IMG/VR virus record: IMGVR_UViG_3300017605_000140
Coordinates: 32,001-96,000 of that record
Length of the DNA stretch: 64,000 bases
Source of the DNA: a virus
Direction: 5' to 3' (one strand)
Both the position numbers and the translations under genes were made by a program. The notes beneath the pieces were generated by a model. That model was not told the origin of the DNA and ran no database searches. It saw only the letters and a list, made by a program, of their open reading frames with translations. Below, in pieces: positions 1-64,000 of this stretch. The stretch's first letter is position 1, and each line of letters starts with the position of its first letter.

Positions 1-136
1 GTTCCCAGCTACGGTAGTAGCTGATCTCCAGAGTGTCATCCAACAATGTAACAGACATGTCTGACACTGGCTCAGGCACTGTTAGCTCCGGTCCGGGCTT
101 GGCAGGCTCTTCCGTTACTACCTTACGTGTTGCCAC
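1..136 (-). CDS. hypothetical protein, 5' part (runs off the window)
   Basis: GTG at 136 with AGGAG RBS; open frame VATRKVVTEEPAKP... to the window edge. Confidence 0.55.
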   Translation of the reverse strand, partial: MATRKVVTEEPAKPGPELTVPEPVSDMSVTLLDDTLEISYYRSWE

Positions 137-569
137 GGTTCTCCTTTATTATCTGTTTGAATAGCTCAACAGCTCTTTCGGAAAATTTAGTATCCGACAG
201 CCGTATGCCCTTGTCCGGCCATAGTACACCCTCTTGGCATGCTATGGCAACCAGCCCCTCCACCATGCCTCTGGTGTACATCCTGCGTCTGCCATTAGGA
301 GACGAAGATGGCTTGATGTAGGGAGACTTAGGAAGTATAGCTTCTCGCTCCCAAGCTCGCAAGGTGTTGGGACTTCTATTCCCCAGTGCCTTCCCTAATT
401 GACCTATGGAAAAGAACTCCACATCCTTACCATTCATATGGAATATGTGAGGCTTACTATCCCAGTCTTCGATAGCTTTTTCCTGGATCTGACGGACCTG
501 CTCAAACATAAGAGGAGTATTAGATCCAGGAAAAACCTTCGCTAATTGTTCTTGCCAGGTACTAACCAT
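123..569 (-). CDS. MerR-like helix-turn-helix DNA-binding protein
   Basis: FSIGQLGKALGNRSPNTLRAWERE...P...NGRRRMYT matches the MerR HTH pattern. Confidence 0.7.
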   Translation of the reverse strand: MVSTWQEQLAKVFPGSNTPLMFEQVRQIQEKAIEDWDSKPHIFHMNGKDVEFFSIGQLGKALGNRSPNTLRAWEREAILPKSPYIKPSSSPNGRRRMYTRGMVEGLVAIACQEGVLWPDKGIRLSDTKFSERAVELFKQIIKENRGNT

Positions 570-747
570 CTACATCCCTGATATCGTCAATATATGTAGT
601 GCCAAATAGATGATCAGATAGCTTGAGTTCCATCATACTATAAAAATCTTCCCATGAATCCTCTCGCATAGCTGCCGCGTATTGCTCATCATTAAGATCT
701 ATTACTAGGGAGGAAGGATGATCAAAAGTTATTCTCACCTTATGCAT
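562..747 (-). CDS. hypothetical protein
   Basis: tightly packed ORF; ATG overlaps the upstream TGA. Confidence 0.55.
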   Translation of the reverse strand: MHKVRITFDHPSSLVIDLNDEQYAAAMREDSWEDFYSMMELKLSDHLFGTTYIDDIRDVDG

Positions 748-1223
748 CAGTACCCGCAATCATACTCGAACTGCACAACACGTTCAGGGGTAACAACAAT
801 CTTAGTATCGTTACCGAATACCGAACGAACAGCGTCCTCAAATCGTTCGGCATCGACAGGAACACTGATGTCCTTCATCTGATTACCATCAGGGTGATCA
901 CCCCAGGATTCGTAATCATACTCATCATAATATGAATCTAGCTTACCTGGATAAGCGTCTTCCATATCTGGTTCAGTATCGTCAAGCCAAGCTTCCGCAA
1001 CATGTGTATTCGATGTTACTTTAGCGCCACTGACAGTGAACTCACAAGGTTCACCATCATTATAGCCAGGAGTATAGTGCTCCCACATTACTGCGGTTAC
1101 TCCCTGATCAAAAGCCGCCTTAAAGTAAGGATACAAATCCTCAATTGGCTTCTGTTCAGCACGAGACCAAGTACCGTAGTTACCTTCTACAGGAATACCC
1201 ATAAACTCAGACTTATCAGACAT
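747..1223 (-). CDS. conserved acidic phage hypothetical protein
   Basis: ATG at 1223 with GGAG RBS; W.HYTPGYNDGEPCEF motif. Confidence 0.7.
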   Translation of the reverse strand: MSDKSEFMGIPVEGNYGTWSRAEQKPIEDLYPYFKAAFDQGVTAVMWEHYTPGYNDGEPCEFTVSGAKVTSNTHVAEAWLDDTEPDMEDAYPGKLDSYYDEYDYESWGDHPDGNQMKDISVPVDAERFEDAVRSVFGNDTKIVVTPERVVQFEYDCGY

Positions 1224-1620
1224 TGCTCTCCTTTTTACTAAAAATTTCATTGAAGTTACCGACTTCCTTACGAACAGACCCGCTCATCCAACGCGTTGAG
1301 TCGCTGTCAAAAGGAATGTTCTTAAGGTAATGCTCAGGACTGGGAAGAAATCCCAGGTCTTCTACAATATGGCGTTCCGCGATAAGACGTACCGGCACCT
1401 GAATTATCTTTGTACTCTTTTTAATGGGTATAGTCTTGCCAAATAGATCCTCACACAAATAAACTCCAAGAGTGTGATGATAGATAGCGCGGTGGCGGAA
1501 GTCTCCAAAAGTCTTCTTCGAGCTATCTATAAACTCTTCAATTGGGAGATAGTCTTCCGGTTCGCCTCCCCATTTATGAGAAGCCGAAACTGCGTGATAC
1601 CACGAGTTAATTAGTCTCAC
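1216..1620 (-). CDS. DUF6915-like His-rich protein
   Basis: HA.S...KWGG.PEDY..I..F.D.SK......RHRA..HH..G motif; GTG start with GAGGA RBS. Confidence 0.65.
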   Translation of the reverse strand: MRLINSWYHAVSASHKWGGEPEDYLPIEEFIDSSKKTFGDFRHRAIYHHTLGVYLCEDLFGKTIPIKKSTKIIQVPVRLIAERHIVEDLGFLPSPEHYLKNIPFDSDSTRWMSGSVRKEVGNFNEIFSKKESNV

Positions 1621-1759
1621 CCCAATATTCCTCTTCAACCCCAACTAACTCGACTAGATGAAGAGACACAAATCTAGTACCAACCTCAAAAGAATCACTC
1701 TCCAGTAGTTCTACTACTTCATATGGTTGGCCGTCAAGAATAAGAAAACCTCTACTCAT
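1607..1759 (-). CDS. small hypothetical protein (50 aa, not in ORF track)
   Basis: MSRGFLILDGQPYEVVELL...; ATGA overlap with the upstream gene, fills the gap. Confidence 0.45.
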   Translation of the reverse strand: MSRGFLILDGQPYEVVELLESDSFEVGTRFVSLHLVELVGVEEEYWGETN

Positions 1760-1956
1760 GACCACTCATTCTTTTCTCCCATAAATATGTCATGCTGGCT
1801 GGAAGCCCACTCATAAAGCTTTTCAGTAAATTCCCAGTCAACTAGTTCACTGTCAATATCCGCAATAAACTGTATAAGCTGATCGTAATTCAACGCTTTG
1901 GATAAAGTAAATGCTAGTTCTTCAGTATCTACTGTCAAACCCAGGTTAAGATCCAT
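1756..1956 (-). CDS. hypothetical protein
   Basis: packed ORF in operon. Confidence 0.6.
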   Translation of the reverse strand: MDLNLGLTVDTEELAFTLSKALNYDQLIQFIADIDSELVDWEFTEKLYEWASSQHDIFMGEKNEWS

Positions 1957-2230
1957 CTACAGGAAACCATTCCTCTCGGATAACTTCACGCTTCTCTACC
2001 ATAAAGGCTTTCATAGGATCATTAATCCAACGGTCTTGACCTTCCTGCATTTCAGAAGCAGGGTCCATATAGTTTACTTGCCAGTGTGTTCCGTCTTCTG
2101 CCTCAAATACCAGTTCACGGATTGTATACCAGCGATGCTCATCCCCTTCTGTATTAGAAATTGCACCGTAAGGAAGGTCATAAACCTCTTCCAGGTCTTC
2201 TACTGAAAAATTTCTGTATATTAGTTCCAT
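1946..2230 (-). CDS. hypothetical protein
   Basis: packed ORF with HRW...E.VF motif. Confidence 0.65.
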   Translation of the reverse strand: MELIYRNFSVEDLEEVYDLPYGAISNTEGDEHRWYTIRELVFEAEDGTHWQVNYMDPASEMQEGQDRWINDPMKAFMVEKREVIREEWFPVDGS

Positions 2231-2418
2231 TTATTTTCCCAACGCTCTAATGCTTCCATTGCTGTAAGATCAGGAACTATCTGGTTGCTGTACTCCCCTG
2301 TTGTAGCATTAGCCATTACTCGTATAGCACACCAGTAAACCACTGCTACAGGAAGTCTCCAAACTAATTTCATCAACCATAGTTGTTTTAATTCACTTAG
2401 CTTATACTTCAATGTCAC
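2221..2418 (-). CDS. hypothetical protein
   Basis: packed ORF with GGGAG RBS. Confidence 0.6.
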   Translation of the reverse strand: MTLKYKLSELKQLWLMKLVWRLPVAVVYWCAIRVMANATTGEYSNQIVPDLTAMEALERWENKWN

Positions 2419-2482
2419 TCCCTAGTGGGATTGTCGTTAATAAACCACCACCGTTCCCAGAAATGGGAACGATAGAAGCGTA

Positions 2483-2779
2483 TTAGTGACGATGAGTACG
2501 ACAGGTCTTACGAGTAGTAATAGTGGTCTTCTTTACAGTCTTCTTACCATTCTTGTGATGCGTAACGGTCGTAGTGTGTTGCACATGAGTAACTGTACCA
2601 CTGTAACGGCTACGGTGGCTACGGTAATAATCATCAGTAACTACTACATAGCTGTGTGTATGCGTGTCATACACCCTGTCATAGGCAGTGGTGCTATGGG
2701 TAGGACCACAAGCAGTAAGAGCGGAAACACTCATAACCGCACCAACAACAGCACCTGTAATTGACTTCTTGAAATTCAT
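2483..2779 (-). CDS. putative lipoprotein, His/Thr/Lys-rich
   Basis: MNFKKS, hydrophobic stretch, then lipobox LTAC; AGGAGG RBS. Confidence 0.7.
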   Translation of the reverse strand: MNFKKSITGAVVGAVMSVSALTACGPTHSTTAYDRVYDTHTHSYVVVTDDYYRSHRSRYSGTVTHVQHTTTVTHHKNGKKTVKKTTITTRKTCRTHRH

Positions 2780-2971
2780 TGTTTCCTCCTTGTTAAATAC
2801 TGATATCTTCCATAATCTGTATATCAGGATCATCTGTACTGTCTTGCATTAACCAGCCTATATTCAGACTGATCTGGCCATCAATTTCTTTAGCGTACAC
2901 AGCATAATTATCATTTTTTGCTTGCTCAAACAACTGTCTGAAACATTCCACATATTCAGAAATATCCACTA

Positions 2972-3400
2972 CTATTCCTTAACTGGTGAGAACGCCCAAG
3001 TTACCGTAGTATCGTAGAAGCTGTCAAGTTCTTCTTGTTCCAGTTCCTCGTTGACGAACAAGTCCCACAGTACATCCTGATCAACGTGTTGTACAGTCAC
3101 AACCAGTCGTTCAAGCTCACGCTCTGAGAGTGTTAGGTAAGCCCAGTCCTTGACGCGCTCTTCGTTGAGTACCTTACTCTCCTTGCGTGTCTTCTGCAAA
3201 CTGGAGTACCGCTGTCCGTGAACCTCCAGCGGCTCTTCGAATGCTAGCACATGAGAGCCACGGGCGTTAGTATCCGCCTTCTGTAGATATGGATCTAGTT
3301 CTTTCTTCAAACTATCCTGTAAAGTCTTACGATCTTCAATTTCTTTCTTCAATAAAAGATATTGTGCAACTTTATTTTTTACGACCATATCAGACTGCAT
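2972..3400 (-). CDS. hypothetical protein (coiled-coil N terminus)
   Basis: 142-aa packed ORF. Confidence 0.65.
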   Translation of the reverse strand: MQSDMVVKNKVAQYLLLKKEIEDRKTLQDSLKKELDPYLQKADTNARGSHVLAFEEPLEVHGQRYSSLQKTRKESKVLNEERVKDWAYLTLSERELERLVVTVQHVDQDVLWDLFVNEELEQEELDSFYDTTVTWAFSPVKE

Positions 3401-3944
3401 ACTTGATAGCCTCTACTTTGAAATCATAAGAACCTGTACGAATTTGCTTATCAACGTACTTCGCAAGATTATCCGCATCATCGAACTTAATAACCGCACT
3501 ATCAGTAACTACCCGGAAATGATGATCGGGACGAATTCGGAAATAAGTAGGTTCTGTTATCTCTGTGGGAGTTATATAAATAATACTCTTCCAAGAATCG
3601 TCATAACCCGCACGACGTATTTGAACAGTTCTACTATTGAGATAAGTAATAAGATCCATCTTTTGTGGTATAGCACGAATTGTCGCAACACCGTATGCTT
3701 CCACGTTATGTGAAACTTTAGCCATAGCTTCTGACAAATCAGTAAACCGGGGATTTTCCAAGGTACTGCCAGTAACTTCATACGCAATAACAGGCTTTAA
3801 ACGAAACTGAGTATAGGAAGGAAAAAGAACTCCGTCAGTTTCTGCTACATATTCCCATTCTCCATATAATATGTCATCATCACCGTAACTAGGAAATTCT
3901 GCTTTGCGCTCACGAAATTGTACGCCCTCAAGTGCGTTTATCAT
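3390..3944 (-). CDS. hypothetical protein
   Basis: 184-aa ORF overlapping both neighbours. Confidence 0.65.
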   Translation of the reverse strand: MINALEGVQFRERKAEFPSYGDDDILYGEWEYVAETDGVLFPSYTQFRLKPVIAYEVTGSTLENPRFTDLSEAMAKVSHNVEAYGVATIRAIPQKMDLITYLNSRTVQIRRAGYDDSWKSIIYITPTEITEPTYFRIRPDHHFRVVTDSAVIKFDDADNLAKYVDKQIRTGSYDFKVEAIKYAV

Positions 3945-5509
3945 ATGTTCTCCAAATAGTTCTCAAGAAATTTAGTAAGACTTACAGCGGTATTCTCTAC
4001 TCTACCATGAGGGTCTGACACTCCAGTCAGAACAGCGTTAGATACTCTGGACTTGTATTCGAGTCTTGAGAGCTGGTATTCTTCAATACTTTTAGCAACA
4101 ATGAGATTGTCGATAAAGACTTTCCGGAAAGCAGATGAAGCTCGTACATGCCGTCCGTTCCGCTGTTTAAATGCTCCGGAAGATTGGGGTAGATCATAGT
4201 TAATGAGGTGGCTAGCAATCCACAAATCCACTCCATATCCTCCAGCGTCTGAGGAGAGGAAAAGTCTAGTGTCAGCTTCATTTGTAAATCGGGAGATTGC
4301 CTCTCCTCGTTGTTGTCCATTCATATCTCCAGTAAATAGTACAGAACCGTACTCGGACAGCCGGTCTTGCAGTAAAGGTAGCACACCTTTGAAGCGGGCG
4401 AACACTATGATCTTGTGCCTTGGATCTGCTTCCAGATATTCTCTGACCAACTCCGTACATGCTGTCAGTTTGGCCCCGTGAGTGCCCCTAGCTGGCAACC
4501 TACCGGCTTGCCAGAGCTGGTTGGCATACCTGCTACCTCTAGGGTCTGTGGGGTCCTCATACGCCCGTGCAGAGGCTTCTAAAAGGGACGGATCATCAAG
4601 TAGTAGCTGAAGAGCTAACAGTCTTCCTCCCACTTCTCCAAGACTATTGTTACCGCTATCTGCCCTTCTTCCCGAATAGTACGATTCAATATCTTGAACT
4701 GTTCCTGGTCCATGGGTACTGAGAGCCGATAGGAGTTCTCGGACAATTCCTCTATATACCACTGCGGTTTCATCATCCATCTCCACATAGCAATTGTATT
4801 CTTCAACAGTAGGCATGAATTCTGCTACATCTGGATCTGTTCTCCTCTTGGATATACAGGCATCCATTAGCTTAGTATGCAGTTCTGGCATATTCTTATA
4901 TCCTGTGATGATGTTATAAGAATTACGATTAATATAACTCGCTTCAAATTCCTGCCAGCTACCTAATACTGTGTCATCTATCCATTGCATGATAGAGAAT
5001 AGTTCCTCTGCTCTGCCGTTCTCTACTGGTTCCGCAGTTAATCCCACACGGTAACGGGACTTTAACTTTTTAATCGCCTTGGTCTGCTGAGTACCGAAGT
5101 TCTTTATGCTCGTTACTTCGTCCACAAGGACAAGATCCGGATTCAGCTTTTTTATAAACGCCAAATCCGAGACTACTTGGCGTAATCCCATAACTAGATA
5201 ATCGGGTGGGTTGAGCAAGGTTTGTTCGTAAATACTCAAGCGTTTCTTCGGTGAGATAGATCCGTCCACTACTATTACAGATGAATCCGTAAACTGATGG
5301 ATTCTCTCCTCCCATTGTTTGGTCAGACTCGAACTCATTATCAGTAAAGCGCACCTTAGTTTTCCCGCCTCTCTCAGTTCTTCTATTGCTGCTATGGATA
5401 CTACCGTCTTTCCTGTTCCCAAGTCCAACGCAAGCAAGGCCCTCTCACGTTGTGTGATGAGGGCCTTTGCCTGTTCCTGGTACTCTCTTAATTCTCCGGT
5501 AAAAGTCAT
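3941..5509 (-). CDS. SNF2-family superfamily-2 helicase
   Basis: LREYQ Q-motif, DLGTGKT Walker A, LVDEV Walker B, LTAEP, GGYGVDL and QRNGRHVR motif VI. Confidence 0.92.
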   Translation of the reverse strand: MTFTGELREYQEQAKALITQRERALLALDLGTGKTVVSIAAIEELREAGKLRCALLIMSSSLTKQWEERIHQFTDSSVIVVDGSISPKKRLSIYEQTLLNPPDYLVMGLRQVVSDLAFIKKLNPDLVLVDEVTSIKNFGTQQTKAIKKLKSRYRVGLTAEPVENGRAEELFSIMQWIDDTVLGSWQEFEASYINRNSYNIITGYKNMPELHTKLMDACISKRRTDPDVAEFMPTVEEYNCYVEMDDETAVVYRGIVRELLSALSTHGPGTVQDIESYYSGRRADSGNNSLGEVGGRLLALQLLLDDPSLLEASARAYEDPTDPRGSRYANQLWQAGRLPARGTHGAKLTACTELVREYLEADPRHKIIVFARFKGVLPLLQDRLSEYGSVLFTGDMNGQQRGEAISRFTNEADTRLFLSSDAGGYGVDLWIASHLINYDLPQSSGAFKQRNGRHVRASSAFRKVFIDNLIVAKSIEEYQLSRLEYKSRVSNAVLTGVSDPHGRVENTAVSLTKFLENYLENI

Positions 5510-6495
5510 AAACGAAACGATAGCATATTTTTTGATGTTTGAAAAGCTTTATGGATATCTTTGTCAGTTACGCCCTCAGTACCTAAATCCTTAGCCCAAG
5601 GTATATGAGAATAATCTACAAACTTTATTCTACGACCACTCCTCAGATATCGATTTCTAAGGTCCCACATTTTAGCTCTGCCGACTTCATCATTGTCAAG
5701 TGCAAAGATAATTGTCTCTGCCACATCAAACAATAAATCCAATTGAGCCTCAGACACATTGACACCAAAAGAGGAAAGCCCACCGTATACTCCCGCACTA
5801 TACAGTCGTAAGCAGTCCAGAGGACTTTCCAGAAGTATTGCTGTAGTACCCTCAAAAACATCTATACCGAAAAGAGTATCTGATTTCTTTACCCGGAGAG
5901 GTTTATTACTGAACCATCCTGATCCTTTTTCCTGGAACCCCCATAGCTCCCCTGTATAAGGGGAGCGTATGGGAAGAATCCAGTTGTTATGATCAGAATC
6001 CCACAGGACTCCGTAATGGTCTACAGCTCCCGAAGAAACTCGTCGTCCGTCCAACGCGGAATCTGGCGGATCAGAGAAGAGCGCCAATCTAGCTTCATTC
6101 CAGGGTTGTACCCGCGAGTCTCCTTCGAGATGTGAAGTCCTCCGCGAGGAATCAGCCAGAATTCGTCGTAATCGGGAGACTCCACCACGACCACGTACCC
6201 ATTGTTCTGCATCATGTCGATCATAACCTTTTATCTCCTGAACTAGATAAACGAATGAACCTGAAAAACCACAACTGAAACAACTGTGCTGGCCAGTCTC
6301 TAGATTTACCGACCATTTATTCGGACGATAATTAACTCTGCCAAGTCTGGAGAAATGACCAGGACATACAGCCCAGACTTCTCCGTCAGAAATTCTGGCA
6401 GCCTCAATTCCCAGATCTTCCAGGCAACTCCGCACATCCGAAGGTATCGGTGTGCCAGACCAGCCTTTAGAAAAGGTTCTCGAAGCCCCCACCAT
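5506..6495 (-). CDS. DNA primase (zinc finger + TOPRIM)
   Basis: CPGH...CFSC zinc finger, ESPLD and ALDNDEVG TOPRIM motifs, KDLG. Confidence 0.9.
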   Translation of the reverse strand: MVGASRTFSKGWSGTPIPSDVRSCLEDLGIEAARISDGEVWAVCPGHFSRLGRVNYRPNKWSVNLETGQHSCFSCGFSGSFVYLVQEIKGYDRHDAEQWVRGRGGVSRLRRILADSSRRTSHLEGDSRVQPWNEARLALFSDPPDSALDGRRVSSGAVDHYGVLWDSDHNNWILPIRSPYTGELWGFQEKGSGWFSNKPLRVKKSDTLFGIDVFEGTTAILLESPLDCLRLYSAGVYGGLSSFGVNVSEAQLDLLFDVAETIIFALDNDEVGRAKMWDLRNRYLRSGRRIKFVDYSHIPWAKDLGTEGVTDKDIHKAFQTSKNMLSFRL

Positions 6496-7744
6496 CTGTC
6501 AGCTCCTTGTCTTCATCATCCAAATCAAATCCCTCCAGCTCCACGAACTGTCCGGTGTCGTAGTCAAACAGTAGCACAACAGAACATGGCGCACAAGAAC
6601 GGGAAAGAAGAATCTTAAGCTGCCGCATCTTATTGTCATCAGTTCTCTCAATACCGATTACTGTATTAGAATACTGAACGAATGCCCGGCTTCCCATAAT
6701 AGAATCATTGTTAAGTGTCTCTCCCTTGGTACGTGCGGGAGTGGACTGAGTAACCGCTACAACACATATACTACGCCGCATAGCCAGGAACTTCAAGCCC
6801 GCTACGATGTTGGCAAGTGCCATGGGACTTCCCCTGTCAGCACCGTTCTCGTCATCCATCATATACACGCCGTCAACAATTACAACATCCGGCTTTACCA
6901 TATCTATCTTCGCACCAATTGCTGTGACTGTCATACAGTCCTCAGAAATGGTCATAGGTGGAAGATTCTCTGTTATATGTACTGCTTCCTTGATCTTTTT
7001 CCAGTCATCATCATCGATATTTCCACTGTTCAGCAGATTATCATTAAGTCCCGCACGATAAGCATCAAGTCTGCGTTCCTGCTCTTCTACTGTCTGTTCG
7101 TACGTAAGGTACAGTACGCGATATCCGCTCTCCTGTATAGTCATGCCGACTCGCATAGCGAGAGTGGATTTACTTGCCTTGGCCAATCCTGTGATAGTTA
7201 CAAGCTGCCCGCGCTGAAGTCCCTGTGTGGCTCTGTCAATCGTTGGAAAACCTGTAGGGACACCTACTAGGGTACCCGGGTTGTTACGCCGTTCTAGGTA
7301 CCTTTCAAGCCTCTCATCACCGTTCTTTGAGACATCCACATCCCGGCTGTTGGGGATAGCAGTGTGTACCTTGGATACAGTAACGCCTAGAAAATTTACT
7401 GCGGAGTCTATATCACCTTCTTCAAAAGCCTTATTGAACTTATCAAGGTTCTCTGCAAGGACTCCCTCGATATACTGACGCTCAATACGCTTTATAATAT
7501 CCTGCCAAGGCTCCTCGACCTGAATAAGGGCGACGGGCCTATTGTCATAGGTATAATCAGCATTGAATACTCGGTGTGTCGGTACTGAACCTATTTCTGA
7601 GTAGTAATTTCTAATATACTCATAAGCTTGGCGATACTTAGGATCATTCAGGAAATATGGAGGAATATCAGCAACCTCAGTTAAACTGTTTTCCTGAATA
7701 ATTTTGGATACAAATAGCTTCTCTGCGTTAAATGTGGTTGCCAA
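6467..7744 (-). CDS. DnaB-like replicative helicase
   Basis: VPTGFPTIDRATQGLQRGQLVTITG...KST, VIVDG, VVAVTQ. Confidence 0.9.
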   Translation of the reverse strand: MATTFNAEKLFVSKIIQENSLTEVADIPPYFLNDPKYRQAYEYIRNYYSEIGSVPTHRVFNADYTYDNRPVALIQVEEPWQDIIKRIERQYIEGVLAENLDKFNKAFEEGDIDSAVNFLGVTVSKVHTAIPNSRDVDVSKNGDERLERYLERRNNPGTLVGVPTGFPTIDRATQGLQRGQLVTITGLAKASKSTLAMRVGMTIQESGYRVLYLTYEQTVEEQERRLDAYRAGLNDNLLNSGNIDDDDWKKIKEAVHITENLPPMTISEDCMTVTAIGAKIDMVKPDVVIVDGVYMMDDENGADRGSPMALANIVAGLKFLAMRRSICVVAVTQSTPARTKGETLNNDSIMGSRAFVQYSNTVIGIERTDDNKMRQLKILLSRSCAPCSVVLLFDYDTGQFVELEGFDLDDEDKELTDGGGFENLF

Positions 7745-7752
7745 AATACCTC

Positions 7753-8205
7753 CTAGGTCAGAATACTCATTAAGTTCAATTGGTCGCTACTAACGTACCG
7801 TCCTTTGCTGCCCCACAGTAGCATGTGTGCGGGGTCAGGGTCCATTACGGCAATAATAGCTGGATCATACGTAAGATCTGCCAGCAAAGATTCGATGTCA
7901 TAATACACAACATCCCCGAATAAAAGATTACGGCTGTCAAGTTTATTACGTACAGCAGAAACAAAACCGGGATCTATGAACGTCACCACATCTATTCTAA
8001 AATGCTGGCGCCAGTATAGATCCCGGATTCCCTGCGAAGTATTGATATTCAATTGGTAATAATCTGCTGCCTGTTCCCATTTCTTCCTTTTTCGCGCCAA
8101 TTGTTCCGCGATCCGGCTTTTAGTATCAGGCAGCAGACCTATTAAATTCTCAAACACAATCAATACTCTAGGCAGAACTTCGTTCGATAATTCACCACGT
8201 CTCAA
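7753..8205 (-). CDS. conserved hypothetical protein (possibly HAD-like fold)
   Basis: 150-aa ORF upstream of the helicase. Confidence 0.6.
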   Translation of the reverse strand: MRRGELSNEVLPRVLIVFENLIGLLPDTKSRIAEQLARKRKKWEQAADYYQLNINTSQGIRDLYWRQHFRIDVVTFIDPGFVSAVRNKLDSRNLLFGDVVYYDIESLLADLTYDPAIIAVMDPDPAHMLLWGSKGRYVSSDQLNLMSILT

Positions 8206-8383
8206 AAGGATCTTCTCCGTCTGGTGAATCCAGAAGCTGTGCAGAAAATTCTCCTACCATCGCATCTATCATTTCAGGGTCCAAAAGATCAAAAGGCAGA
8301 TCATCGAAAACAGCCCGTATCTCCTCTTCCAACTCTGGGTCCCAACCGTCTTCAAATGGATCAGGCATTGGTGCTGTGCTCAT
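8192..8383 (-). CDS. small very acidic protein
   Basis: Asp/Glu-rich 63-aa packed ORF. Confidence 0.55.
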   Translation of the reverse strand: MSTAPMPDPFEDGWDPELEEEIRAVFDDLPFDLLDPEMIDAMVGEFSAQLLDSPDGEDPFETW

Positions 8384-8384
8384 A

Positions 8385-8726
8385 TTAATTCCTCTGAATA
8401 TCCTCGTAAGTTACTTCGCAGTGCCCACAGCATCCATGTACACCTGTGCCAAGAGCGCCCTGACTTGAGTAGTAGGCTACACTATCCGGATCGCTGTGTC
8501 CAATACCGCACTCGCAGAATCTTTCAGCAAATCCATGCGGTTTGATACTGAGCGGACTTCCATGCCGAAGTACCAATGGGGCGTCCTTCAGAGGATGATC
8601 GGAGGGATTATGAATAGCACAATAGCTATCCGCACAAGCGGAAGCCTTATGAACCTTCCACACTTCACCGGAATCATCAGTGAATCGATCATATGACCAA
8701 CTCTTATTACTGAGCAATTTACTCAT
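8385..8726 (-). CDS. Cys/His-rich putative metal-binding protein
   Basis: H...C....CAIHNPSDH...ERFCECGIGHSDPD...HGCCGHC. Confidence 0.7.
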   Translation of the reverse strand: MSKLLSNKSWSYDRFTDDSGEVWKVHKASACADSYCAIHNPSDHPLKDAPLVLRHGSPLSIKPHGFAERFCECGIGHSDPDSVAYYSSQGALGTGVHGCCGHCEVTYEDIQRN

Positions 8727-8914
8727 GCTAGGGAAGTTTCTACTAGTACTTGGTTACCTGCGTCTACATTGATTACTCGGTGTGCTTTACCCAATTTCTT
8801 AGTACGTTCCCGAGCCTCACGAGAAGCTTTACTCTTTGTGGTCCAATCTACATCCTTCCAGCGACCCGAGTCAAAAATCTGGAGCATGTAACGATCATCT
8901 TTTTGATGAGTCAT
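8723..8914 (-). CDS. hypothetical protein (paralogue of 10362..10538)
   Basis: D.Y.LQ...W.DV...GK.HR..N pattern shared with 10362..10538. Confidence 0.6.
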   Translation of the reverse strand: MTHQKDDRYMLQIFDSGRWKDVDWTTKSKASREARERTKKLGKAHRVINVDAGNQVLVETSLA

Positions 8915-9856
8915 CTAAAACGAACCTTCCGCTACCTGTAGTACCGGAATTCCCAGCTTACGCCAGCGACGCACCACCCTGTCTCTGTCATCAAGTACAA
9001 ATTCAACATTGTATTCGTCTCGAATATACGTGTCGAAAAGAAACTGCTTTACATCTGCATCATTGTCTTGCAGCATATCCGCAGGCCGCATAAAGAGCTT
9101 ATCGAAAGGAATCATATTGTCATTAAGCCAAAATAGCGTATCCTTTCGTACATTATCAACATCCGGACGCCCACTTGTGATGAGAATATAATAATCCATT
9201 CGGTCATACGCACGAACTAACCGGGCAATGTGCTCATGCACACCATCCGTCTTGACTCGGGTGTAATCGTAAGGACTCCGGGCGGTATGCTCAGACAGTG
9301 TACCATCAATATCCACAATAAGTGCCTTGGGACGTAACTCACTGGTGCTGTAGGGTTCTGACAGGCTAATGTCATTCATCCACTCCTCAGTGAGCTTCCA
9401 CTTGGAATTCTTCATACGGCTTGCCATACTCTCAATAACAGCGGGCCCGACTGAAGCTCTTCCCGCATTCCTGCGAAGCACATCACGAGCTATGCAAGTC
9501 TGAGCAGAAATATAACTGAAATCCTTAACACGAAAAGTTACATCTCCGTCAAACAGACGCTTAATCCGCTTTGGCATCTTCTGATCAATATGCGTATTGT
9601 CCACAATGACATTATGACCACCCTTAACAGCAGCCAGAATGGCGTTGTCCTGGACAATGAGCGCAGACTCTTCAAGTTCCTTGGTCCAAGCCATAGGACC
9701 ATCGTAACCAAAGCCCAGCATATTCCTAATGTCATCCATATTCACTCGTACAAACAGCGGTAAAGTCGTAGTCTTCGTAGAAAGTAAAATCATTTCCTTG
9801 GCCCAAGTACTCTTGCCACTAGCAGGCAGACCGTAAGTCAGCCAGATCTCAGTCAT
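8915..9856 (-). CDS. polynucleotide 5'-kinase/3'-phosphatase (T4 PseT-like)
   Basis: N-terminal GLPASGKS P-loop; C-terminal HAD motifs DIDGT, SGR, LDDR. Confidence 0.92.
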   Translation of the reverse strand: MTEIWLTYGLPASGKSTWAKEMILLSTKTTTLPLFVRVNMDDIRNMLGFGYDGPMAWTKELEESALIVQDNAILAAVKGGHNVIVDNTHIDQKMPKRIKRLFDGDVTFRVKDFSYISAQTCIARDVLRRNAGRASVGPAVIESMASRMKNSKWKLTEEWMNDISLSEPYSTSELRPKALIVDIDGTLSEHTARSPYDYTRVKTDGVHEHIARLVRAYDRMDYYILITSGRPDVDNVRKDTLFWLNDNMIPFDKLFMRPADMLQDNDADVKQFLFDTYIRDEYNVEFVLDDRDRVVRRWRKLGIPVLQVAEGSF

Positions 9857-9999
9857 TTCTTCATCCTTTCAATGGCATAAATTATGGAATCCCCAATATA
9901 CGTAGAGAAAAGGGAACCCAAAGGGTTAGGATCAGGAAAATCTTCCGTAATCATTACAATGATATTTTCTAGTATTGAATTATATTCTTCGTTGGTCAT
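9853..9999 (-). CDS. small hypothetical protein (not in ORF track)
   Basis: MTNEEYNSILENII...; GAGGGA RBS; ATGA overlap. Confidence 0.4.
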   Translation of the reverse strand: MTNEEYNSILENIIVMITEDFPDPNPLGSLFSTYIGDSIIYAIERMKK

Positions 10000-10026
10000 T
10001 AAGTATCTCCCTCTAAAAAATAGTTA

Positions 10027-10365
10027 CTATGTAGCTTCCAGCCAAGAATCAAACTCAGTACCATAGTCTCCATAAGTAGACTCAGACTTATATTCCAAAG
10101 AACTAAGACGAGTGGTAAAGCAAAGGTCTTCTTGATACTCCGGATTTAGCTCACTGTAAAAACCACGACAGTTAATACAGGAGATACTTATCTGACCAAA
10201 CTCTATTTCCAATTGCCAGATATGCTCTGGACATTCCCTAAAAGACTTATCCAGATAAGCTTCCCGCAAAAGGAAGAGCTTAGTTCCCTCATTCATATCT
10301 TCCCAAGAAACTTTACTTTCATAGTCTTCATCAAATGGCACAAATTTCATAGGTACCTCTCTCAC
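10027..10365 (-). CDS. hypothetical protein with C-x2-H / CxxC
   Basis: packed ORF. Confidence 0.6.
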   Translation of the reverse strand: MREVPMKFVPFDEDYESKVSWEDMNEGTKLFLLREAYLDKSFRECPEHIWQLEIEFGQISISCINCRGFYSELNPEYQEDLCFTTRLSSLEYKSESTYGDYGTEFDSWLEAT

Positions 10366-10538
10366 ATAAGGACAGCACGGCGAGTTTTGTTGTAGATACG
10401 ATGCTGCTTGCCGTTAGGGCACTCAGCCAACACTGCGGCAGCAGTTTCGTAAGTAACTTTAACAGCTACATCTGACCAGCCTACCAGCTTAGTCTTTACT
10501 TGCAATGTGTACTTATCACTAGACGTATGGTTAGCCAT
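10362..10538 (-). CDS. small hypothetical protein (not in ORF track)
   Basis: MANHTSSDKYTLQVKTKLVGWSDV...GKQHRIYN; AAGGAG RBS. Confidence 0.55.
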   Translation of the reverse strand: MANHTSSDKYTLQVKTKLVGWSDVAVKVTYETAAAVLAECPNGKQHRIYNKTRRAVLM

Positions 10539-10774
10539 TAAAACTCCTTGTCAGCATAATACTTAGTCTCTGCCGCATCCATAAGTGCTTGTACTTGGTC
10601 CCTCGCCAACTCAAACTCTGAATAGAATTCTTCCATAGCTGCCCAAGCTTCCTTCAGTTCTTCTGGAACATCGTATGACCAGATATTACGTATACCATAT
10701 TCAAGTACTTCGGGAATTCCACCTTCCCAGTCTATCTTGGACAGCAGATTATAAATATCCAATGATTCTCGCAT
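10538..10774 (-). CDS. hypothetical protein
   Basis: likely start MRESLDIY; the longer track ORF overlaps the loader gene. Confidence 0.6.
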   Translation of the reverse strand: MRESLDIYNLLSKIDWEGGIPEVLEYGIRNIWSYDVPEELKEAWAAMEEFYSEFELARDQVQALMDAAETKYYADKEF

Positions 10775-10775
10775 A

Positions 10776-11447
10776 TTACTTCCTAGGCTTTCGTGTATCG
10801 GGTCCCAAAATGGGATACGTGTCAAATGCGTCATGGCGAAAGCTTTCAAAGGAATCGCCATAAATACCCTGCATAAAATCAGGGTCAATATTAGTGGTAA
10901 CAATAGTAGGCTTTGCAGATTCATAACGTACCCGCAAAGCTTCGTGCAAAGAACTTTCCGTAAAACCTGATGTAGTGCGATGCTCCTGCCCAATGTCATC
11001 AAAAACTACCAGGGCACTGGATTCAACCAGACCAAGAATCTTATGTGCAAGAACACTACGATCTGTAGGATTAGGCACAAACGTATCAGTAAGAGCTTTC
11101 TTCCAGTCAGAGAATCGAATGTAATACACATTGACTGATGGATACTTATACTGAATTTCTGTCAAAACTATCGCTGCCAGAGTAGACTTGCGTGTTCCGT
11201 TACGTCCGAACAACAGCATACCTTTACCAATATTATCCCGATTTGCTGGGAACTTTCCTTCCTTAGCTCGCTGCGGAGAAACATAGTGGTCAGTAAAGTT
11301 ATCTACAAGTTCTTCTGCGGCAGAAAGAGCATTCCTACCAGAAGGATGAGCATGCTCGTAATCAGAAAATCGCATACCTCGGAACTTGATAGGAATATTC
11401 GCCTGATCCCAGCGGCCAATGAAATATTCTTCAGGAACTACTACCAT
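10776..11447 (-). CDS. DnaC/IstB-like AAA+ helicase loader
   Basis: NIPIKF...FSDY, GMLLFGRNGTRKS (variant Walker A), VFDDIGQE, RY....PTIVTTN. Confidence 0.85.
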   Translation of the reverse strand: MVVVPEEYFIGRWDQANIPIKFRGMRFSDYEHAHPSGRNALSAAEELVDNFTDHYVSPQRAKEGKFPANRDNIGKGMLLFGRNGTRKSTLAAIVLTEIQYKYPSVNVYYIRFSDWKKALTDTFVPNPTDRSVLAHKILGLVESSALVVFDDIGQEHRTTSGFTESSLHEALRVRYESAKPTIVTTNIDPDFMQGIYGDSFESFRHDAFDTYPILGPDTRKPRK

Positions 11448-11820
11448 GATTATTCTCCCATTCCTCTTCCAGCAGATCCCACTTATCCTTAACCACTACA
11501 GGTTTAAGATGCTGGGCTATTCTTTCTGAATTATACAAAAAATCCTGCCAACCTGGATTCTTCCCCCGCAGACTGGCATCTTCCATGTACCGATCCATCA
11601 TGGCTCTGACTGTATCAGAGTCTGTCTTAGATTTCCACTTCGCTAGAGCACCAGCCAGGGCCCGTAGATTGACCATGCCGAAGCCACTGTACCATGGGGC
11701 TGCAAAGAGCTTGTCCTGAAAATACCGGGCTAAATGATTTGAGTTATAAGACGACTTTATGGGAACCTCCGGTTCGTCTGGAGATCCCCATAGGTCGTCC
11801 CAAATATCTTGGGTTGTCAA
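11431..11820 (-). CDS. hypothetical protein (possibly replication-initiator related)
   Basis: helical ORF immediately upstream of the loader. Confidence 0.55.
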   Translation of the reverse strand: MTTQDIWDDLWGSPDEPEVPIKSSYNSNHLARYFQDKLFAAPWYSGFGMVNLRALAGALAKWKSKTDSDTVRAMMDRYMEDASLRGKNPGWQDFLYNSERIAQHLKPVVVKDKWDLLEEEWENNHGSSS

Positions 11821-12092
11821 TTACTGTCCTTAATATGCAGAGCACGTACACGAATTTCAATTTCAGTTGACATACTGTCTTCGTAAAGAAGATATGTTCC
11901 CTTACCTAGAGGTACCCACTCGAAGAAATGATCGTTAAAATGGTCATGCTCTATAAGAAAATCTTCAGTGTAGTCATGAATACCCCAGAACTTTGCCAAC
12001 TCTATATCAGAGTACAGCTCATTTCCCGGCCACTCATTCCAGTTAGGGTGGATGACCTCAAAAATCCATTTAGTTTTGCTTGAGGGTGTCAC
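11817..12092 (-). CDS. hypothetical protein
   Basis: packed ORF. Confidence 0.55.
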   Translation of the reverse strand: MTPSSKTKWIFEVIHPNWNEWPGNELYSDIELAKFWGIHDYTEDFLIEHDHFNDHFFEWVPLGKGTYLLYEDSMSTEIEIRVRALHIKDSN

Positions 12093-12415
12093 TTAGTTTC
12101 CTCCCGCTCAATAAGGTAATCGATATAGTGACGGCTCTTCTTCAAATCTTCAACGCCACCCTTCTTCTTCCATCGCAAGAGATACTTTACAGCGTTGGCT
12201 TCCCACGGGTCAAGACCAAAAGCTTCCCAGACATCCCAGGGCTGCATAGTAGTTCCCTGATAGTGATCTCCACCAACTTGAGTACTTTTAACGTTTACAG
12301 TATCTGCTGGAGACTCAACAGCATTATGAAAACCGTGAGCAAGACAGGATACAGGTTTACCCATATGGTCACCCATTCGACAACCACAAGTGCAGAACCT
12401 AACACTAGTAGTCAT
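12089..12415 (-). CDS. DUF3310-family protein
   Basis: QVGGDHY...QPWD...NAVKYLLRWKKKGGVEDLKKSRHYIDYLIE. Confidence 0.85.
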   Translation of the reverse strand: MTTSVRFCTCGCRMGDHMGKPVSCLAHGFHNAVESPADTVNVKSTQVGGDHYQGTTMQPWDVWEAFGLDPWEANAVKYLLRWKKKGGVEDLKKSRHYIDYLIEREETK

Positions 12416-12705
12416 TTGTGATCACCTTCGTACTTTCTAATCTCGTTCCATCTATTCTTCTTAATATCAGCAAATGCTTTAGTTCCTTCGATACTCTTAC
12501 CCAGCATCCTAAACAATTCTGGAAGCGTTTTATCCGGGTGATTGCCAGGGTATGTATACTCTTCAGCATGTAACTTACTGCCAAAAAATCTATAAGATAT
12601 ACGAATCTGAAGTCGTAACTCCCCAAAAGGGTCAGTACTTACTCTGTAAAAATAACCTGGTGGAAGTTTGGGTAAGCCCATAGCTGTAAGCTCTTCCATA
12701 GTCAT
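12412..12705 (-). CDS. hypothetical protein
   Basis: LPKLPPGYFYRV motif; packed ORF. Confidence 0.65.
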   Translation of the reverse strand: MTMEELTAMGLPKLPPGYFYRVSTDPFGELRLQIRISYRFFGSKLHAEEYTYPGNHPDKTLPELFRMLGKSIEGTKAFADIKKNRWNEIRKYEGDHK

Positions 12706-14109
12706 TTAGTTCTCCTTAAGAATCTTCGTAAAGGTAGCCATCACAGAACTAAACGCTTCTCCCATGGACTTTATATCCTCACCAAGCTTAGCAAGATCAG
12801 ACTTCTTTACCAGAAGACTGTCAGTAACTTCATCAGCAACAGGCTGAGTAGTAGGCAACGGATCACGGAAAGGGTTTGGACCCTTCTTAACGAACTTTGT
12901 GCCAGCAACCTCTACAACAGTACCCACAGGAACGTCCTGAAGGGTCGGAGAAGCCCCTTCCAAGGGATTAGGTTCCCTCCTCACGTAGCCCTTCGCAGCC
13001 ATCTGATCGGCATAGTGATATGGATCAGGCAAAGTCTCTGATCCCGCATGTGACCGAGACTCTAGAGTACTCACAGTAGTAGCTATGGGTGAGTAAGTAG
13101 TAGGAGTTTCGCCTGTAAAAGATCCGGAGGAACACCCAGGAACCCATTCGCCCCCAGAAGGGTACGAGATACCGCACCTACGGCACTTGCCGGAAGTCCA
13201 GCCCATTCCTCCGTCCCAAGTATCCCAACTGTGGGAAGCAGTAAGCTTGGGGTCTTCCTTCTTACGCTTAGGAAGAGCAGGAACATCAACAGAGTCACTG
13301 TTAGAATGCCCCTCAAGGGTGTACTCAGCGGCTTGCGCAAGAGGCTTGGGGTCTTCTTCCGTCAACGCTTGCGCCCTAGCCATATCGGTCTGCAAAAATT
13401 CAGTCTTAGCATCAACAGGAAGCTTACCAGTAGTACCCACAGGGATGCCCTCAAGGGCCTTCTCAGCCGCTTGCACGAGAGGCTTGGACTCCTGGGGCTG
13501 CACCTTCTTTGCAGCCCGCTTACGGGGCGTTGCGGCCTTCTTTGTAGCAGGCTTTGTAACCTCCTCAGCGGGCTTGTTCTTCTCAAACTCAGCAACAGCC
13601 TGCTCACGCTTTAGCTTATCTTCAGGAGATTCATAACCCTCAAAGAAATCCACCATACCTTCCGAAAGATTATAGGTAGGAATAGGGGAATAAGACTTAG
13701 CCACAGTAACGGCCTGCATATCTTCCTCATTGGCAGGATCAAAGATGGAGATAAAAGCAACTTCATCCCCGTCATTCCCTGCATCAGAAAGCAAATTCAT
13801 AGAAGTGTCAACAGCATCATGGAATGACGCAACTTGTGTAGTTGAACTAGCCTTTGAAATAACCCTATGACCATGATCTCCCTGGATCACAGCTACCATA
13901 GGATCTCCATCAGGACTACCCCAGTCAAAGAATTCAGAACCCCACTTGATGAAGTTCTCCATACCCTTACCCATATTAGCGGTAAAGGGGATGATTACCT
14001 TGACATTCCTGGAGTCATTTCCCTTGAAAATCCAGTCAATAAGATTATCCTCAATATTGCTGGTAGAACTATCTCCAGAACCAGTTACCAGAATAGTAAG
14101 ATCCTTCAT
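12706..14109 (-). CDS. multidomain hypothetical protein (Rossmann/SLOG-like N terminus, Lys/Ala/Pro-rich linker)
   Basis: 467-aa ORF; LTILVTGSG start, KPATKKAATPRKRAAKK, internal KPLxQAAExxLEG repeat. Confidence 0.75.
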   Translation of the reverse strand: MKDLTILVTGSGDSSTSNIEDNLIDWIFKGNDSRNVKVIIPFTANMGKGMENFIKWGSEFFDWGSPDGDPMVAVIQGDHGHRVISKASSTTQVASFHDAVDTSMNLLSDAGNDGDEVAFISIFDPANEEDMQAVTVAKSYSPIPTYNLSEGMVDFFEGYESPEDKLKREQAVAEFEKNKPAEEVTKPATKKAATPRKRAAKKVQPQESKPLVQAAEKALEGIPVGTTGKLPVDAKTEFLQTDMARAQALTEEDPKPLAQAAEYTLEGHSNSDSVDVPALPKRKKEDPKLTASHSWDTWDGGMGWTSGKCRRCGISYPSGGEWVPGCSSGSFTGETPTTYSPIATTVSTLESRSHAGSETLPDPYHYADQMAAKGYVRREPNPLEGASPTLQDVPVGTVVEVAGTKFVKKGPNPFRDPLPTTQPVADEVTDSLLVKKSDLAKLGEDIKSMGEAFSSVMATFTKILKEN

Positions 14110-14315
14110 CCCTCTTCCTCCTCATCAGGAAACATCTCATTAAAACAGGTTCCACAAGTTTGGGATATCATAAGCTCCCGCTGATCATCCGTCAAATACG
14201 GAAAAGCATCCTGAGCGTAAGTACCATCTAGCCATGAAGTATAATCCTCACGACCTATATTAAAAGTATAAGTTACCTTGCATGTTTGACAGATGACAAA
14301 AAATTCTTCCCGCAT
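14106..14315 (-). CDS. small zinc-ribbon protein
   Basis: CQTC...QDAFPYLTDDQRELMISQTCGTCF; AGGAGG RBS. Confidence 0.7.
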   Translation of the reverse strand: MREEFFVICQTCKVTYTFNIGREDYTSWLDGTYAQDAFPYLTDDQRELMISQTCGTCFNEMFPDEEEEG

Positions 14316-14347
14316 AATTCCTCCTTGTTGTTGTGCTGATGAGGAGA

Positions 14348-14377
14348 ACACTACCCCTCTCTGGTCAACCCTGTCAA
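14348..14377 (-). promoter_or_regulatory. sigma70/HrdB-type promoter of the replication operon
   Basis: TTGACA-18 nt-TAGTGT followed by CAACAACAAGGAGG leader. Confidence 0.65.
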
Positions 14378-14635
14378 CTAGGGAGGCGGAGGTATGTTGG
14401 ACCGGCGTTTGGTAGACTGGGGTGCGGTACGTACAGAGACTACCAGCATCTGTATAAGCATAATAACCCCAGTAATCCCTAACACATATCTATAAGGTTC
14501 CGGAATTATCCAGGATAAATAACTGATACTAGGTACTATACCCAGATGAACCAGCCAATCAGGAGCTTGGTTTATCCGGTTTCTTATAAATTCCCAAGCC
14601 CATAATGTGATAAATACAGAAACAATGAAATGCAT
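14378..14635 (-). CDS. small membrane protein (about 3 TM segments, holin-like?)
   Basis: hydrophobic segments and a basic C terminus. Confidence 0.6.
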   Translation of the reverse strand: MHFIVSVFITLWAWEFIRNRINQAPDWLVHLGIVPSISYLSWIIPEPYRYVLGITGVIMLIQMLVVSVRTAPQSTKRRSNIPPPP

Positions 14636-14674
14636 GAAACTCCCTCGTTGTTGGAAGTTCCACTCTACCACACC

Positions 14675-14703
14675 TTGACAGATCGTGGTACCTTTGGTAT
14701 ACT
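14675..14703 (+). promoter_or_regulatory. near-consensus promoter facing an AT-rich palindrome
   Basis: TTGACA-17 nt-TATACT. Confidence 0.6.
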
Positions 14704-14772
14704 TTCTTTTATAAAGAAAAGAAGAGATATATAGATTATCTATATATCTCTTCTTTATATACTTTCTTTTAT
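14698..14772. repeat. AT-rich 18-bp perfect inverted repeat flanked by 15-bp direct repeats (terminator or origin candidate)
   Basis: AAAGAAGAGATATATAGA-TTA-TCTATATATCTCTTCTTT; TATACTTTCTTTTAT at 14698 and 14758. Confidence 0.75.
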
Positions 14773-17168
14773 TTTATAGGTAAAGCAAATTCTAATTTAT
14801 AGTATTCTCCTACAGGTAATACAGATTTTATAGAATTATTTAAATTAAATAATTTATCTGCATACTTTTTATAATAGTAAGATCTACACATATTAGGAGT
14901 TCCACCAAATTCCCAGTGGTAATCAGGAGAAGCAAAACCACCATCAAAGTATCCGCTATACATATCTGTTTCTTCTACAAGAATAGAGTCTATCCAGAAA
15001 GAATAAGGAGCATGAGAGATATCTGTGAACTTGGTAAAGAAATAAAAATTGTAATCCTGTAACCCTGTTGGAGGAACAGTATAAGTAGTCTGTACTCTAA
15101 CCCAATTACCATCTATATTCTCTGGATTAGAGGCTTTTGTAGTATTTGCACTTATACCTTGTACACCCAAAAAGTTACCGTCATAGAAGTTCATATATAC
15201 ATCTGGACAGTTAGGACCCTGCATAATCCAGGCACTTATAGTGTAAGTATGTCCCGACTTAAGTCCTTGTACTATAGGATAGGAACCGCCACTTATCTGA
15301 AAATTGTTGGAAGCACCTAACATGGCGTTAGACGTACCAGTAAAGGTACCGCTAGGTGCTGCAACAGAAACACGCATAGATCCCGTGGATTTATATCCAA
15401 TAGCACCGTCCCAAGACATTGTTACTGGATTAGGAGTACCAGAAGTTCCTGTGTTAGTCTGGAACCATTGGTCAGTTCCTGTGTTAAAGCCACTATTGAT
15501 AGCGTAGTTAACACGATCAGCTTTCACATTTATATTAGCTGTTTTTGGATGATTGTATTCTGTATAAACTTCAGTACCATACAATGAAGCACCAGTTATT
15601 GAATGGTTGCTAGTGTACACTACTTCCCCGGTAAAACCTCCCGGAGTATTTACTACTGGAACTACTGCTGCCCATACAGCGTCATTAGGTACCGCAATTT
15701 CATATACATTACCTATTTGCCAAACATTGCCACCAGGATGTGTGTTCTTGTTAGTAATAGGATTCTGAAGATAAGTACTTTCAGAAAGTATATTATAATC
15801 CTCATCATAAAAAATAAAACTAGCGAACCAACTGGTGTTAGCTCTAGAAGTAGATAAGTACACACTTCCGAATAGATTCTCCGCTGCTGCAAAAGTGTAT
15901 TTTACTGGCATGAGAGCAGAGAATTGTGGAAGGATAAAATATCCAGAAGTTCCATCACCTAAGGTAGTGACAGAAGAATTACTGACAATCTTACCTGAAT
16001 ACTGACCAGTCAACGCTAAATCCGTACTTTTAATTACTGAGGTAACCCCTATTCCTGGTGAATAACAGCAGATATCTGAATAGATGGATGCAGTAAGAGA
16101 AAGTCGGTTGTTAAGACCAGAAGTTTCTTCTACTTGAGCATTAGTAAATATATTCTGGCTTCCGTCAGGAACATTACTTACCCGGTATTGAACGTCTGCA
16201 TAGGTGGCAGGTTGCCAATAAGTTCCATCTCTGTAAGCCATGGGAACAGTCTGTGGGAATGAATCGTTAGACCAATCCGCCATAGAAATAACGGTAGCTC
16301 CCATAAAATCAACATTGGCAGCGCTATTCCATGACGTGGTAATCAAAGGGTCTACTGCTCGTATAGTAGCCGGGACAAAAGAAAAATCAGTAAGTCCACC
16401 TTCGGGAAGAGTGGATATAGCTCCGAAATTTGCACGTATATTAGTTTCCGCATTTATACTAGCAGACAAAGCATTAGGATCACTTAAGTTAACTTGACCA
16501 TTGGAGGCTGTAGTAGCACTAGCCCTACCAGATAAAGCTAAGGTATTTCCCGGTAAATTTATGTTAGATATGAAAGCTTTATTCCCTGGAGAATCAAAAC
16601 CTGTAAACCCTGAGAAAAAAGTGACAACTACAGAAGAAGCATCCCAGGTATAGGGAACACTTCCTAGTTCTGTCCAGGTAAATCCGTCTGGTGAAGTATC
16701 AAAACGAAATACTAAACGGTTATCATTACGTATTCTCCAGTAAGCATGCGATACAGAATTATAGATCGGTAATGCTGGGCTCGCTAATGTTATATTCCGG
16801 TTGTCAGATACATACGCTTTAAATTGTCCAGCCGGACCGATAGACATTTCTACATAATTATGTTCGTCTTGTTTGATAACTAATGCTGTTTGTACTGAAT
16901 CTCCACCAATTAAGGCAGGAGTAATTTTAGCAAAGAAAGAGCTGTATTCAATAGTGTAAAGAGAAGCACCTACATAGCTGGGAGTAGAGGTTGCTTCTAC
17001 AAAAGTGAGCCCGGTAGCTGGATCAATTCCAAAACTTCCACTGTTAGTATTCCACTGTGGATTAAGTAGTTCAGAGCTTCCTCCGTAACCCCCGTCGCCA
17101 AACCCAAAAGCACCAAAGCCGTCAGGGAGAAAAATATCCGTAAGTGTGTTGATATTAGGATTTGCCAT
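14769..17168 (-). CDS. baseplate/tail protein with carbohydrate-binding-like beta-sandwich domains
   Basis: last gene of the tail operon; YWRIR...F.TSPDG.TW lectin-like and N.GF...W...YTISAW CBM4/9-like segments. Confidence 0.7.
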   Translation of the reverse strand: MANPNINTLTDIFLPDGFGAFGFGDGGYGGSSELLNPQWNTNSGSFGIDPATGLTFVEATSTPSYVGASLYTIEYSSFFAKITPALIGGDSVQTALVIKQDEHNYVEMSIGPAGQFKAYVSDNRNITLASPALPIYNSVSHAYWRIRNDNRLVFRFDTSPDGFTWTELGSVPYTWDASSVVVTFFSGFTGFDSPGNKAFISNINLPGNTLALSGRASATTASNGQVNLSDPNALSASINAETNIRANFGAISTLPEGGLTDFSFVPATIRAVDPLITTSWNSAANVDFMGATVISMADWSNDSFPQTVPMAYRDGTYWQPATYADVQYRVSNVPDGSQNIFTNAQVEETSGLNNRLSLTASIYSDICCYSPGIGVTSVIKSTDLALTGQYSGKIVSNSSVTTLGDGTSGYFILPQFSALMPVKYTFAAAENLFGSVYLSTSRANTSWFASFIFYDEDYNILSESTYLQNPITNKNTHPGGNVWQIGNVYEIAVPNDAVWAAVVPVVNTPGGFTGEVVYTSNHSITGASLYGTEVYTEYNHPKTANINVKADRVNYAINSGFNTGTDQWFQTNTGTSGTPNPVTMSWDGAIGYKSTGSMRVSVAAPSGTFTGTSNAMLGASNNFQISGGSYPIVQGLKSGHTYTISAWIMQGPNCPDVYMNFYDGNFLGVQGISANTTKASNPENIDGNWVRVQTTYTVPPTGLQDYNFYFFTKFTDISHAPYSFWIDSILVEETDMYSGYFDGGFASPDYHWEFGGTPNMCRSYYYKKYADKLFNLNNSIKSVLPVGEYYKLEFALPIK

Positions 17169-19562
17169 TTATAGTGCTCCAGTTGCTGAGTATTTTTGTA
17201 TAAGACCAACTTTTCCAGCACCTGAAGTACCTGGTCCTGTTCCTGATGACAACGCTAAACGTGTGAGATTTCCATCACCAGTACGCGCATACTTATAAAC
17301 AGTTATATTAGTTTCAGCATCTACCACAATACGATCTCCATTAGACAAGCGTGTCCAAGAAGACAATAACGAGTCTACTCCAGCCGTAACTTTACGTAAA
17401 CTTGTTCTAGTAACATAATAGAAATTATTAGCGTTTATCCACGCAAAAACTACTCCATGAGTTTTATGCGCTGAGTCTGCATAATCAGTAGAAAAAGTCA
17501 CGCATACACGGCCGTTAGGTACGTCTGGATCAATTAACGCATATACATAAGTGGTAGTTCCCGCTAGCGTCTGATTAACAGATGCCATGCCATAACTACT
17601 TCTCCACAGATTAGCTGTCCCAGGAGTAGCTACCCAATTGCCACTGATAATAGTTCCATCTGTCTGTGCATTAGCTAAACTAGACTCAGAGGTACCGTTA
17701 AGATTAGTATAGTCATTTACAAAGCGCGCAGTGAAACCTTCTGATCCAGCATTATATCCTGTGTAGTCTATAGCAGTATTATTTATCAAATTCCCTAATT
17801 TATCGTAGAAATATACCAATGATTCCGCATTCGCGGCATTAACATTATTAGAAAGTCTTGACCAGAATCCTGAAGATACTACAGTTTTCTGTGCGGGTGA
17901 TATAAAAGCCCAGGAAGAGTTTGAAGAATAAAAACCTGAAGGTGCCATATTCACATTATCAAGTACAGATACATACACTATCCCTAGGTACTGGACTTGT
18001 TGTCCAGAAGAATACTGTTCAGCCGGATTCCAGTACGGTATCTGTGGAATAACTATACCGTCTTTAATAATATTTGGTCTGTCGGAAGTAGTGTAATAAA
18101 AGGGCTGCCAGAATGTTTGGTTACGCCCGGGAGTAATAGCGCCATAAGGTGTTCCTGGTCCTGATGGTTTTACTGCTCTGTAGTAGTAACCATCTGTATA
18201 TAAAACATTATTGTTGATAACGTAGTTTACTGCCGCAGAATAATTAGGAGTAACTATAGGAGCAGTTGAATCAAGATTCCATACCCCAGTTCCTATATTA
18301 TTTGTCTGCGTTATACTTAGCGCATGCCAATTGTGCACAGAACTATCTGTAGGGTGAGGTAATCCAGATACTGTGCCACCAGCGGCAGCAGTAGTCCCAG
18401 ATATTCCAGCGACACCCCAGGAAGATATTTGTGATGTTGCTGGATTTCTATAAGTAACCGAATTAAGCGCTCCTGAAATTAGGGTCCACCAGGTATTACT
18501 GCTAGTTGTCCCAGATGGAGCCTGTGAAAGACCTGAAGTTTGCACATTAGCGCGATAGTCATAACCGTTATACTGCACTAAATCTGGTGGACCTATGCTG
18601 TTAAAGTAAGTAGAAAATTGACTCCACTGGTCAAGCACAGGATGAACAAAAGCAGTTTGATCAGCAGTATTGTACATATTAGAACTATAAGTAATCTCGG
18701 AATCCCAACCAGTTAACTCAGCTATAAGATTATGAATACTCTGAGATTGGCCTTTCATTCTATAGTTTACTGTTGCATTTTTTATTCTTTGACGACGTTG
18801 TTGAGGTGTTGACAGATAATTAGTAGCTATACCTAGTTGCTGACCCAGCATATCTAAATTAGCAGCAGATACAGTATCAGGGTTGTTATTCTGTAAGTAG
18901 CTATCATAACTAGCTTTCGCTGTATCCAAGCCAAAACCGAATACTGACAGATAATGCTGAAGTGCTGGATTATCTATGGAGGCGCTATTAAAAGTATCCG
19001 ACGTAGAGATCTTATAAGGTTGTGGTGTTCTGTCATACAGCATAAAGCCATAACCCTGATCTCCCAGGGCAAGAGTGGCAGTATTACCTGCCGGTAACCA
19101 GGTAGGGACATAATTAGTAGATGCCCAAAAGGATGATCCAGCAGTGGGAGTATGATTCAGATTAGAATTTTGAGTACTCGACCAGTACATACCGTTATAA
19201 AGTACTTGGCTGTTAGCCAAATAAGCAGTACTTGAGTTCCAGTCAGGCGCCTCTAAGGTAATAAACATAGAGTAGTAATAGATAGTGCCAGGAATTAAAT
19301 TGGTGTCTGCATAAGTGCGAGACATAGTGGATGGAGTAATTTCCTGTATTAAAATACCTTCTTCTGCCGTTGTAGGAAATCCGTACACACTTCGTACAAG
19401 GTGCATTAATTTCCAGGCAGTGACATTAGGAGATGCCCACGTTAAAGATATTTCACTATAGTTACTTTGCGAAGCTACAAAAGGAGAGACACTGTAATCT
19501 TCTTGCTGTGAGTATCCATAGGTATCTACACCATAAATATCTATTCCAAAACCCTTGCTCAT
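17169..19562 (-). CDS. baseplate wedge/tail protein (P2 gpI-like core with CBM5/12-like repeats)
   Basis: L..LG.QLG...RQRIKNA...Y..KG motif; repeated W/Y....Y....V.Y.G..Y modules. Confidence 0.75.
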   Translation of the reverse strand: MSKGFGIDIYGVDTYGYSQQEDYSVSPFVASQSNYSEISLTWASPNVTAWKLMHLVRSVYGFPTTAEEGILIQEITPSTMSRTYADTNLIPGTIYYYSMFITLEAPDWNSSTAYLANSQVLYNGMYWSSTQNSNLNHTPTAGSSFWASTNYVPTWLPAGNTATLALGDQGYGFMLYDRTPQPYKISTSDTFNSASIDNPALQHYLSVFGFGLDTAKASYDSYLQNNNPDTVSAANLDMLGQQLGIATNYLSTPQQRRQRIKNATVNYRMKGQSQSIHNLIAELTGWDSEITYSSNMYNTADQTAFVHPVLDQWSQFSTYFNSIGPPDLVQYNGYDYRANVQTSGLSQAPSGTTSSNTWWTLISGALNSVTYRNPATSQISSWGVAGISGTTAAAGGTVSGLPHPTDSSVHNWHALSITQTNNIGTGVWNLDSTAPIVTPNYSAAVNYVINNNVLYTDGYYYRAVKPSGPGTPYGAITPGRNQTFWQPFYYTTSDRPNIIKDGIVIPQIPYWNPAEQYSSGQQVQYLGIVYVSVLDNVNMAPSGFYSSNSSWAFISPAQKTVVSSGFWSRLSNNVNAANAESLVYFYDKLGNLINNTAIDYTGYNAGSEGFTARFVNDYTNLNGTSESSLANAQTDGTIISGNWVATPGTANLWRSSYGMASVNQTLAGTTTYVYALIDPDVPNGRVCVTFSTDYADSAHKTHGVVFAWINANNFYYVTRTSLRKVTAGVDSLLSSWTRLSNGDRIVVDAETNITVYKYARTGDGNLTRLALSSGTGPGTSGAGKVGLIQKYSATGAL

Positions 19563-19581
19563 TTACTCTCCTATTGTTGAA

Positions 19582-20283
19582 CTATAAACCAATTATTGTA
19601 TTTGGATTAAAAGGTAAAGCTGGTGGATCACGATGATATGTAACAGAACAAAAAGCGCTACCTACTAGAGGAGATGTGTAACAATCTTGTCGCACGTACA
19701 TTCTTACTCCTGTACCTTTTGTCCAAGGAGCGGTGAAGGACGCTGATTGGTAAGCGGCTTTCTGCCAGCCAATAGGAAAAAATCCAGCTTGCGCTACCAG
19801 GTATGGGGCGCTCCCTATGGCAGTAAGACCAATTTTTAATTCACCGTTTCTATTGAATACTGGTTGCTCGTTATCATGAGGAAGACTATCAGAACGCCAT
19901 CTCATAAAAATGTCAAAAGTGTATACTCCTGAACGTGGGCACGTTATAGTGGCTCCTCCACCCCACATTTGACTAGTATCCATAGATCGTGTTGTCCAAG
20001 TTACTGGAGCATCATCACCTGCGTAGGCAATTTCAAAATTATGAGCTGCTACGCTGACAAAAGGATTAGCAAGTCCTTGTCTTACAGAAGAAATTCTAGT
20101 ACTTACATCAGACCAAGAATAAGACCTGTTATCTATAGTTTCTTTATTAGGATTTATACCTAGTGTGTTCTGCACTGCTTGAATTTCATCATAGGATACG
20201 TTTACATCAGCAGCTTCTACAAGTTCAGTAAAGTCCTGTCTGTATGTAAATTTTTTAACAGCGGATGGATATACAGCTACCAT
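19582..20283 (-). CDS. tail/baseplate accessory protein (C1q-like C terminus)
   Basis: V.AADVN...DEI.AVQ.TLG N terminus; ITCPRSGVY motif. Confidence 0.6.
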   Translation of the reverse strand: MVAVYPSAVKKFTYRQDFTELVEAADVNVSYDEIQAVQNTLGINPNKETIDNRSYSWSDVSTRISSVRQGLANPFVSVAAHNFEIAYAGDDAPVTWTTRSMDTSQMWGGGATITCPRSGVYTFDIFMRWRSDSLPHDNEQPVFNRNGELKIGLTAIGSAPYLVAQAGFFPIGWQKAAYQSASFTAPWTKGTGVRMYVRQDCYTSPLVGSAFCSVTYHRDPPALPFNPNTIIGL

Positions 20284-20295
20284 ATTTACTCCCTA

Positions 20296-21822
20296 TCAGG
20301 TTGCCGTTACATTGATTATTATATTTCCAGCAGTAGGTAGCTCAAATACTCTCATGAGAATATCAGCAGCTCCGGATTGTATAGCGTCACTGCGGACAAA
20401 TAGTGGAATACTTACGTACTGTACTCCAGGAATATTATACAGGGCTGAATAAACTGCGCTTAATGATATTCTTCCACCAAGAGAAACATTACTTGGAGCA
20501 AATAGATTCTGTATGGCCTGTGTGGCTAAAGTTTGTATAGACAACGGACTATAACGAGAGCTGCAACCTATAATAACAGGACTGGACACAGATCCCACAT
20601 TTATAGGTACCAATGTCGCAGCAGTACAGGTTACTACTGTTCCTGCTAAGGCGAGAGGTTGCAGATACGCTGTTACAGTGTCTAGCGTAGCTTGGTTTGG
20701 CAAAGTATTTCCGGAGCCAGTTATATACACTGTTATATTAGTGTATAGATTGGCTACAGCTTTTGCTTGGGAAACAATGGGAAGTGACATGGCTAAGTTA
20801 CCAAAATCTTCTAAAGTAACCGCACGTTGCTGAGTAGTAAACGCTCTTGGAGCGTTTACGCGTATCTGGTCAATAGTCTCTGCTGCTGTGCCACCTGTTG
20901 TAGCGGATGAACCTGAAATAGTTACACCCAGTATAGGAGATGCTATATCTACTATAGAGTTAGCAGACAGATTACCTATAATTCCCCCACCTACACGGTA
21001 ATTAGCATAAATATTTAATCCTGAAGAAGGAACCGCACCATTTATATTATCTCCAAAGTGAATACTTACTACTCCGGAAGCATCAACACTTTCTGACCAA
21101 GAAAGGCTAGAAGAATTAGCTTGCTGTAAAGAATCGACTTTATTCCAGGCGAGTACAGGATCAATTCCACTGGTACCTGGAAACGCAGGGTTTTGTACAT
21201 ATACAGTTATAGAGCCACTTACTACAGGATTATTGGTTAACGAAAAAGTTTGTAAATCAGAACCATCTGAAGTACCTAAGAGTTCAGTAGTAATATCATA
21301 AGGTGCTGCTGTAGAGTTTCCTATTGTAAATACCGAAGATCCTTGTGTAGCCCCTTGAACTACTGGAACGGTTACAGTGCCACCGTTAGCAGGAACAGTA
21401 GCTGCTTGAGTCGTTTCAAATATAATGGGACCATTAATACTGGATACGTAGTTAGTAGTTACTTGGGTGGCCGCTGGAACCTCTACAGCGGGACCAGGAT
21501 TAGCACTTTGAAAAGTAGTTGTACCCGTAGAAGCTAATGCTTGTCCAGGTGTGTACCCCAGTAGAGCTGCTAACTGAATAACAGAAGATAATTGTGTAGC
21601 AGTACCTATATAGGCTTCTCCTACTATACGATCTCCATAATAAGATAGTACATCCAATTCCCTGGCTAAAGATTCCAAAAGCATAACTTCAAGACTACCA
21701 GGATTTTGGTTAGTCCATTCAGGGAATGCTGTTGTAGCAAAGGTTAACATAGAATTAATAAAACCTGTGTAATCTTTGCTCGTATAGTCTATAGCTGGTA
21801 CACCATTATTAACTACCGCCAT
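20296..21822 (-). CDS. baseplate J-like wedge protein
   Basis: IDYTSKDY...PEWT, FGDNINGAVP, YRVGGG..GN, RAVTLEDF. Confidence 0.9.
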   Translation of the reverse strand: MAVVNNGVPAIDYTSKDYTGFINSMLTFATTAFPEWTNQNPGSLEVMLLESLARELDVLSYYGDRIVGEAYIGTATQLSSVIQLAALLGYTPGQALASTGTTTFQSANPGPAVEVPAATQVTTNYVSSINGPIIFETTQAATVPANGGTVTVPVVQGATQGSSVFTIGNSTAAPYDITTELLGTSDGSDLQTFSLTNNPVVSGSITVYVQNPAFPGTSGIDPVLAWNKVDSLQQANSSSLSWSESVDASGVVSIHFGDNINGAVPSSGLNIYANYRVGGGIIGNLSANSIVDIASPILGVTISGSSATTGGTAAETIDQIRVNAPRAFTTQQRAVTLEDFGNLAMSLPIVSQAKAVANLYTNITVYITGSGNTLPNQATLDTVTAYLQPLALAGTVVTCTAATLVPINVGSVSSPVIIGCSSRYSPLSIQTLATQAIQNLFAPSNVSLGGRISLSAVYSALYNIPGVQYVSIPLFVRSDAIQSGAADILMRVFELPTAGNIIINVTAT

Positions 21823-22228
21823 TAGAAGTCACCTCTGTTATCGTTCCTCCGATTTGAATGGTTACAACATCTGCTATAGCTCTAACAGTGGAAGCTTGTA
21901 GAACTGGAGCGTAATTCACCTTTACTTTTGCTACACCATTATTTGATTCATTAGTTTCAGGAGTAACAGATAAAGTTTGTATACCTGGTTCATACGTATT
22001 TAGCTGCTGTGTAACTAAACCACTTAGTTCAGTAGCTATAAATTTATTATTGGGATCAAACAATATTCGTGATAATGGTAGGCCCATTGTGGCACGCATG
22101 GCTCTCTGTCCCACTTCAGTAGATACAATTGCGTCTACCCGTTGCTGTACTTGAATACTAAGGTCAGTTTCTACAGCTACTGCACCATTTTGTAGAACAG
22201 TAAAAGGAATACTTAGTTGTGAGCCCAT
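21809..22228 (-). CDS. gp25/GPW-like baseplate wedge (sheath initiator)
   Basis: LSIPF...ST.VGQR.MR...G...F...L..YEP.I. Confidence 0.8.
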   Translation of the reverse strand: MGSQLSIPFTVLQNGAVAVETDLSIQVQQRVDAIVSTEVGQRAMRATMGLPLSRILFDPNNKFIATELSGLVTQQLNTYEPGIQTLSVTPETNESNNGVAKVKVNYAPVLQASTVRAIADVVTIQIGGTITEVTSNGGS

Positions 22229-22251
22229 AAAATTATCCCATATCGTAGTGG

Positions 22252-22482
22252 CTAAACGCTATTTGCAAAATAAAAAGGTTTGGTAATATCTCCGCCGCTA
22301 AAGCCTATCCATACTGTAGAACCAACTAAGGGTGTAGGCATTGCTGGATTAACTGGTTCAGCTTGTCTTATTTCAGCTATCCCGGCTATCTGAGGACATT
22401 GAACTCTTATTTTTCCTGAACCTGAAAGATCTGTAGTTGATGTTACTAAGGATCTATATAAAGCATCGTATCTATGTTGCAT
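22252..22482 (-). CDS. gp5/VgrG OB-fold spike protein (minimal)
   Basis: YR..V....D....GKIRVQCP...P.VGSTVWIGF.GGD...P. Confidence 0.75.
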   Translation of the reverse strand: MQHRYDALYRSLVTSTTDLSGSGKIRVQCPQIAGIAEIRQAEPVNPAMPTPLVGSTVWIGFSGGDITKPFYFANSV

Positions 22483-23713
22483 ATACCGTAGCTCCCGTGT
22501 TCGAAGAACGCCAGCGTCCTCCTATTAAAGCTGCTGGAATGTTCTGTGTTATTACGGATGTATCAGAAAATGTGGTGGTATTTGCTGTGTATATTTGATC
22601 ACGCACTAACTCTACATTAGTAGCGTAAGTAACGTCTATCTGGCTACCAGTAGGGGCAGCCTTAGTTAAAGTATGTGTAGCACACTGCACTAACCATATT
22701 CCCGCATCATTCACTGGGATAGTAGTTCCTACGAGATTCACTAAAGTATTAGGACGAACTCTGGCATCTCCTCGTAGATCTGCGTTAGCAGTATTCCAGT
22801 ATAGATTTCTAAAGTAATCCCCGGTAACTTTTTGTGTAGCTTCATAATATGATTCAGCCGGTGCTTCATTATAATACTTAGTTATTGAAGGAGCTAATGG
22901 AACTGAAGAATTTTCTGAAGAAGGCGTTACTGGTTGAATAGTAGACTGTATTAATGTATTAGTATAAGGATTTAGTCCTACAATATTTCTATTAGCGACA
23001 ATTCCTCCATCAGGAGTTATAGTACCTACTACAGGAGTGAAGCTTCTTATAGTGTCCCACAACCCTGGTTGATTATATGACCAGAACTGTGGGACATTTC
23101 TTGTATTACTTTTATCCAGAATTTGCTTGGGATTAATAAAGTATAAGTCTGTGTTATCTATATAAAATCTAAAACCTATTTCTGATGCTAACTGTGAAAT
23201 AAATTTAAAGTCACTAGTATTTTGAAGTCGGTAGTCAATTGCTGATACATACTTATGGATAATACCTCTAAAACCATTCTTATTTGCTATACTACCTGCC
23301 ATAGTGGAAGGGCTTGTATGCTTCCATGCAGTGTTATTAGTGGATTGCATTACTTGAGATGTTCCAGTAATCGTATACTGAACAGTTGTAGTAACTATAT
23401 TATTATATCCGGGATCAGTACCGCTTCGTAAAAGTTTATAAGAAGCTACATACCCTAGAAAAGGAGAAATATAATGAGGTCTTTGGCCATAGTTAATTTG
23501 AACAGGTGTCTGTTCTTTTAAATACTGCCAAGTGTTACTAGCACCTGGAGTATTAGTGCCTATATTCTTCCCCACATATACTACATCAAGTAGAGCTATC
23601 GGGTGCGCATTAGTTTCCTGGATAATTTTAACACAAGGAGTGTACTGAGGTAACGGTATATTACCATTAGTAATTACTTCAAAATACGGCAAGGAGGGTG
23701 AGGAATTAAGCAT
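22472..23713 (-). CDS. baseplate hub (gpD/gp27-like)
   Basis: Q..SDF.FI..LA.E.GF.F and GDARVRP...V...G.W.V....H motifs. Confidence 0.8.
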   Translation of the reverse strand: MLNSSPSLPYFEVITNGNIPLPQYTPCVKIIQETNAHPIALLDVVYVGKNIGTNTPGASNTWQYLKEQTPVQINYGQRPHYISPFLGYVASYKLLRSGTDPGYNNIVTTTVQYTITGTSQVMQSTNNTAWKHTSPSTMAGSIANKNGFRGIIHKYVSAIDYRLQNTSDFKFISQLASEIGFRFYIDNTDLYFINPKQILDKSNTRNVPQFWSYNQPGLWDTIRSFTPVVGTITPDGGIVANRNIVGLNPYTNTLIQSTIQPVTPSSENSSVPLAPSITKYYNEAPAESYYEATQKVTGDYFRNLYWNTANADLRGDARVRPNTLVNLVGTTIPVNDAGIWLVQCATHTLTKAAPTGSQIDVTYATNVELVRDQIYTANTTTFSDTSVITQNIPAALIGGRWRSSNTGATVYAT

Positions 23714-23987
23714 TAGGTACTCTTATCTGAGTACCATTTTTTAATGTACTCCAAAATAATATCTCAGGATTAACATCTGCTATTCTCCACCACTGAGTTT
23801 CATCGCCATATGCTGAGTGAGCTAGATAATCTATACGGTCCCCATTTTGCCAAGTATAGGTACTTATACTATAAGTTGTTGCTTTATCTGGAGGAGAAAT
23901 TAATATAGTAGCTCGCACAGTTCCAGTAGGATCAATAATAGGAGTTACTAAATTATCTGCATAACGGCTGAACTGACTTATAGACAT
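23706..23987 (-). CDS. LysM-like baseplate (tail X) protein
   Basis: YT...GDRIDYLA...YGD...WW.IAD.NP...G..IRVP. Confidence 0.85.
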   Translation of the reverse strand: MSISQFSRYADNLVTPIIDPTGTVRATILISPPDKATTYSISTYTWQNGDRIDYLAHSAYGDETQWWRIADVNPEILFWSTLKNGTQIRVPNA

Positions 23988-23996
23988 AATAACTCC

Positions 23997-24788
23997 TTAA
24001 GAAAGCGGTGTCCCAATACTGCTAGCTATACTACTAGTAGCTACTTGAGACATTACAGTGAATGATACATCTACGGCACAACGTGATGGAACCATATTTG
24101 AAGCAAAATGGGTCCATGTCACATTTTGTCCGCTTATATATCCAAAGTAAGATAGTGCACCCTTGGAACTCTCTCCGAAATAAAGATTAGCTGGTACTAA
24201 TTGCATAGGTCCCTGAACAACATTAGTAACTTTAGCAGGATTTATAGCTGGAGGGGCTGCTTGTCTTTGTGTATTAGTCTGTACTTGAGTTATATTTATA
24301 CCCAATAAATTATAGAAAGCTTCCACATCAACACGTGCCCCATATGTTCCTGCTAACGTTCCCACATAACCAGAATCCCATAATTCAAAAGTACGATCAA
24401 ATAACAAAGAAAAAGAGATAGTAGTATTTAAGCTAGTAGCATATGACCCCGGGTCATCTGGTCTTCTGGCGTAAGCTGGAAGAACTCCGCTGTTTAAGTC
24501 AATAGATCTACTTTCAGAAATAGTGGAGGGATTATAGAGAAAATTAACCTTATACTGTATATTCCCACTAACCCCTCCAACACCTGCGCCAGCTACAATT
24601 ATTCCCCTGTATATATTTCCTACTTTAGAGCTAAAGTTTTTCCTAATTGTGGGATTAGTAGCAGTATTAGCTCCACCTACTGTAAGAATATTAGGATGGA
24701 ATGTTGGATTCTCAAAAACTGTTATTCCTGGTTTCCCGCTGAGTGTGGGATATATAGTACCATTTATAGGCTCAATAGGAAAAGTCAT
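23997..24788 (-). CDS. tail tube initiator (CIS-tube-like)
   Basis: FLYNP..I, ISFSLLFD, G.I....VT.THF...M.P.R..V.VSF. Confidence 0.7.
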   Translation of the reverse strand: MTFPIEPINGTIYPTLSGKPGITVFENPTFHPNILTVGGANTATNPTIRKNFSSKVGNIYRGIIVAGAGVGGVSGNIQYKVNFLYNPSTISESRSIDLNSGVLPAYARRPDDPGSYATSLNTTISFSLLFDRTFELWDSGYVGTLAGTYGARVDVEAFYNLLGINITQVQTNTQRQAAPPAINPAKVTNVVQGPMQLVPANLYFGESSKGALSYFGYISGQNVTWTHFASNMVPSRCAVDVSFTVMSQVATSSIASSIGTPLS

Positions 24789-27775
24789 TACTGTCCTATC
24801 TGTAGATTTTTAATACGAAGTTGTTCATTCATAGAGTCTACTATCAGCTTACCAGTTAACTTAGCATCAATAGAAGAACCAGAATATCCAGACGGAAGAT
24901 TAACATTTATATCTCCGAACTGAACAGTAGTACCTGATGAACCTTTAAGGTTAGGATTAAAGGTATTATTCAAAAGAGTCTGGCGAATTGTTTCCGCTTG
25001 TTGAGCAGGAATAATCATTTCACCTTGGTGAACTGTGGCCTTTTGATCCTTGTCAATATTCCAAGCACCAGCCGCATACCAATTATTTCTCTGGTGGAAA
25101 GACCAAGCAGCATTAGGACTATGGTATCTGTTGTCAATATAATCCATCATCCAACGAAGTTGGGTTTCTCCGTTGGTCTTCCAGTCCGATCCCGCACTAG
25201 CGTATTTACCAGGTGGAAGAGCCTGTGCCAATCCGTAAGCACCTGAGCTAGGATTAGTAGCTTTAGGATTCCACCCCGCTTCGGACATTTCCAGAGAGTT
25301 AAACGCTCCCCATTGACCTGCCCACCCTCTTTGTGCTAATAATTTTTTAGCATAAGCTTGTAGGGAAGATACCTTGTTACTACCAGTTCCTTTTACATTT
25401 CCCGTAGGATTAGGGTTTCCGGATGTATTGGCAGCACCACTAGAAGCGGCTGTAAGACCTACCGACCCACCACCAGTGGCCCCACTTAGTGAACTCATCA
25501 GAGCCTCTAATTCAGAAGTTCCTTTATAGCTACCAATATCCCCACCAGATTTAGACTGTTGGTTATTAAGTGTGTCAGTGTTTGAACTATTCTCATTTAA
25601 CAAAGAATTCATATTACCTACAGATCCCAGAATTCTTCGAGCGTTAGTAAACTCTCCAGGCTTAAATGACCGGATACGAACATTAGCCCCCGTATGGGGA
25701 GCCTCAATAACTTTTCCACCACCTATAGCCATAACAACATGATGTGCGGGGTTACCGTTGAACAGTAGATCTCCTGGCTGTACTTGGTCGGTAGGTACTG
25801 GCTTTCCCTGCTTTTGCTGATCAGCAGCAGTACGAGGGAGTTTTACACCCGCTTTGCCATAGGCCCATTGTATAAGACCAGAACAATCCCACCCATTAGG
25901 GCCAGTGCCTCCCCACACATAAGGATCACCTAGTTCTTTTTCTGCAAAACTAATTACTTGAGCAGCATTCGCACCACTGTTAGTACCCGTAGCTCTTATA
26001 GATCCACCACTACCACCACCAGTAGCACTATTACTAGAACCTCCGAATATACTGGTTAACTTATTAAGACCCTTTTTACCCCATTTTGCCCCAGTAGCAA
26101 TTTGTCCAAATGGGTTGAGCACGTTCATTGGAGAAGTAAGAGCTTTACCAGCAGCTTTTCTATATATATCAAATTGAGACATATTAGCTGTTACTTTATC
26201 ATCAGCATGTAAGCCTAGATAAGCTGCACCCGCCGCAGCAGTAACACCTAGTCCAGCTAATCCAGTAGTAGCCGCACCGCTTATTCCGGTAGCACCAGTT
26301 CCTGGTACACTCCATACACCATTAGCGCCTTGTGTGGCGGATAACAATCCATTAGTAGCGCCTGTACGAGCAGCACCTCCGCCGCCCCCGCTGAATAGCC
26401 CACCTAAACCGCTTAGAAGGCTGCCTCCGCCCCTGAAAAGTCTAGCAGCACCAAAGAGACCTACCCCAGCTCCAAAGGCGTTACCGAAGCCACTGAGGGC
26501 ATTTGAGAAGGGTGCTGCCCAACCGGCTCCGGTACCAATAGCCTGATCCAAATGTGTTGTCTTTAAGAAGGCTGTAAGAGCATTGCTGAATTTATTCACT
26601 GCTTTGGTAGCACTGTCAAACGCAGGAGCAAGACTATTAAGAATATCATTCTGACGTGTAAGTCTTGTGGCATTCAAATTTCTCTGATTTTCAAACATAG
26701 AAGAGCCCATACCAGTAGTTTTAGCTAACTGATTTATAGCACTTTTATCTCCTGTACCAGCTTTTTCTAATAAATTATAATATCTGGAAGAAGAAATACC
26801 CTTATTCTGGGAGACTACTTGTCCCCTAATAATATTCTGATATTCCTGAATAGTATTCTGGTTCCACCCCATAGCCTGACCAAAATACTGAAGATTTACA
26901 TTAAGACTTCCACCCTGAGATAAAGAAGCATCTAATTGTTGGGGATTAATACGTTGATTACCAAAAGTTCTGGAATATATAGACTGAGCAATATTGCTCA
27001 TAGTGTTTTTCTTACCACCAGCAAGAATAGGACTTGCCAAACCTAAAGCAGGGGCTACCATGGTAGCTCTGGCACTGAAGGTTTGCTGTGCTGCGGTTGC
27101 TCCGCCTGTAGCTCCCAAGGTAGGACTAGCATAAGCAAAGGCATTAGCTTGACGCATACCTGAAACAAAGGCAGGATTAGCTTGTCCATTAAACTGGGAG
27201 TTTCCAAAAGTATATTGGTTAACATACGCGGCTCTGGCAGCATCTGTAGCATTTAGTGCTGCATAGTTATTATTGAATGCTAAAGCTCTAGCTGTCTCAG
27301 CCGGTCCTCGAAAACCACCAGTAAATCCACCAGCAATAGCAGACTGAGTACCATAAAAATCCATCTGCATATTTGTGGACATATTCTTATTGGCGTAACC
27401 CGTCAGTCCGGAAAGAACCGCCGCAGTAGCTCCCAATCCAGCAGAGAGTCTAGAGTTTCTTCCTAAGGGACCAAAAGCTCCGTTACCTCCATTAGGAGAC
27501 ATACCACCGAAACTGCCACCACTGAAGTTTCCGCCACCGCCGTTAGTAGAGTAGCTGGATCTATTAGAACCAGAATTCCAGAGAATACCCATGGTACTTC
27601 CACTAGAACCCGCAGCTCTGTTAGCAGCACCTGTCATATTACCAAAACCGGTGGACAATCTTCCTACATCAGAAGTAAGTCTTCCAATATTGGTAGTTAA
27701 AGAATCAACCGCTTGTTGAAGACCATTGGTCCCAAGCAAGCGGCTGGCTCCTATATTATTCTCATCAGCCATCAA
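24788..27775 (-). CDS. tape measure protein with NlpC/P60 peptidase and transglycosylase-like domains
   Basis: Gly/Ala-rich; G.PYVWGG.GP.GWDCSGL...H; EAGWNP.A.NPSSGAYGLAQALP. Confidence 0.88.
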   Translation of the reverse strand: MMADENNIGASRLLGTNGLQQAVDSLTTNIGRLTSDVGRLSTGFGNMTGAANRAAGSSGSTMGILWNSGSNRSSYSTNGGGGNFSGGSFGGMSPNGGNGAFGPLGRNSRLSAGLGATAAVLSGLTGYANKNMSTNMQMDFYGTQSAIAGGFTGGFRGPAETARALAFNNNYAALNATDAARAAYVNQYTFGNSQFNGQANPAFVSGMRQANAFAYASPTLGATGGATAAQQTFSARATMVAPALGLASPILAGGKKNTMSNIAQSIYSRTFGNQRINPQQLDASLSQGGSLNVNLQYFGQAMGWNQNTIQEYQNIIRGQVVSQNKGISSSRYYNLLEKAGTGDKSAINQLAKTTGMGSSMFENQRNLNATRLTRQNDILNSLAPAFDSATKAVNKFSNALTAFLKTTHLDQAIGTGAGWAAPFSNALSGFGNAFGAGVGLFGAARLFRGGGSLLSGLGGLFSGGGGGAARTGATNGLLSATQGANGVWSVPGTGATGISGAATTGLAGLGVTAAAGAAYLGLHADDKVTANMSQFDIYRKAAGKALTSPMNVLNPFGQIATGAKWGKKGLNKLTSIFGGSSNSATGGGSGGSIRATGTNSGANAAQVISFAEKELGDPYVWGGTGPNGWDCSGLIQWAYGKAGVKLPRTAADQQKQGKPVPTDQVQPGDLLFNGNPAHHVVMAIGGGKVIEAPHTGANVRIRSFKPGEFTNARRILGSVGNMNSLLNENSSNTDTLNNQQSKSGGDIGSYKGTSELEALMSSLSGATGGGSVGLTAASSGAANTSGNPNPTGNVKGTGSNKVSSLQAYAKKLLAQRGWAGQWGAFNSLEMSEAGWNPKATNPSSGAYGLAQALPPGKYASAGSDWKTNGETQLRWMMDYIDNRYHSPNAAWSFHQRNNWYAAGAWNIDKDQKATVHQGEMIIPAQQAETIRQTLLNNTFNPNLKGSSGTTVQFGDINVNLPSGYSGSSIDAKLTGKLIVDSMNEQLRIKNLQIGQ

Positions 27776-27809
27776 TATCTCCTAAGTTACTTTATTACTT
27801 TTAATTATA

Positions 27810-28049
27810 TTACCTATAAGGCATTCCACCAAAAGTAACCCCTTCACCAATGGATCTAGTAATGACTTGATTTGAATTGTTGAGTTGGTGCACTCTTTCG
27901 TATTCTTGTTCTAGCTTATAGACGTATCTATTAACCCAGTGTTTACGCTCTCTGTAGGTTAATTTTTTAGATTCAGAAATAGGCCAATTAAAAGCTTCTA
28001 CTAACTGTTCATAATCTTTATACAGAATTTGGTAATCAGAGTTCCTGAA
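27810..28049 (-). CDS. tail assembly chaperone downstream frame reached by +1 frameshift (T4 gp51/DUF6760-like)
   Basis: 79-codon frame FRNSDYQILYKDYEQLVEAFNWPISESKKLTYRERKHWV... with no usable start codon of its own. Confidence 0.7.
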   Translation of the reverse strand, partial: FRNSDYQILYKDYEQLVEAFNWPISESKKLTYRERKHWVNRYVYKLEQEYERVHQLNNSNQVITRSIGEGVTFGGMPYR

Positions 28050-28899
28050 ATAGGATACCCACGTTTAGTGGGACAAGAACCTCACCCTCGCAAGAAGAGC
28101 ATTGTGCAACTACTTTATCGTATCTGGGACCAGGCTGATTATTATAAATGTAATCCTGTAAAGTCTTACGGTCAGCAAGTCCTAGTTTCTTAACATCACT
28201 TAAACCTTTAGAAAGTCTTTCAGTACCATCAGGTTCTATAAATGACAGTACACAAAAAGCTAACGTTAAGCTATTCATCTCTGGAATAGTCAATTGACTT
28301 TTGAATATGTCATTCTGAACTGCACCAGTAGGGAACTGTACACGGGCTTTACGTCCCTTACGTATATCCACAAGAAAATCGCGTACTTCTGGATCAGCTA
28401 ATTCCTGTACAGGAATATCTTTCAGATTAAGTGTTAAATCATTAGATTCCCCACAACTCTCACAAGCTACACCAAACAGTTCGAACTCATCCCCGAAAGT
28501 TGCACGTCTTATACCTAGCATTAACATATCCAGGTCACCCTGTAATAAGGAATCTAAGATATCAGTAGATATTTCAGTATCCCCAATAGCCACAGTACCG
28601 CATTGTAAAAGAGTGCTTACATACTTTGCAGGATTATTAGAGGTTCTAGCCTTGGCAAGTTTTTCCTCATGTTCCCCAGTTAGTTCCTGAATTTCTGCTT
28701 CACGTACTACCCTGTTATCAAGTAATAATCCTGCGGGAAGTTTTATAAAGGTATCAGGTAGCTCACCTATTACTGGCACAGGATTAAGAGAATGAAGAAC
28801 TTTCTTAGTAAGAGCATTTAAATCTGATGATGCGGCGTTTACAACTTGACCCTCAACATCATCAAAAGTCATAGAATATTCGGGCTGCTCGTAATCCAT
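28036..28899 (-). CDS. tail/baseplate assembly chaperone (T4 gp26-like)
   Basis: ELTG..EE, L..GD...L...IR..TFG, two CxxC motifs; sits between tube and tape measure. Confidence 0.75.
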   Translation of the reverse strand: MDYEQPEYSMTFDDVEGQVVNAASSDLNALTKKVLHSLNPVPVIGELPDTFIKLPAGLLLDNRVVREAEIQELTGEHEEKLAKARTSNNPAKYVSTLLQCGTVAIGDTEISTDILDSLLQGDLDMLMLGIRRATFGDEFELFGVACESCGESNDLTLNLKDIPVQELADPEVRDFLVDIRKGRKARVQFPTGAVQNDIFKSQLTIPEMNSLTLAFCVLSFIEPDGTERLSKGLSDVKKLGLADRKTLQDYIYNNQPGPRYDKVVAQCSSCEGEVLVPLNVGILFQEL

Positions 28900-28978
28900 A
28901 TTAGGTTTCCTTTAGTAGTTCGGGTTCGTTCTATCTTAACTATTCTACAACATGGGGATATATAACTCTAATTAGAAC

Positions 28979-29554
28979 TCAAAAAGAAACCCCGTTTAAG
29001 CCAATAGAGCTAGCTAATTTGAAATCAAAACCTTCATGAGCAAGACTTAGCTGCTGCATAAGAACAGCATTCGCACCAGCGTCTAAATCAGAGAATGCTA
29101 TGGAAGTTGGCCATGCATTGTAAATTCTGTAAATAGCCTTTACAGGAACTTGCTTGGTAGTTACCGGGTGGTCTAATACCATAACATCAATAGTTGCGCG
29201 GAAATCCTGTCCAGGAGATCCTGTACCTGTTCCCTGCATAACAGTGAATAGTTCTCTCATCCACTGCCACATTGGGCCAGAACCTACAGCAACACCCTGA
29301 GATAGGGTAATAGGTGCAAAATCACTCTGACCAGGCATCTTCTGAGTAGTGGTATTCATTCCACCCTCACGATATGGAATTACTTCAGTGGTTATATTCA
29401 GCCCACTAACAGTCATGAATCCCATAGTGGCAAAACCACGAATATGCGGATGCATGATATTAACATTGAACTTAAAGTTTCTTAATGGGTCTGTAGCTAA
29501 ATGGGCAATAGAGGGAGTTGCCTTAGCTATAGGTGCTGCGATTGATGTAGCCAT
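28979..29554 (-). CDS. tail tube protein (T4 gp19-like)
   Basis: DPLRNFKF, YREGG...K.PG, ITL..G, NAWP...SDLDA, L.HEG. Confidence 0.92.
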   Translation of the reverse strand: MATSIAAPIAKATPSIAHLATDPLRNFKFNVNIMHPHIRGFATMGFMTVSGLNITTEVIPYREGGMNTTTQKMPGQSDFAPITLSQGVAVGSGPMWQWMRELFTVMQGTGTGSPGQDFRATIDVMVLDHPVTTKQVPVKAIYRIYNAWPTSIAFSDLDAGANAVLMQQLSLAHEGFDFKLASSIGLNGVSF

Positions 29555-29567
29555 TTAATTAATCTCC

Positions 29568-31466
29568 TTAGGCTGTAGTTGTTGTAGAAGCAGCCATCTG
29601 GTTAATATCAATTACTACGAACTCAGCGGGACTATTAAGAGCTAATCCTACTTGTACGTGAACTTCTCCAGCGGCGATTGTAGTTGGCGTGTTATTTCCA
29701 GAATCACATTGCACAAAGTATGCTTGATCAGCAGTATCACCTTGAAGAATTCCTTGTTGCCAAGCTCCTTGTAGATATTGCGTAACTACTGCGCTAAGTG
29801 TAGCCCATAGCGTTGGATTATTATTTTCAAATACCGCGAATTGGGTAAGCCCAGTAAGTGTGAATTGAATATTCATTAAGGTACGCTCAACTGGAACGTA
29901 GCGGCTAGGCAGATTAGTCAGTAATGTTCTAGCACCCATAACACAGAAACCATAGCTGGAAATATTACGAATAATATTTACACCATTAGAGTTAAGAGAA
30001 TCAAGATTACTATTCTGGAAAGCTAGTTCAGTTCCCGCTACCCTCTGCAAAGGAATAGTTACTCCAGCCGGGGCCTTCTGTACACCGTATAAACCATCAG
30101 TACTGGAGTACAAACCTAGTACCGCTCCGCCTGGAGGAAGAGTTCTGGTAGCTCCAGGAGTTGTAGAAATAGGATCTGGTACTTGTACCCAAGGACCATA
30201 TAGAGCTACTGAAGAAGAAGGAGTTAGCTGGGAATTTCCTACTACCATACGTAGGTAAGTATCCACAGTAGCTGCCTCATTAGGGGTAACTCCATCAGCA
30301 CCTATAGTAGCTCTTGGAACGTCTACTACAGCAAAGAGATTAGGCTGAGCTTCTGTGTATGCAAGAATAGGATTAAGAATAGACGTATCTGAAACACCGG
30401 GAAGATTTAAATCAATATTTCCCTGGATAGTAGATAGTTTCTGTGTAGCAGTAAGAAGGCTAGGCGTCGCTACTCCGTCTGATCCCCCAGACAAAGCTGT
30501 AGGAGCTTGAGTCTGTGGAGTAATAGCAGTATTCCACGTTGAGTAAGAACCTAGATCCACTGCCTGAATATACTTAGATCCAAGTAATGTTGAGTTAAGC
30601 ATAGATACGGCATACCGCTGGTCTGTACGATTCATTGTTACGTCGAGGAATCTCTCAACGATATTAGAATCTGCTGTTCCCCCATAACGTACTGTAAGAT
30701 TAAATCTTCCTGTACCAGTTACGCTGTCAGTAATATCTACATACACATTATTACCCCAGGTACCAACAGATACACAGCTAAGCTTAAGTATTGGTGTAGG
30801 TGTTCCTGTGGTGTTGTACAGAGGAATAGGAGTCATAGGAGTATAACTACCGTTATCAGTAAAAGTAACAGTAGGGGCAGTAACAGATGCAAGTAGCAGA
30901 GGTGTACCTAGTACGCCATCAACTGTTAGATTACGTCTATATACTCTATAAGAAGTAGCAGTGGCTACCGCTGTCCAGTTAAGAACAACGTTATTTGTAA
31001 CTGTAAGAGTTTGATTTGCGATTGCTTGTACTGGAATACCACCATTAGTTTCACCAGGGGATTTAACAGCGGTTACTGTGTACTCGTAAGTGTACGAAGG
31101 AGTTGTAGTTCCTCCAGGAGTAGCGGTAACACCAGTAGGAGGAAGAATTCCACCAGTACCAATCTCACGGTCATTTAATGTTTGAGTAGCTGTTATAGCA
31201 TCAGCAGCAGCAGCTCTTACTACATAGCACTGATTACCGTTATTAGTAAAGTATTGCCATACCGCGAAAGGTAGCAAATTGGCTGCTGTACCAAATCCCC
31301 CGTAAATATTGAGAAAGTCATTCCAGCTTTGAATAAGAGTAGGCTGTGTAGGTCCTTGAGTATGGACACCTATAAAAGCAGCCGTAGATTGTCCCGGACT
31401 AGTTTGTCCTGTAGACAGGGGAGTCAAGGATGTATTTACATATACACCAGGACGCTGATAGGTCAT
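29568..31466 (-). CDS. contractile tail sheath protein
   Basis: Y.RPGVYV, GP..PTLI.SW, PPGGAV.G, GV.KAPA, GART, FE.N...LW, PAEFV. Confidence 0.93.
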   Translation of the reverse strand: MTYQRPGVYVNTSLTPLSTGQTSPGQSTAAFIGVHTQGPTQPTLIQSWNDFLNIYGGFGTAANLLPFAVWQYFTNNGNQCYVVRAAAADAITATQTLNDREIGTGGILPPTGVTATPGGTTTPSYTYEYTVTAVKSPGETNGGIPVQAIANQTLTVTNNVVLNWTAVATATSYRVYRRNLTVDGVLGTPLLLASVTAPTVTFTDNGSYTPMTPIPLYNTTGTPTPILKLSCVSVGTWGNNVYVDITDSVTGTGRFNLTVRYGGTADSNIVERFLDVTMNRTDQRYAVSMLNSTLLGSKYIQAVDLGSYSTWNTAITPQTQAPTALSGGSDGVATPSLLTATQKLSTIQGNIDLNLPGVSDTSILNPILAYTEAQPNLFAVVDVPRATIGADGVTPNEAATVDTYLRMVVGNSQLTPSSSVALYGPWVQVPDPISTTPGATRTLPPGGAVLGLYSSTDGLYGVQKAPAGVTIPLQRVAGTELAFQNSNLDSLNSNGVNIIRNISSYGFCVMGARTLLTNLPSRYVPVERTLMNIQFTLTGLTQFAVFENNNPTLWATLSAVVTQYLQGAWQQGILQGDTADQAYFVQCDSGNNTPTTIAAGEVHVQVGLALNSPAEFVVIDINQMAASTTTTA

Positions 31467-31500
31467 TAATATCTCCTAGCTAACTTATAATTATGGATAA

Positions 31501-32121
31501 CTATACTACAGGTGGAAGAATAGCAATAGAATCCACAACTTTAGTAACCTTTGAATAGGCATCAATTTCAACAGGTAGTAATTCTGTTGAAACTCTTACA
31601 GTATAAATTGTGTGAAAAATTCTTTTTCCATCCGTATCATGTGTACTTTGTCTTTCAGGACCAGATAAAAGATCTAGTCTGCGTACTGTGCCATCTTCTG
31701 GAATAGCTAGATATCCATGTCTGACATTAAGAAAATCTGGTCCAGATAATACCGCAGAAAGAAAAGTAGAATGTTTATTATTTCTGGATAATACTTCTAT
31801 CTGATAATCAATATTATACGGTATAGGAGTAAAAGCCCAATAAGGACTTTGTGTAACATCTTCCATGGTATCAGTTATCCATTGATTAAAATTCTCTGGA
31901 GTATACGGAAGCTGGAACCATCCCGAGTGCGCTCTTTCAGGATCAAAAGATAAACCTACATTAGCTATGACAATAGATGGATAAGTAAGATTAGTAGTTT
32001 CTACATCCGCATCTAGCCATATAACCTGTACAGGTCTTCCAGTATCCGGGGCATTAACATCCTGGACAACTAAATTTTCAAATTTAGTTTTCATAGCTCT
32101 GTCTTCATTAAAGATGAACAT
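31501..32121 (-). CDS. tail terminator/completion protein
   Basis: position before the sheath; YPSI and P.PYNIDYQI motifs. Confidence 0.65.
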   Translation of the reverse strand: MFIFNEDRAMKTKFENLVVQDVNAPDTGRPVQVIWLDADVETTNLTYPSIVIANVGLSFDPERAHSGWFQLPYTPENFNQWITDTMEDVTQSPYWAFTPIPYNIDYQIEVLSRNNKHSTFLSAVLSGPDFLNVRHGYLAIPEDGTVRRLDLLSGPERQSTHDTDGKRIFHTIYTVRVSTELLPVEIDAYSKVTKVVDSIAILPPVV

Positions 32122-32132
32122 CTGTTCTCCTA

Positions 32133-33029
32133 TTAAGCTGTTTCAAATACTCCATGAAAACGTATAGTTTGTCCTGCTGTTGCGGCTGTCCAAGAAGAAC
32201 CAGCTATACCAGATGAACTTAGTTGGGTTAATCTTGGATCGGAAGATGAGGTAGCGCCGAATAATGTCATAGTATTCGCTCCTTGGCCATAACTTGCTAC
32301 AAGAGCTGACCGCACTGTTCCAGCTATTACCACTTGTCCCGATCCTCCAGAACGTGTTACTCCAGCAGTGTTATTAAAGGGCATAGTAAATGTATAATTA
32401 CCTGAGCCATAAGTAGTAGTTGTACCACTAGTAATAGTTATTTGAAAAGTACAAGTTTTACCGATTAGTGAGTAACTACTACTTATTGATCCATTGCCTA
32501 TATCTGGGTCAGTAACCGCACCTGTCCAAAGTACTGGATAACTTGTCCAAGCTCCTGTAGAAATATTATTAAATGTCGGAGAACCAGTAAAGTTTTTAAT
32601 ACCCGCCACTGTCTGATTTGTTGTAAGATCAACAAAATTTTTAGTAGTACTTCCTGTACCACCTTGAGCAATTGTTATTGGAAAAGCTGGTATCTGACTC
32701 CATACCGCAGCACCGGTTGCTGCATCCGCGCATACGTACACTACGTTTGTTGTGGTATTAAACCATGTGGAACCTACGGAATATCCCTGAGTTTGATCAC
32801 TGTTTACAGTAGGATTAGTAGTAGCTGTCATATTAGAAAAAGCATTAGCTAAACCTGTCAAATTTAATGCCGCTCTAGCTGCCGGGACATTTGTAAGATC
32901 CGACAGGTTATTAGCCTTTTGTAATGATGAAGCTGACGCATTAGTAGTATTATTATCTAGTTGTGTTAATGCGAGATTTAAAGGACTATCCCAATTAGGA
33001 GTGCCCTTAGCAATAGGTACATAAGTCAT
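32133..33029 (-). CDS. short fibre protein
   Basis: LQKANNLSDL...AAR..L and QGGTG fibre repeats; C-terminal beta knob. Confidence 0.7.
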   Translation of the reverse strand: MTYVPIAKGTPNWDSPLNLALTQLDNNTTNASASSLQKANNLSDLTNVPAARAALNLTGLANAFSNMTATTNPTVNSDQTQGYSVGSTWFNTTTNVVYVCADAATGAAVWSQIPAFPITIAQGGTGSTTKNFVDLTTNQTVAGIKNFTGSPTFNNISTGAWTSYPVLWTGAVTDPDIGNGSISSSYSLIGKTCTFQITITSGTTTTYGSGNYTFTMPFNNTAGVTRSGGSGQVVIAGTVRSALVASYGQGANTMTLFGATSSSDPRLTQLSSSGIAGSSWTAATAGQTIRFHGVFETA

Positions 33030-33038
33030 TTAATATCC

Positions 33039-35897
33039 TTAAGGTTCAATTAACATCCACGCAACACTACTAGTGTCAGTCGCAGAAGAGCTAGTAATAG
33101 TAAAGCTCGTACCATTAACTCTAGAACTTACGCGAAGGAATCCGACAGTGCCTCCACCATCAAGTTGAGAGGTTAAAAAGATTCTACTGTTTGATGTAAC
33201 TGCTGCGACTGACACAGTAGCGGTTCCCGCTACCAGCGCAACCGATCCTGATAGACGTGTAGCTCTCCATGTTCCTCCGTGTCGTACATAGAGATTGTTG
33301 CTAGTAGTATCTACGGCTAAAGTTCCGTTTAATTGTCCGTGAGAGAACGAAGCATCAGATGGTACGCCAGCTACAGAGGCTGTTACAGGATTACCGGCGA
33401 ATCTGGTAGGAAGAGTTCCACCAAACTGTGAACCATTTCCAGAAGTACAATTTCGGATATTAAAATCTGCGGTACTGGAAGAAGAAAAGAAGATATGGCT
33501 TCCAGTTGGGGCTGTAACATAATTACCTGTTACGCCGCTAAGATCTGCTGTACTTCCCGCACCACTGAATAGTAGAACACCAGAGTTAATAGTGGCTACA
33601 CTTCCGTTGGATATTAGTACATCATGTAAACCAGACATCTGAGCAGACCACGTTATTATTGTCTGTGGTGTAGAGTATCCAGAAAAGAAGTTTCCTGCAT
33701 AGCAATATAGATTATTTACCCAAATAGCTTTTGCAGAGTCATGAACAAATAGGTGAGAACCACCACGGAGAAGAGAAGATTCCATCTTACAGTTTGTTAT
33801 ATAAATACCATTAGGATTATTAGTGTTTCCGGTACCCTGCTCTATTCTTAAGGCACCGTTACTGAAGTTTTCCCAACGACAAGAATCAAATACAATTTGA
33901 TTAGTAGTATCAGCACTGAAACCGAAACCTGAAGCGGCAGCCGAGTTTCTTAGCCAAACTGCTGGAGTCACAGAATCTGCGGCACCGAAAGAAGATTCAA
34001 ACTGGCAGTTGTAAAATCTTGAATCCCAGAACTCTACAGCATCAATCAATACATCATTATTAGAAGTAAAGAAAACTTCTCGGAACATATTATTGTCCGA
34101 GTAGTATGTTCTCAGTACAGCGCCAGTTTGGTTATTACCATTAAGAGTAATTGCTTGAATACCAGCGTATCTATTGTGTGTAGCACCACTAGGATCAGTA
34201 GAAGGACCTGACATATCAATTAAGATACCGTTACCATTCTTTCTGATCTGACTTACTCTTCTACCATCTCCAGTAAGACGTACATTACTAGGAAGTGTTA
34301 GACATACACCAGATACAGGTGTCACTGCGTATGTGCCGGGTGGTAAGTAAACCTCTCCACCACCAGCAGCACTGGCCGCATTAATGGCAGCCTGTATGGC
34401 AGCTTGGTCATTCGTGCTGTTGTTACCTACAGCCCCATATACCGGGTCCTTAACATTGTATACTCCCAGAGATTTTATAACATCTCCAGAAGCTACTGTG
34501 CCAGAAATTGTTCCTACGTTGAGTACTGCGGCTCCGCCTAGACCTAGGTTAGTTCTGGCAGTAGTTGAAGAAGCCAAATCAGAAAGGTTAGAAGCCTTTT
34601 GTGCAGCCCCAGTAATTCTGCTGTCATCTCCTGCGGCTACTGTACCAGAAGTAGTTCCTATATTAGCGGTGGCTGCCGTTCCTAATGCTCCACCCGGGAT
34701 TACCGGAGTAGCGGAGAAAGTCTTCACACCCGCGATAGTCTGTGCTGTAGTAAGATCAACAAAATTCTGTGTAGTTGACCCTGTTCCACCTTGGTTTACT
34801 GGTAAAGCGGATGCTAGGTGTGTAGATACAACAGTCGGACTTGTGGCTGTTCCTGCTAGATCCCCGGCTAGTTGTACAATTCCTGTACTAGAACTTGTGG
34901 CTGCTACAGGAATTTGTCCGAATGCAGCAGCGTCTGTTGAAGCTGTACCGTTTGCTACATTGATAAGTTTTTGAGTATTCATATCTACTGAAGCTGTTGG
35001 AGCACTCATCTGATCTAAACGATTTGCACGAATAACAGAGTTTACGTTAGAAGTACTAGCGAGAGTAGGAGAAGGGTATGAGCCTGTTAGATCACCTGAG
35101 GCTGAACCACTGGGCGGCAGAGTGGCAGGAATCTGCCCGAAAGCTGCTGCATCTGTTGCTACAGTTCCATCAGCCAGTGAAGTTAATTTTTGACTGTTCA
35201 TGCTAACTGAAGCTGTAGGCACAGCCATCTGGTCTAGTCTATTAGCGCGAATAATTGAATTTACGTTAGCTGTAGCAGATAAAGTAGGTCCGGGATATGT
35301 TCCTGTTAAATCTCCAGACGCAGAACCAGTAGGGGGAAGTGTAGTAGGAATCTGCCCAAATGCCGCCACATCGTTAGAAGCACTGCCATTAGCCACTGCT
35401 AGAATCTTGTGGTTATTCATATTAATATCAGTAGTAGGAATATTAATCTGATTCAAAGAAGGCATAGCATGTACGTGACCAGCATCTGTAGCTAGTCCTG
35501 TAGTACCAGCCGCTCTAACACCTAAAGGCTGTATATCAGTAGCAGTACCGTCAAGTTGCACTATTCCCGGAATACTAGTAGAAGCTACTGGCAAAGTTGG
35601 TGTACCGTGAGTGTGATCTGCTCTGGCGTAGCTATTACTAGTTCCTACTGTTGGTGTTTCATCAAATAAAGTTTCTGGAACTACAGAAGAAGCTGGAGGT
35701 ATAACTACAGGAGTTTGCCATGTAGCAGTGGCAGGACTAGTAGCTGTAAGGGCATCACCAGAAACAGGAGTACCAGAGACTGTAACCCCGTTTATCTGCA
35801 CAGATGCCGCAGTTATAGCGCTTTGTAAATAAAGTAGCGCATCGTTATTTGTTATATCCCAATTCGCTTGTCCGCGTATAGGTAATACTAGTGCCAT
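33039..35897 (-). CDS. long fibre/tailspike with pectate-lyase-like beta-helix
   Basis: three neck repeats, then YNVKD..YGAVG....ND.AAIQAAIN....GG.VYLPPGTY. Confidence 0.8.
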   Translation of the reverse strand: MALVLPIRGQANWDITNNDALLYLQSAITAASVQINGVTVSGTPVSGDALTATSPATATWQTPVVIPPASSVVPETLFDETPTVGTSNSYARADHTHGTPTLPVASTSIPGIVQLDGTATDIQPLGVRAAGTTGLATDAGHVHAMPSLNQINIPTTDINMNNHKILAVANGSASNDVAAFGQIPTTLPPTGSASGDLTGTYPGPTLSATANVNSIIRANRLDQMAVPTASVSMNSQKLTSLADGTVATDAAAFGQIPATLPPSGSASGDLTGSYPSPTLASTSNVNSVIRANRLDQMSAPTASVDMNTQKLINVANGTASTDAAAFGQIPVAATSSSTGIVQLAGDLAGTATSPTVVSTHLASALPVNQGGTGSTTQNFVDLTTAQTIAGVKTFSATPVIPGGALGTAATANIGTTSGTVAAGDDSRITGAAQKASNLSDLASSTTARTNLGLGGAAVLNVGTISGTVASGDVIKSLGVYNVKDPVYGAVGNNSTNDQAAIQAAINAASAAGGGEVYLPPGTYAVTPVSGVCLTLPSNVRLTGDGRRVSQIRKNGNGILIDMSGPSTDPSGATHNRYAGIQAITLNGNNQTGAVLRTYYSDNNMFREVFFTSNNDVLIDAVEFWDSRFYNCQFESSFGAADSVTPAVWLRNSAAASGFGFSADTTNQIVFDSCRWENFSNGALRIEQGTGNTNNPNGIYITNCKMESSLLRGGSHLFVHDSAKAIWVNNLYCYAGNFFSGYSTPQTIITWSAQMSGLHDVLISNGSVATINSGVLLFSGAGSTADLSGVTGNYVTAPTGSHIFFSSSSTADFNIRNCTSGNGSQFGGTLPTRFAGNPVTASVAGVPSDASFSHGQLNGTLAVDTTSNNLYVRHGGTWRATRLSGSVALVAGTATVSVAAVTSNSRIFLTSQLDGGGTVGFLRVSSRVNGTSFTITSSSATDTSSVAWMLIEP

Positions 35898-35909
35898 GAG
35901 GTACCTTTT

Positions 35910-36731
35910 CTAAGATGTAATAATTCCGCCGCCATAACCGTCTTCTCCATAAAATCCTTCTCCATAACCAGTAACGCTAGGTCTTCCACCATATTCACCT
36001 TCTCCATAACCGCCTTCACCATAGCCTGATCCTGTTGGTGGGGCATACACTGTACTACGTAAAGTAGGAGATATTTGTTGAAGCTCTTTGCTCATCGCAC
36101 TAGCAGGTGATGACTGAGTGTAGGTAAGAGGATAAACTCCTCTACCACTATTATACGGATCATACGTTGCATCATTAAGACTAAGTCTTTGAGAGAATCG
36201 TTTATCATTTGGTATCGCGTATTGTGCAAACTGAACGTCATTTACCATTTCATCTGGTTTTACCTGTGTAGCATCTACCGCCACAATTATATCCTTCTGC
36301 TGAATTTGTCCTAAAATTTGAACGCTGGTTACTCTGAATACCTTAGTGTCATACACAAATCTGTCTTTAAGGTAATTCTGAGTATTTAAGTCCATACGGT
36401 CTAAACCAGCACGTTTTAACTGATCAAAGGATAATGTAATATGTGCGCGGTCATTATAGTAAAAACCGTTCTCGGTATTATCATTATCTCCTTCTATATG
36501 AATAACATGAAGAGCGGGCAGAATATTGGGACCGAAATATACTCTGCCTAATGGTGAGTCTGCCTCACCGTACGTAGGATCAACGCTAGATTGATCATAA
36601 GCAAATCGAAAATAGTAAACACTGTCGCCAGTCCATCTCTGCCAATCACGAAGACCCTTATAGATTTCGGCTGTTTCAAAATCGACGGAGAAGCGTCCAC
36701 CCTTCCACCCTATACGTCCGATTTGAACCAC
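35910..36731 (-). CDS. neck/head-closure protein with GYG-rich tail
   Basis: position; KDRFVYD.KVFRV; C-terminal GYGEGGYGEGEYGG repeats. Confidence 0.6.
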   Translation of the reverse strand: MVQIGRIGWKGGRFSVDFETAEIYKGLRDWQRWTGDSVYYFRFAYDQSSVDPTYGEADSPLGRVYFGPNILPALHVIHIEGDNDNTENGFYYNDRAHITLSFDQLKRAGLDRMDLNTQNYLKDRFVYDTKVFRVTSVQILGQIQQKDIIVAVDATQVKPDEMVNDVQFAQYAIPNDKRFSQRLSLNDATYDPYNSGRGVYPLTYTQSSPASAMSKELQQISPTLRSTVYAPPTGSGYGEGGYGEGEYGGRPSVTGYGEGFYGEDGYGGGIITS

Positions 36732-36767
36732 ATCCTTTTTCTATAAGGGTCTTCATTAATGATAAGA

Positions 36768-37592
36768 CTATAAGCCCCATTGGCCCCCGAAAATCTGACT
36801 TTGAAGATTACTTTCATCCTCATCACGACTATTGATGGGAGGCAATTGACGACGAGGAAAGTCATAGTCATCATATTCTCTGTCTTCAAAGATAGGAACA
36901 AGACGATTAGTTGTCTTGGATACTCTTCTGATCTTAGACATTTCAATACTGTTAAGTCCGATATTAAGCATGGCGCAAAGTTGATTATATCTTTCCGTCA
37001 TAGCGTCTATTTGCGAACGTAATTGTTGGTAACGCTGACTACGAGGCACTGTAGTCCCGTCTGCGCTCGAAATATCAATGTCGGTACTTGCATCCGTAGC
37101 TAGTGCCCAAAGGGCGTCTACAGTGGCTCTGAGGGCCACCAAGGTACCTTCTATATCTGGCAGGTTAGATAGATCTATAGGTACCGTTACATACTTGACA
37201 AAACCGTTGGAATCCTTGAATCTAGTTTTTAGTGTTCTACCATTAGTGTGCTGAAGAACTGCGTCACTGATAAAAGCACTTAATTCTTCATCAGAGAACA
37301 TTCCACTAGCTTGACCGGATATTACTAAAGTATCTCCTTGAGGAAGAGGAGAAGGAGCACCAGTAAGAAATATACGGCCTTCCTGGTAATTCATAGCATA
37401 GTCAGTTCCTTTAACCAAAAGTACCGGAACTTGATTTTTGATCCATGTTACTGTTTCATTCCAGATATTAAAATCTGTAAGGTCATAAGTGGATACCATA
37501 CCTGTACCTAGAAATGTATCGGAAAACGGCGCACCAGTATCTCCCAGCTCTACCCGGACTCTGCTAATAATATCTTGCATAGTAAATGCCAT
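36768..37592 (-). CDS. head-to-tail adaptor
   Basis: ISRVRVELGD...FSDEEL..F motif. Confidence 0.7.
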   Translation of the reverse strand: MAFTMQDIISRVRVELGDTGAPFSDTFLGTGMVSTYDLTDFNIWNETVTWIKNQVPVLLVKGTDYAMNYQEGRIFLTGAPSPLPQGDTLVISGQASGMFSDEELSAFISDAVLQHTNGRTLKTRFKDSNGFVKYVTVPIDLSNLPDIEGTLVALRATVDALWALATDASTDIDISSADGTTVPRSQRYQQLRSQIDAMTERYNQLCAMLNIGLNSIEMSKIRRVSKTTNRLVPIFEDREYDDYDFPRRQLPPINSRDEDESNLQSQIFGGQWGL

Positions 37593-37598
37593 AAGAGC

Positions 37599-38051
37599 CT
37601 ACTGTTGAGTAAAGGTGATATTAGCAACTGGTACAGTAATAGCCTGATTCTGAGCAGCTAGCACCGGGACATCCCATTGCCATACTGAAATTACTTCTCC
37701 AGTTGTCCCTGTAGCTGTTGTTACTAGCGCACCAAAGGTTGTGGGAGTTCCCGAACCATTAGTTGCAGTAAACGGACCAAAAGTTACTAAATTATTATTC
37801 TGGATCTGGCTTACACCATTTGAAGGTGAAGAAGCCGCAGTAAACGTTACTACTTGACGAGAATAGCCGGTAGCAGCTAATTCAGTTAATTCCGACATCT
37901 GAGGATCGGTGGGAATTGCTGCCGTAGTGCTTGGATCTACAGTAAGAAGAGCTACATAACTAGTTGTGGGAGGAGTCCAACCACCAAGAGCTGTTCCAGT
38001 AATCCAGTTTAAAATAGCACGGTCAGTAGTATCTGTTAGGTTACCTGACAT
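37599..38051 (-). CDS. virion structural protein
   Basis: YVALLT.DP...E....GYSRQ.VTF...N...VTF, a pattern common in virion proteins. Confidence 0.65.
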   Translation of the reverse strand: MSGNLTDTTDRAILNWITGTALGGWTPPTTSYVALLTVDPSTTAAIPTDPQMSELTELAATGYSRQVVTFTAASSPSNGVSQIQNNNLVTFGPFTATNGSGTPTTFGALVTTATGTTGEVISVWQWDVPVLAAQNQAITVPVANITFTQQ

Positions 38052-38066
38052 ATATTATTCCTTTTC

Positions 38067-38444
38067 TTAACGGTAACTGCCTTCCCATAGAAGGCCCTTA
38101 CTTGCTAGGTGACGTGCTAGATCTAATGGAACTGAATACTTACGACCCTCTTCAAACGTATAATGTTGCCCGGCACCAAAAGTCATCTGCTCTAAGGTGG
38201 TATTAGGAATAATAGTCTTATTAGAAGCCTCTAATTCAATTTCTTCCTCAACGTCTAGATCGTTATTCTGAACAGAAGTTATGGGTCCCTTAGTGTAATC
38301 TACTGGAATATCATTTATTTCTGTTTCAATTTCAGCCATTAAAGAAATTTCTTGGGCACGCTTCTTAAGTTCGGCAGCATTTTCTTTCTGAAGACGCTCA
38401 GTCTCAATACCTGTAAGGTCTCCGACACGCTTGCGAGGGGGCAT
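38067..38444 (-). CDS. hypothetical protein (head assembly region)
   Basis: AGGAG RBS; YTFEEGRKYSVP...A.HL..KG. Confidence 0.7.
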   Translation of the reverse strand: MPPRKRVGDLTGIETERLQKENAAELKKRAQEISLMAEIETEINDIPVDYTKGPITSVQNNDLDVEEEIELEASNKTIIPNTTLEQMTFGAGQHYTFEEGRKYSVPLDLARHLASKGLLWEGSYR

Positions 38445-38536
38445 TGTATTCTCCTAGTTATTATCTCAATTATTACTTAAATTATATCTTAATAGATTTG
38501 GGGTTTGGGATTGGTAGTTGTTATGAGGGCTAGGAC

Positions 38537-38566
38537 TTGACAACCCCTATCAGTCTTTGCTACTAT
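38537..38566 (+). promoter_or_regulatory. promoter of the HNH gene
   Basis: TTGACA-18 nt-TACTAT. Confidence 0.6.
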
Positions 38567-38593
38567 GTACCTAACAACAACGGAAGGTACAAC

Positions 38594-39361
38594 ATGTTTG
38601 AGTGTGGAAATGAATCCTGTAAGAAAGAAGTAAAACAACTACGTAAGGGTCTCTGCCAAGCTTGTTATCGTAGACATATGCGTAATGGGACCACTGATTA
38701 CCAGACTGTTCCTCCTCTAAGTCCTGATCTCATCATTGAAAAAACTATACCTGAAAACGGCTGTCTTATTTGGCAAGGATCTGTGGATAAGGATGGATAC
38801 CCCAGGTATTATGATCCTACTGTGCGAGAAGCTACAGGAGATGGAATTGTAAATGTCCGCCGATGGGTAGCGCAAGCAGAGAAAGGAAAGATTGTAGAAG
38901 ATAGTTGTGATAATCGTCTATGCGTAAATGTTCATCATTTACGCATTGCTACTGTTGCCACCGGAAGGAAAACAATGGCAGGAGTAAATTCAGTTAAGAC
39001 ACACTGCGATAGTATGCACGAACTTACTGATGACAACGTATACCTACGAAAGAACGGGGCACGATCTTGTCGTAAATGCGCATCCATAGCCTCCCGACGA
39101 AATTTCTTTAAGAGTACATATGGCATTACCGTGGAAGCATTTGAACAGAAAATTATCGATCAAAATTATCTTTGCCCTATTTGCTCAAGGGAACTTGAGT
39201 ACGGGCGCCAATCCATGGGAGCAGTTATGGACCATGATCATCTTACACTGAAAAACCGCGATGTTCTGCATTCAAAGTGTAATATTGGCCTTGGCCATTT
39301 CGAAGAAAATATTGAGTTTCTTCTCGGAGCTATCGAATACCTAAAGAAGCATAGTAGCTAG
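38594..39361 (+). CDS. free-standing HNH/endonuclease VII-like nuclease (probable homing endonuclease)
   Basis: C.IWQG...GY, CDNRLCVN..HL, KTHC..H, YGIT...Q...CPIC...DHDH...RD.L...CN.GLG.F. Confidence 0.85.
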   Translation: MFECGNESCKKEVKQLRKGLCQACYRRHMRNGTTDYQTVPPLSPDLIIEKTIPENGCLIWQGSVDKDGYPRYYDPTVREATGDGIVNVRRWVAQAEKGKIVEDSCDNRLCVNVHHLRIATVATGRKTMAGVNSVKTHCDSMHELTDDNVYLRKNGARSCRKCASIASRRNFFKSTYGITVEAFEQKIIDQNYLCPICSRELEYGRQSMGAVMDHDHLTLKNRDVLHSKCNIGLGHFEENIEFLLGAIEYLKKHSS

Positions 39362-39363
39362 TT

Positions 39364-39409
39364 TAGAAAATCCCCTAGGGTCTAGTAATAGATTCTAGGG
39401 GATTTTCTA
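39364..39409. terminator. bidirectional terminator between capsid and HNH genes
   Basis: TAGAAAATCCCCTAG / CTAGGGGATTTTCTA inverted repeat. Confidence 0.75.
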
Positions 39410-39438
39410 TTCCTAAACTACGGTATACTTTATTAGGA

Positions 39439-40476
39439 TTAGTTCGTAGAAGCGATAACCACACTTATGTCCGTTATAAGCCCTAAGCCCCATATAGCGT
39501 ACCACGCTAATGCATGCTCTCTTCCAAAGTCGAGAATACCGCCGTCACGTAATTCAACAGGAAGAGAAATAGCGTGACCGAATGCATTGTCTCCAATAAA
39601 GATAGAGTCATAACGGTTAGCATTTCCATTACCAGTAGTAACACCACCAGTTGTAGTATCGGTTGTCCAACCAGTTCCCGCGCCACCTACAACATTACGA
39701 ACCTGAGTAGTTTCGATGAATACTACGTCGTTTAGGCGTCCGATTTCGCCCAAAAGGAAGTTACCTGGACTGGCATACTTAGTCATTTCGATAAACTGAG
39801 GATCGTTACGTAGCCAACGGCTTTGATGAGGATGGACAAAACAGACATAAGTCTCTCCTAATCTGGGGACGTTTTTTGTCGCAAGTGTTTCGACTGCGTC
39901 GTATACAGTCTGAGAAGTCAAATTGAAATCTCCAGTCATAGAAGCATTAGAGCTTCCTACTGTACCTACGTTGTAGTAGACCTGGTTGTTAAGTGGCCCA
40001 GCATCCTTCTGGTAACCAAATAGCTGAGAAGAAGCTTGTAGCAAGGTGTTTCTTGCACTAATGTCAAGGTATGTTGCCATGTTACGGCCTAGAAGACGTG
40101 AGGCAGATGCCATTACGTCATCAAAGGAAGCATTCAGAAGAAGCTCAGAAACAGCTACAGCGAAACCTTGTTCAGCTACAGTGATACTGAACTGAGAAGC
40201 TGTAAGAGGAGCTGTCTGCATACGGATACCTTCAACAAGCTGACTAGCCTGTCCTAGGTTGTTATAACGCATAAAGTTAATAGTAAGACCAGGAGTAACG
40301 CCTAGCTCTGTCTTCTTTACAGCAAATTGCTCAAAACGTAAAATAGGCATTGCTTGGAACAAAATTTCTTTTGACCAGATTGTTTGGATAGCTGGAGAAA
40401 GAGCCGAACTACCTCCAGGATACGATGTTGGAGCACCTGAGATATTCGGTGTGCCCGTAATTGCTGAACCAGCCAT
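39439..40476 (-). CDS. major capsid protein (N4-gp56-like, HK97 fold)
   Basis: follows scaffold and portal; G.TINF.RY, L.EG, VHPHQ...LR.DP, GEIG....V.FIET. Confidence 0.9.
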   Translation of the reverse strand: MAGSAITGTPNISGAPTSYPGGSSALSPAIQTIWSKEILFQAMPILRFEQFAVKKTELGVTPGLTINFMRYNNLGQASQLVEGIRMQTAPLTASQFSITVAEQGFAVAVSELLLNASFDDVMASASRLLGRNMATYLDISARNTLLQASSQLFGYQKDAGPLNNQVYYNVGTVGSSNASMTGDFNLTSQTVYDAVETLATKNVPRLGETYVCFVHPHQSRWLRNDPQFIEMTKYASPGNFLLGEIGRLNDVVFIETTQVRNVVGGAGTGWTTDTTTGGVTTGNGNANRYDSIFIGDNAFGHAISLPVELRDGGILDFGREHALAWYAIWGLGLITDISVVIASTN

Positions 40477-40536
40477 ATTTATTCCTTAAGTATTGTATGG
40501 GTTCGGGCACTAGCCGTACCCAGTGTGTTATTAAAC

Positions 40537-41355
40537 TTAACCGAGGATTCCTCGGCTTCTTTGTGCTTCACCTGACGCTATACCATATTCCTGACGAAAC
40601 TTCATATACTCTGGCATAGACATATTGTCTATGTCTTCTTTAGTATATTGCTTCTGACCCATGGCACCATCAAGAGGACCTAGAGCTGTATAACCAGTAG
40701 GTGAAACTCCTGGTGTTCTCAATGTCTGCTGCTGTCTTGCTTGCGCTACTTCTTCTGCAATAGACTGAGTAGCAATTTTTGCTTGTGCTATAGCATTATC
40801 GATTTGTTCTTTAGTTTCCCCAGAAATAAAGTTGTGAAACTGGGGAGCAATATCAGCAGCATTACTCTGTAATTGGACACTTCTATATTCCAGAAGCTCA
40901 TTGTATGCTCGCTCTTTATCAGCTATAGCACGCTCGGCTTCTCTTTCAGACTGTAGCTGTGCGAAACGGGATTCCCAAGTATCATTGGTTTCCTTTAGCT
41001 TACTCTCCAGAAGAGCCTTAGCAGACATCTCTTCTTCGCGCTTCGCTTGTATTGCAGCGTCCTTTTCAGCTTGCTTACGTTCGACTTCAGCAAGTTCCTG
41101 TGCCTTTTGATCCTGAATTTCTTGAAGAGTCTTCTGCGCAGAAGACCACTGAGTCTTTAATGACTGAATTTCAGTATAAAGCTTGTCCTTTTCTTCCTTA
41201 CGTGCTCTAGCAATATCTTCCGCAGAAAATATTTGTTCTCCAGTAGCACCATGCTGAAAAGCTGCTGGGGAAGGAATAGGACTTTGAGCACCATTACCTT
41301 CAGGATTTGGGGACTCAATTGATGTCACCAAACCAGGTTGTGTCGGAGTTGCCAT
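40537..41355 (-). CDS. capsid scaffolding protein
   Basis: charged coiled coil ending MSMPEY.K.R; between portal and capsid. Confidence 0.8.
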   Translation of the reverse strand: MATPTQPGLVTSIESPNPEGNGAQSPIPSPAAFQHGATGEQIFSAEDIARARKEEKDKLYTEIQSLKTQWSSAQKTLQEIQDQKAQELAEVERKQAEKDAAIQAKREEEMSAKALLESKLKETNDTWESRFAQLQSEREAERAIADKERAYNELLEYRSVQLQSNAADIAPQFHNFISGETKEQIDNAIAQAKIATQSIAEEVAQARQQQTLRTPGVSPTGYTALGPLDGAMGQKQYTKEDIDNMSMPEYMKFRQEYGIASGEAQRSRGILG

Positions 41356-41426
41356 TTTTATATCTCCTAAAATTTAACTTGATGTTTTCCGAATATGTCC
41401 CGAATAAATTAACTTGAATATTTACA

Positions 41427-43136
41427 TTAATTGTCGTCTGTAGGAAGCTGTCTTGTACCTAACTTTGTACCGTACGCATTTACTACTGCCTCGCGTAACG
41501 CATCCATAGAACCAGCACCATCAAGACTTTGTAGATCTATTTTATTGATAGTACCTGGTCCACCTGAAGGTGCCTTAGTATTTCCTTCAGCATCTTGTTC
41601 AGGTTCTACTGGAACTGAAGTGCCATCAGGTTGTGGAACCATTCCAGTAAGTTCAGCGGTCACAGAATCAATCTGTGTTCGCAGCATTCGAAGAGCCCCA
41701 TCACGAATAGCATCTTCGTGTAGCTCATCATAGATTTCTTGCAACTTATCGTCTGGGAACTGTTCTCCCATTTCTTTCAAAGCACCTCTGCGGCTTTCTA
41801 GATCCATGTTCATCATTGCAGCAATCTCATTCAGCTTTACTAGCTTATCTACTGGCAGAGGTGACGGCCAATCAATATCACTGAAATAAACTAACGGATC
41901 TGCTGGATCAACCACTAAGGGCTGTCCTTCTTTAAAAACACCCTCAGTAGAAGGATCGTATAAAGTGGCTTCTGGTTCAAAAATAAATAAAGTACGTAAA
42001 GCTAGTTCATTTATTTTTTGTAATCCCTTACCATATTGTATCTTCTTTAGCTCAAACTTTTGCATAAGGGGGTAAAACTGAATAGCAAGAGCCACACCAG
42101 ATGTATTAGAAATAGGTTGTGATTGTCCTAAAGCTGATTCCGGAACTCCTGTCATTTCATGCATGGCTACCTTAAGAGTATTAAGAACTTCAAGGGGACC
42201 CTCTAGCTCTACACCATTCTCAAGGTTATGAATGTCTACATCTTTATTGCCTATACTCCATACGCGGTTGGTTCCTTTCTCAAGCTGAGAAGGCTTCGCA
42301 CCAATAACTACTGTAATGGGAGCTGCGTGATAATTAACAATATCAGCAATATCAGTAGCAGTTTCATTATACTGACGATTAAGAGTAATTAAGTCCTGTA
42401 CATCCGACATTCCCCAAGGAGAACCAGAAGCGGGATGATTAGCGATATGCACAATAGGTATAACACCTAAAGCATTGGGTCGCTCATCTATTAGCTCATC
42501 ATTAACAAATTCTCTAATAGTATCAGAACGAATTAACTCGGTGTAAGTATACACACTTCGAGTACCTTCAGTATTAGTTCCCCAAAAGCGATATTTAAGT
42601 TTGAATTCTAGCAACCTATCCCTATCATGTGGATGCCAGGTTGGAAAACAATATGCTGAATTAAGGGGAATAATACGTACACGTCCAGGATGATTATTAC
42701 CGGCCGAATCTACCCATGCTGGTTCATAAGCCACTTTAACAAAAGAATCTCCAGAGACGCCCCCTTGTTGACCCATTTCCCAAGTTACGGCTTTCATATT
42801 ATTATCCTGTTGCCATATTCTTTTCAATAAGGCAGGAATAATATGATCGTACTCTTTTATGGTGTCAAAGGAGATACCTCTGGAGAAACAAAAGTTATTA
42901 ATATAATCAGCAAAAGCTTTAACGTAATTAAAGGTTAATTGAGGATCGCCAAATTCACGACGAGTTCCCCAATGATGCCCTAGGTACCATGCCCAGTACT
43001 CTGCGTATCTGTTAAGGCGGGGACCATGCATCTCAAACTCTTCATCGGAAAGCTCTACTAAACCTAGCGGCGAAATCGCAATAGCTAAGTCTGAGGCAGC
43101 AGCTCTCATTGAAGGGTTGTAGAACGTCATTGACAT
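41427..43136 (-). CDS. portal protein (SPP1 gp6-like)
   Basis: WY.G.H, N.LG.IPIVH..N, G.SD, SG.AL motifs. Confidence 0.9.
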   Translation of the reverse strand: MSMTFYNPSMRAAASDLAIAISPLGLVELSDEEFEMHGPRLNRYAEYWAWYLGHHWGTRREFGDPQLTFNYVKAFADYINNFCFSRGISFDTIKEYDHIIPALLKRIWQQDNNMKAVTWEMGQQGGVSGDSFVKVAYEPAWVDSAGNNHPGRVRIIPLNSAYCFPTWHPHDRDRLLEFKLKYRFWGTNTEGTRSVYTYTELIRSDTIREFVNDELIDERPNALGVIPIVHIANHPASGSPWGMSDVQDLITLNRQYNETATDIADIVNYHAAPITVVIGAKPSQLEKGTNRVWSIGNKDVDIHNLENGVELEGPLEVLNTLKVAMHEMTGVPESALGQSQPISNTSGVALAIQFYPLMQKFELKKIQYGKGLQKINELALRTLFIFEPEATLYDPSTEGVFKEGQPLVVDPADPLVYFSDIDWPSPLPVDKLVKLNEIAAMMNMDLESRRGALKEMGEQFPDDKLQEIYDELHEDAIRDGALRMLRTQIDSVTAELTGMVPQPDGTSVPVEPEQDAEGNTKAPSGGPGTINKIDLQSLDGAGSMDALREAVVNAYGTKLGTRQLPTDDN

Positions 43137-43198
43137 TTAGTTACATCCTATAAATTCACCGAATTAATATCTTTGTATATAGACTACCATAATTTATA

Positions 43199-43531
43199 CT
43201 ATATTACGTCACCTACCACAGTGATATAAACTGTACGGCCTGCTCCTACCGCAGCAATACCCAGTACTCCCAATACAGCCAGGGTATTGGAATATGCTAT
43301 ACCCGCTACGGTAGAGGTAGTAAATGTAGATATAGAAGTACTTGCAGCATTTGACAAAGTGTTATTTGGTGCTATTACTGTTGCATGTACGGTATGTACA
43401 TGGGTTAATCCTGCATCGCTTATATCAACACTAAAAGTTCCGTCAGATGCAGTAGTAGCCGTAGTATGAAGTAAAATAGGTTCCATTGTAAGATTTCCAG
43501 ACTGGTCACTTACATAGAAATTAAAAGCCAT
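43199..43531 (-). CDS. small virion beta protein
   Basis: Thr-rich beta-type ORF in the structural module. Confidence 0.6.
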   Translation of the reverse strand: MAFNFYVSDQSGNLTMEPILLHTTATTASDGTFSVDISDAGLTHVHTVHATVIAPNNTLSNAASTSISTFTTSTVAGIAYSNTLAVLGVLGIAAVGAGRTVYITVVGDVI

Positions 43532-43540
43532 CTTGTATCC

Positions 43541-45586
43541 TTACAGAGTAGCAAATTTATACGCAGGAACAAATGTAGCCTGAGATACGTTATTTAATGC
43601 TGTAGCATTCTTTAATGCAATTATATAACCTATTAATGCTGCTCTACTATCTACATCAGGATTAACAAGAAATTGTTCTGTCTCTATACCAGATAATCCG
43701 CCAGCTAAACCACTTGTATAGTCTGCTTGCCCATACTGAATGATAACCTGAGTTCCAGTGGAACCTGTTGGCAGTAAAAACACTCTATGTACCGCAGCAT
43801 GGTTATTAGCACTTAACGCAGTTATAGTACCTGCATTATCCCAGTTAGCAACATCAATAGTAGTTCTTGTAGCGGATTGCGAATTTGTAAGTTGAGTTAC
43901 GTATCTAAAGGTAACCGTAGTTTCAGAAGGAGTAGTTAATCTATTTGGATCATCTGCACCGTTTATAGCATAGCCAATACCCTGACCGAATAAATTCCCA
44001 GCACTCTTATTGATATTTAAATTTGCGCCATTAGGGGTAATTATATTTCCTGATACAGTGAATATTCCTAAAGCATCTATTAATCCTGTAAGTGCTACAG
44101 TTGGCTGATTAAGAGGAATTGGTGCCGTAAAAATATTATATAAAGCTCCTGTACCAGTTGTGGACCAAGTAATGCCTAATTGAATATTTTGTCTACGCTG
44201 CACTCCTGTAAGGGCAGTTGCCTGTGAACTTATTACTCCCGAGCTGTTGGCAAACCAGTAGTTAACTACACGAGTAAGAGCAGCACCAGATAAAGTTACT
44301 GTTTGTGCTGCAATAGTAACAGGAAGTATGGTAGGAGTTCCTGGTACAGTTACATAATCAACTATGTAACAGGTAGCTTGTGTAATATCAAATGCTGCAA
44401 CATTACCACCATTCTGAGTCATTACGCCACCAGTTAATACTCCCGTACTAGCAAAGTATGGAAGAACTCCCCACGATGATGCAGAAGAAGACGAGGCAGT
44501 AATTTGTTGCCCAAAAGCCGGTGTTCCCGTAACAGTTACGCCATTTACCTTAGATACTGTAGGCCCAGGATATGTTCCGCTCAAATCTCCTGAGGCTGAA
44601 CCACTTGGTGAGAAAGTAGTAGGAATCTGCCCAAAGGCAGCAGCATCTGTTGCGGACGATCCATTAGCAAGGTTAGTAATTTTTTGGCTATTAAGATTTA
44701 CTGATGTAGTAGGTGCATTAACCTGGTTAAGCGTTGGCATTGTATGTACATGCCCGGCATCCGCTACTTGTCCTACACTTCCGGCTGCTTGGGTTCCTAG
44801 CGGCGCCACGTTGCCCGCTGTGACGTTAACATTCTCGGTAGCTGATGTACCTAGTTCTAAGCTTGTTCGGGCTCCAGAAGCTGTTGTAGCCGCTGTACCT
44901 CCGTTGGCTAGAGATACTGGAGTAGTCAAACTAATAGTATTACCTACGGCTGTTAATCCAGTACTTACAGCAGTAAAACCAGGATTTGAGAACTGTGTCC
45001 AGGTGATAGGAGTAGTACCTATAGTATAAGGTCCACCAGCTATTACCGCCCAGCCTGATCCAAAATTAGTATTACCAAAATTTGTAAAGGTAGCAGAACC
45101 TGATATTTCTGTTGCTTGATCCATATCAGTAGCTCTAGTAAGTACGTATGCTACAGATACTGTTCCTAAAGTAGTCACAGTATAAATACCGTTATTAGCT
45201 GTAGCTGTTTCATTCTTAACAAGAATACGATCATTAAGAAGAACTGTATAACCATCAACAACTAATACCCCGGGAGCTGTAGCTGTTAAAGTAGCACCTA
45301 CTCCTAAAGTACCGTTGTTATATGTATTAGTAGGTAGGGATGCGGCAGTAGTAGCTGCTACAGACAGCCTTACCACAAATCCGGCAGAAATACCATCAGC
45401 ATATAATTTAGTTACTGCATGATTACTGTTTGTTGGGGAAGGCACTGTTAAAGTACCCGTAAATGTCTTGTCACCGCCAACAGATTGATTAGTAGTAGTG
45501 TCTACAAAATTCTGAGTAGAACTTCCAGTGCCACCTTGATTTACTGGCAAAGGATTAGGAATTGAATTAAAAGAACCTCTAGCCAT
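43541..45586 (-). CDS. fibre/decoration protein
   Basis: DRILVKNE.....NGIY.V......LTRATD module; shares QGGTG and neck repeats with the other fibres. Confidence 0.75.
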   Translation of the reverse strand: MARGSFNSIPNPLPVNQGGTGSSTQNFVDTTTNQSVGGDKTFTGTLTVPSPTNSNHAVTKLYADGISAGFVVRLSVAATTAASLPTNTYNNGTLGVGATLTATAPGVLVVDGYTVLLNDRILVKNETATANNGIYTVTTLGTVSVAYVLTRATDMDQATEISGSATFTNFGNTNFGSGWAVIAGGPYTIGTTPITWTQFSNPGFTAVSTGLTAVGNTISLTTPVSLANGGTAATTASGARTSLELGTSATENVNVTAGNVAPLGTQAAGSVGQVADAGHVHTMPTLNQVNAPTTSVNLNSQKITNLANGSSATDAAAFGQIPTTFSPSGSASGDLSGTYPGPTVSKVNGVTVTGTPAFGQQITASSSSASSWGVLPYFASTGVLTGGVMTQNGGNVAAFDITQATCYIVDYVTVPGTPTILPVTIAAQTVTLSGAALTRVVNYWFANSSGVISSQATALTGVQRRQNIQLGITWSTTGTGALYNIFTAPIPLNQPTVALTGLIDALGIFTVSGNIITPNGANLNINKSAGNLFGQGIGYAINGADDPNRLTTPSETTVTFRYVTQLTNSQSATRTTIDVANWDNAGTITALSANNHAAVHRVFLLPTGSTGTQVIIQYGQADYTSGLAGGLSGIETEQFLVNPDVDSRAALIGYIIALKNATALNNVSQATFVPAYKFATL

Positions 45587-45888
45587 TATTGCTGCACCTC
45601 AATTGTAAAAGGACAGTTAGCTGAAGATATTAATCTTATCTCAGTAGTAGAAACTACGCCAGAGCCTGGCTGAGTAGCTGGTTGTAGATTTTTAACAGCA
45701 TCCTGCCAGCTCATAGGAGCTACAAAATGACAATCATCTGCGCCTATTACAGGATCTACCTTATCAGTTCTAAACCAAAGATCAGTAGACCCACGATTAA
45801 TCACCTCAACGGTTGAATGCCAGGAGGTAAATATTACAGTAGTGACTGTACTAGCCGTAATAGTTCCACTTTGTGTGTGAACGGCCAT
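45586..45888 (-). CDS. small beta protein (paralogue family)
   Basis: similar to 45967..46269 and 46466..46849. Confidence 0.65.
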   Translation of the reverse strand: MAVHTQSGTITASTVTTVIFTSWHSTVEVINRGSTDLWFRTDKVDPVIGADDCHFVAPMSWQDAVKNLQPATQPGSGVVSTTEIRLISSANCPFTIEVQQ

Positions 45889-45966
45889 ACTAATTCCGCC
45901 TTATATGTGGGGTACTTCTGACACTACGCGGATTATTGTTACTTCAGTCAGAAGTGTAAATATTAT

Positions 45967-46269
45967 TTAAGATGCATATACTGTAAAAGGTATAGCAGTA
46001 TCTGAAACTAACTGAACACTTGTTCCACTAATAGATCTAGTAACGGGTTCTTGAGAAAGTATTCCGTTTGGAAAAGTAACTGCTTGCCCTGGTAATACTG
46101 GATAATTATCATCCGCTAGAATTACTGGCTCGACTCCATCAGTACGCAACCAGATAGTTCCGGAAGTACCCCGGTGAATAACTGTAATATTTGCTAAATA
46201 CTGAGGAAAGTTAACAAGAAACACCGTATTAATTGTTAGAGTACTTGATGTCGCTCTACTTGCAGCCAT
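45967..46269 (-). CDS. small beta protein (paralogue family)
   Basis: W.RTD..P...ADD...L.S motif. Confidence 0.65.
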   Translation of the reverse strand: MAASRATSSTLTINTVFLVNFPQYLANITVIHRGTSGTIWLRTDGVEPVILADDNYPVLPGQAVTFPNGILSQEPVTRSISGTSVQLVSDTAIPFTVYAS

Positions 46270-46277
46270 AGTTATTC

Positions 46278-46463
46278 CTATCTCATATTAACGACCGCAG
46301 TAGTCTGATCTACCGGATACTGTTGTTTTATATCTGGGCGCGTTGGTATAGTCCCTCCGCTTAATCCAAATGTTCTTAAAGTATTCTTATACTGTGGGTC
46401 GTACATAAAATTACTCGACAGTTCCTTAAAAGAAGAAGTTCGTCTATCGTGGAAAACTGTCAT
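46278..46463 (-). CDS. hypothetical protein
   Basis: packed ORF. Confidence 0.5.
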   Translation of the reverse strand: MTVFHDRRTSSFKELSSNFMYDPQYKNTLRTFGLSGGTIPTRPDIKQQYPVDQTTAVVNMR

Positions 46464-46465
46464 TA

Positions 46466-46849
46466 TTAGTAAATTACGTTTGTTCCCGGATCTTCAACTA
46501 CAGACACATTATAAACTAGTGGCTGATCCGAAATAAGATTAACCTTAGTCTGGGAAGTAGCGAAAGCAGGAACAGCAGAAGGATCTGTAGCTAAAGGAGT
46601 TGTAGTTGTAAGATCAGGTAACGGTAGACGATTCTTCAAAGCCAGCGTTACAGTAGCGTTAGCTCCAACACTTACAGTTGTTGTGTCAGCTCCACCTAAA
46701 GTAGGAGTAGTTCCGTCAGTAGTTACGGATAGTCTACCTGCGGTAGCTCCGTTAGTTACAGTTACAACTACAAACTTTTCCCAAGATGTAAGTGTTAAAG
46801 GTGCAGCGGTATTAGCAGTAAGAGTACCGTTCACAGAATGTACAGCCAT
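46466..46849 (-). CDS. small beta protein (paralogue family)
   Basis: MAVHS..GTLTA...TSW...TTDG..P..G.D...V.LISD.P. Confidence 0.65.
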   Translation of the reverse strand: MAVHSVNGTLTANTAAPLTLTSWEKFVVVTVTNGATAGRLSVTTDGTTPTLGGADTTTVSVGANATVTLALKNRLPLPDLTTTTPLATDPSAVPAFATSQTKVNLISDQPLVYNVSVVEDPGTNVIY

Positions 46850-46877
46850 AGTTCACGTCCAAAAATTATTAGTAGAA

Positions 46878-47138
46878 TTACTTAGTAGCTGTCTTAGGCT
46901 TAGTAACCTGAGATACAGCAGTGGTTACTTCAGAACGAAGTGTTTGTGCTACAAGCTCCACCTGTGAAGCCGCAGCGTGAATATCAGAAGCAACAGCTTC
47001 CTTAAACACATTCTCTACTGGTGCGAGATGTATATGTTGAAAAATAGATTCTAGCTTAGTTACAAGGACATGAAGATCTCCTTCAACTTTTCCCTTTATC
47101 TCAGCCAGCTTTGCTTCTAATTCAGTGAATACAGTCAT
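46878..47138 (-). CDS. hypothetical helical protein
   Basis: packed ORF. Confidence 0.6.
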   Translation of the reverse strand: MTVFTELEAKLAEIKGKVEGDLHVLVTKLESIFQHIHLAPVENVFKEAVASDIHAAASQVELVAQTLRSEVTTAVSQVTKPKTATK

Positions 47139-47140
47139 TA

Positions 47141-47578
47141 TCAGTCCGTTACAATCGCGCCGTGTAATCTTTCATAACGCCCGCCGCTGCGGTCTACTTG
47201 CTCAAAACGTCTAGCAGCATTTGTATCAACATTCACACCATGCATAAAGTCTCCAGTCATACCCGCAGAGTCAATCCAGGCAGCGGAACCTAAATGAGCA
47301 CGCTCGCGCATAGTTTCAGCAGCGGGCTTCTCGAATACATTGAGGTTATGGTTTGGTCGTCCTGGAGCTGTACGATAACCCTGCATTGCTCCTAACTGAA
47401 AATCACTGGGAACATCAGTGTCAGTCGCAATACCCTCTTCAAAGCGCAAAGGGCCGCGTCTCTCTGGATTAGCGCCCATCTTAGCTTCGTAATTAACTGC
47501 GCCGCGATCTCTTTCCGCAAATCTTGGAGCAGGGGCAAGCTGTACAGCGCGACCTGCTTCCTGGTACATTTCAGCCAT
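47141..47578 (-). CDS. conserved hypothetical protein
   Basis: RRGPLRFEEGIATDTDVP...ERAHLGSAAW; AAGGA RBS. Confidence 0.7.
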   Translation of the reverse strand: MAEMYQEAGRAVQLAPAPRFAERDRGAVNYEAKMGANPERRGPLRFEEGIATDTDVPSDFQLGAMQGYRTAPGRPNHNLNVFEKPAAETMRERAHLGSAAWIDSAGMTGDFMHGVNVDTNAARRFEQVDRSGGRYERLHGAIVTD

Positions 47579-47629
47579 ATTATATCCTTAATAGTAAGTC
47601 ATTATATCTATATAATATCAGGTAATTTA

Positions 47630-49204
47630 CTAACTTCTTCTACGATCGTAAAAAGGGTTATTACTGACCTGTAGTTCTTCCTGAACACTTTCTGGAATTA
47701 CACTTAATGCTATAGCTAAAGAATCACAATAATCATCATGTGCGTTAACTTCTTTAGGAGCTTCCGCCAGCATATAAGGTCCTTCAAACTTTACCTGAAG
47801 ATCTGACATCTGCTGAATAAAGTTTCTGTATGTTCTCAGCTTAGTAGTCTTAGCATGGGCAGGCCAGCCAATTTTTGGGGGATTTCTATCCAGCATTTCC
47901 CGCAGATACTTCCACCTGTCCGATTGAGCTGGTCTCTGTGAAGATATATCCACAATATCTATATGGGGTAATAGTACACGTAGCCGGGATATGAAAAGAT
48001 CTCCCATACCTCCTGAATCAACTCCTATAGCCCATACATTATATTTAGATACAAATTCCACAATGCGATAATACTGAGACTCCCAGTCATGCCCCTGAAG
48101 ATCCAGCCAGTTAAGTATTCTAGTGTTATAGTAGCCAAATTCATCTCTGCTATCCCAGTCAACAAATAGCGCTGTAACAACAGTACTGTCTATCTTTCTT
48201 GCTGGATCAATTCCCATAACAATAGGAGTAGTGTAATAACTCTTGACAGTTTCCATAGACTTATCCCCAAGCTGAGTTAATCGCTCGGAGGTCGTGAACA
48301 TTCCTTTTTCCAGTAGCCACATCAGACGGAAAGAAAGCTTGAACTCATCAGATTCCTCTCCCATCTTAAGCATATCTCGCGCGGCACCCTTTTTATAGTC
48401 TTCAGACCATTTTCCTACTTCTTTATAGTCTGCCTGAAAATGGTTAGTTCTGGCACCTCGTTTTAAAGCCTCTCTTTTATTATCCTGAATTTGCCGGTAG
48501 AAGACACCCTTCTGATAAGTAGGTGTACCAGTCATTACAAAAGTACCGAAAGTAGAGGCAAGCATGGGAGATATTGACTTATCTACTACTTTTTGGTCCG
48601 CTACTTGTGCCTCATCTAAAAGAACAATATGATAAGTCTTTCCTTCAATAGAAGCTCTGGGGTGTGCGGTTTGTCTTCTTACCAGGGAACCACACTTCTC
48701 CAGAGTAATTTCTGAACCTCTGCCTTTTATTTTTTCGTCAATATCAGAGAGGATGGCCTGCGCTCGTTCAGAGGTAAGCATAGAAACAATTCGGGAAAAT
48801 AGAGTTTTAGCCATATCATCTACCGGAGCAAAGGCGCCTACCCATACACCCTCTTTATATCTGTCCAACCACTCGTTAAAAGGAGACACTTTTGCTAATC
48901 TTGGAAGCATTATCATCAAAGTGGCAACAGTAGCCGCTACGGCTTCAGTCTTTCCCGACTGTCGGCTGAATAGCGCAGTAACAGTAGCTCCATCATTAAT
49001 AATGACAGATTCCATAAATCTAGCAGCAAATGGTTTTTGATAGGGGCGTAACGGGTGTCCTGATAATTCATCTGCAAATACAAGAAGTCTAGATACTAAC
49101 TCATCAATCCATGCCTGAGAACTAGGATCTAAATCTATTTTAGTAGTGTTATATGCTTCTAACTCTTCCTCGGTTAATTCATCTAAATCAACATCAGTAT
49201 TCAT
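47630..49204 (-). CDS. terminase large subunit
   Basis: SRQSGKT Walker A, LLDEAQ Walker B, GTP, GIDPA and HDDYCDS nuclease motifs. Confidence 0.93.
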   Translation of the reverse strand: MNTDVDLDELTEEELEAYNTTKIDLDPSSQAWIDELVSRLLVFADELSGHPLRPYQKPFAARFMESVIINDGATVTALFSRQSGKTEAVAATVATLMIMLPRLAKVSPFNEWLDRYKEGVWVGAFAPVDDMAKTLFSRIVSMLTSERAQAILSDIDEKIKGRGSEITLEKCGSLVRRQTAHPRASIEGKTYHIVLLDEAQVADQKVVDKSISPMLASTFGTFVMTGTPTYQKGVFYRQIQDNKREALKRGARTNHFQADYKEVGKWSEDYKKGAARDMLKMGEESDEFKLSFRLMWLLEKGMFTTSERLTQLGDKSMETVKSYYTTPIVMGIDPARKIDSTVVTALFVDWDSRDEFGYYNTRILNWLDLQGHDWESQYYRIVEFVSKYNVWAIGVDSGGMGDLFISRLRVLLPHIDIVDISSQRPAQSDRWKYLREMLDRNPPKIGWPAHAKTTKLRTYRNFIQQMSDLQVKFEGPYMLAEAPKEVNAHDDYCDSLAIALSVIPESVQEELQVSNNPFYDRRRS

Positions 49205-49248
49205 ATTATTCTCCTAATACATAGCGCGTATACCTTATTGTACCTAAG

Positions 49249-49277
49249 TTGACAGACGTAGTGACACGCGCTACTGT
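49249..49277 (+). promoter_or_regulatory. promoter of the counter-oriented membrane gene
   Basis: TTGACA-17 nt-TACTGT, then AGGAGG RBS. Confidence 0.6.
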
Positions 49278-49308
49278 TAACTTCAACAGAACTTACTAGG
49301 AGGTAGCC

Positions 49309-49560
49309 ATGGATAACGATATGTTTGACCAAAACTCAGATAATAATCATTTTCAAGAATTTGCACGACCAGTCATAGCAGGTATCATAGGCAGTTATAT
49401 AGGTCATAAACTAGATCAGACTAGATTTGGATACTGGTTTAATACTAATACTACAATTGGTATTATATGCTACTGGCTAAAAATACTTTTTCTTTTGGCA
49501 ATTATAAGCGGAATTATATTGTTCTTCTATATTTATCTCACTACTCCGGAAGTCGGATAA
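49309..49560 (+). CDS. small membrane protein
   Basis: own promoter and RBS; two hydrophobic segments. Confidence 0.7.
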   Translation: MDNDMFDQNSDNNHFQEFARPVIAGIIGSYIGHKLDQTRFGYWFNTNTTIGIICYWLKILFLLAIISGIILFFYIYLTTPEVG

Positions 49561-49813
49561 ATCTTTCTTCCAAAACCTGTATAGCGGCTAATAAAGATAC
49601 TGCACCAACTCGTATATCTTCGGTGTACATAAGGGTCTGATCCGTATTTCTATGGGTCAGACCCTTTCTCATTTCAGTAACATTTTTTCCTATACCTGTA
49701 TGGATATTATCTATCCATCGTATTAGCTCAGCATCAGATGTGCTTCGTAACCTGTTGAGTAACCTAATTTTGATTCTTTCATTAGGTTTATGTCTCTTAA
49801 TACTGAACATCAC
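49541..49813 (-). CDS. hypothetical protein
   Basis: packed ORF. Confidence 0.6.
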   Translation of the reverse strand: MMFSIKRHKPNERIKIRLLNRLRSTSDAELIRWIDNIHTGIGKNVTEMRKGLTHRNTDQTLMYTEDIRVGAVSLLAAIQVLEERFIRLPE

Positions 49814-50160
49814 AAATCCAATACCTCTACTAGTAATTCTTGATCAGATGCCGAAATTTGCTTCTTTATCATATTACGCCGGATCTTAGCTTTCTCTTCC
49901 ACAGCTAAAAAGCTCTCAGTGTCCATGTGCCGACCTTGCAGAGCTTCCAACAAGGTTTGCTCCTCTGTACGGTTCGTAGCTCGCCAGAGACCCACTACAA
50001 AGCCATAGTGAGTGCCTGGCAGACGAACGATGAGTGAGTTGGACCATCTGTACGGTTCGTCAGGCTCATGTGACGGGAAACGGTGTACTATTGGCGATTT
50101 TTTCTGTAATCGGATGCTGTGCACGAATAAGGGTCCTATTGAATGTACCGAATAATACAT
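49810..50160 (-). CDS. hypothetical protein
   Basis: packed ORF. Confidence 0.6.
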   Translation of the reverse strand: MYYSVHSIGPLFVHSIRLQKKSPIVHRFPSHEPDEPYRWSNSLIVRLPGTHYGFVVGLWRATNRTEEQTLLEALQGRHMDTESFLAVEEKAKIRRNMIKKQISASDQELLVEVLDL

Positions 50161-50163
50161 ATC

Positions 50164-50628
50164 TTATGTTAATCCTCTCGAATACGGATGGTTGTTCAGT
50201 GTGGTATTTATGTATCTACCAGGAGAATTAGTTCTCTGGAACTTCCACCAAACTGATGGCGGTACTTTGTAGTAAGTATAATACTCACCATCCCTGAATT
50301 TTATTCTTAATGTCTGACTACGTTCATCATATCCCGCAGCTAATGTTCTAGGTCGTCCAGGATTAATAGTAGGTGTTGGCTGGTAAGGAAGTAACGGCTT
50401 GTCGTCTCCCTCTATAGCCATTTCAATTTCTTGGTAGACATGCAGGTCAGTCAGTCTGTCTGCCTGTGTCTTTGTAGCATTCAAATCTAATACTGAACTT
50501 GCGGGATTTGGTGCGGATTGAGGATTATCCGAACCTAGAAAAGTTCTATCCCATGCTGAACCGGCTCTACGCTGCGACCGTACAGGAGTTATAGGGGGAA
50601 CTCGGTTAACTGGTTTTCTTCTTACCAT
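50164..50628 (-). CDS. KTSC-domain protein
   Basis: GYD....TL.I.FRDG..Y.Y..VP..VW..F....SPGRY.N. Confidence 0.8.
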   Translation of the reverse strand: MVRRKPVNRVPPITPVRSQRRAGSAWDRTFLGSDNPQSAPNPASSVLDLNATKTQADRLTDLHVYQEIEMAIEGDDKPLLPYQPTPTINPGRPRTLAAGYDERSQTLRIKFRDGEYYTYYKVPPSVWWKFQRTNSPGRYINTTLNNHPYSRGLT

Positions 50629-50645
50629 ATTTTCTCCTAAAACAA

Positions 50646-50686
50646 AAATACCCTAACCATAGTTATCATACATGGTTAGGGTATTT
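50646..50686. terminator. rho-independent terminator
   Basis: AAATACCCTAACCAT / ATGGTTAGGGTATTT with T-runs on both sides. Confidence 0.7.
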
Positions 50687-50694
50687 ATTTTTAA

Positions 50695-51048
50695 TTATCG
50701 ACGTCTACGTGTAGCCTTAGGCGCTGTTACTGTTTCTGGAATTTCGGTCTCTTCAACAGTAGTTGCCTCAGGAATAAAACTTTGAAAAGACTGTACATGG
50801 CCGGTCTTTTCCAGTACTTCTTCTGGGGCATGCCCTGTTTCAGTACCTACAAATTGAGGCATTACACCTACTGCTGGTTCTACCCACAAACCATGCTGGT
50901 TACGGTATTGTTCAGGATTTATGCCAGAAGCTCTCTGTACTTCAGGATGAGGAAGCTGGTCTTCTGTAAAAGTCTGACCAGGAACTCCCTCATCATGTAC
51001 CCAACCATGTGTAGACTGAGCTGTCCAGCCTGTATTACCTTGTGTCAT
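50695..51048 (-). CDS. hypothetical protein
   Basis: AAGGA RBS; packed ORF. Confidence 0.65.
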   Translation of the reverse strand: MTQGNTGWTAQSTHGWVHDEGVPGQTFTEDQLPHPEVQRASGINPEQYRNQHGLWVEPAVGVMPQFVGTETGHAPEEVLEKTGHVQSFQSFIPEATTVEETEIPETVTAPKATRRRR

Positions 51049-51057
51049 ATTAGTCCT

Positions 51058-51315
51058 TTAATTATTAAGCACAGTCCAACCGGGCTCAAATTCATCATTA
51101 TCTATACCATTATAGCTATGCGGGCAGTCCATTCCTGGTTGAATATGTACCCCATCCACATAGGTACAAGTAGATACTATATAAGGTAACTCGTCCCCTA
51201 GTTGTCCTAGCTCGCTATTAGGTGCTGCTTGTCCACCATGGAAAGTCCAACTTTCTTCTGCCCATACAGAACCCGCGTCTTGTACAGGTCGGAAGAAAGA
51301 AACACCATCAGTCAT
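51058..51315 (-). CDS. hypothetical protein
   Basis: packed ORF. Confidence 0.55.
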   Translation of the reverse strand: MTDGVSFFRPVQDAGSVWAEESWTFHGGQAAPNSELGQLGDELPYIVSTCTYVDGVHIQPGMDCPHSYNGIDNDEFEPGWTVLNN

Positions 51316-51718
51316 TAATAAAACTCAAATCTGGAATAGTATAGCTTGGAGGCTTTAAAACTTTACCGTGCCCGTTACGGTGAACTGTTCCATCAGGCCA
51401 TACCTTGCCCATATTAGACTGATGCACCTTCTGAAAAACTTCCTCAAGAGGAATATTCAACTCATCTGCTGTACCGTATACAACATAAAGGAGATCTGCT
51501 AATTCCTTAGCCAGATGCTCTAGAGATTCTTCAACAGAATATGAAGTATAGCCAAAATGTGTTCGCTCTAGCCGCTGTAAAGCATCTTGAACTTCTTCGA
51601 ACTCTTCAGCTATAAACAGACTTCTTCTGTCAATTTTATCTTCCAGGCTGTCAGAACTCTGATTTGATGCAAAAGTGCTGTGAAATTCTTTAAGATTTTC
51701 CATAGGTGTATAGGTCAT
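51308..51718 (-). CDS. MazG-like NTP pyrophosphohydrolase (PRA-PH family)
   Basis: EFH..F, EEF.E, KELADLLYVVYG, VH.SNM.K....GKVLKP. Confidence 0.88.
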   Translation of the reverse strand: MTYTPMENLKEFHSTFASNQSSDSLEDKIDRRSLFIAEEFEEVQDALQRLERTHFGYTSYSVEESLEHLAKELADLLYVVYGTADELNIPLEEVFQKVHQSNMGKVWPDGTVHRNGHGKVLKPPSYTIPDLSFIND

Positions 51719-51803
51719 TCACTATCATCCTTCTTTTCTAGTTTACACCAACCAGTACCATCACAAGGACCTGGCCACTCTCCGCAGTCACAATCACTGG
51801 CCA

Positions 51804-52898
51804 TCAGTATTGAACTCCATCCACTGAAAAATAACCGTCTTGGACTGTAATAAGCCGAGGATATACTCTGTCACCATGAATCTCAAGAATACCGAATGCT
51901 TGCTGCCAATTAGCGGCTACACCCTTCTTCTTAAGATAATCTGCCTTAGTAAGGTCCATAAAATGACCTACTTCAAGACCTGTAACAGTATTCCGTATCT
52001 TACCATTGTATCCTGTGCTCTCGGAAGTCATACCTGCCCTGTGAGTGTGCCCGCACACGGTACTGACACCGAACTTACTCTTAGCCAGTCCGAACGCTGT
52101 ACGGCCTGCTACAGGGCTCAGAGCACCCTCATCTCCGTGTGCCATGACCCAACCAGGTGTAAGCTCCACAACTTCATCTCTGACGAACTCTACATCGAAT
52201 TCATCAAAACCTACAAGATTCTCAATTGATAGGGCTCTAAGCGATTCAAGTCCTGGTGCACATCCTTGAATGTACAACTCAAGTCGGTCATCATGATTAG
52301 ACCGGACCACACGGAATCGTCCCTCGAATACTTCTCTTATACGTTCCAGTATGCCTCGGGAGGTATCAAATCCTGCTTGGAGATCTCCAGCAAATTCCCC
52401 CTTCTTTCCCCGCACCCATCTAGATATTTCTGTAGAATCAGTGAAATCTCCGACTTGTGCGAGTTCATCAGGCTTGTAATCTCCCAAAAAATCTATAAAC
52501 TTATTTACCAGCGCAACGTCATGCAGAGGTGCCTGAACATCTGGCATTACGACAATTGTCCGTGCCTTCTTAGGTACAGCTTTATGAATACCCGCATTGT
52601 TAGCATATCTCGGTACTGTATGTACCATTCCGTGTACATCCGAATATTCAGGGGCGTGTATTTGCTTACTAAGAGTTCCGCTTTGCACAGACATTGGAAT
52701 TGTGGACAAAGTCCCCTCAGAAATAAATCCGTCTGCTCGCCAAGTACGAATCAGCTTCTCGGATACAGAGAAACCCTTTTCCTCTAGTGCATAACGTACC
52801 CAAGTTCTACCTCCGTTCCTGTCATTCAGCAGATCAAAAACACTCTGATCTACTTTAGCCAAATTTCTCAGTTCAACAATACTGCGTATATGCTGCAA
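51804..52898 (-). CDS. calcineurin-like metallophosphoesterase
   Basis: PDVQ, GDFTD, SNHD, HGD and GHTH motifs. Confidence 0.85.
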   Translation of the reverse strand: MQHIRSIVELRNLAKVDQSVFDLLNDRNGGRTWVRYALEEKGFSVSEKLIRTWRADGFISEGTLSTIPMSVQSGTLSKQIHAPEYSDVHGMVHTVPRYANNAGIHKAVPKKARTIVVMPDVQAPLHDVALVNKFIDFLGDYKPDELAQVGDFTDSTEISRWVRGKKGEFAGDLQAGFDTSRGILERIREVFEGRFRVVRSNHDDRLELYIQGCAPGLESLRALSIENLVGFDEFDVEFVRDEVVELTPGWVMAHGDEGALSPVAGRTAFGLAKSKFGVSTVCGHTHRAGMTSESTGYNGKIRNTVTGLEVGHFMDLTKADYLKKKGVAANWQQAFGILEIHGDRVYPRLITVQDGYFSVDGVQY

Positions 52899-52950
52899 TT
52901 GTCCTCCTCGTATAGGAATCTGTGTAGTGTAGACTTACGTAACGTAGCAC

Positions 52951-52979
52951 ATACTACACTACACAGAGAACTCTGTCTA
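52951..52979 (-). promoter_or_regulatory. putative promoter
   Basis: TAGACA-17 nt-TAGTAT, overlapping a 12-bp inverted repeat. Confidence 0.45.
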
Positions 52980-53402
52980 CCGGCTGTTAAATAGTAAATC
53001 TATTACCGCTATAGTTATAGGAATCATAACCATAGATACCAACCATCTGAACTGAGATTGTCTGGACTTCAGATAATCTTGATGTTCTTTTTTTCTATCT
53101 TCAATTTCTTTTGCTAATTCAAACTGATAACGATTTCGTTCCACTGTGATATCTGATCGCAAGGATTCAAATGAGTGTCGGAGGTCAGTTTTTAAACTTT
53201 CTATATCGTCATCCGCGTTGTCGATTTTCTCATTAACAGTACTAAAACGCATATCTGTGTAATGTTCGGTCTGTACAAGCAGTCTGTCCAAGCGGCTAGA
53301 AAAATCTACAAACCGTGTATCCACGTTTCTCTGTAAACCGTCTAGCTCTCTCTGAACTGCTCCCGACCAATCTGGGGTACTTGATTGTGATGTCATATAC
53401 AA
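52977..53402 (-). CDS. coiled-coil protein with C-terminal TM helix
   Basis: heptad pattern followed by WLVSMVMIPITIAVIDLL. Confidence 0.65.
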   Translation of the reverse strand: MYMTSQSSTPDWSGAVQRELDGLQRNVDTRFVDFSSRLDRLLVQTEHYTDMRFSTVNEKIDNADDDIESLKTDLRHSFESLRSDITVERNRYQFELAKEIEDRKKEHQDYLKSRQSQFRWLVSMVMIPITIAVIDLLFNSR

Positions 53403-53657
53403 CTCACTTGGGGCTAGATATTCAAAAAGGTATCATAGCCCTATACCACATATATCAATAATTTCTTCATATAAATAACTCAAATAGTCTAGATCTTCAG
53501 TGGTCTAGTGCTATTTAGATTATAAGGATAGCACTAGACTGGTAAGTAATATAACTACAGTCAGTTACTATTGAATATTAAATAGTATTTATAAACTCAC
53601 AGGCATCAATAATACCTATGCTATCAATAGTTTCCTTAATTCCAATGTATGTGGTAC

Positions 53658-53686
53658 AGTTTAGGACATGAAAAAGTCCTTGTCAA
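53658..53686 (-). promoter_or_regulatory. putative promoter overlapping the tRNA-operon terminator
   Basis: TTGACA-17 nt-TAAACT. Confidence 0.5.
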
Positions 53687-53722
53687 CTGACTGGCCTAAC
53701 GGCACGGCTATGACAAGGACTT
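53671..53722 (-). terminator. terminator of the tRNA/ncRNA operon
   Basis: AAGTCCTTGTCA / TGACAAGGACTT stem with U-tract directly after the last tRNA. Confidence 0.7.
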
Positions 53723-53725
53723 AAG

Positions 53726-53809
53726 TGCGCAGAGAAGGACTTGAACCCCCAGACTCCGAAGAGGACGGCTTTACAGGCCGCAACGCTACCAATTACGTGT
53801 TATCTACGC
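53726..53809 (-). tRNA. tRNA-Tyr(GTA)
   Basis: cloverleaf, loop ctGTAaa, long variable arm. Confidence 0.9.
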
Positions 53810-53907
53810 ATTGACTCCGGAGACCACTCTCCGCCTCCACCCTTATCGGGAGTGCGCAAGCATCCGGTGCATTCCCGAAAGGTGGATTTTTCTATCCGGG
53901 ACCTAAG

Positions 53908-53980
53908 GGTGAATGACGGGAATCGAACCCGCTAGTACTTGGACCACAACCAAGTGCCTGACCGTTTGGCTTCATCCACC
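53908..53980 (-). tRNA. tRNA-His(GTG)
   Basis: cloverleaf, loop ttGTGgt, G-1:C73. Confidence 0.9.
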
Positions 53981-53986
53981 ATGAAA

Positions 53987-54157
53987 CTACTTCTTAGCGT
54001 AATATCCCCAGCAGTTATTGGAATGGCTTTCCTCAAATTCAGAGATTCTTTCGCCTAACTTACTTTTATCCTTTAGTTTATATGTTTTTCTGTAACCGCA
54101 GGTGCATATAAACTTAATCTTGTTATCCCATATATCGTACACATATTTAGCATCCAT
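53987..54157 (-). CDS. small hypothetical protein (56 aa, not in ORF track)
   Basis: MDAKYVYDIWDNKIKFICTCGY...; AAGGAG RBS. Confidence 0.55.
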   Translation of the reverse strand: MDAKYVYDIWDNKIKFICTCGYRKTYKLKDKSKLGERISEFEESHSNNCWGYYAKK

Positions 54158-54172
54158 TTTTAACTCCTTAAG

Positions 54173-54246
54173 TCCGCCCGCCGAGATTTGAACTCGAAAT
54201 AACTCGTTATCAGCGAGTCGTGATTACCAGATTTCACTACAGGCGA
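54173..54246 (-). tRNA. tRNA-Ile(GAT)
   Basis: cloverleaf, loop ctGATaa. Confidence 0.88.
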
Positions 54247-54250
54247 TTAT

Positions 54251-54351
54251 TGGATAGCTGAATAATATTAGAGGAGTCGAACCTCAAACTCTATCCATAG
54301 TTCACCAGATAATAATCTGGTAGCTGATACCGTCAGCTTTAACATATTCAG
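54251..54351 (-). ncRNA. tRNA-mimic structured RNA
   Basis: about 12-bp closing stem, three hairpins, T-arm GAGG-TTCGACT-CCTC; 3' CTATCCA complements loop TGGATAG. Confidence 0.6.
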
Positions 54352-54355
54352 TACG

Positions 54356-54428
54356 TACGCCAAGTGGGATTTGAACCCACAACCGCCACCTTATAAGAGT
54401 GGAACTCTGACCGTTGAGTTATTGGCGC
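54356..54428 (-). tRNA. tRNA-Ile(TAT)
   Basis: cloverleaf, loop ctTATaa. Confidence 0.9.
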
Positions 54429-54433
54429 ATAAA

Positions 54434-54545
54434 TAGAGAAATAATATTGTGTCGGGATATATGTCCAGCCATGTTACTGAATCCCCACGCTGGTTGTCTA
54501 ATATACACAATCATACGCTGTCCTAGGAGCGTGCTGATTTCTCTA
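54434..54545 (-). ncRNA. unknown structured RNA
   Basis: TAGAGAAAT/ATTTCTCTA closing stem with internal helices. Confidence 0.5.
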
Positions 54546-54547
54546 AG

Positions 54548-54635
54548 CGGAAGCTAGGAGGGTCGAACTCCTACGGGCATTACCCCCAACGCTTTTCAAG
54601 AGCGCGGCCGTCGCCGTCTTTCGGCTGGAGCTTCC
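54548..54635 (-). tRNA. tRNA-Ser(TGA)
   Basis: loop ctTGAaa, long variable arm, G73. Confidence 0.88.
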
Positions 54636-54637
54636 AT

Positions 54638-54770
54638 AGCACTACGTTAGCGTTCTCCTGCGGCGTTCGTGCAACCGATCACTTCCTAGGCTGACAGGCT
54701 AACGTTTTTCCCTCACATTGCAAATCTGGTTGCACGTGGATGGAAGGCAGGCATGTGCTATGCCTGTGCT
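54638..54770 (-). ncRNA. unknown pseudoknotted RNA
   Basis: crossing 9-bp and 8-bp helices plus a 7-bp hairpin. Confidence 0.55.
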
Positions 54771-54771
54771 G

Positions 54772-54855
54772 CGGAAGATGGAAGAATTGAACTTCCTCGG
54801 GCTTTAAACCCTTACCTCATTAGCAGTGAGGCTGCTAGCCATTCGCTTATCTTCC
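54772..54855 (-). tRNA. tRNA-Ser(GCT)
   Basis: loop ctGCTaa, long variable arm, G73. Confidence 0.88.
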
Positions 54856-54859
54856 AAAG

Positions 54860-54936
54860 AGCACACTGGCGGAATCGAACCGCTAACCAACTGCTTTGCA
54901 GGCAGTCTCCGAACCACACAGATTAGGTCAATGTGC
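54860..54936 (-). tRNA. tRNA-Cys(GCA), atypical D arm
   Basis: loop ctGCAaa, U73. Confidence 0.8.
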
Positions 54937-54997
54937 AAGCGCCGGGCCTTTAACCGTTAGGCACGTAGGTACGGGGTATTTCCTACATCACCGGCCG

Positions 54998-55075
54998 TGG
55001 ATTTGTAGCGATTCGAACGCTAGTCCTGAGAAATTCCGCATGCGGTTTTAGTCTCAGTCGAAACCTTCCAAACCC
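54998..55075 (-). ncRNA. minimal tmRNA (tRNA-like domain only)
   Basis: GGGTTTG-GAAGGTTTCGAC-stemloop-GGAC-TAGCG-TTCGAAT-CGCTA-CAAATCC-A; G3.U70 pair, stemless D loop. Confidence 0.8.
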
Positions 55076-55165
55076 ATTTAATTTTAGTAAGGTGGTCTTG
55101 GACCACTGGGCGGTTTAGGATTATTAGGCCCTGGAAAGGGCTTCGGTGTTTTTGGTGTTGTCACG

Positions 55166-55237
55166 TACCCGCAGAGGGATTCGAACCCCCGACATTCGCC
55201 TTGTAAGGGCGGTGCTCTCCCGCTGAGCTATACGGGC
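55166..55237 (-). tRNA. tRNA-Val(TAC)
   Basis: cloverleaf, loop ctTACaa. Confidence 0.92.
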
Positions 55238-55259
55238 ATTGCCCCAAAGGGCTTTATAC

Positions 55260-55466
55260 TTACTTCTTACGGCCGAAGAAACCCTTCTTAGCCGGTTCTG
55301 GTGCTGGTGGAGTAGCAGGCTGAAGTTCACGACTACGATAAACTCCCACATCTCGCGGATCATCATTATCAGATACCGCAATACGGTCGGTAGATGTCTC
55401 TGTAGCTACTACAGTACCATCTTTACCCGTAACCGTCACTACTTGATCACCCTTACGCCATCCCAT
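55260..55466 (-). CDS. small KOW/SH3-like protein
   Basis: WRKGDQVVTVTGKDGTVV; AAGGAGG RBS. Confidence 0.65.
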   Translation of the reverse strand: MGWRKGDQVVTVTGKDGTVVATETSTDRIAVSDNDDPRDVGVYRSRELQPATPPAPEPAKKGFFGRKK

Positions 55467-55495
55467 AATATCCTCCTTAGTGATGTTATACAACG

Positions 55496-55568
55496 TACTC
55501 CCGGAGGGAATCGAACCCCCAACCTAGTGGGTAGAAGCCACTTGCACTGTCCGTTGTGCTACGAGAGC
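55496..55568 (-). tRNA. tRNA-Arg(TCT)
   Basis: cloverleaf, loop ctTCTac. Confidence 0.9.
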
Positions 55569-55690
55569 ATAATAGGATTTTGATCCGGAATCCTAAAACC
55601 GACTAGCTTATATGTACGTGCTAGAACGCACTCTATGTTTACCGTGTTTATATAGGGACAACCCTCACATAGAAGAACCCTATGTCCCTG

Positions 55691-55763
55691 TGCACCTAGA
55701 GAGACTCGAACTCCCAACTTTTTCGTCCGTAGCGAAACGCTCTGTCCATTGAGCTATAGGTGC
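55691..55763 (-). tRNA. tRNA-Arg(ACG)
   Basis: cloverleaf, loop ctACGga. Confidence 0.92.
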
Positions 55764-55771
55764 ATATTTAC

Positions 55772-56311
55772 TTAGACTGTCTGCTGAACCAACTTGCTTA
55801 ACTTCCGCTTGTGTCTGAAGCTTATCAGATACTCTGCCAGGCGTCCAGGGGTTACTAGGTAGGGAGGATACTCTGTCAGAGGTGATCCTACCTCGCTGTA
55901 GTCCAGTGCTACTAACTGTGAGCATATCAGATGATCAGAATCTTCTACGCGCTTTGCCACTCTAGGATATTTGATTCCTAAACGATATAGTGCTATCGCT
56001 AAATAATCAAGAAAACTATATGGGATACCTTCTTGAAGAATAGCTCTTGTTATGATGCTATTTCGTTGTATATGAGACAGATTAACTATCCCTGTAGACC
56101 ACAGTACAGGACGACCATCATACTTTGCAAGTTCGGATATGAGGGCACCACCCGGTTCAGCTTCAACTATTTTACCATTACCCACGTAAATAAAGGCATG
56201 TTCATAGTTAGTGAATCCGTCACCATTAAGCCACTGACCAAAGCGTATTAGCTTACCTACGCCGCCTTCTATAGAAACTAAACCGAAGTCTCCAGGCTCA
56301 GGTAAAACCAT
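55772..56311 (-). CDS. permuted papain-like NlpC/P60 hydrolase (YaeF/YiiX family)
   Basis: PGD, HAFIYVGNG.IVEA, G.PY, ICSQLV, VTP: His precedes Cys. Confidence 0.82.
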   Translation of the reverse strand: MVLPEPGDFGLVSIEGGVGKLIRFGQWLNGDGFTNYEHAFIYVGNGKIVEAEPGGALISELAKYDGRPVLWSTGIVNLSHIQRNSIITRAILQEGIPYSFLDYLAIALYRLGIKYPRVAKRVEDSDHLICSQLVALDYSEVGSPLTEYPPYLVTPGRLAEYLISFRHKRKLSKLVQQTV

Positions 56312-56332
56312 AATACTCTCCTATTATTAAAG

Positions 56333-56405
56333 TGATCCGACTCGGACTCGAACCGAGGACTCTGAGTTTAAAAGACTCGCACTCTACCAACTGAGTTACC
56401 GGATC
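56333..56405 (-). tRNA. tRNA-Lys(TTT)
   Basis: cloverleaf, loop ctTTTaa. Confidence 0.92.
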
Positions 56406-56467
56406 ATATACTGTCAGTGTTCTGAGGCTGACCTAATGCATTAAGGTAACTGACACAGCCTTCCGCG

Positions 56468-56540
56468 TGCTCCGTGTCCGACTTGAACGGACGACCTGCG
56501 CTTTAAGAGAGCGCTACTCTACCAACTGAGTTAACGGAGC
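56468..56540 (-). tRNA. tRNA-Lys(CTT)
   Basis: cloverleaf, loop ctCTTaa. Confidence 0.92.
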
Positions 56541-56675
56541 ATTAATAGATATGACCTGACCTACACCCGAGTTTCACGGTTAACAGGTAGTAATTGTAGC
56601 CTTTGCGCATCTAGGCTGCATAGCATATCTAAGTAGCACTTTCATCGCCTATAGCGAACCGGTATGCCAAACCCG

Positions 56676-56748
56676 TGGACCTAGGGGGATTCGAACCCCC
56701 AACCTTCTGCGTGCAAAGCAGTTGCTCTTCCATTGGAGCTACAGGCCC
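56676..56748 (-). tRNA. tRNA-Ala(TGC)
   Basis: cloverleaf, G3.U70, loop ttTGCac. Confidence 0.92.
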
Positions 56749-56877
56749 ATAAATCTGAAGGATTCCCCCAACTCCCCGAATTTCACGGATCTTAGCCGAC
56801 GTGCACCTTCAGATCTACAGCTTAGCAGATGTGGCGGTTTTTTCCTAGCAGGCGGTCCGCCAACCGCTGTTAATACT

Positions 56878-57114
56878 TTACCACGTGGTAGCGAATCTTG
56901 CAACTTCTTCTTCAGTCAGCTTACGTCCTACATGCCAACCTTCACAGAAGGCGCAAGGATAGCCTTCCATATCTCTGCTGTACTTTATACTTAATTTATC
57001 TGCTGATTTTTCCGCTGTAGCTTCTGACTTGTAGTCTACCTTATTACCACAAGTCGCATCAATGCCATAGTGGAGTCCCGCAGCTATGTGCATTGATATA
57101 GCTTCGGGTTCCAT
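56878..57114 (-). CDS. small zinc-binding protein
   Basis: C..K..Y.S...A...YPC..C.GWH; directly downstream of Ro60. Confidence 0.7.
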   Translation of the reverse strand: MEPEAISMHIAAGLHYGIDATCGNKVDYKSEATAEKSADKLSIKYSRDMEGYPCAFCEGWHVGRKLTEEEVARFATTW

Positions 57115-57115
57115 A

Positions 57116-58696
57116 TTACCTGTTCTCCCAAGGCCAAGTCTGTGATTCCCCAGCTTCAATCAATGGTATCATCTGAAATCCCTTGTCAGTCAATCCTCCG
57201 AAGGTATGACGCTTCTTCGAACCAGACTCACTGTGCGCTGCTGCGTATCCCTCTAGGTTCCAAGTATACACAGGAACCCTGGCCGGAACAACAGCTAGTG
57301 GATCACCACCGTAACCATTGTACTGCTCATCGGTGATAATGATAATACGATCATGACCATTGAAGCTACCCCGAACCGCCACATCGGTATCAGTGCCTCC
57401 CATATCACGGAACTTATTCAGCATAGGCAGAATAGAGTCACCCTTACGGAATGAAACCTTCTCAAATGCGGGACCATTATAAGCAGAACCGAACTGAACC
57501 AAATCCGCATTCTCAGCACGAAGTGCAAGTGCTGAACCGAAGATAGCAGCCTTATCAGCCATCGTCAACTCAGTGTCAGTACGGTGGTAGCTGAACATAG
57601 AACCCGAACGGTCAACCAGGATAAGCGTACGACCAGTAAGAGACGGAATATTACTGAGAGAAGCATTCAAAGCATCTTCCAATGCCGACCCTATCTTCAA
57701 GCTACCCTTAGTGGCCTGATAAGCCGCAAGGAATCGGAAAGGAAACTGCTTACTCTTAACAACTTGCTCAGGATCAGCAAGCTTACTAAGCACCCCATTC
57801 AGTACCCTAACACTAACACCGGCATCCTGGAAGTTACGCAGATTGCGAAGTAGTGCCATGTATCCCATATTAGGAATAATAGCTTCCCAAGCCTGCTTAT
57901 CCATAGGACCCTGGAGCCATCCTGCCATCGCCTCCCATGTCATTCCGGCTTCACCCAGAAGATTGTTACCCTCGTTGCGCAAAAGCAGTTCTCTGCGCAG
58001 TTCGGGACGGAAACTCACAAGGGTCTCACGATTGCGTATCATCTTAAGAATCTCAGGAAGAACCTCTACATTTCCGTAGCGACGATCCAGAGCATACTTG
58101 AAAAGCTGATTCTGCTTAGAGGATTCCGCAGAAGGGTGTGTCAACTGAATAACATCCGCAAAACGGTATCCCTTAGAATCTGTATCATACTTCAGCAGAC
58201 TGTACTCATTATAGAGCTTCTTTGCTCCATCAGCAACACCCTTCTTCAGGTACGCAGGGAAGTTCTTACCGTACTTAGCCTCGTAGTAAGCCAGCACCTC
58301 TCCAGGCTCATCAGCACGAGCCTGAGAAGCCGCTACGATGGCCCTAGGAGTCCCATTCATGGCCCCAGAGTCGTAGAGTGCCTTAGAACCCTCAACAGCC
58401 GCTACGATGGCCGCAGAGCGCATGAAGGCATCATTGCGAAGCCAGCCAACAAAGCCCTGGAACCACTTAGGGTCCTGAACAGCCACGGAAGCACACAGGT
58501 TGGTGAAACGATCATCACGGTTCTTGGCAGACTCATAGAAAGTATCCTGACCGACAAAATTGGATACTGCCAGCAAGAACAACTCTGACTTGGTATCCCT
58601 CCCAAAAGCTGCGCGACCATCATGATTTACAGTCATACCTGTAGTCTTAATAGGAGACTGCACCCCTGTACGAACCGCCCTATTGAACTTGCTCAT
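57116..58696 (-). CDS. rsr: Ro60-related RNA-binding protein (TROVE + vWA)
   Basis: TFYE, RADEP, LKKG, LLKY, H-P, TWE, MGYMALLRNLRNF, SKQFPFRF; vWA MIDAS DRSGS, GGTD, ITDEQ. Confidence 0.93.
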   Translation of the reverse strand: MSKFNRAVRTGVQSPIKTTGMTVNHDGRAAFGRDTKSELFLLAVSNFVGQDTFYESAKNRDDRFTNLCASVAVQDPKWFQGFVGWLRNDAFMRSAAIVAAVEGSKALYDSGAMNGTPRAIVAASQARADEPGEVLAYYEAKYGKNFPAYLKKGVADGAKKLYNEYSLLKYDTDSKGYRFADVIQLTHPSAESSKQNQLFKYALDRRYGNVEVLPEILKMIRNRETLVSFRPELRRELLLRNEGNNLLGEAGMTWEAMAGWLQGPMDKQAWEAIIPNMGYMALLRNLRNFQDAGVSVRVLNGVLSKLADPEQVVKSKQFPFRFLAAYQATKGSLKIGSALEDALNASLSNIPSLTGRTLILVDRSGSMFSYHRTDTELTMADKAAIFGSALALRAENADLVQFGSAYNGPAFEKVSFRKGDSILPMLNKFRDMGGTDTDVAVRGSFNGHDRIIIITDEQYNGYGGDPLAVVPARVPVYTWNLEGYAAAHSESGSKKRHTFGGLTDKGFQMIPLIEAGESQTWPWENR

Positions 58697-58776
58697 CTTT
58701 CCTCCTATAATGTGGTACGTTATTTAGATAAAATAAAACCCCTCAAGTGCGCCAACGCGGACCAAGGGGAAGATTA

Positions 58777-58890
58777 GTAAGTTCCTAGAAATAACAATCT
58801 CTGGTGTATAGGCACCGTGCCCTAGATGGATTCGAACCATATTATTTCATTTCCAGTGAAGTAACCAGTGATTTTCGCATCGGAATTTAC
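58777..58890 (-). ncRNA. Y-RNA-like module 1 (T arm + acceptor-like hairpin)
   Basis: shared CGATGCGAA..GGTTACTTCA..TTATTTCTAG frame; ATGG-TTCGAAT-CCAT. Confidence 0.75.
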
Positions 58891-58994
58891 TAAGATGAAA
58901 AATAGATGGGTCGCTCTGCTGAACACCTAGTAACCCATAGGGATGATAGGAATTTACATACTGCTGTCTCTCACTCTATTTGTCAATATTGCTA

Positions 58995-59068
58995 TACCCT
59001 AGAAAAAGTCGCTCATGGTGTCTTTGATTACCATTAATGTGAAGTAACCATGAGCTGCGCATCGGGTA
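58995..59068 (-). ncRNA. Y-RNA-like module 2 (minimal)
   Basis: TACCC/GGGTA closing stem, GCTCATGGT/ACCATGAGC helix, shared motifs. Confidence 0.7.
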
Positions 59069-59087
59069 AAACTTATTAAATTATATT

Positions 59088-59227
59088 AACAGCTAGAAAT
59101 AATCAACTACGGCATTTCTATACCGATGCTCTGCCATTGAGCTATTTACCGATGAGTCGGTAACAGAGGATTCGAACCTCTTGTCTTCGGTTCCGGTTGA
59201 AGTATCCGTAATTTTCGCAACGCTGTC
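59088..59227 (-). ncRNA. YrlA-type Y RNA (module 3) with permuted tRNA-like domain
   Basis: order T arm (AGAGG-TTCGAAT-CCTCT), closed acceptor hairpin (TTACCGA-CTCA-TCGGTAA), D arm (TAGCTCAATGGCAGAGC). Confidence 0.85.
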
Positions 59228-59333
59228 AAAACTGAATGATAGAAGGGATAAGAACGTTCGTATCAAGATTACTGGGACGTTGTACTCGATTACAGCCGCT
59301 AGCAGGCTACCCAAACCTTCTATCAAGTTTACG

Positions 59334-59420
59334 GTGACTAGAAATAATGATAAAAGTATTATAAACCCCATTTTCGGTGGAGTATTTTCATTGAAGTATC
59401 TCTTATCTTCGCATCGTCAC
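59334..59420 (-). ncRNA. Y-RNA-like module 4
   Basis: GTGAC/GTCAC closing stem; CGATGCGAA..GATACTTCA..TTATTTCTAG. Confidence 0.7.
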
Positions 59421-59423
59421 AAG

Positions 59424-59496
59424 CTCGCCCACCTGGACTCGAACCAGGAACCGTCGCATTAACAGTGCGAAACTCTGCCAATTGAGTTATAGGCGA
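59424..59496 (-). tRNA. tRNA-Asn(GTT)
   Basis: cloverleaf, loop ctGTTaa. Confidence 0.92.
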
Positions 59497-59541
59497 ATAC
59501 GGTCACTGTAGCTCTCGCGGTAATGACCTTGTGTACTACAT

Positions 59542-59571
59542 ATACTACCAGAGGTTGTTAGGCTCTGTCAA
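59542..59571 (-). promoter_or_regulatory. promoter upstream of the tRNA-Asn / Y RNA / Ro60 unit
   Basis: TTGACA-18 nt-TAGTAT. Confidence 0.65.
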
Positions 59572-59572
59572 G

Positions 59573-59643
59573 CACGCCCTGTAGGAATCGGACCCACGCT
59601 TAGAGGTTTGGAATCTCTCGCACTACCATTATACTAAGGGCAT
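59573..59643 (-). tRNA. tRNA-Trp(CCA)
   Basis: cloverleaf, loop ttCCAaa. Confidence 0.85.
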
Positions 59644-59656
59644 ATTATATTGGACG

Positions 59657-59739
59657 TACTCCCTGTCGGACTCGAACCGACACGTCATAAGACACGAGAT
59701 CCTAAATCTCGCGCGGCTACCAGATTACGCCAAGGGAGC
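59657..59739 (-). tRNA. tRNA-Leu(TAG)
   Basis: loop ttTAGga, long variable arm. Confidence 0.92.
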
Positions 59740-59757
59740 ATAATAACCTGTATTACG

Positions 59758-59838
59758 TACCCACAGCCGGACTCGAACCGGCACGACCGAAGTCAACGGA
59801 TTTTAAGTCCGTCGTGGCTGCCATTTCACCATGCGGGC
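59758..59838 (-). tRNA. tRNA-Leu(TAA)
   Basis: loop ctTAAaa, long variable arm. Confidence 0.92.
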
Positions 59839-59903
59839 ATTGCTGACTAGCTACGATTAAGTTGTATACCTGGAGCTTATCACACGTTACAACGCTAGTC
59901 AAA

Positions 59904-59995
59904 CTAGATTCTAGTGAGGATCGAACTCACAAGCAGCCATCAGGATAAAGCGTACACCCTTACCCCACCTGTGTACAGGTTGCCACAGAATCTAG
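59904..59995 (-). ncRNA. T-arm-containing structured RNA
   Basis: CTAGATTCTG/TAGAATCTAG stem stacked on GTGAG-TTCGATC-CTCAC. Confidence 0.55.
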
Positions 59996-59997
59996 AG

Positions 59998-60070
59998 TAC
60001 TCCAAGTCGGACTCGAACCGACAACTAGCGGTACTTGAAGCCGCTTCCTCTACCATTGGGATATTGGAGC
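59998..60070 (-). tRNA. tRNA-Leu(CAA), short variable arm
   Basis: loop ttCAAgt; TATCCCAATGGTAGAGGA D arm resembles actinobacterial Leu(CAA). Confidence 0.8.
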
Positions 60071-60176
60071 ATTCTCGGTATTAACCGCTACCGATGGGCG
60101 TAACCGTCACCGTCAGGTGTCTACGGTATTTCCGTAGGAACATTAGCACTATCAAAATAGACATCATAAACTAGAG

Positions 60177-60248
60177 AGCCTCTCCCCGGATTCGAACCGA
60201 GCACTTGGCTTTACAAGAGCCGCGCTTTTCCCACTAAGCTAGAGAGGC
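60177..60248 (-). tRNA. tRNA-Thr(TGT)
   Basis: cloverleaf, loop ctTGTaa. Confidence 0.9.
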
Positions 60249-60406
60249 ATTACCACTATACAAATTATACTGACACCAGTGGCCCATTTCAGTAACCCTA
60301 TCCGAAATTTCTAAGCTTAGGGGGTATATGTGGTGAATAGTTTAAAGACATCACACCTGTCGGTCTTTAGAGAATTGCGGAAGGAGGAACACAATTCTCT
60401 AGCTTA

Positions 60407-60706
60407 TTACGGCGCTGTTCCCGTAGCCTTAACGATAAAGTCGTTATTATCGTTAATTGTAAAATCAGTAGGAAGCGCAAATGGAGATGAATTGGTAAGC
60501 TGTACAAGGTACTGTCCGTCAGTAGCCCCAGCACCAGGAGTGTTGGCAGCTAAATTAAGAATAGAGCGTACTGTTGTTGGAAAAGTCGCCCCACTAGTTG
60601 TAGGTACTGGGAATACATAAGCATGCCCATCCTGCATAACTGCGGCACGTACTTGATCACCAACAGCTAAAGCGTCAGCCTTAACAATTGTATATGTGAA
60701 TGCCAT
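60407..60706 (-). CDS. hypothetical beta-rich protein
   Basis: AAAGG RBS; 99-aa ORF. Confidence 0.65.
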   Translation of the reverse strand: MAFTYTIVKADALAVGDQVRAAVMQDGHAYVFPVPTTSGATFPTTVRSILNLAANTPGAGATDGQYLVQLTNSSPFALPTDFTINDNNDFIVKATGTAP

Positions 60707-60949
60707 ATTTGAACCTTTCTAGAAAGAATTACTTTATGCTATAGCAATTCCTAATTGTACCCTAGAAAGATTATTTAGTGGACTGGTGGTCTCATCCCTC
60801 TGCCTGCTTCCGTAATCGTCCAAATACGGAGTATCTTCCACCACGGAGGCCCTACCCGTAACCGCGCCTCTTCTTGCTTGCCAAGCCGTCGAATAGGTGG
60901 CGACTTGAAGCACTCCTACCCAGGATTGGGTATCCTATTACGTGCTACG

Positions 60950-61021
60950 TACCCCCACGGAGAGTTGAACTCCGTCTTCAAGATTGAAAGTCTTGTGTAC
61001 TAACCGATATACTATGGGGGC
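60950..61021 (-). tRNA. tRNA-Glu(TTC)
   Basis: cloverleaf, loop ctTTCaa. Confidence 0.9.
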
Positions 61022-61200
61022 AAAAACTACTGATACTTATATATGAAAAACGCGTCTATTCATATAGATCTGTATCAGTAGTATATGAGAAAGACTCACG
61101 CATCCTCTCTCATTGGATCAGCATCAAATAGGAGGGGGATTTTCGTCTTCACCCTAGCCCTTTATCTCAGGCCACGAAATCCTATAAGGCGTGTTGCTGG

Positions 61201-61271
61201 TGCCGCTACAGGGACTTGAACCCTGTCTATAAGCGTGAGAAGCTTACGTACTACCTATATACGATAGCGGC
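61201..61271 (-). tRNA. tRNA-Glu(CTC)
   Basis: cloverleaf, loop ttCTCac. Confidence 0.9.
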
Positions 61272-61410
61272 ATAAGAGTGTAGATTTCCCGCACGGCCAT
61301 CTACACTATATCCGGTGCTCGCGGACCGGTTTCTACCTTGGCTCTACATAACCCGGCCAAGTGGGTGATTATATTCCCCGTGCAGGTTTATAATCTTTAA
61401 GTTTTTAAAG

Positions 61411-61483
61411 CGCCCCTGACCGGATTTGAACCGGCGACCTACGGCGTGACAAGCCGTTGCTCTCACCACTGAGCTACAGGAGC
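61411..61483 (-). tRNA. tRNA-Asp(GTC)
   Basis: cloverleaf, loop ttGTCac. Confidence 0.92.
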
Positions 61484-61514
61484 ATTGCCCTTGCGGGCTA
61501 TTAGTGTTACTGTA

Positions 61515-61817
61515 TCACAGAACTTCTGGCCAGACAAGCTCTGGGGTAATCTCTGTTGCCCGACCATTCTTTACTACAACTCTGGAAATATCTAGCGAAG
61601 ATTCACCAATACGTTCTATGACTAAGTAACTACTGGGGTACAGTGTAGCAAGTGTTTTTAGGTCTGTCAACCAATCGTACCATTTAACCGCACCCATAGT
61701 AACACCATTATAACTATCCACATACCAGCCTTCGTAGACTCCGGAATTATCATTTAAAACATCGACAATTCCAGTAATATCAGTGTCTATCACTGTAAAA
61801 GTTGAATAATAACCCAT
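61515..61817 (-). CDS. conserved phage hypothetical protein
   Basis: MGYYS.F...KWYDW..DL..L...YP......GE; AGGAGG RBS. Confidence 0.75.
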   Translation of the reverse strand: MGYYSTFTVIDTDITGIVDVLNDNSGVYEGWYVDSYNGVTMGAVKWYDWLTDLKTLATLYPSSYLVIERIGESSLDISRVVVKNGRATEITPELVWPEVL

Positions 61818-61844
61818 ATTTCTATCCTCCTATAGATATTAAAG

Positions 61845-61917
61845 CTCCGGGAGCAGGAATCGGACCTGCGGAATTCTGATCCAAAGTCAGAGTGGCCTAC
61901 CAGCAGACCATCCCGGA
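61845..61917 (-). tRNA. tRNA-Gln(TTG)
   Basis: cloverleaf, loop ctTTGga. Confidence 0.88.
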
Positions 61918-62031
61918 AAGTGGGTATGCGCGTTTGGATTCGGATTGCAGCCCTACCAAATCTTCAGGCATACCCTATCACACAGCTTTACTAGTATCCG
62001 TGCGCTTACTCTTTGCCCTACTTACGCCCTG

Positions 62032-62102
62032 CTCCCGATCAAGGTTACGATCCTCGGTCATCCGCTCCAGAGGCGGAGGTAATTCCATTATACGAATCGG
62101 GA
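62032..62102 (-). tRNA. tRNA-Gln(CTG), atypical T loop ATCGTAA
   Basis: cloverleaf, loop ctCTGga. Confidence 0.85.
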
Positions 62103-62233
62103 ATAAGCACAGTCCCGCCATTCTGGTCCTGTCCTAGATTTTGTCAGTCTAGGAGTTGCGGGTTCTGAGGTGACTAATCTCAGCGATTTCTTCTGCTGTG
62201 CACAGACAGGAGATATCCTTGGATATCTCCTTG

Positions 62234-62304
62234 AGCGATATGGGAGATTCGAACTCCCTCGAACAACTTGGAAGGATGTCATGCAGCCTATACATCAATA
62301 TCGC
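62234..62304 (-). tRNA. tRNA-Gly(TCC)
   Basis: cloverleaf, loop ctTCCaa, U73. Confidence 0.88.
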
Positions 62305-62408
62305 ATTGGTGGAAAGTCGCGTAGCTGTCTTCAAACCCCTGACATTGCTACCACTTACCTCTCGCGGGGAACGAGCAAAGGTTCCTCAATAAAGGCCGGA
62401 ACATGTGC

Positions 62409-62792
62409 CTAATCTGGTAGTGGACGACCGCAGCCGCCACAAATATTATATGGATTTTTAGGGATGTTAGCCCAGGTATACGGATATCCCTTTAACGTAA
62501 CTTTTGAAGGTTCACCATACCCTACATTGGTGTCTATGTCAACTATACGATTTTCACCATCTAATGGGTAGAGAGACAACGCATAACCCTTATCATTACC
62601 CGGATCTTCATCGAAGATATCCTCAAAGATAACATGCGCTAAATACTCAGCATCATTGTAATTACGCTTCGCTCTTTCGGTATCCATAGACCTCTTTACT
62701 ACGGATGGTAATTCTGTTCCATCCCAGTGACTGTATAGATAAATACCTGGATTGTCACCATGATGAATATAAACGTTCGCTCTGTCTCCCAT
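62409..62792 (-). CDS. conserved phage hypothetical protein
   Basis: MGDRAN...IYLYSHWDG; AGGAGG RBS. Confidence 0.75.
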   Translation of the reverse strand: MGDRANVYIHHGDNPGIYLYSHWDGTELPSVVKRSMDTERAKRNYNDAEYLAHVIFEDIFDEDPGNDKGYALSLYPLDGENRIVDIDTNVGYGEPSKVTLKGYPYTWANIPKNPYNICGGCGRPLPD

Positions 62793-62818
62793 AGTGCCTC
62801 CTTGTTGTTGAGGACTAA

Positions 62819-62847
62819 ATAGTACCACGAAAGTTAAGGCTTGTAAA
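62819..62847 (-). promoter_or_regulatory. putative promoter
   Basis: TTTACA-17 nt-TACTAT, same CAACAACAAGGAGG leader as the 14348 promoter. Confidence 0.55.
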
Positions 62848-62848
62848 G

Positions 62849-62925
62849 TGGGGGCGCAGGTGGGAGTCAAACCCACTACTTTCCAGCTTATGAGGCTGAC
62901 GAGACATCGTTTCTCCATCCGCGCA
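62849..62925 (-). tRNA. tRNA-Met(CAT), initiator-like
   Basis: loop ctCATaa, unpaired 1:72, encoded CCA. Confidence 0.8.
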
Positions 62926-62926
62926 G

Positions 62927-62997
62927 TGGCTGTACAGAGGTTCGAACTCTGCCAAATACCTTATGAGAGTATTCCGGTCACCAGACCATCTACAGCC
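62927..62997 (-). tRNA. tRNA-Met or Ile2 (CAT)
   Basis: loop ctCATaa, paired acceptor, weak D arm. Confidence 0.8.
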
Positions 62998-63007
62998 ATT
63001 ATAAATG

Positions 63008-63078
63008 TGCCGCCCCACAGACTCGAACTGTGATAATCTGGGCTTCAACCAGAGGCTCTACCTTTGAGCTAAAGCGGC
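63008..63078 (-). tRNA. tRNA-Phe(GAA)
   Basis: cloverleaf, loop ttGAAgc. Confidence 0.9.
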
Positions 63079-63149
63079 ATAATGAGTTATTAAAATGTTG
63101 AGCACTAATATCTATTTATATTGTGAGTGTATACATTTGTGCTAACTCA

Positions 63150-63226
63150 TGGTCGGGATGACACGATTCGAACGTGCGACTTTCCGGTCCCAAACCGGAA
63201 GCTCTACCAAGCTGAGCTACATCCCG
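63150..63226 (-). tRNA. tRNA-Pro(TGG)
   Basis: cloverleaf, loop ttTGGga, encoded CCA. Confidence 0.93.
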
Positions 63227-63291
63227 TAGCGGGAATATCCAGTAAGAACCAGATACACCCTGTTGAAGGTAAGTTCATTCTACCAGGTTAC

Positions 63292-63537
63292 TTACTCACT
63301 GTCTACTGTACTTCCCAGTGGTTCTGGAGTATCCGCATTCCTGGATTCTACTGTTAACATGATAACTTCATTACTTATCACAGCCAGAGTGATGTATTCC
63401 GGCTGTGATGTTGAATCCCACACTAGTCTAGTGGGAGGCATGTTGTCAAGATCTTCTTTGGATATTTTAAGATATCCACCAAGAGTTCTGACTGCTGATG
63501 CGAGAAATCTAGCAAGTTCCTGTTCAGTTGTCAACAT
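63292..63537 (-). CDS. hypothetical protein
   Basis: packed ORF. Confidence 0.55.
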   Translation of the reverse strand: MLTTEQELARFLASAVRTLGGYLKISKEDLDNMPPTRLVWDSTSQPEYITLAVISNEVIMLTVESRNADTPEPLGSTVDSE

Positions 63538-63724
63538 AGGACAACCTCTTCACAGTTTCCTGGAGATGTACTACTGCTTCCTCTAAATCAGTAATATACA
63601 CCTTTGCTCCTTCTAAAGCTTCCAGAGTAAGTTCATGAACAAAAAGTTTGTCTTCTTCTGTTTCTACTTGTCTGTGCTTTATAAAAGAAGAATATATAGA
63701 ATCATATAATTCATCTGTATTCAT
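63524..63724 (-). CDS. hypothetical protein
   Basis: packed ORF. Confidence 0.55.
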   Translation of the reverse strand: MNTDELYDSIYSSFIKHRQVETEEDKLFVHELTLEALEGAKVYITDLEEAVVHLQETVKRLSYVDN

Positions 63725-63728
63725 ATAA

Positions 63729-63896
63729 TTACTCTGCTACATCTATAATCTTTGAATTTTCCACTACTGCTTCTAATACTCTTCTAATATAAACAGTAAT
63801 ACCAAGATCCAAGTTATCTGCTAACTTTTTAAGTTCTTCCAAAGTATCTTTTTCCAAACGGATACTTCTGGATAACTTAGGTGACTTCTTTTCCAT
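63729..63896 (-). CDS. ribbon-helix-helix (CopG/Arc-like) DNA-binding protein (not in ORF track)
   Basis: MEKKSPKLSRSIRLEKDTLEELKKLADNLDLGITVYIRRVLE; AAGGGG RBS. Confidence 0.7.
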   Translation of the reverse strand: MEKKSPKLSRSIRLEKDTLEELKKLADNLDLGITVYIRRVLEAVVENSKIIDVAE

Positions 63897-63960
63897 CTAT
63901 TTCCCCTTATAAAAAGAATATACATATCTATATTCTTACAAATTGTTTTCTATAAAAAAC

Positions 63961-63989
63961 AGTGTAACAGATATGTACCACTCTGTCAA
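63961..63989 (-). promoter_or_regulatory. promoter heading the RHH/tRNA island
   Basis: TTGACA-17 nt-TACACT. Confidence 0.65.
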
Positions 63990-64000
63990 ACACAAGTGGT

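What the first reader, a model, noticed from the sequence alone, without database searches (positions are those of the whole stretch)
54998..55075. 78-nt tmRNA reduced to its tRNA-like domain
Seen: acceptor stem GGGTTTG/CAAATCC with G3.U70 and discriminator A (alanine identity). It has the stemless tmRNA D-loop ending GGTTTCGAC, the GGAC linker and a canonical T arm. Helix 2 (TGAGA/TCTCA) is capped by only 20 nt, so there are no pseudoknots or tag frame inside. Established: these are the SmpB-binding features of tmRNA. From memory, TLD-only forms have rare precedents (some mitochondria and a mycobacteriophage). Inference: it is an SmpB/EF-Tu decoy inhibiting host trans-translation, or a tag-less ribosome rescue RNA.
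Basis: partly seen in the sequence, partly recalled or inferred. Interest (0 to 1): 0.8.

Follow-up and report, generated by a model that had tools for sequence, protein, structure and literature searches.

The report
Phage mini-tmRNA lacking the tag template
This Streptomyces-type phage carries a real 78-base gene for only the alanine-accepting, tRNA-like end of the bacterial ribosome-rescue RNA (tmRNA). One such RNA is published, from mycobacteriophage DS6A, but here it proves to be one copy of a large, mostly unannotated phage family that probably interferes with the host's rescue-and-tag system.

Summary
It has a 7-bp acceptor stem with G3·U70 and A73, a 12-nt D-loop ending GGUUUCGAC, a 5-bp helix 2 capped by 20 nt, GGAC, and a 5-7-5 T arm.

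It is not chance. Sixteen of 20 base pairs show compensatory changes. A covariance model built without this phage's clade scores the element 90.1 bits, against 27.4 for the next hit, the phage's own tRNA-Ala.

The published "TLD-only" tmRNA of mycobacteriophage DS6A belongs to the same family (66.6 bits) and shares the same inner hairpin. Rfam's tmRNA model calls the orthologues in BRock, pSt2308 and LuckySocke above threshold. It gives this divergent copy only 13.4 bits. ARAGORN misses all copies.

The family has no conserved tag frame, and this phage has no SmpB or CCA-adding enzyme, so it must use host factors.

The most likely function is competition with host tmRNA for SmpB, AlaRS and stalled ribosomes. 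That is inferred, not tested here. This scan has already reported the same family on other genomes. Verdict: a new member of a known kind.

The parts
54998..55075 (-). Whole mini-tmRNA (TLD-only tmRNA) gene, 78 nt, mature 5' G1 to discriminator A73; CCA is not encoded
   Evidence: Sequence read. R1 91.5 bits. Clade-excluded model R2 90.1 bits, E 6.7e-21.
55069..55075 (-). Acceptor stem 5' strand, GGGUUUG (G1, G2, G3)
   Evidence: Pairs with 54999-55005. In 60 aligned family members G1-C72, G2-C71 and G3·U70 are invariant, and positions 4-6 covary.
55057..55068 (-). 12-nt stemless D-loop, GAAGGUUUCGAC
   Evidence: Same length and same ...UUCGAC end as the D-loop of a genuine Nonomuraea tmRNA (ACUGGCUUCGAC). 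A GGNNUCGAC motif recurs when the 5' half is left free in the search.
55052..55056 (-). Helix 2 5' strand, UGAGA
   Evidence: Pairs with 55027-55031. All 5 pairs show changes on both sides across the family. Also predicted independently by RNAalifold.
55032..55051 (-). 20-nt cap of helix 2: A-rich loop CUAAAA, hairpin CCG-CAUG-CGG, then AAUU
   Evidence: The AAAnCCGCAYGCGG module is conserved across the family and in DS6A. The hairpin is 92.8% paired.
55027..55031 (-). Helix 2 3' strand, UCUCA
55023..55026 (-). GGAC linker between helix 2 and the T arm
   Evidence: Identical in the genuine tmRNA and in the Rfam tmRNA consensus alignment to the LuckySocke orthologue.
55006..55022 (-). T arm, UAGCG-UUCGAAU-CGCUA
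   Evidence: 100% paired in 60 sequences, and all 5 pairs show double changes.
54999..55005 (-). Acceptor stem 3' strand, CAAAUCC (U70 at 55001)
54998..54998 (-). Discriminator A73
   Evidence: A in 118 of 120 hits to a pattern that did not specify it.
54937..54997 (-). 61-nt structured spacer RNA (three-way junction) directly 3' of the element; context, probably not part of the mature mini-tmRNA
   Evidence: Conserved after the element in LuckySocke, Alone3, L239, L253 and L288. 16 predicted pairs, 4 of them compensatory in 4 sequences.
55165..55237 (-). Upstream neighbour tRNA-Val(UAC) of the same array; context
   Evidence: ARAGORN and Rfam. The order Val, element, Cys, Ser is kept in BRock, pSt2308, LuckySocke, Alone3 and GiJojo.
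54860..54936 (-). Downstream neighbour, atypical tRNA-Cys(GCA); context
   Evidence: Rfam tRNA 31 bits. Missed by ARAGORN. BRock annotates a tRNA-Cys at the syntenic place.

Best explanation
The element is a gene for a CDS-less, TLD-only tmRNA (a 'mini-tmRNA') of the same family as the one published for mycobacteriophage DS6A.

Inferred mechanism:
1. It is transcribed with the minus-strand tRNA array and cut out by the host enzymes that process the neighbouring tRNAs. It shares their ..AAU|G leader and their 'discriminator + C, no CCA' trailer.
2. The host CCA-adding enzyme adds CCA.
3. Host alanyl-tRNA synthetase charges it through G3·U70 and A73.
4. Host SmpB binds its D-loop, T-loop and helix 2 elbow.
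5. Because it has no resume codon, tag frame or pseudoknots, it competes with host tmRNA for SmpB, EF-Tu and non-stop ribosomes. Stalled products are then not given the SsrA degradation tag during infection.

Shown here: the identity, fold, conservation and family membership of the RNA, and the absence of phage SmpB and of a tag frame.

Inferred only: expression, processing, charging, SmpB binding and the effect on tagging.
For: Anatomy: all parts are present at the stated coordinates.

Homology to the tmRNA TLD: the element matches a genuine actinobacterial tmRNA position for position (RF00023 158.9 bits): 7-bp G3·U70 acceptor, 12-nt D-loop ending UUCGAC, helix 2, GGAC, 5-7-5 T arm, A73. Rfam RF00023 calls the syntenic orthologues above its gathering score as model positions 1-374 with the middle deleted: BRock 64.5, pSt2308 61.0, LuckySocke 57.1. 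It also of 20 other family loci.

Family and selection:
Of these, 117 had a 7/7 acceptor stem, and 118 had G3·U70 and A73. Among the 94 unique sequences, 91 had a fully paired T stem.
- A second pattern, anchored on the inner hairpin and the 3' half, gave 88 unique sequences. 87 of them had a 7/7 acceptor starting GGG, with a GGNNUCGAC-type D-loop.
- On 60 sequences, 97.2% of cells are paired and 16 of 20 pairs changed on both sides. No shuffle out of 500 reached this, and slid controls gave 35-51% paired.
- Clade-excluded model R2 scores the element 90.1 bits, against 27.4 for the phage's tRNA-Ala.
- DS6A's published TLD-only RNA (L130:28478-28557) scores 66.6 bits although it was not in the seed, and it has the same AAAACCGCACGCGG module.

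Reliance on host factors: the complete 110-kb genome has no SmpB and no CCA-adding enzyme.

No tag: only 16 of 91 members have an in-frame stop after the hairpin GCA.

Shared processing signals with the array's tRNAs.

[quoted passage not shown] The roles of the TLD, AlaRS, EF-Tu and SmpB are reviewed in PMC8012679.
Against: There is no evidence here for expression, processing or aminoacylation of this RNA, and SmpB binding cannot be computed with these tools.

This copy is the most divergent from the tmRNA consensus (RF00023 13.4 bits), and ARAGORN does not call it.

The cited inhibition in E. coli reportedly did not need chargeability. A pure SmpB sponge therefore does not explain why G1-C72, G2-C71, G3·U70 and A73 are invariant. 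That invariance points to a step on the ribosome, as in the rescue rival.

The conserved inner hairpin has no assigned role.

The Alone3 copy is partly degenerate (R1 66 bits versus 94 in LuckySocke; two mismatched T-stem pairs). The RNA may therefore be dispensable in the laboratory.

Why a lytic phage gains from blocking tagging is not established.
Confidence: 0.6

Rival explanations
1. Productive tag-less ribosome rescue. The Ala-charged mini-tmRNA with host SmpB enters non-stop ribosomes and accepts the nascent chain. The peptidyl-RNA is then released by drop-off plus peptidyl-tRNA hydrolase, or by an ArfB-like factor. Ribosomes are freed during infection without marking the products for proteolysis. 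The conserved inner hairpin would stand in for the missing mRNA-like domain.
For: G1-C72, G2-C71, G3·U70 and A73 are invariant while positions 4-6 vary freely. This argues that charging is under selection. According to PMC4131195, the sponge effect does not require charging. CDS-less tmRNAs persist with SmpB in some organelles (PMC11915505). The hairpin module is conserved beyond what capping a helix requires.
Against: No release mechanism is known for a peptidyl-TLD with no template. No phage-encoded release factor, hydrolase or SmpB was looked for beyond SmpB. The only reported experimental effect of such an RNA is inhibition.
Confidence: 0.2
2. A processing signal only. The tRNA-shaped fold serves as an RNase P / RNase Z cleavage site that punctuates the long array or late-operon transcript. 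The excised RNA has no function of its own.
For: In the window it sits in a tRNA array without its own promoter or terminator above chance level. It shares the leader and trailer features of the tRNAs. In one group of small phages it lies between the prohead protease and major capsid genes on the same strand.
Against: Cleavage signals do not need G3·U70, A73, the tmRNA-specific D-loop, GGAC or the inner hairpin, yet these are conserved across more than 140 distinct sequences. 94 of the 120 loci have no tRNA nearby.
Confidence: 0.08
3. One half of a split tmRNA. The tag template is encoded separately, for example by the 61-nt RNA directly downstream. That RNA holds a 12-codon frame, GCC...UAA (AGDVGNTPYLRA), starting 2 nt after A73.
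For: The frame exists in the window, LuckySocke, Alone3, L239 and L253.
Against: The stop codon is lost in L288, while three stems are kept through four compensatory changes. This indicates selection on structure, not on coding. The peptide does not resemble an SsrA tag. A 12-codon open frame is expected by chance. GiJojo and most family members lack the 61-nt element. No SsrA-like ...ALAA* frame lies near the array. Rfam finds no mRNA-like domain in the genome.
Confidence: 0.04
4. A decaying remnant: a pseudogene left by internal deletion of a phage tmRNA, or a degenerate duplicate of the phage tRNA-Ala, with no function.
For: The Alone3 copy is partly degenerate. This copy scores poorly with RF00023.
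Against: All 20 pairs are intact here. Compensatory substitutions in every helix, and the same architecture in hundreds of unrelated phage contigs, show purifying selection. The tRNA model RF00005 does not match it, and the phage tRNA-Ala scores only 27-28 bits with the family models.
Confidence: 0.03
5. A decoy or ligand for something other than trans-translation, for example a bait for host tRNA/tmRNA-cleaving defence nucleases or a partner of the phage's Ro60/Y-RNA system.
For: The phage encodes a Ro60 (TROVE+VWA) protein inside the same array and carries its own near-complete tRNA set. Such a set is often interpreted as a counter to tRNA-targeting defences (my knowledge, not tested here).
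Against: Most family members are in small phages with no tRNAs, and no Ro60 appeared among their recurrent neighbour genes. The conserved positions are exactly those of the tmRNA TLD.
Confidence: 0.05

Closest known systems
TLD-only (CDS-less) tmRNA of mycobacteriophage DS6A (tmRNA Website tmID 11587 / Phage__Mycobacterium.9; Mao et al. 2009 as cited in PMC4131195 and PMC11915505)
   Same: The architecture is the same piece by piece: G3·U70 acceptor, stemless D-loop ending UCGAC, 5-bp helix 2, an A-rich loop plus CCGCAYGCGG hairpin, a 4-nt linker, a 5-7-5 T arm, A73, and no tag frame. DS6A scores 66.6 bits with the family model although it was not in its seed.
   Different: DS6A has GGUGGUCGAC and GCAC where this element has GGUUUCGAC and GGAC. 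DS6A is a 60-kb temperate mycobacteriophage in which the gene stands alone between protein genes. Here the gene is one unit of an array of about 30 tRNA genes in a 110-kb Streptomyces-type phage. Sequence identity between the two is low outside the conserved motifs.
Bacterial one-piece tmRNA (SsrA, Rfam RF00023)
   Same: The 5' and 3' ends form the same tRNA-like domain, with alanine identity and SmpB-site motifs. The orthologues pass the Rfam gathering score.
   Different: About 300 nt are missing: the resume codon, the tag reading frame, helix 5 and all four pseudoknots. This copy scores only 13.4 bits.
CDS-less organellar tmRNAs (jakobid/oomycete mitochondria; Mallomonadaceae plastids, ~65 bp; PMC11915505)
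   Same: They are also reduced to the tRNA-like domain and lack a tag frame.
   Different: They are organellar and vertically inherited from the endosymbiont, and they work with a nucleus-encoded SmpB. No Rfam mt-tmRNA hit appeared at E<=10 on this element. No sequence comparison with those RNAs was done here.
tRNA-Ala
   Same: Both have the G1-C72, G2-C71, G3·U70, A73 acceptor and a canonical T arm. The phage has its own tRNA-Ala(UGC) with the same identity set.
   Different: The element has no D stem and no anticodon arm. RF00005 does not match it. The tRNA-Ala scores only 27-28 bits with the family models, against 90-91 for the element.

Membership tests
TLD-only (CDS-less) phage tmRNA, DS6A type | 7-bp acceptor stem with G3·U70 and discriminator A | tested here: met
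   GGGUUUG/CAAAUCC + A. Invariant in 60 aligned members.
TLD-only (CDS-less) phage tmRNA, DS6A type | Stemless D-loop ending (G)GNNUCGAC, a 4-nt GGAC-type linker, a 5-7-5 T arm directly abutting the acceptor 3' strand | tested here: met
TLD-only (CDS-less) phage tmRNA, DS6A type | Helix 2 closed after a few pairs by a short cap (A-rich loop plus CCGCAYGCGG-type hairpin) instead of pseudoknots and a tag frame | tested here: met
   UGAGA/UCUCA capped by CUAAAA-CCGCAUGCGG-AAUU. Same module in DS6A. No conserved in-frame stop.
TLD-only (CDS-less) phage tmRNA, DS6A type | Scores with a covariance model of the family built without it | tested here: met
   R2, with this phage's clade excluded: 90.1 bits, E 6.7e-21.
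TLD-only (CDS-less) phage tmRNA, DS6A type | Inhibits host tmRNA / binds SmpB (the reported property of the DS6A-like molecule) | not testable with these tools
   Known only second-hand from PMC4131195 and PMC11915505. The primary paper (Mao et al. 2009) is not held.
TLD-only (CDS-less) phage tmRNA, DS6A type | Expressed, CCA-tailed and alanylated | not testable with these tools
   No RNA holder was listed for this stretch. Needs wet-lab work.
tmRNA (SsrA), Rfam RF00023 | Reaches the curated gathering score (47 bits) | tested here: not met
   13.4 bits, truncated match; absent. The orthologues do reach it: 57-64.5 bits.
tmRNA (SsrA), Rfam RF00023 | mRNA-like domain with resume codon, tag reading frame and stop | tested here: not met
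   Only 20 nt lie between the helix 2 strands. Family-wide there is no conserved frame.
tmRNA (SsrA), Rfam RF00023 | Pseudoknots PK1-PK4 | tested here: not met
   There is no room for them: the element is 78 nt in total.
tmRNA (SsrA), Rfam RF00023 | tRNA-like domain with alanine identity | tested here: met
tRNA (RF00005) | Cloverleaf with D stem and anticodon arm; model match | tested here: not met
   No RF00005 or ARAGORN call on 54998-55075.
Permuted / two-piece tmRNA (RF04321 and relatives) | Acceptor piece and coding piece in permuted order; model match | tested here: not met
   RF04321 gives 11.4 bits, E 0.9. The 5' and 3' TLD halves are in normal order and joined by helix 2.

The most novel reading that the evidence does not exclude
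The mini-tmRNA is not merely an SmpB sponge. It is an alanine-charged RNA that is used on the ribosome, and phages use it to convert host ribosome rescue from 'rescue and destroy' into tag-less rescue or +Ala termination. The conserved A-rich loop and CCGCAYGCGG hairpin would replace the mRNA-like domain, for example by triggering release or drop-off. This would be a widespread phage strategy acting on trans-translation.
Probability: 0.2. Interest if true: 0.75.

Novelty: new member of a known kind. Interest (0 to 1): 0.5.

Why it matters
Trans-translation is nearly universal in bacteria and is a drug target. A natural 78-nt RNA that keeps only the parts needed to engage AlaRS, SmpB and EF-Tu would be a ready-made probe or inhibitor.

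The literature held here names a single phage example, DS6A. Only about nine copies turned up in 185,579 bacterial species genomes. Manipulating ribosome rescue may therefore be a common, phage-specific strategy.

There is also a practical point. ARAGORN, the tool phage annotators use, misses these genes. They are unannotated in BRock, pSt2308, LuckySocke and Alone3, and are covered by a probably mis-started protein call in GiJojo.

Cultured Streptomyces phages carry orthologues, including a natural partly degenerate copy in Alone3. The function can therefore be tested directly.

Tried and rejected
- ARAGORN on the window and on 120 family loci made no correct call. One spurious 324-nt 'tmRNA' call overlaps the element in L087.
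- Rfam on the window at gathering score, and at E<=10 on a 401-nt stretch, found nothing on the element. The whole-genome RF00023 search preferred the tRNA-Ala. Only a 106-nt query gave a 13.4-bit truncated match.
- The single-sequence MFE fold does not recover the T arm and is not significant (z -1.78). Comparative data were needed.
Nothing can be said about expression or habitat.
- The promoter/terminator scan gave nothing above shuffled expectation near the element.
- A hidden tag frame starting at the hairpin GCA is rejected. The window copy would read ACGISQD-stop, but only 16 of 91 members have any in-frame stop.
- The 61-nt downstream RNA as a tag template is rejected as the main reading. 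The stop is lost in L288 and selection is on structure.
- The search for ...ALAA*-type frames in the window found three hits, none near the array, at or below my rough estimate of the chance level.
- A conserved protein neighbour across the family was not found. The contexts differ: head module, replication module, tRNA arrays.
- The first MAFFT alignment of 96 sequences (A1) misaligned the 5' acceptor strands because D-loop lengths differ. It was replaced by A2 and A4.
- Mao et al. 2009 could not be read.
- The papers on AcrIIIA1 and CoCoNuTs mention tmRNA but do not bear on this RNA.
- The match in Enterococcus Schiekvirus phages is only a partial look-alike of the 3' half (20.7 bits).

Full report
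**1. What is in the sequence**

The window is bases 32001-96000 of a complete 110,389-bp viral record with direct terminal repeats. Its minus strand carries an array of 28 ARAGORN-called tRNA genes, plus one more tRNA seen only by Rfam.

The finding lies in this array, between tRNA-Val(UAC) at 55165-55237 and an atypical tRNA-Cys(GCA) at 54860-54936. Read on the minus strand from 55075 to 54998 it is:

- GGGUUUG
- GAAGGUUUCGAC
- UGAGA
- CUAAAA-CCGCAUGCGG-AAUU
- UCUCA
- GGAC
- UAGCG-UUCGAAU-CGCUA
- CAAAUCC
- A

CCA is not encoded.

**2. Is it more than chance?**

The D-loop/GGAC/T-loop pattern occurs once in the window and never in 100 shuffles.

Syntenic copies, in the order Val, element, Cys, Ser, exist in Streptomyces phages LuckySocke, Alone3, GiJojo, BRock and pSt2308. 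They differ from the window copy by compensatory changes in the acceptor stem (U5-A68 to C-G), in helix 2 and throughout the T stem.

The features that pattern left free were nearly always present:
- a 7/7 acceptor stem in 117 of 120 loci;
- G3·U70 in 118 and discriminator A in 118;
- among the 94 unique sequences, a fully paired T stem in 91 and a fully paired 5-bp helix 2 in 77.

A second scan was anchored on the inner hairpin and the 3' half, leaving the 5' half free. 87 of its 88 unique sequences had a perfect acceptor stem beginning GGG, with a D-loop of the GGNNUCGAC type.

On a 60-sequence alignment the proposed structure has 97.2% of cells paired, and 16 of 20 pairs changed on both sides. 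No shuffle out of 500 reached these values, and slid controls gave 35-51% paired. RNAalifold independently finds the acceptor stem, helix 2 and the T arm.

A covariance model built without the window or its relatives scores the element 90.1 bits (E 6.7e-21) over its full length. The next hit in the window is the phage's tRNA-Ala, at 27.4 bits.

**3. What it is**

I compared the element with a genuine actinobacterial tmRNA from Nonomuraea (RF00023 158.9 bits; tag ANSKRTVVGQDSLALAA). The element reproduces its tRNA-like domain position for position. That tmRNA has the GGGGGUG/CACCUCC acceptor with G3·U70, the 12-nt D-loop ACUGGCUUCGAC, helix 2a, GGAC, a 5-7-5 T arm and A73.

Rfam's curated tmRNA model calls the orthologues above its 47-bit gathering score, as model positions 1-374 with about 300 positions deleted: BRock 64.5, pSt2308 61.0, LuckySocke 57.1. 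It also of 20 other family loci. The window copy has an A/U-rich acceptor and an unusual T stem, and reaches only 13.4 bits. ARAGORN calls none of them.

The one published phage example is the 'TLD only' tmRNA of mycobacteriophage DS6A (PMC4131195; PMC11915505). I located it at JN698994:28478-28557. It has the same architecture, including the same AAAACCGCACGCGG module, and scores 66.6 bits with the family model although it was not in the seed.

The element is thus a new member of the DS6A-type CDS-less tmRNA family. It is not a tRNA: RF00005 gives no match and there is no anticodon arm. It is not a full or permuted tmRNA.

**4. Distribution and context of the family**

The same pattern found only about nine true copies in one genome for each of 185,579 bacterial and archaeal species. 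The hosts named on those records are a Mycobacterium MAG, Nonomuraea, Acidimicrobiales, Christensenella, Saccharibacteria, Sinomicrobium and Hydrogenophaga. The family is therefore phage-associated and spans several host phyla.

94 of the 120 loci have no tRNA gene nearby. In one group the gene lies between the prohead protease and the major capsid gene on the same strand. In another group it lies in a replication module. No protein neighbour is shared across the family.

In the window's phage the gene is part of the tRNA array. The array's tRNAs also lack an encoded CCA, usually have a C after the discriminator, and are preceded by ..AAU|G. The element shares all three traits. This argues that it is processed like them.

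The phage has no SmpB and no CCA-adding enzyme. It does encode a T4-type large terminase, MazG and a Ro60 (TROVE+VWA) protein. A tail-spike-like protein is 31-37% identical to those of Streptomyces phages. An actinomycete host is therefore likely, but this is inferred.

**5. How it most likely works**

Established background (PMC8012679): the tmRNA TLD is charged by AlaRS, is bound by SmpB in place of the anticodon arm, is delivered by EF-Tu to non-stop ribosomes, and accepts the nascent chain. Translation then resumes on the tag frame.

The mini-tmRNA keeps everything needed up to peptidyl transfer and nothing needed afterwards. There is no conserved frame: only 16 of 91 members have an in-frame stop after the hairpin GCA.

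The literature reports that a DS6A-like molecule strongly inhibits E. coli tmRNA, perhaps by titrating SmpB. My best explanation (0.6) is that the RNA is excised from the array transcript, CCA-tailed and alanylated by host enzymes, and bound by host SmpB. It then competes with host tmRNA, so that stalled products are not SsrA-tagged during infection.

The main rival (0.2) is productive tag-less rescue. It is favoured by the strict invariance of G1-C72, G2-C71, G3·U70 and A73, because the cited inhibition reportedly did not need chargeability.

All functional steps are inference. No RNA data exist for this phage.

**6. Other readings considered**

- Processing punctuation only (0.08). This does not explain the conservation of alanine identity and of tmRNA-specific motifs.
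The 12-codon frame AGDVGNTPYLRA* exists in five relatives. In L288 the stop is lost, while three stems are kept by four compensatory changes. That RNA is a structured three-way junction, not a template.
- A pseudogene (0.03). This is contradicted by the covariation.
- A decoy for other factors, or a link to Ro60 (0.05).

**7. Novelty and verdict**

The kind is known (DS6A; organellar CDS-less forms). This copy is a new member. Its only peculiarities are the tRNA-array setting, its divergence from the Rfam consensus, and the companion 61-nt RNA.

The size of the family, the shared inner hairpin and its near-absence from annotation are not in the papers I could search. Other agents of this scan have already reported the family on other genomes; I re-derived it independently here.

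Interest 0.5: the RNA is real, under selection, experimentally tractable and biologically unexplained. It is not categorically new.

Noticed in passing
window 54937-54997 (-): A 61-nt RNA directly 3' of the mini-tmRNA folds as a three-way junction: a 5-bp closing stem, a 7-bp hairpin with a 12-nt loop, and a 4-bp hairpin with a 9-nt loop. It is conserved in LuckySocke, Alone3, L239, L253 and L288, always between the mini-tmRNA and tRNA-Cys, with 4 compensatory pairs. It is absent from GiJojo. It holds a 12-codon GCC..UAA frame whose stop is lost in L288. It has no Rfam family.
   Followed up: partly
window 54860-54936 (-): An atypical tRNA-Cys(GCA) with U73 and an enlarged, poorly paired D region. 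ARAGORN misses it and Rfam tRNA gives only 31 bits. BRock annotates a tRNA-Cys at the syntenic place, but on the opposite strand.
   Followed up: partly
window 57119-58696 (-): A 526-aa Ro60-like protein (TROVE E 2e-18, plus a weak, sub-cutoff VWA_2 match) is encoded inside the tRNA array. First-stage notes on this window propose Y-RNA modules next to it; I did not test those.
   Followed up: partly
window 53725-63226 (-): Nearly all of the array's tRNA genes lack an encoded CCA. Most have a C right after the discriminator and an ..AAT|G or ..TAT|G leader. The phage encodes no CCA-adding enzyme.
   Followed up: partly
L001:1368-1494 (LuckySocke) and the same place in Alone3: An unannotated 127-nt tRNA-like gene (RF00005 36.9 bits) with an insertion of about 55 nt lies between tRNA-Val and the mini-tmRNA. 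The window has an unrelated 89-nt spacer there (55076-55164).
   Followed up: partly
L003:1502-1744 (GiJojo gene 44): The annotated 'hypothetical protein' starts at an ATG 2 nt upstream of the mini-tmRNA and reads through it. The real small ORF, which looked KOW-like to me by eye (KKGDRVRIIGG...), probably starts at the GTG just after the RNA's 3' end.
   Followed up: no
L002:1484-1560 (Alone3): The flanks are almost identical to LuckySocke, but the mini-tmRNA itself is heavily changed: D-loop AAUGGCACGAC, two mismatched T-stem pairs, R1 66 bits versus 94. Its T-stem 5' strand GCGGG equals that of the Nonomuraea tmRNA T stem. This may be decay or gene conversion.
   Followed up: partly
L014, L021, L022, L037, L046, L053, L060, L069, L111, L126 and others: In one group of small phages the mini-tmRNA gene sits on the coding strand between the prohead protease (Peptidase_S78) and the major capsid gene. 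Excision of the RNA would therefore cut the late transcript at that point.
   Followed up: partly
L146, L177, L186, L196, L201, L206, L218 (Treponemataceae/Rectinemataceae and a Shapirobacteria MAG): Elements of about 110 nt have a tmRNA-type D-loop, GGAC, a T arm and a CACCUCC-A end. Only 47-48 nt lie between the D-loop and GGAC, and the 5' region is long. They may be another short tmRNA-like form in bacterial genomes.
   Followed up: no
L324:378-429 (Enterococcus phage EfsSzw-1 and six other Enterococcus phage records): A 52-nt stretch has a tmRNA-like GGAC, T arm and CAGCUCC-A end, but no matching acceptor 5' strand (R1 20.7 bits).
   Followed up: no
window 33530-33577 (-): A 21-codon open frame ends ...VREVQQILAA*. 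It is the only SsrA-like ending in the window, about 21 kb from the element, and is consistent with chance.
   Followed up: no
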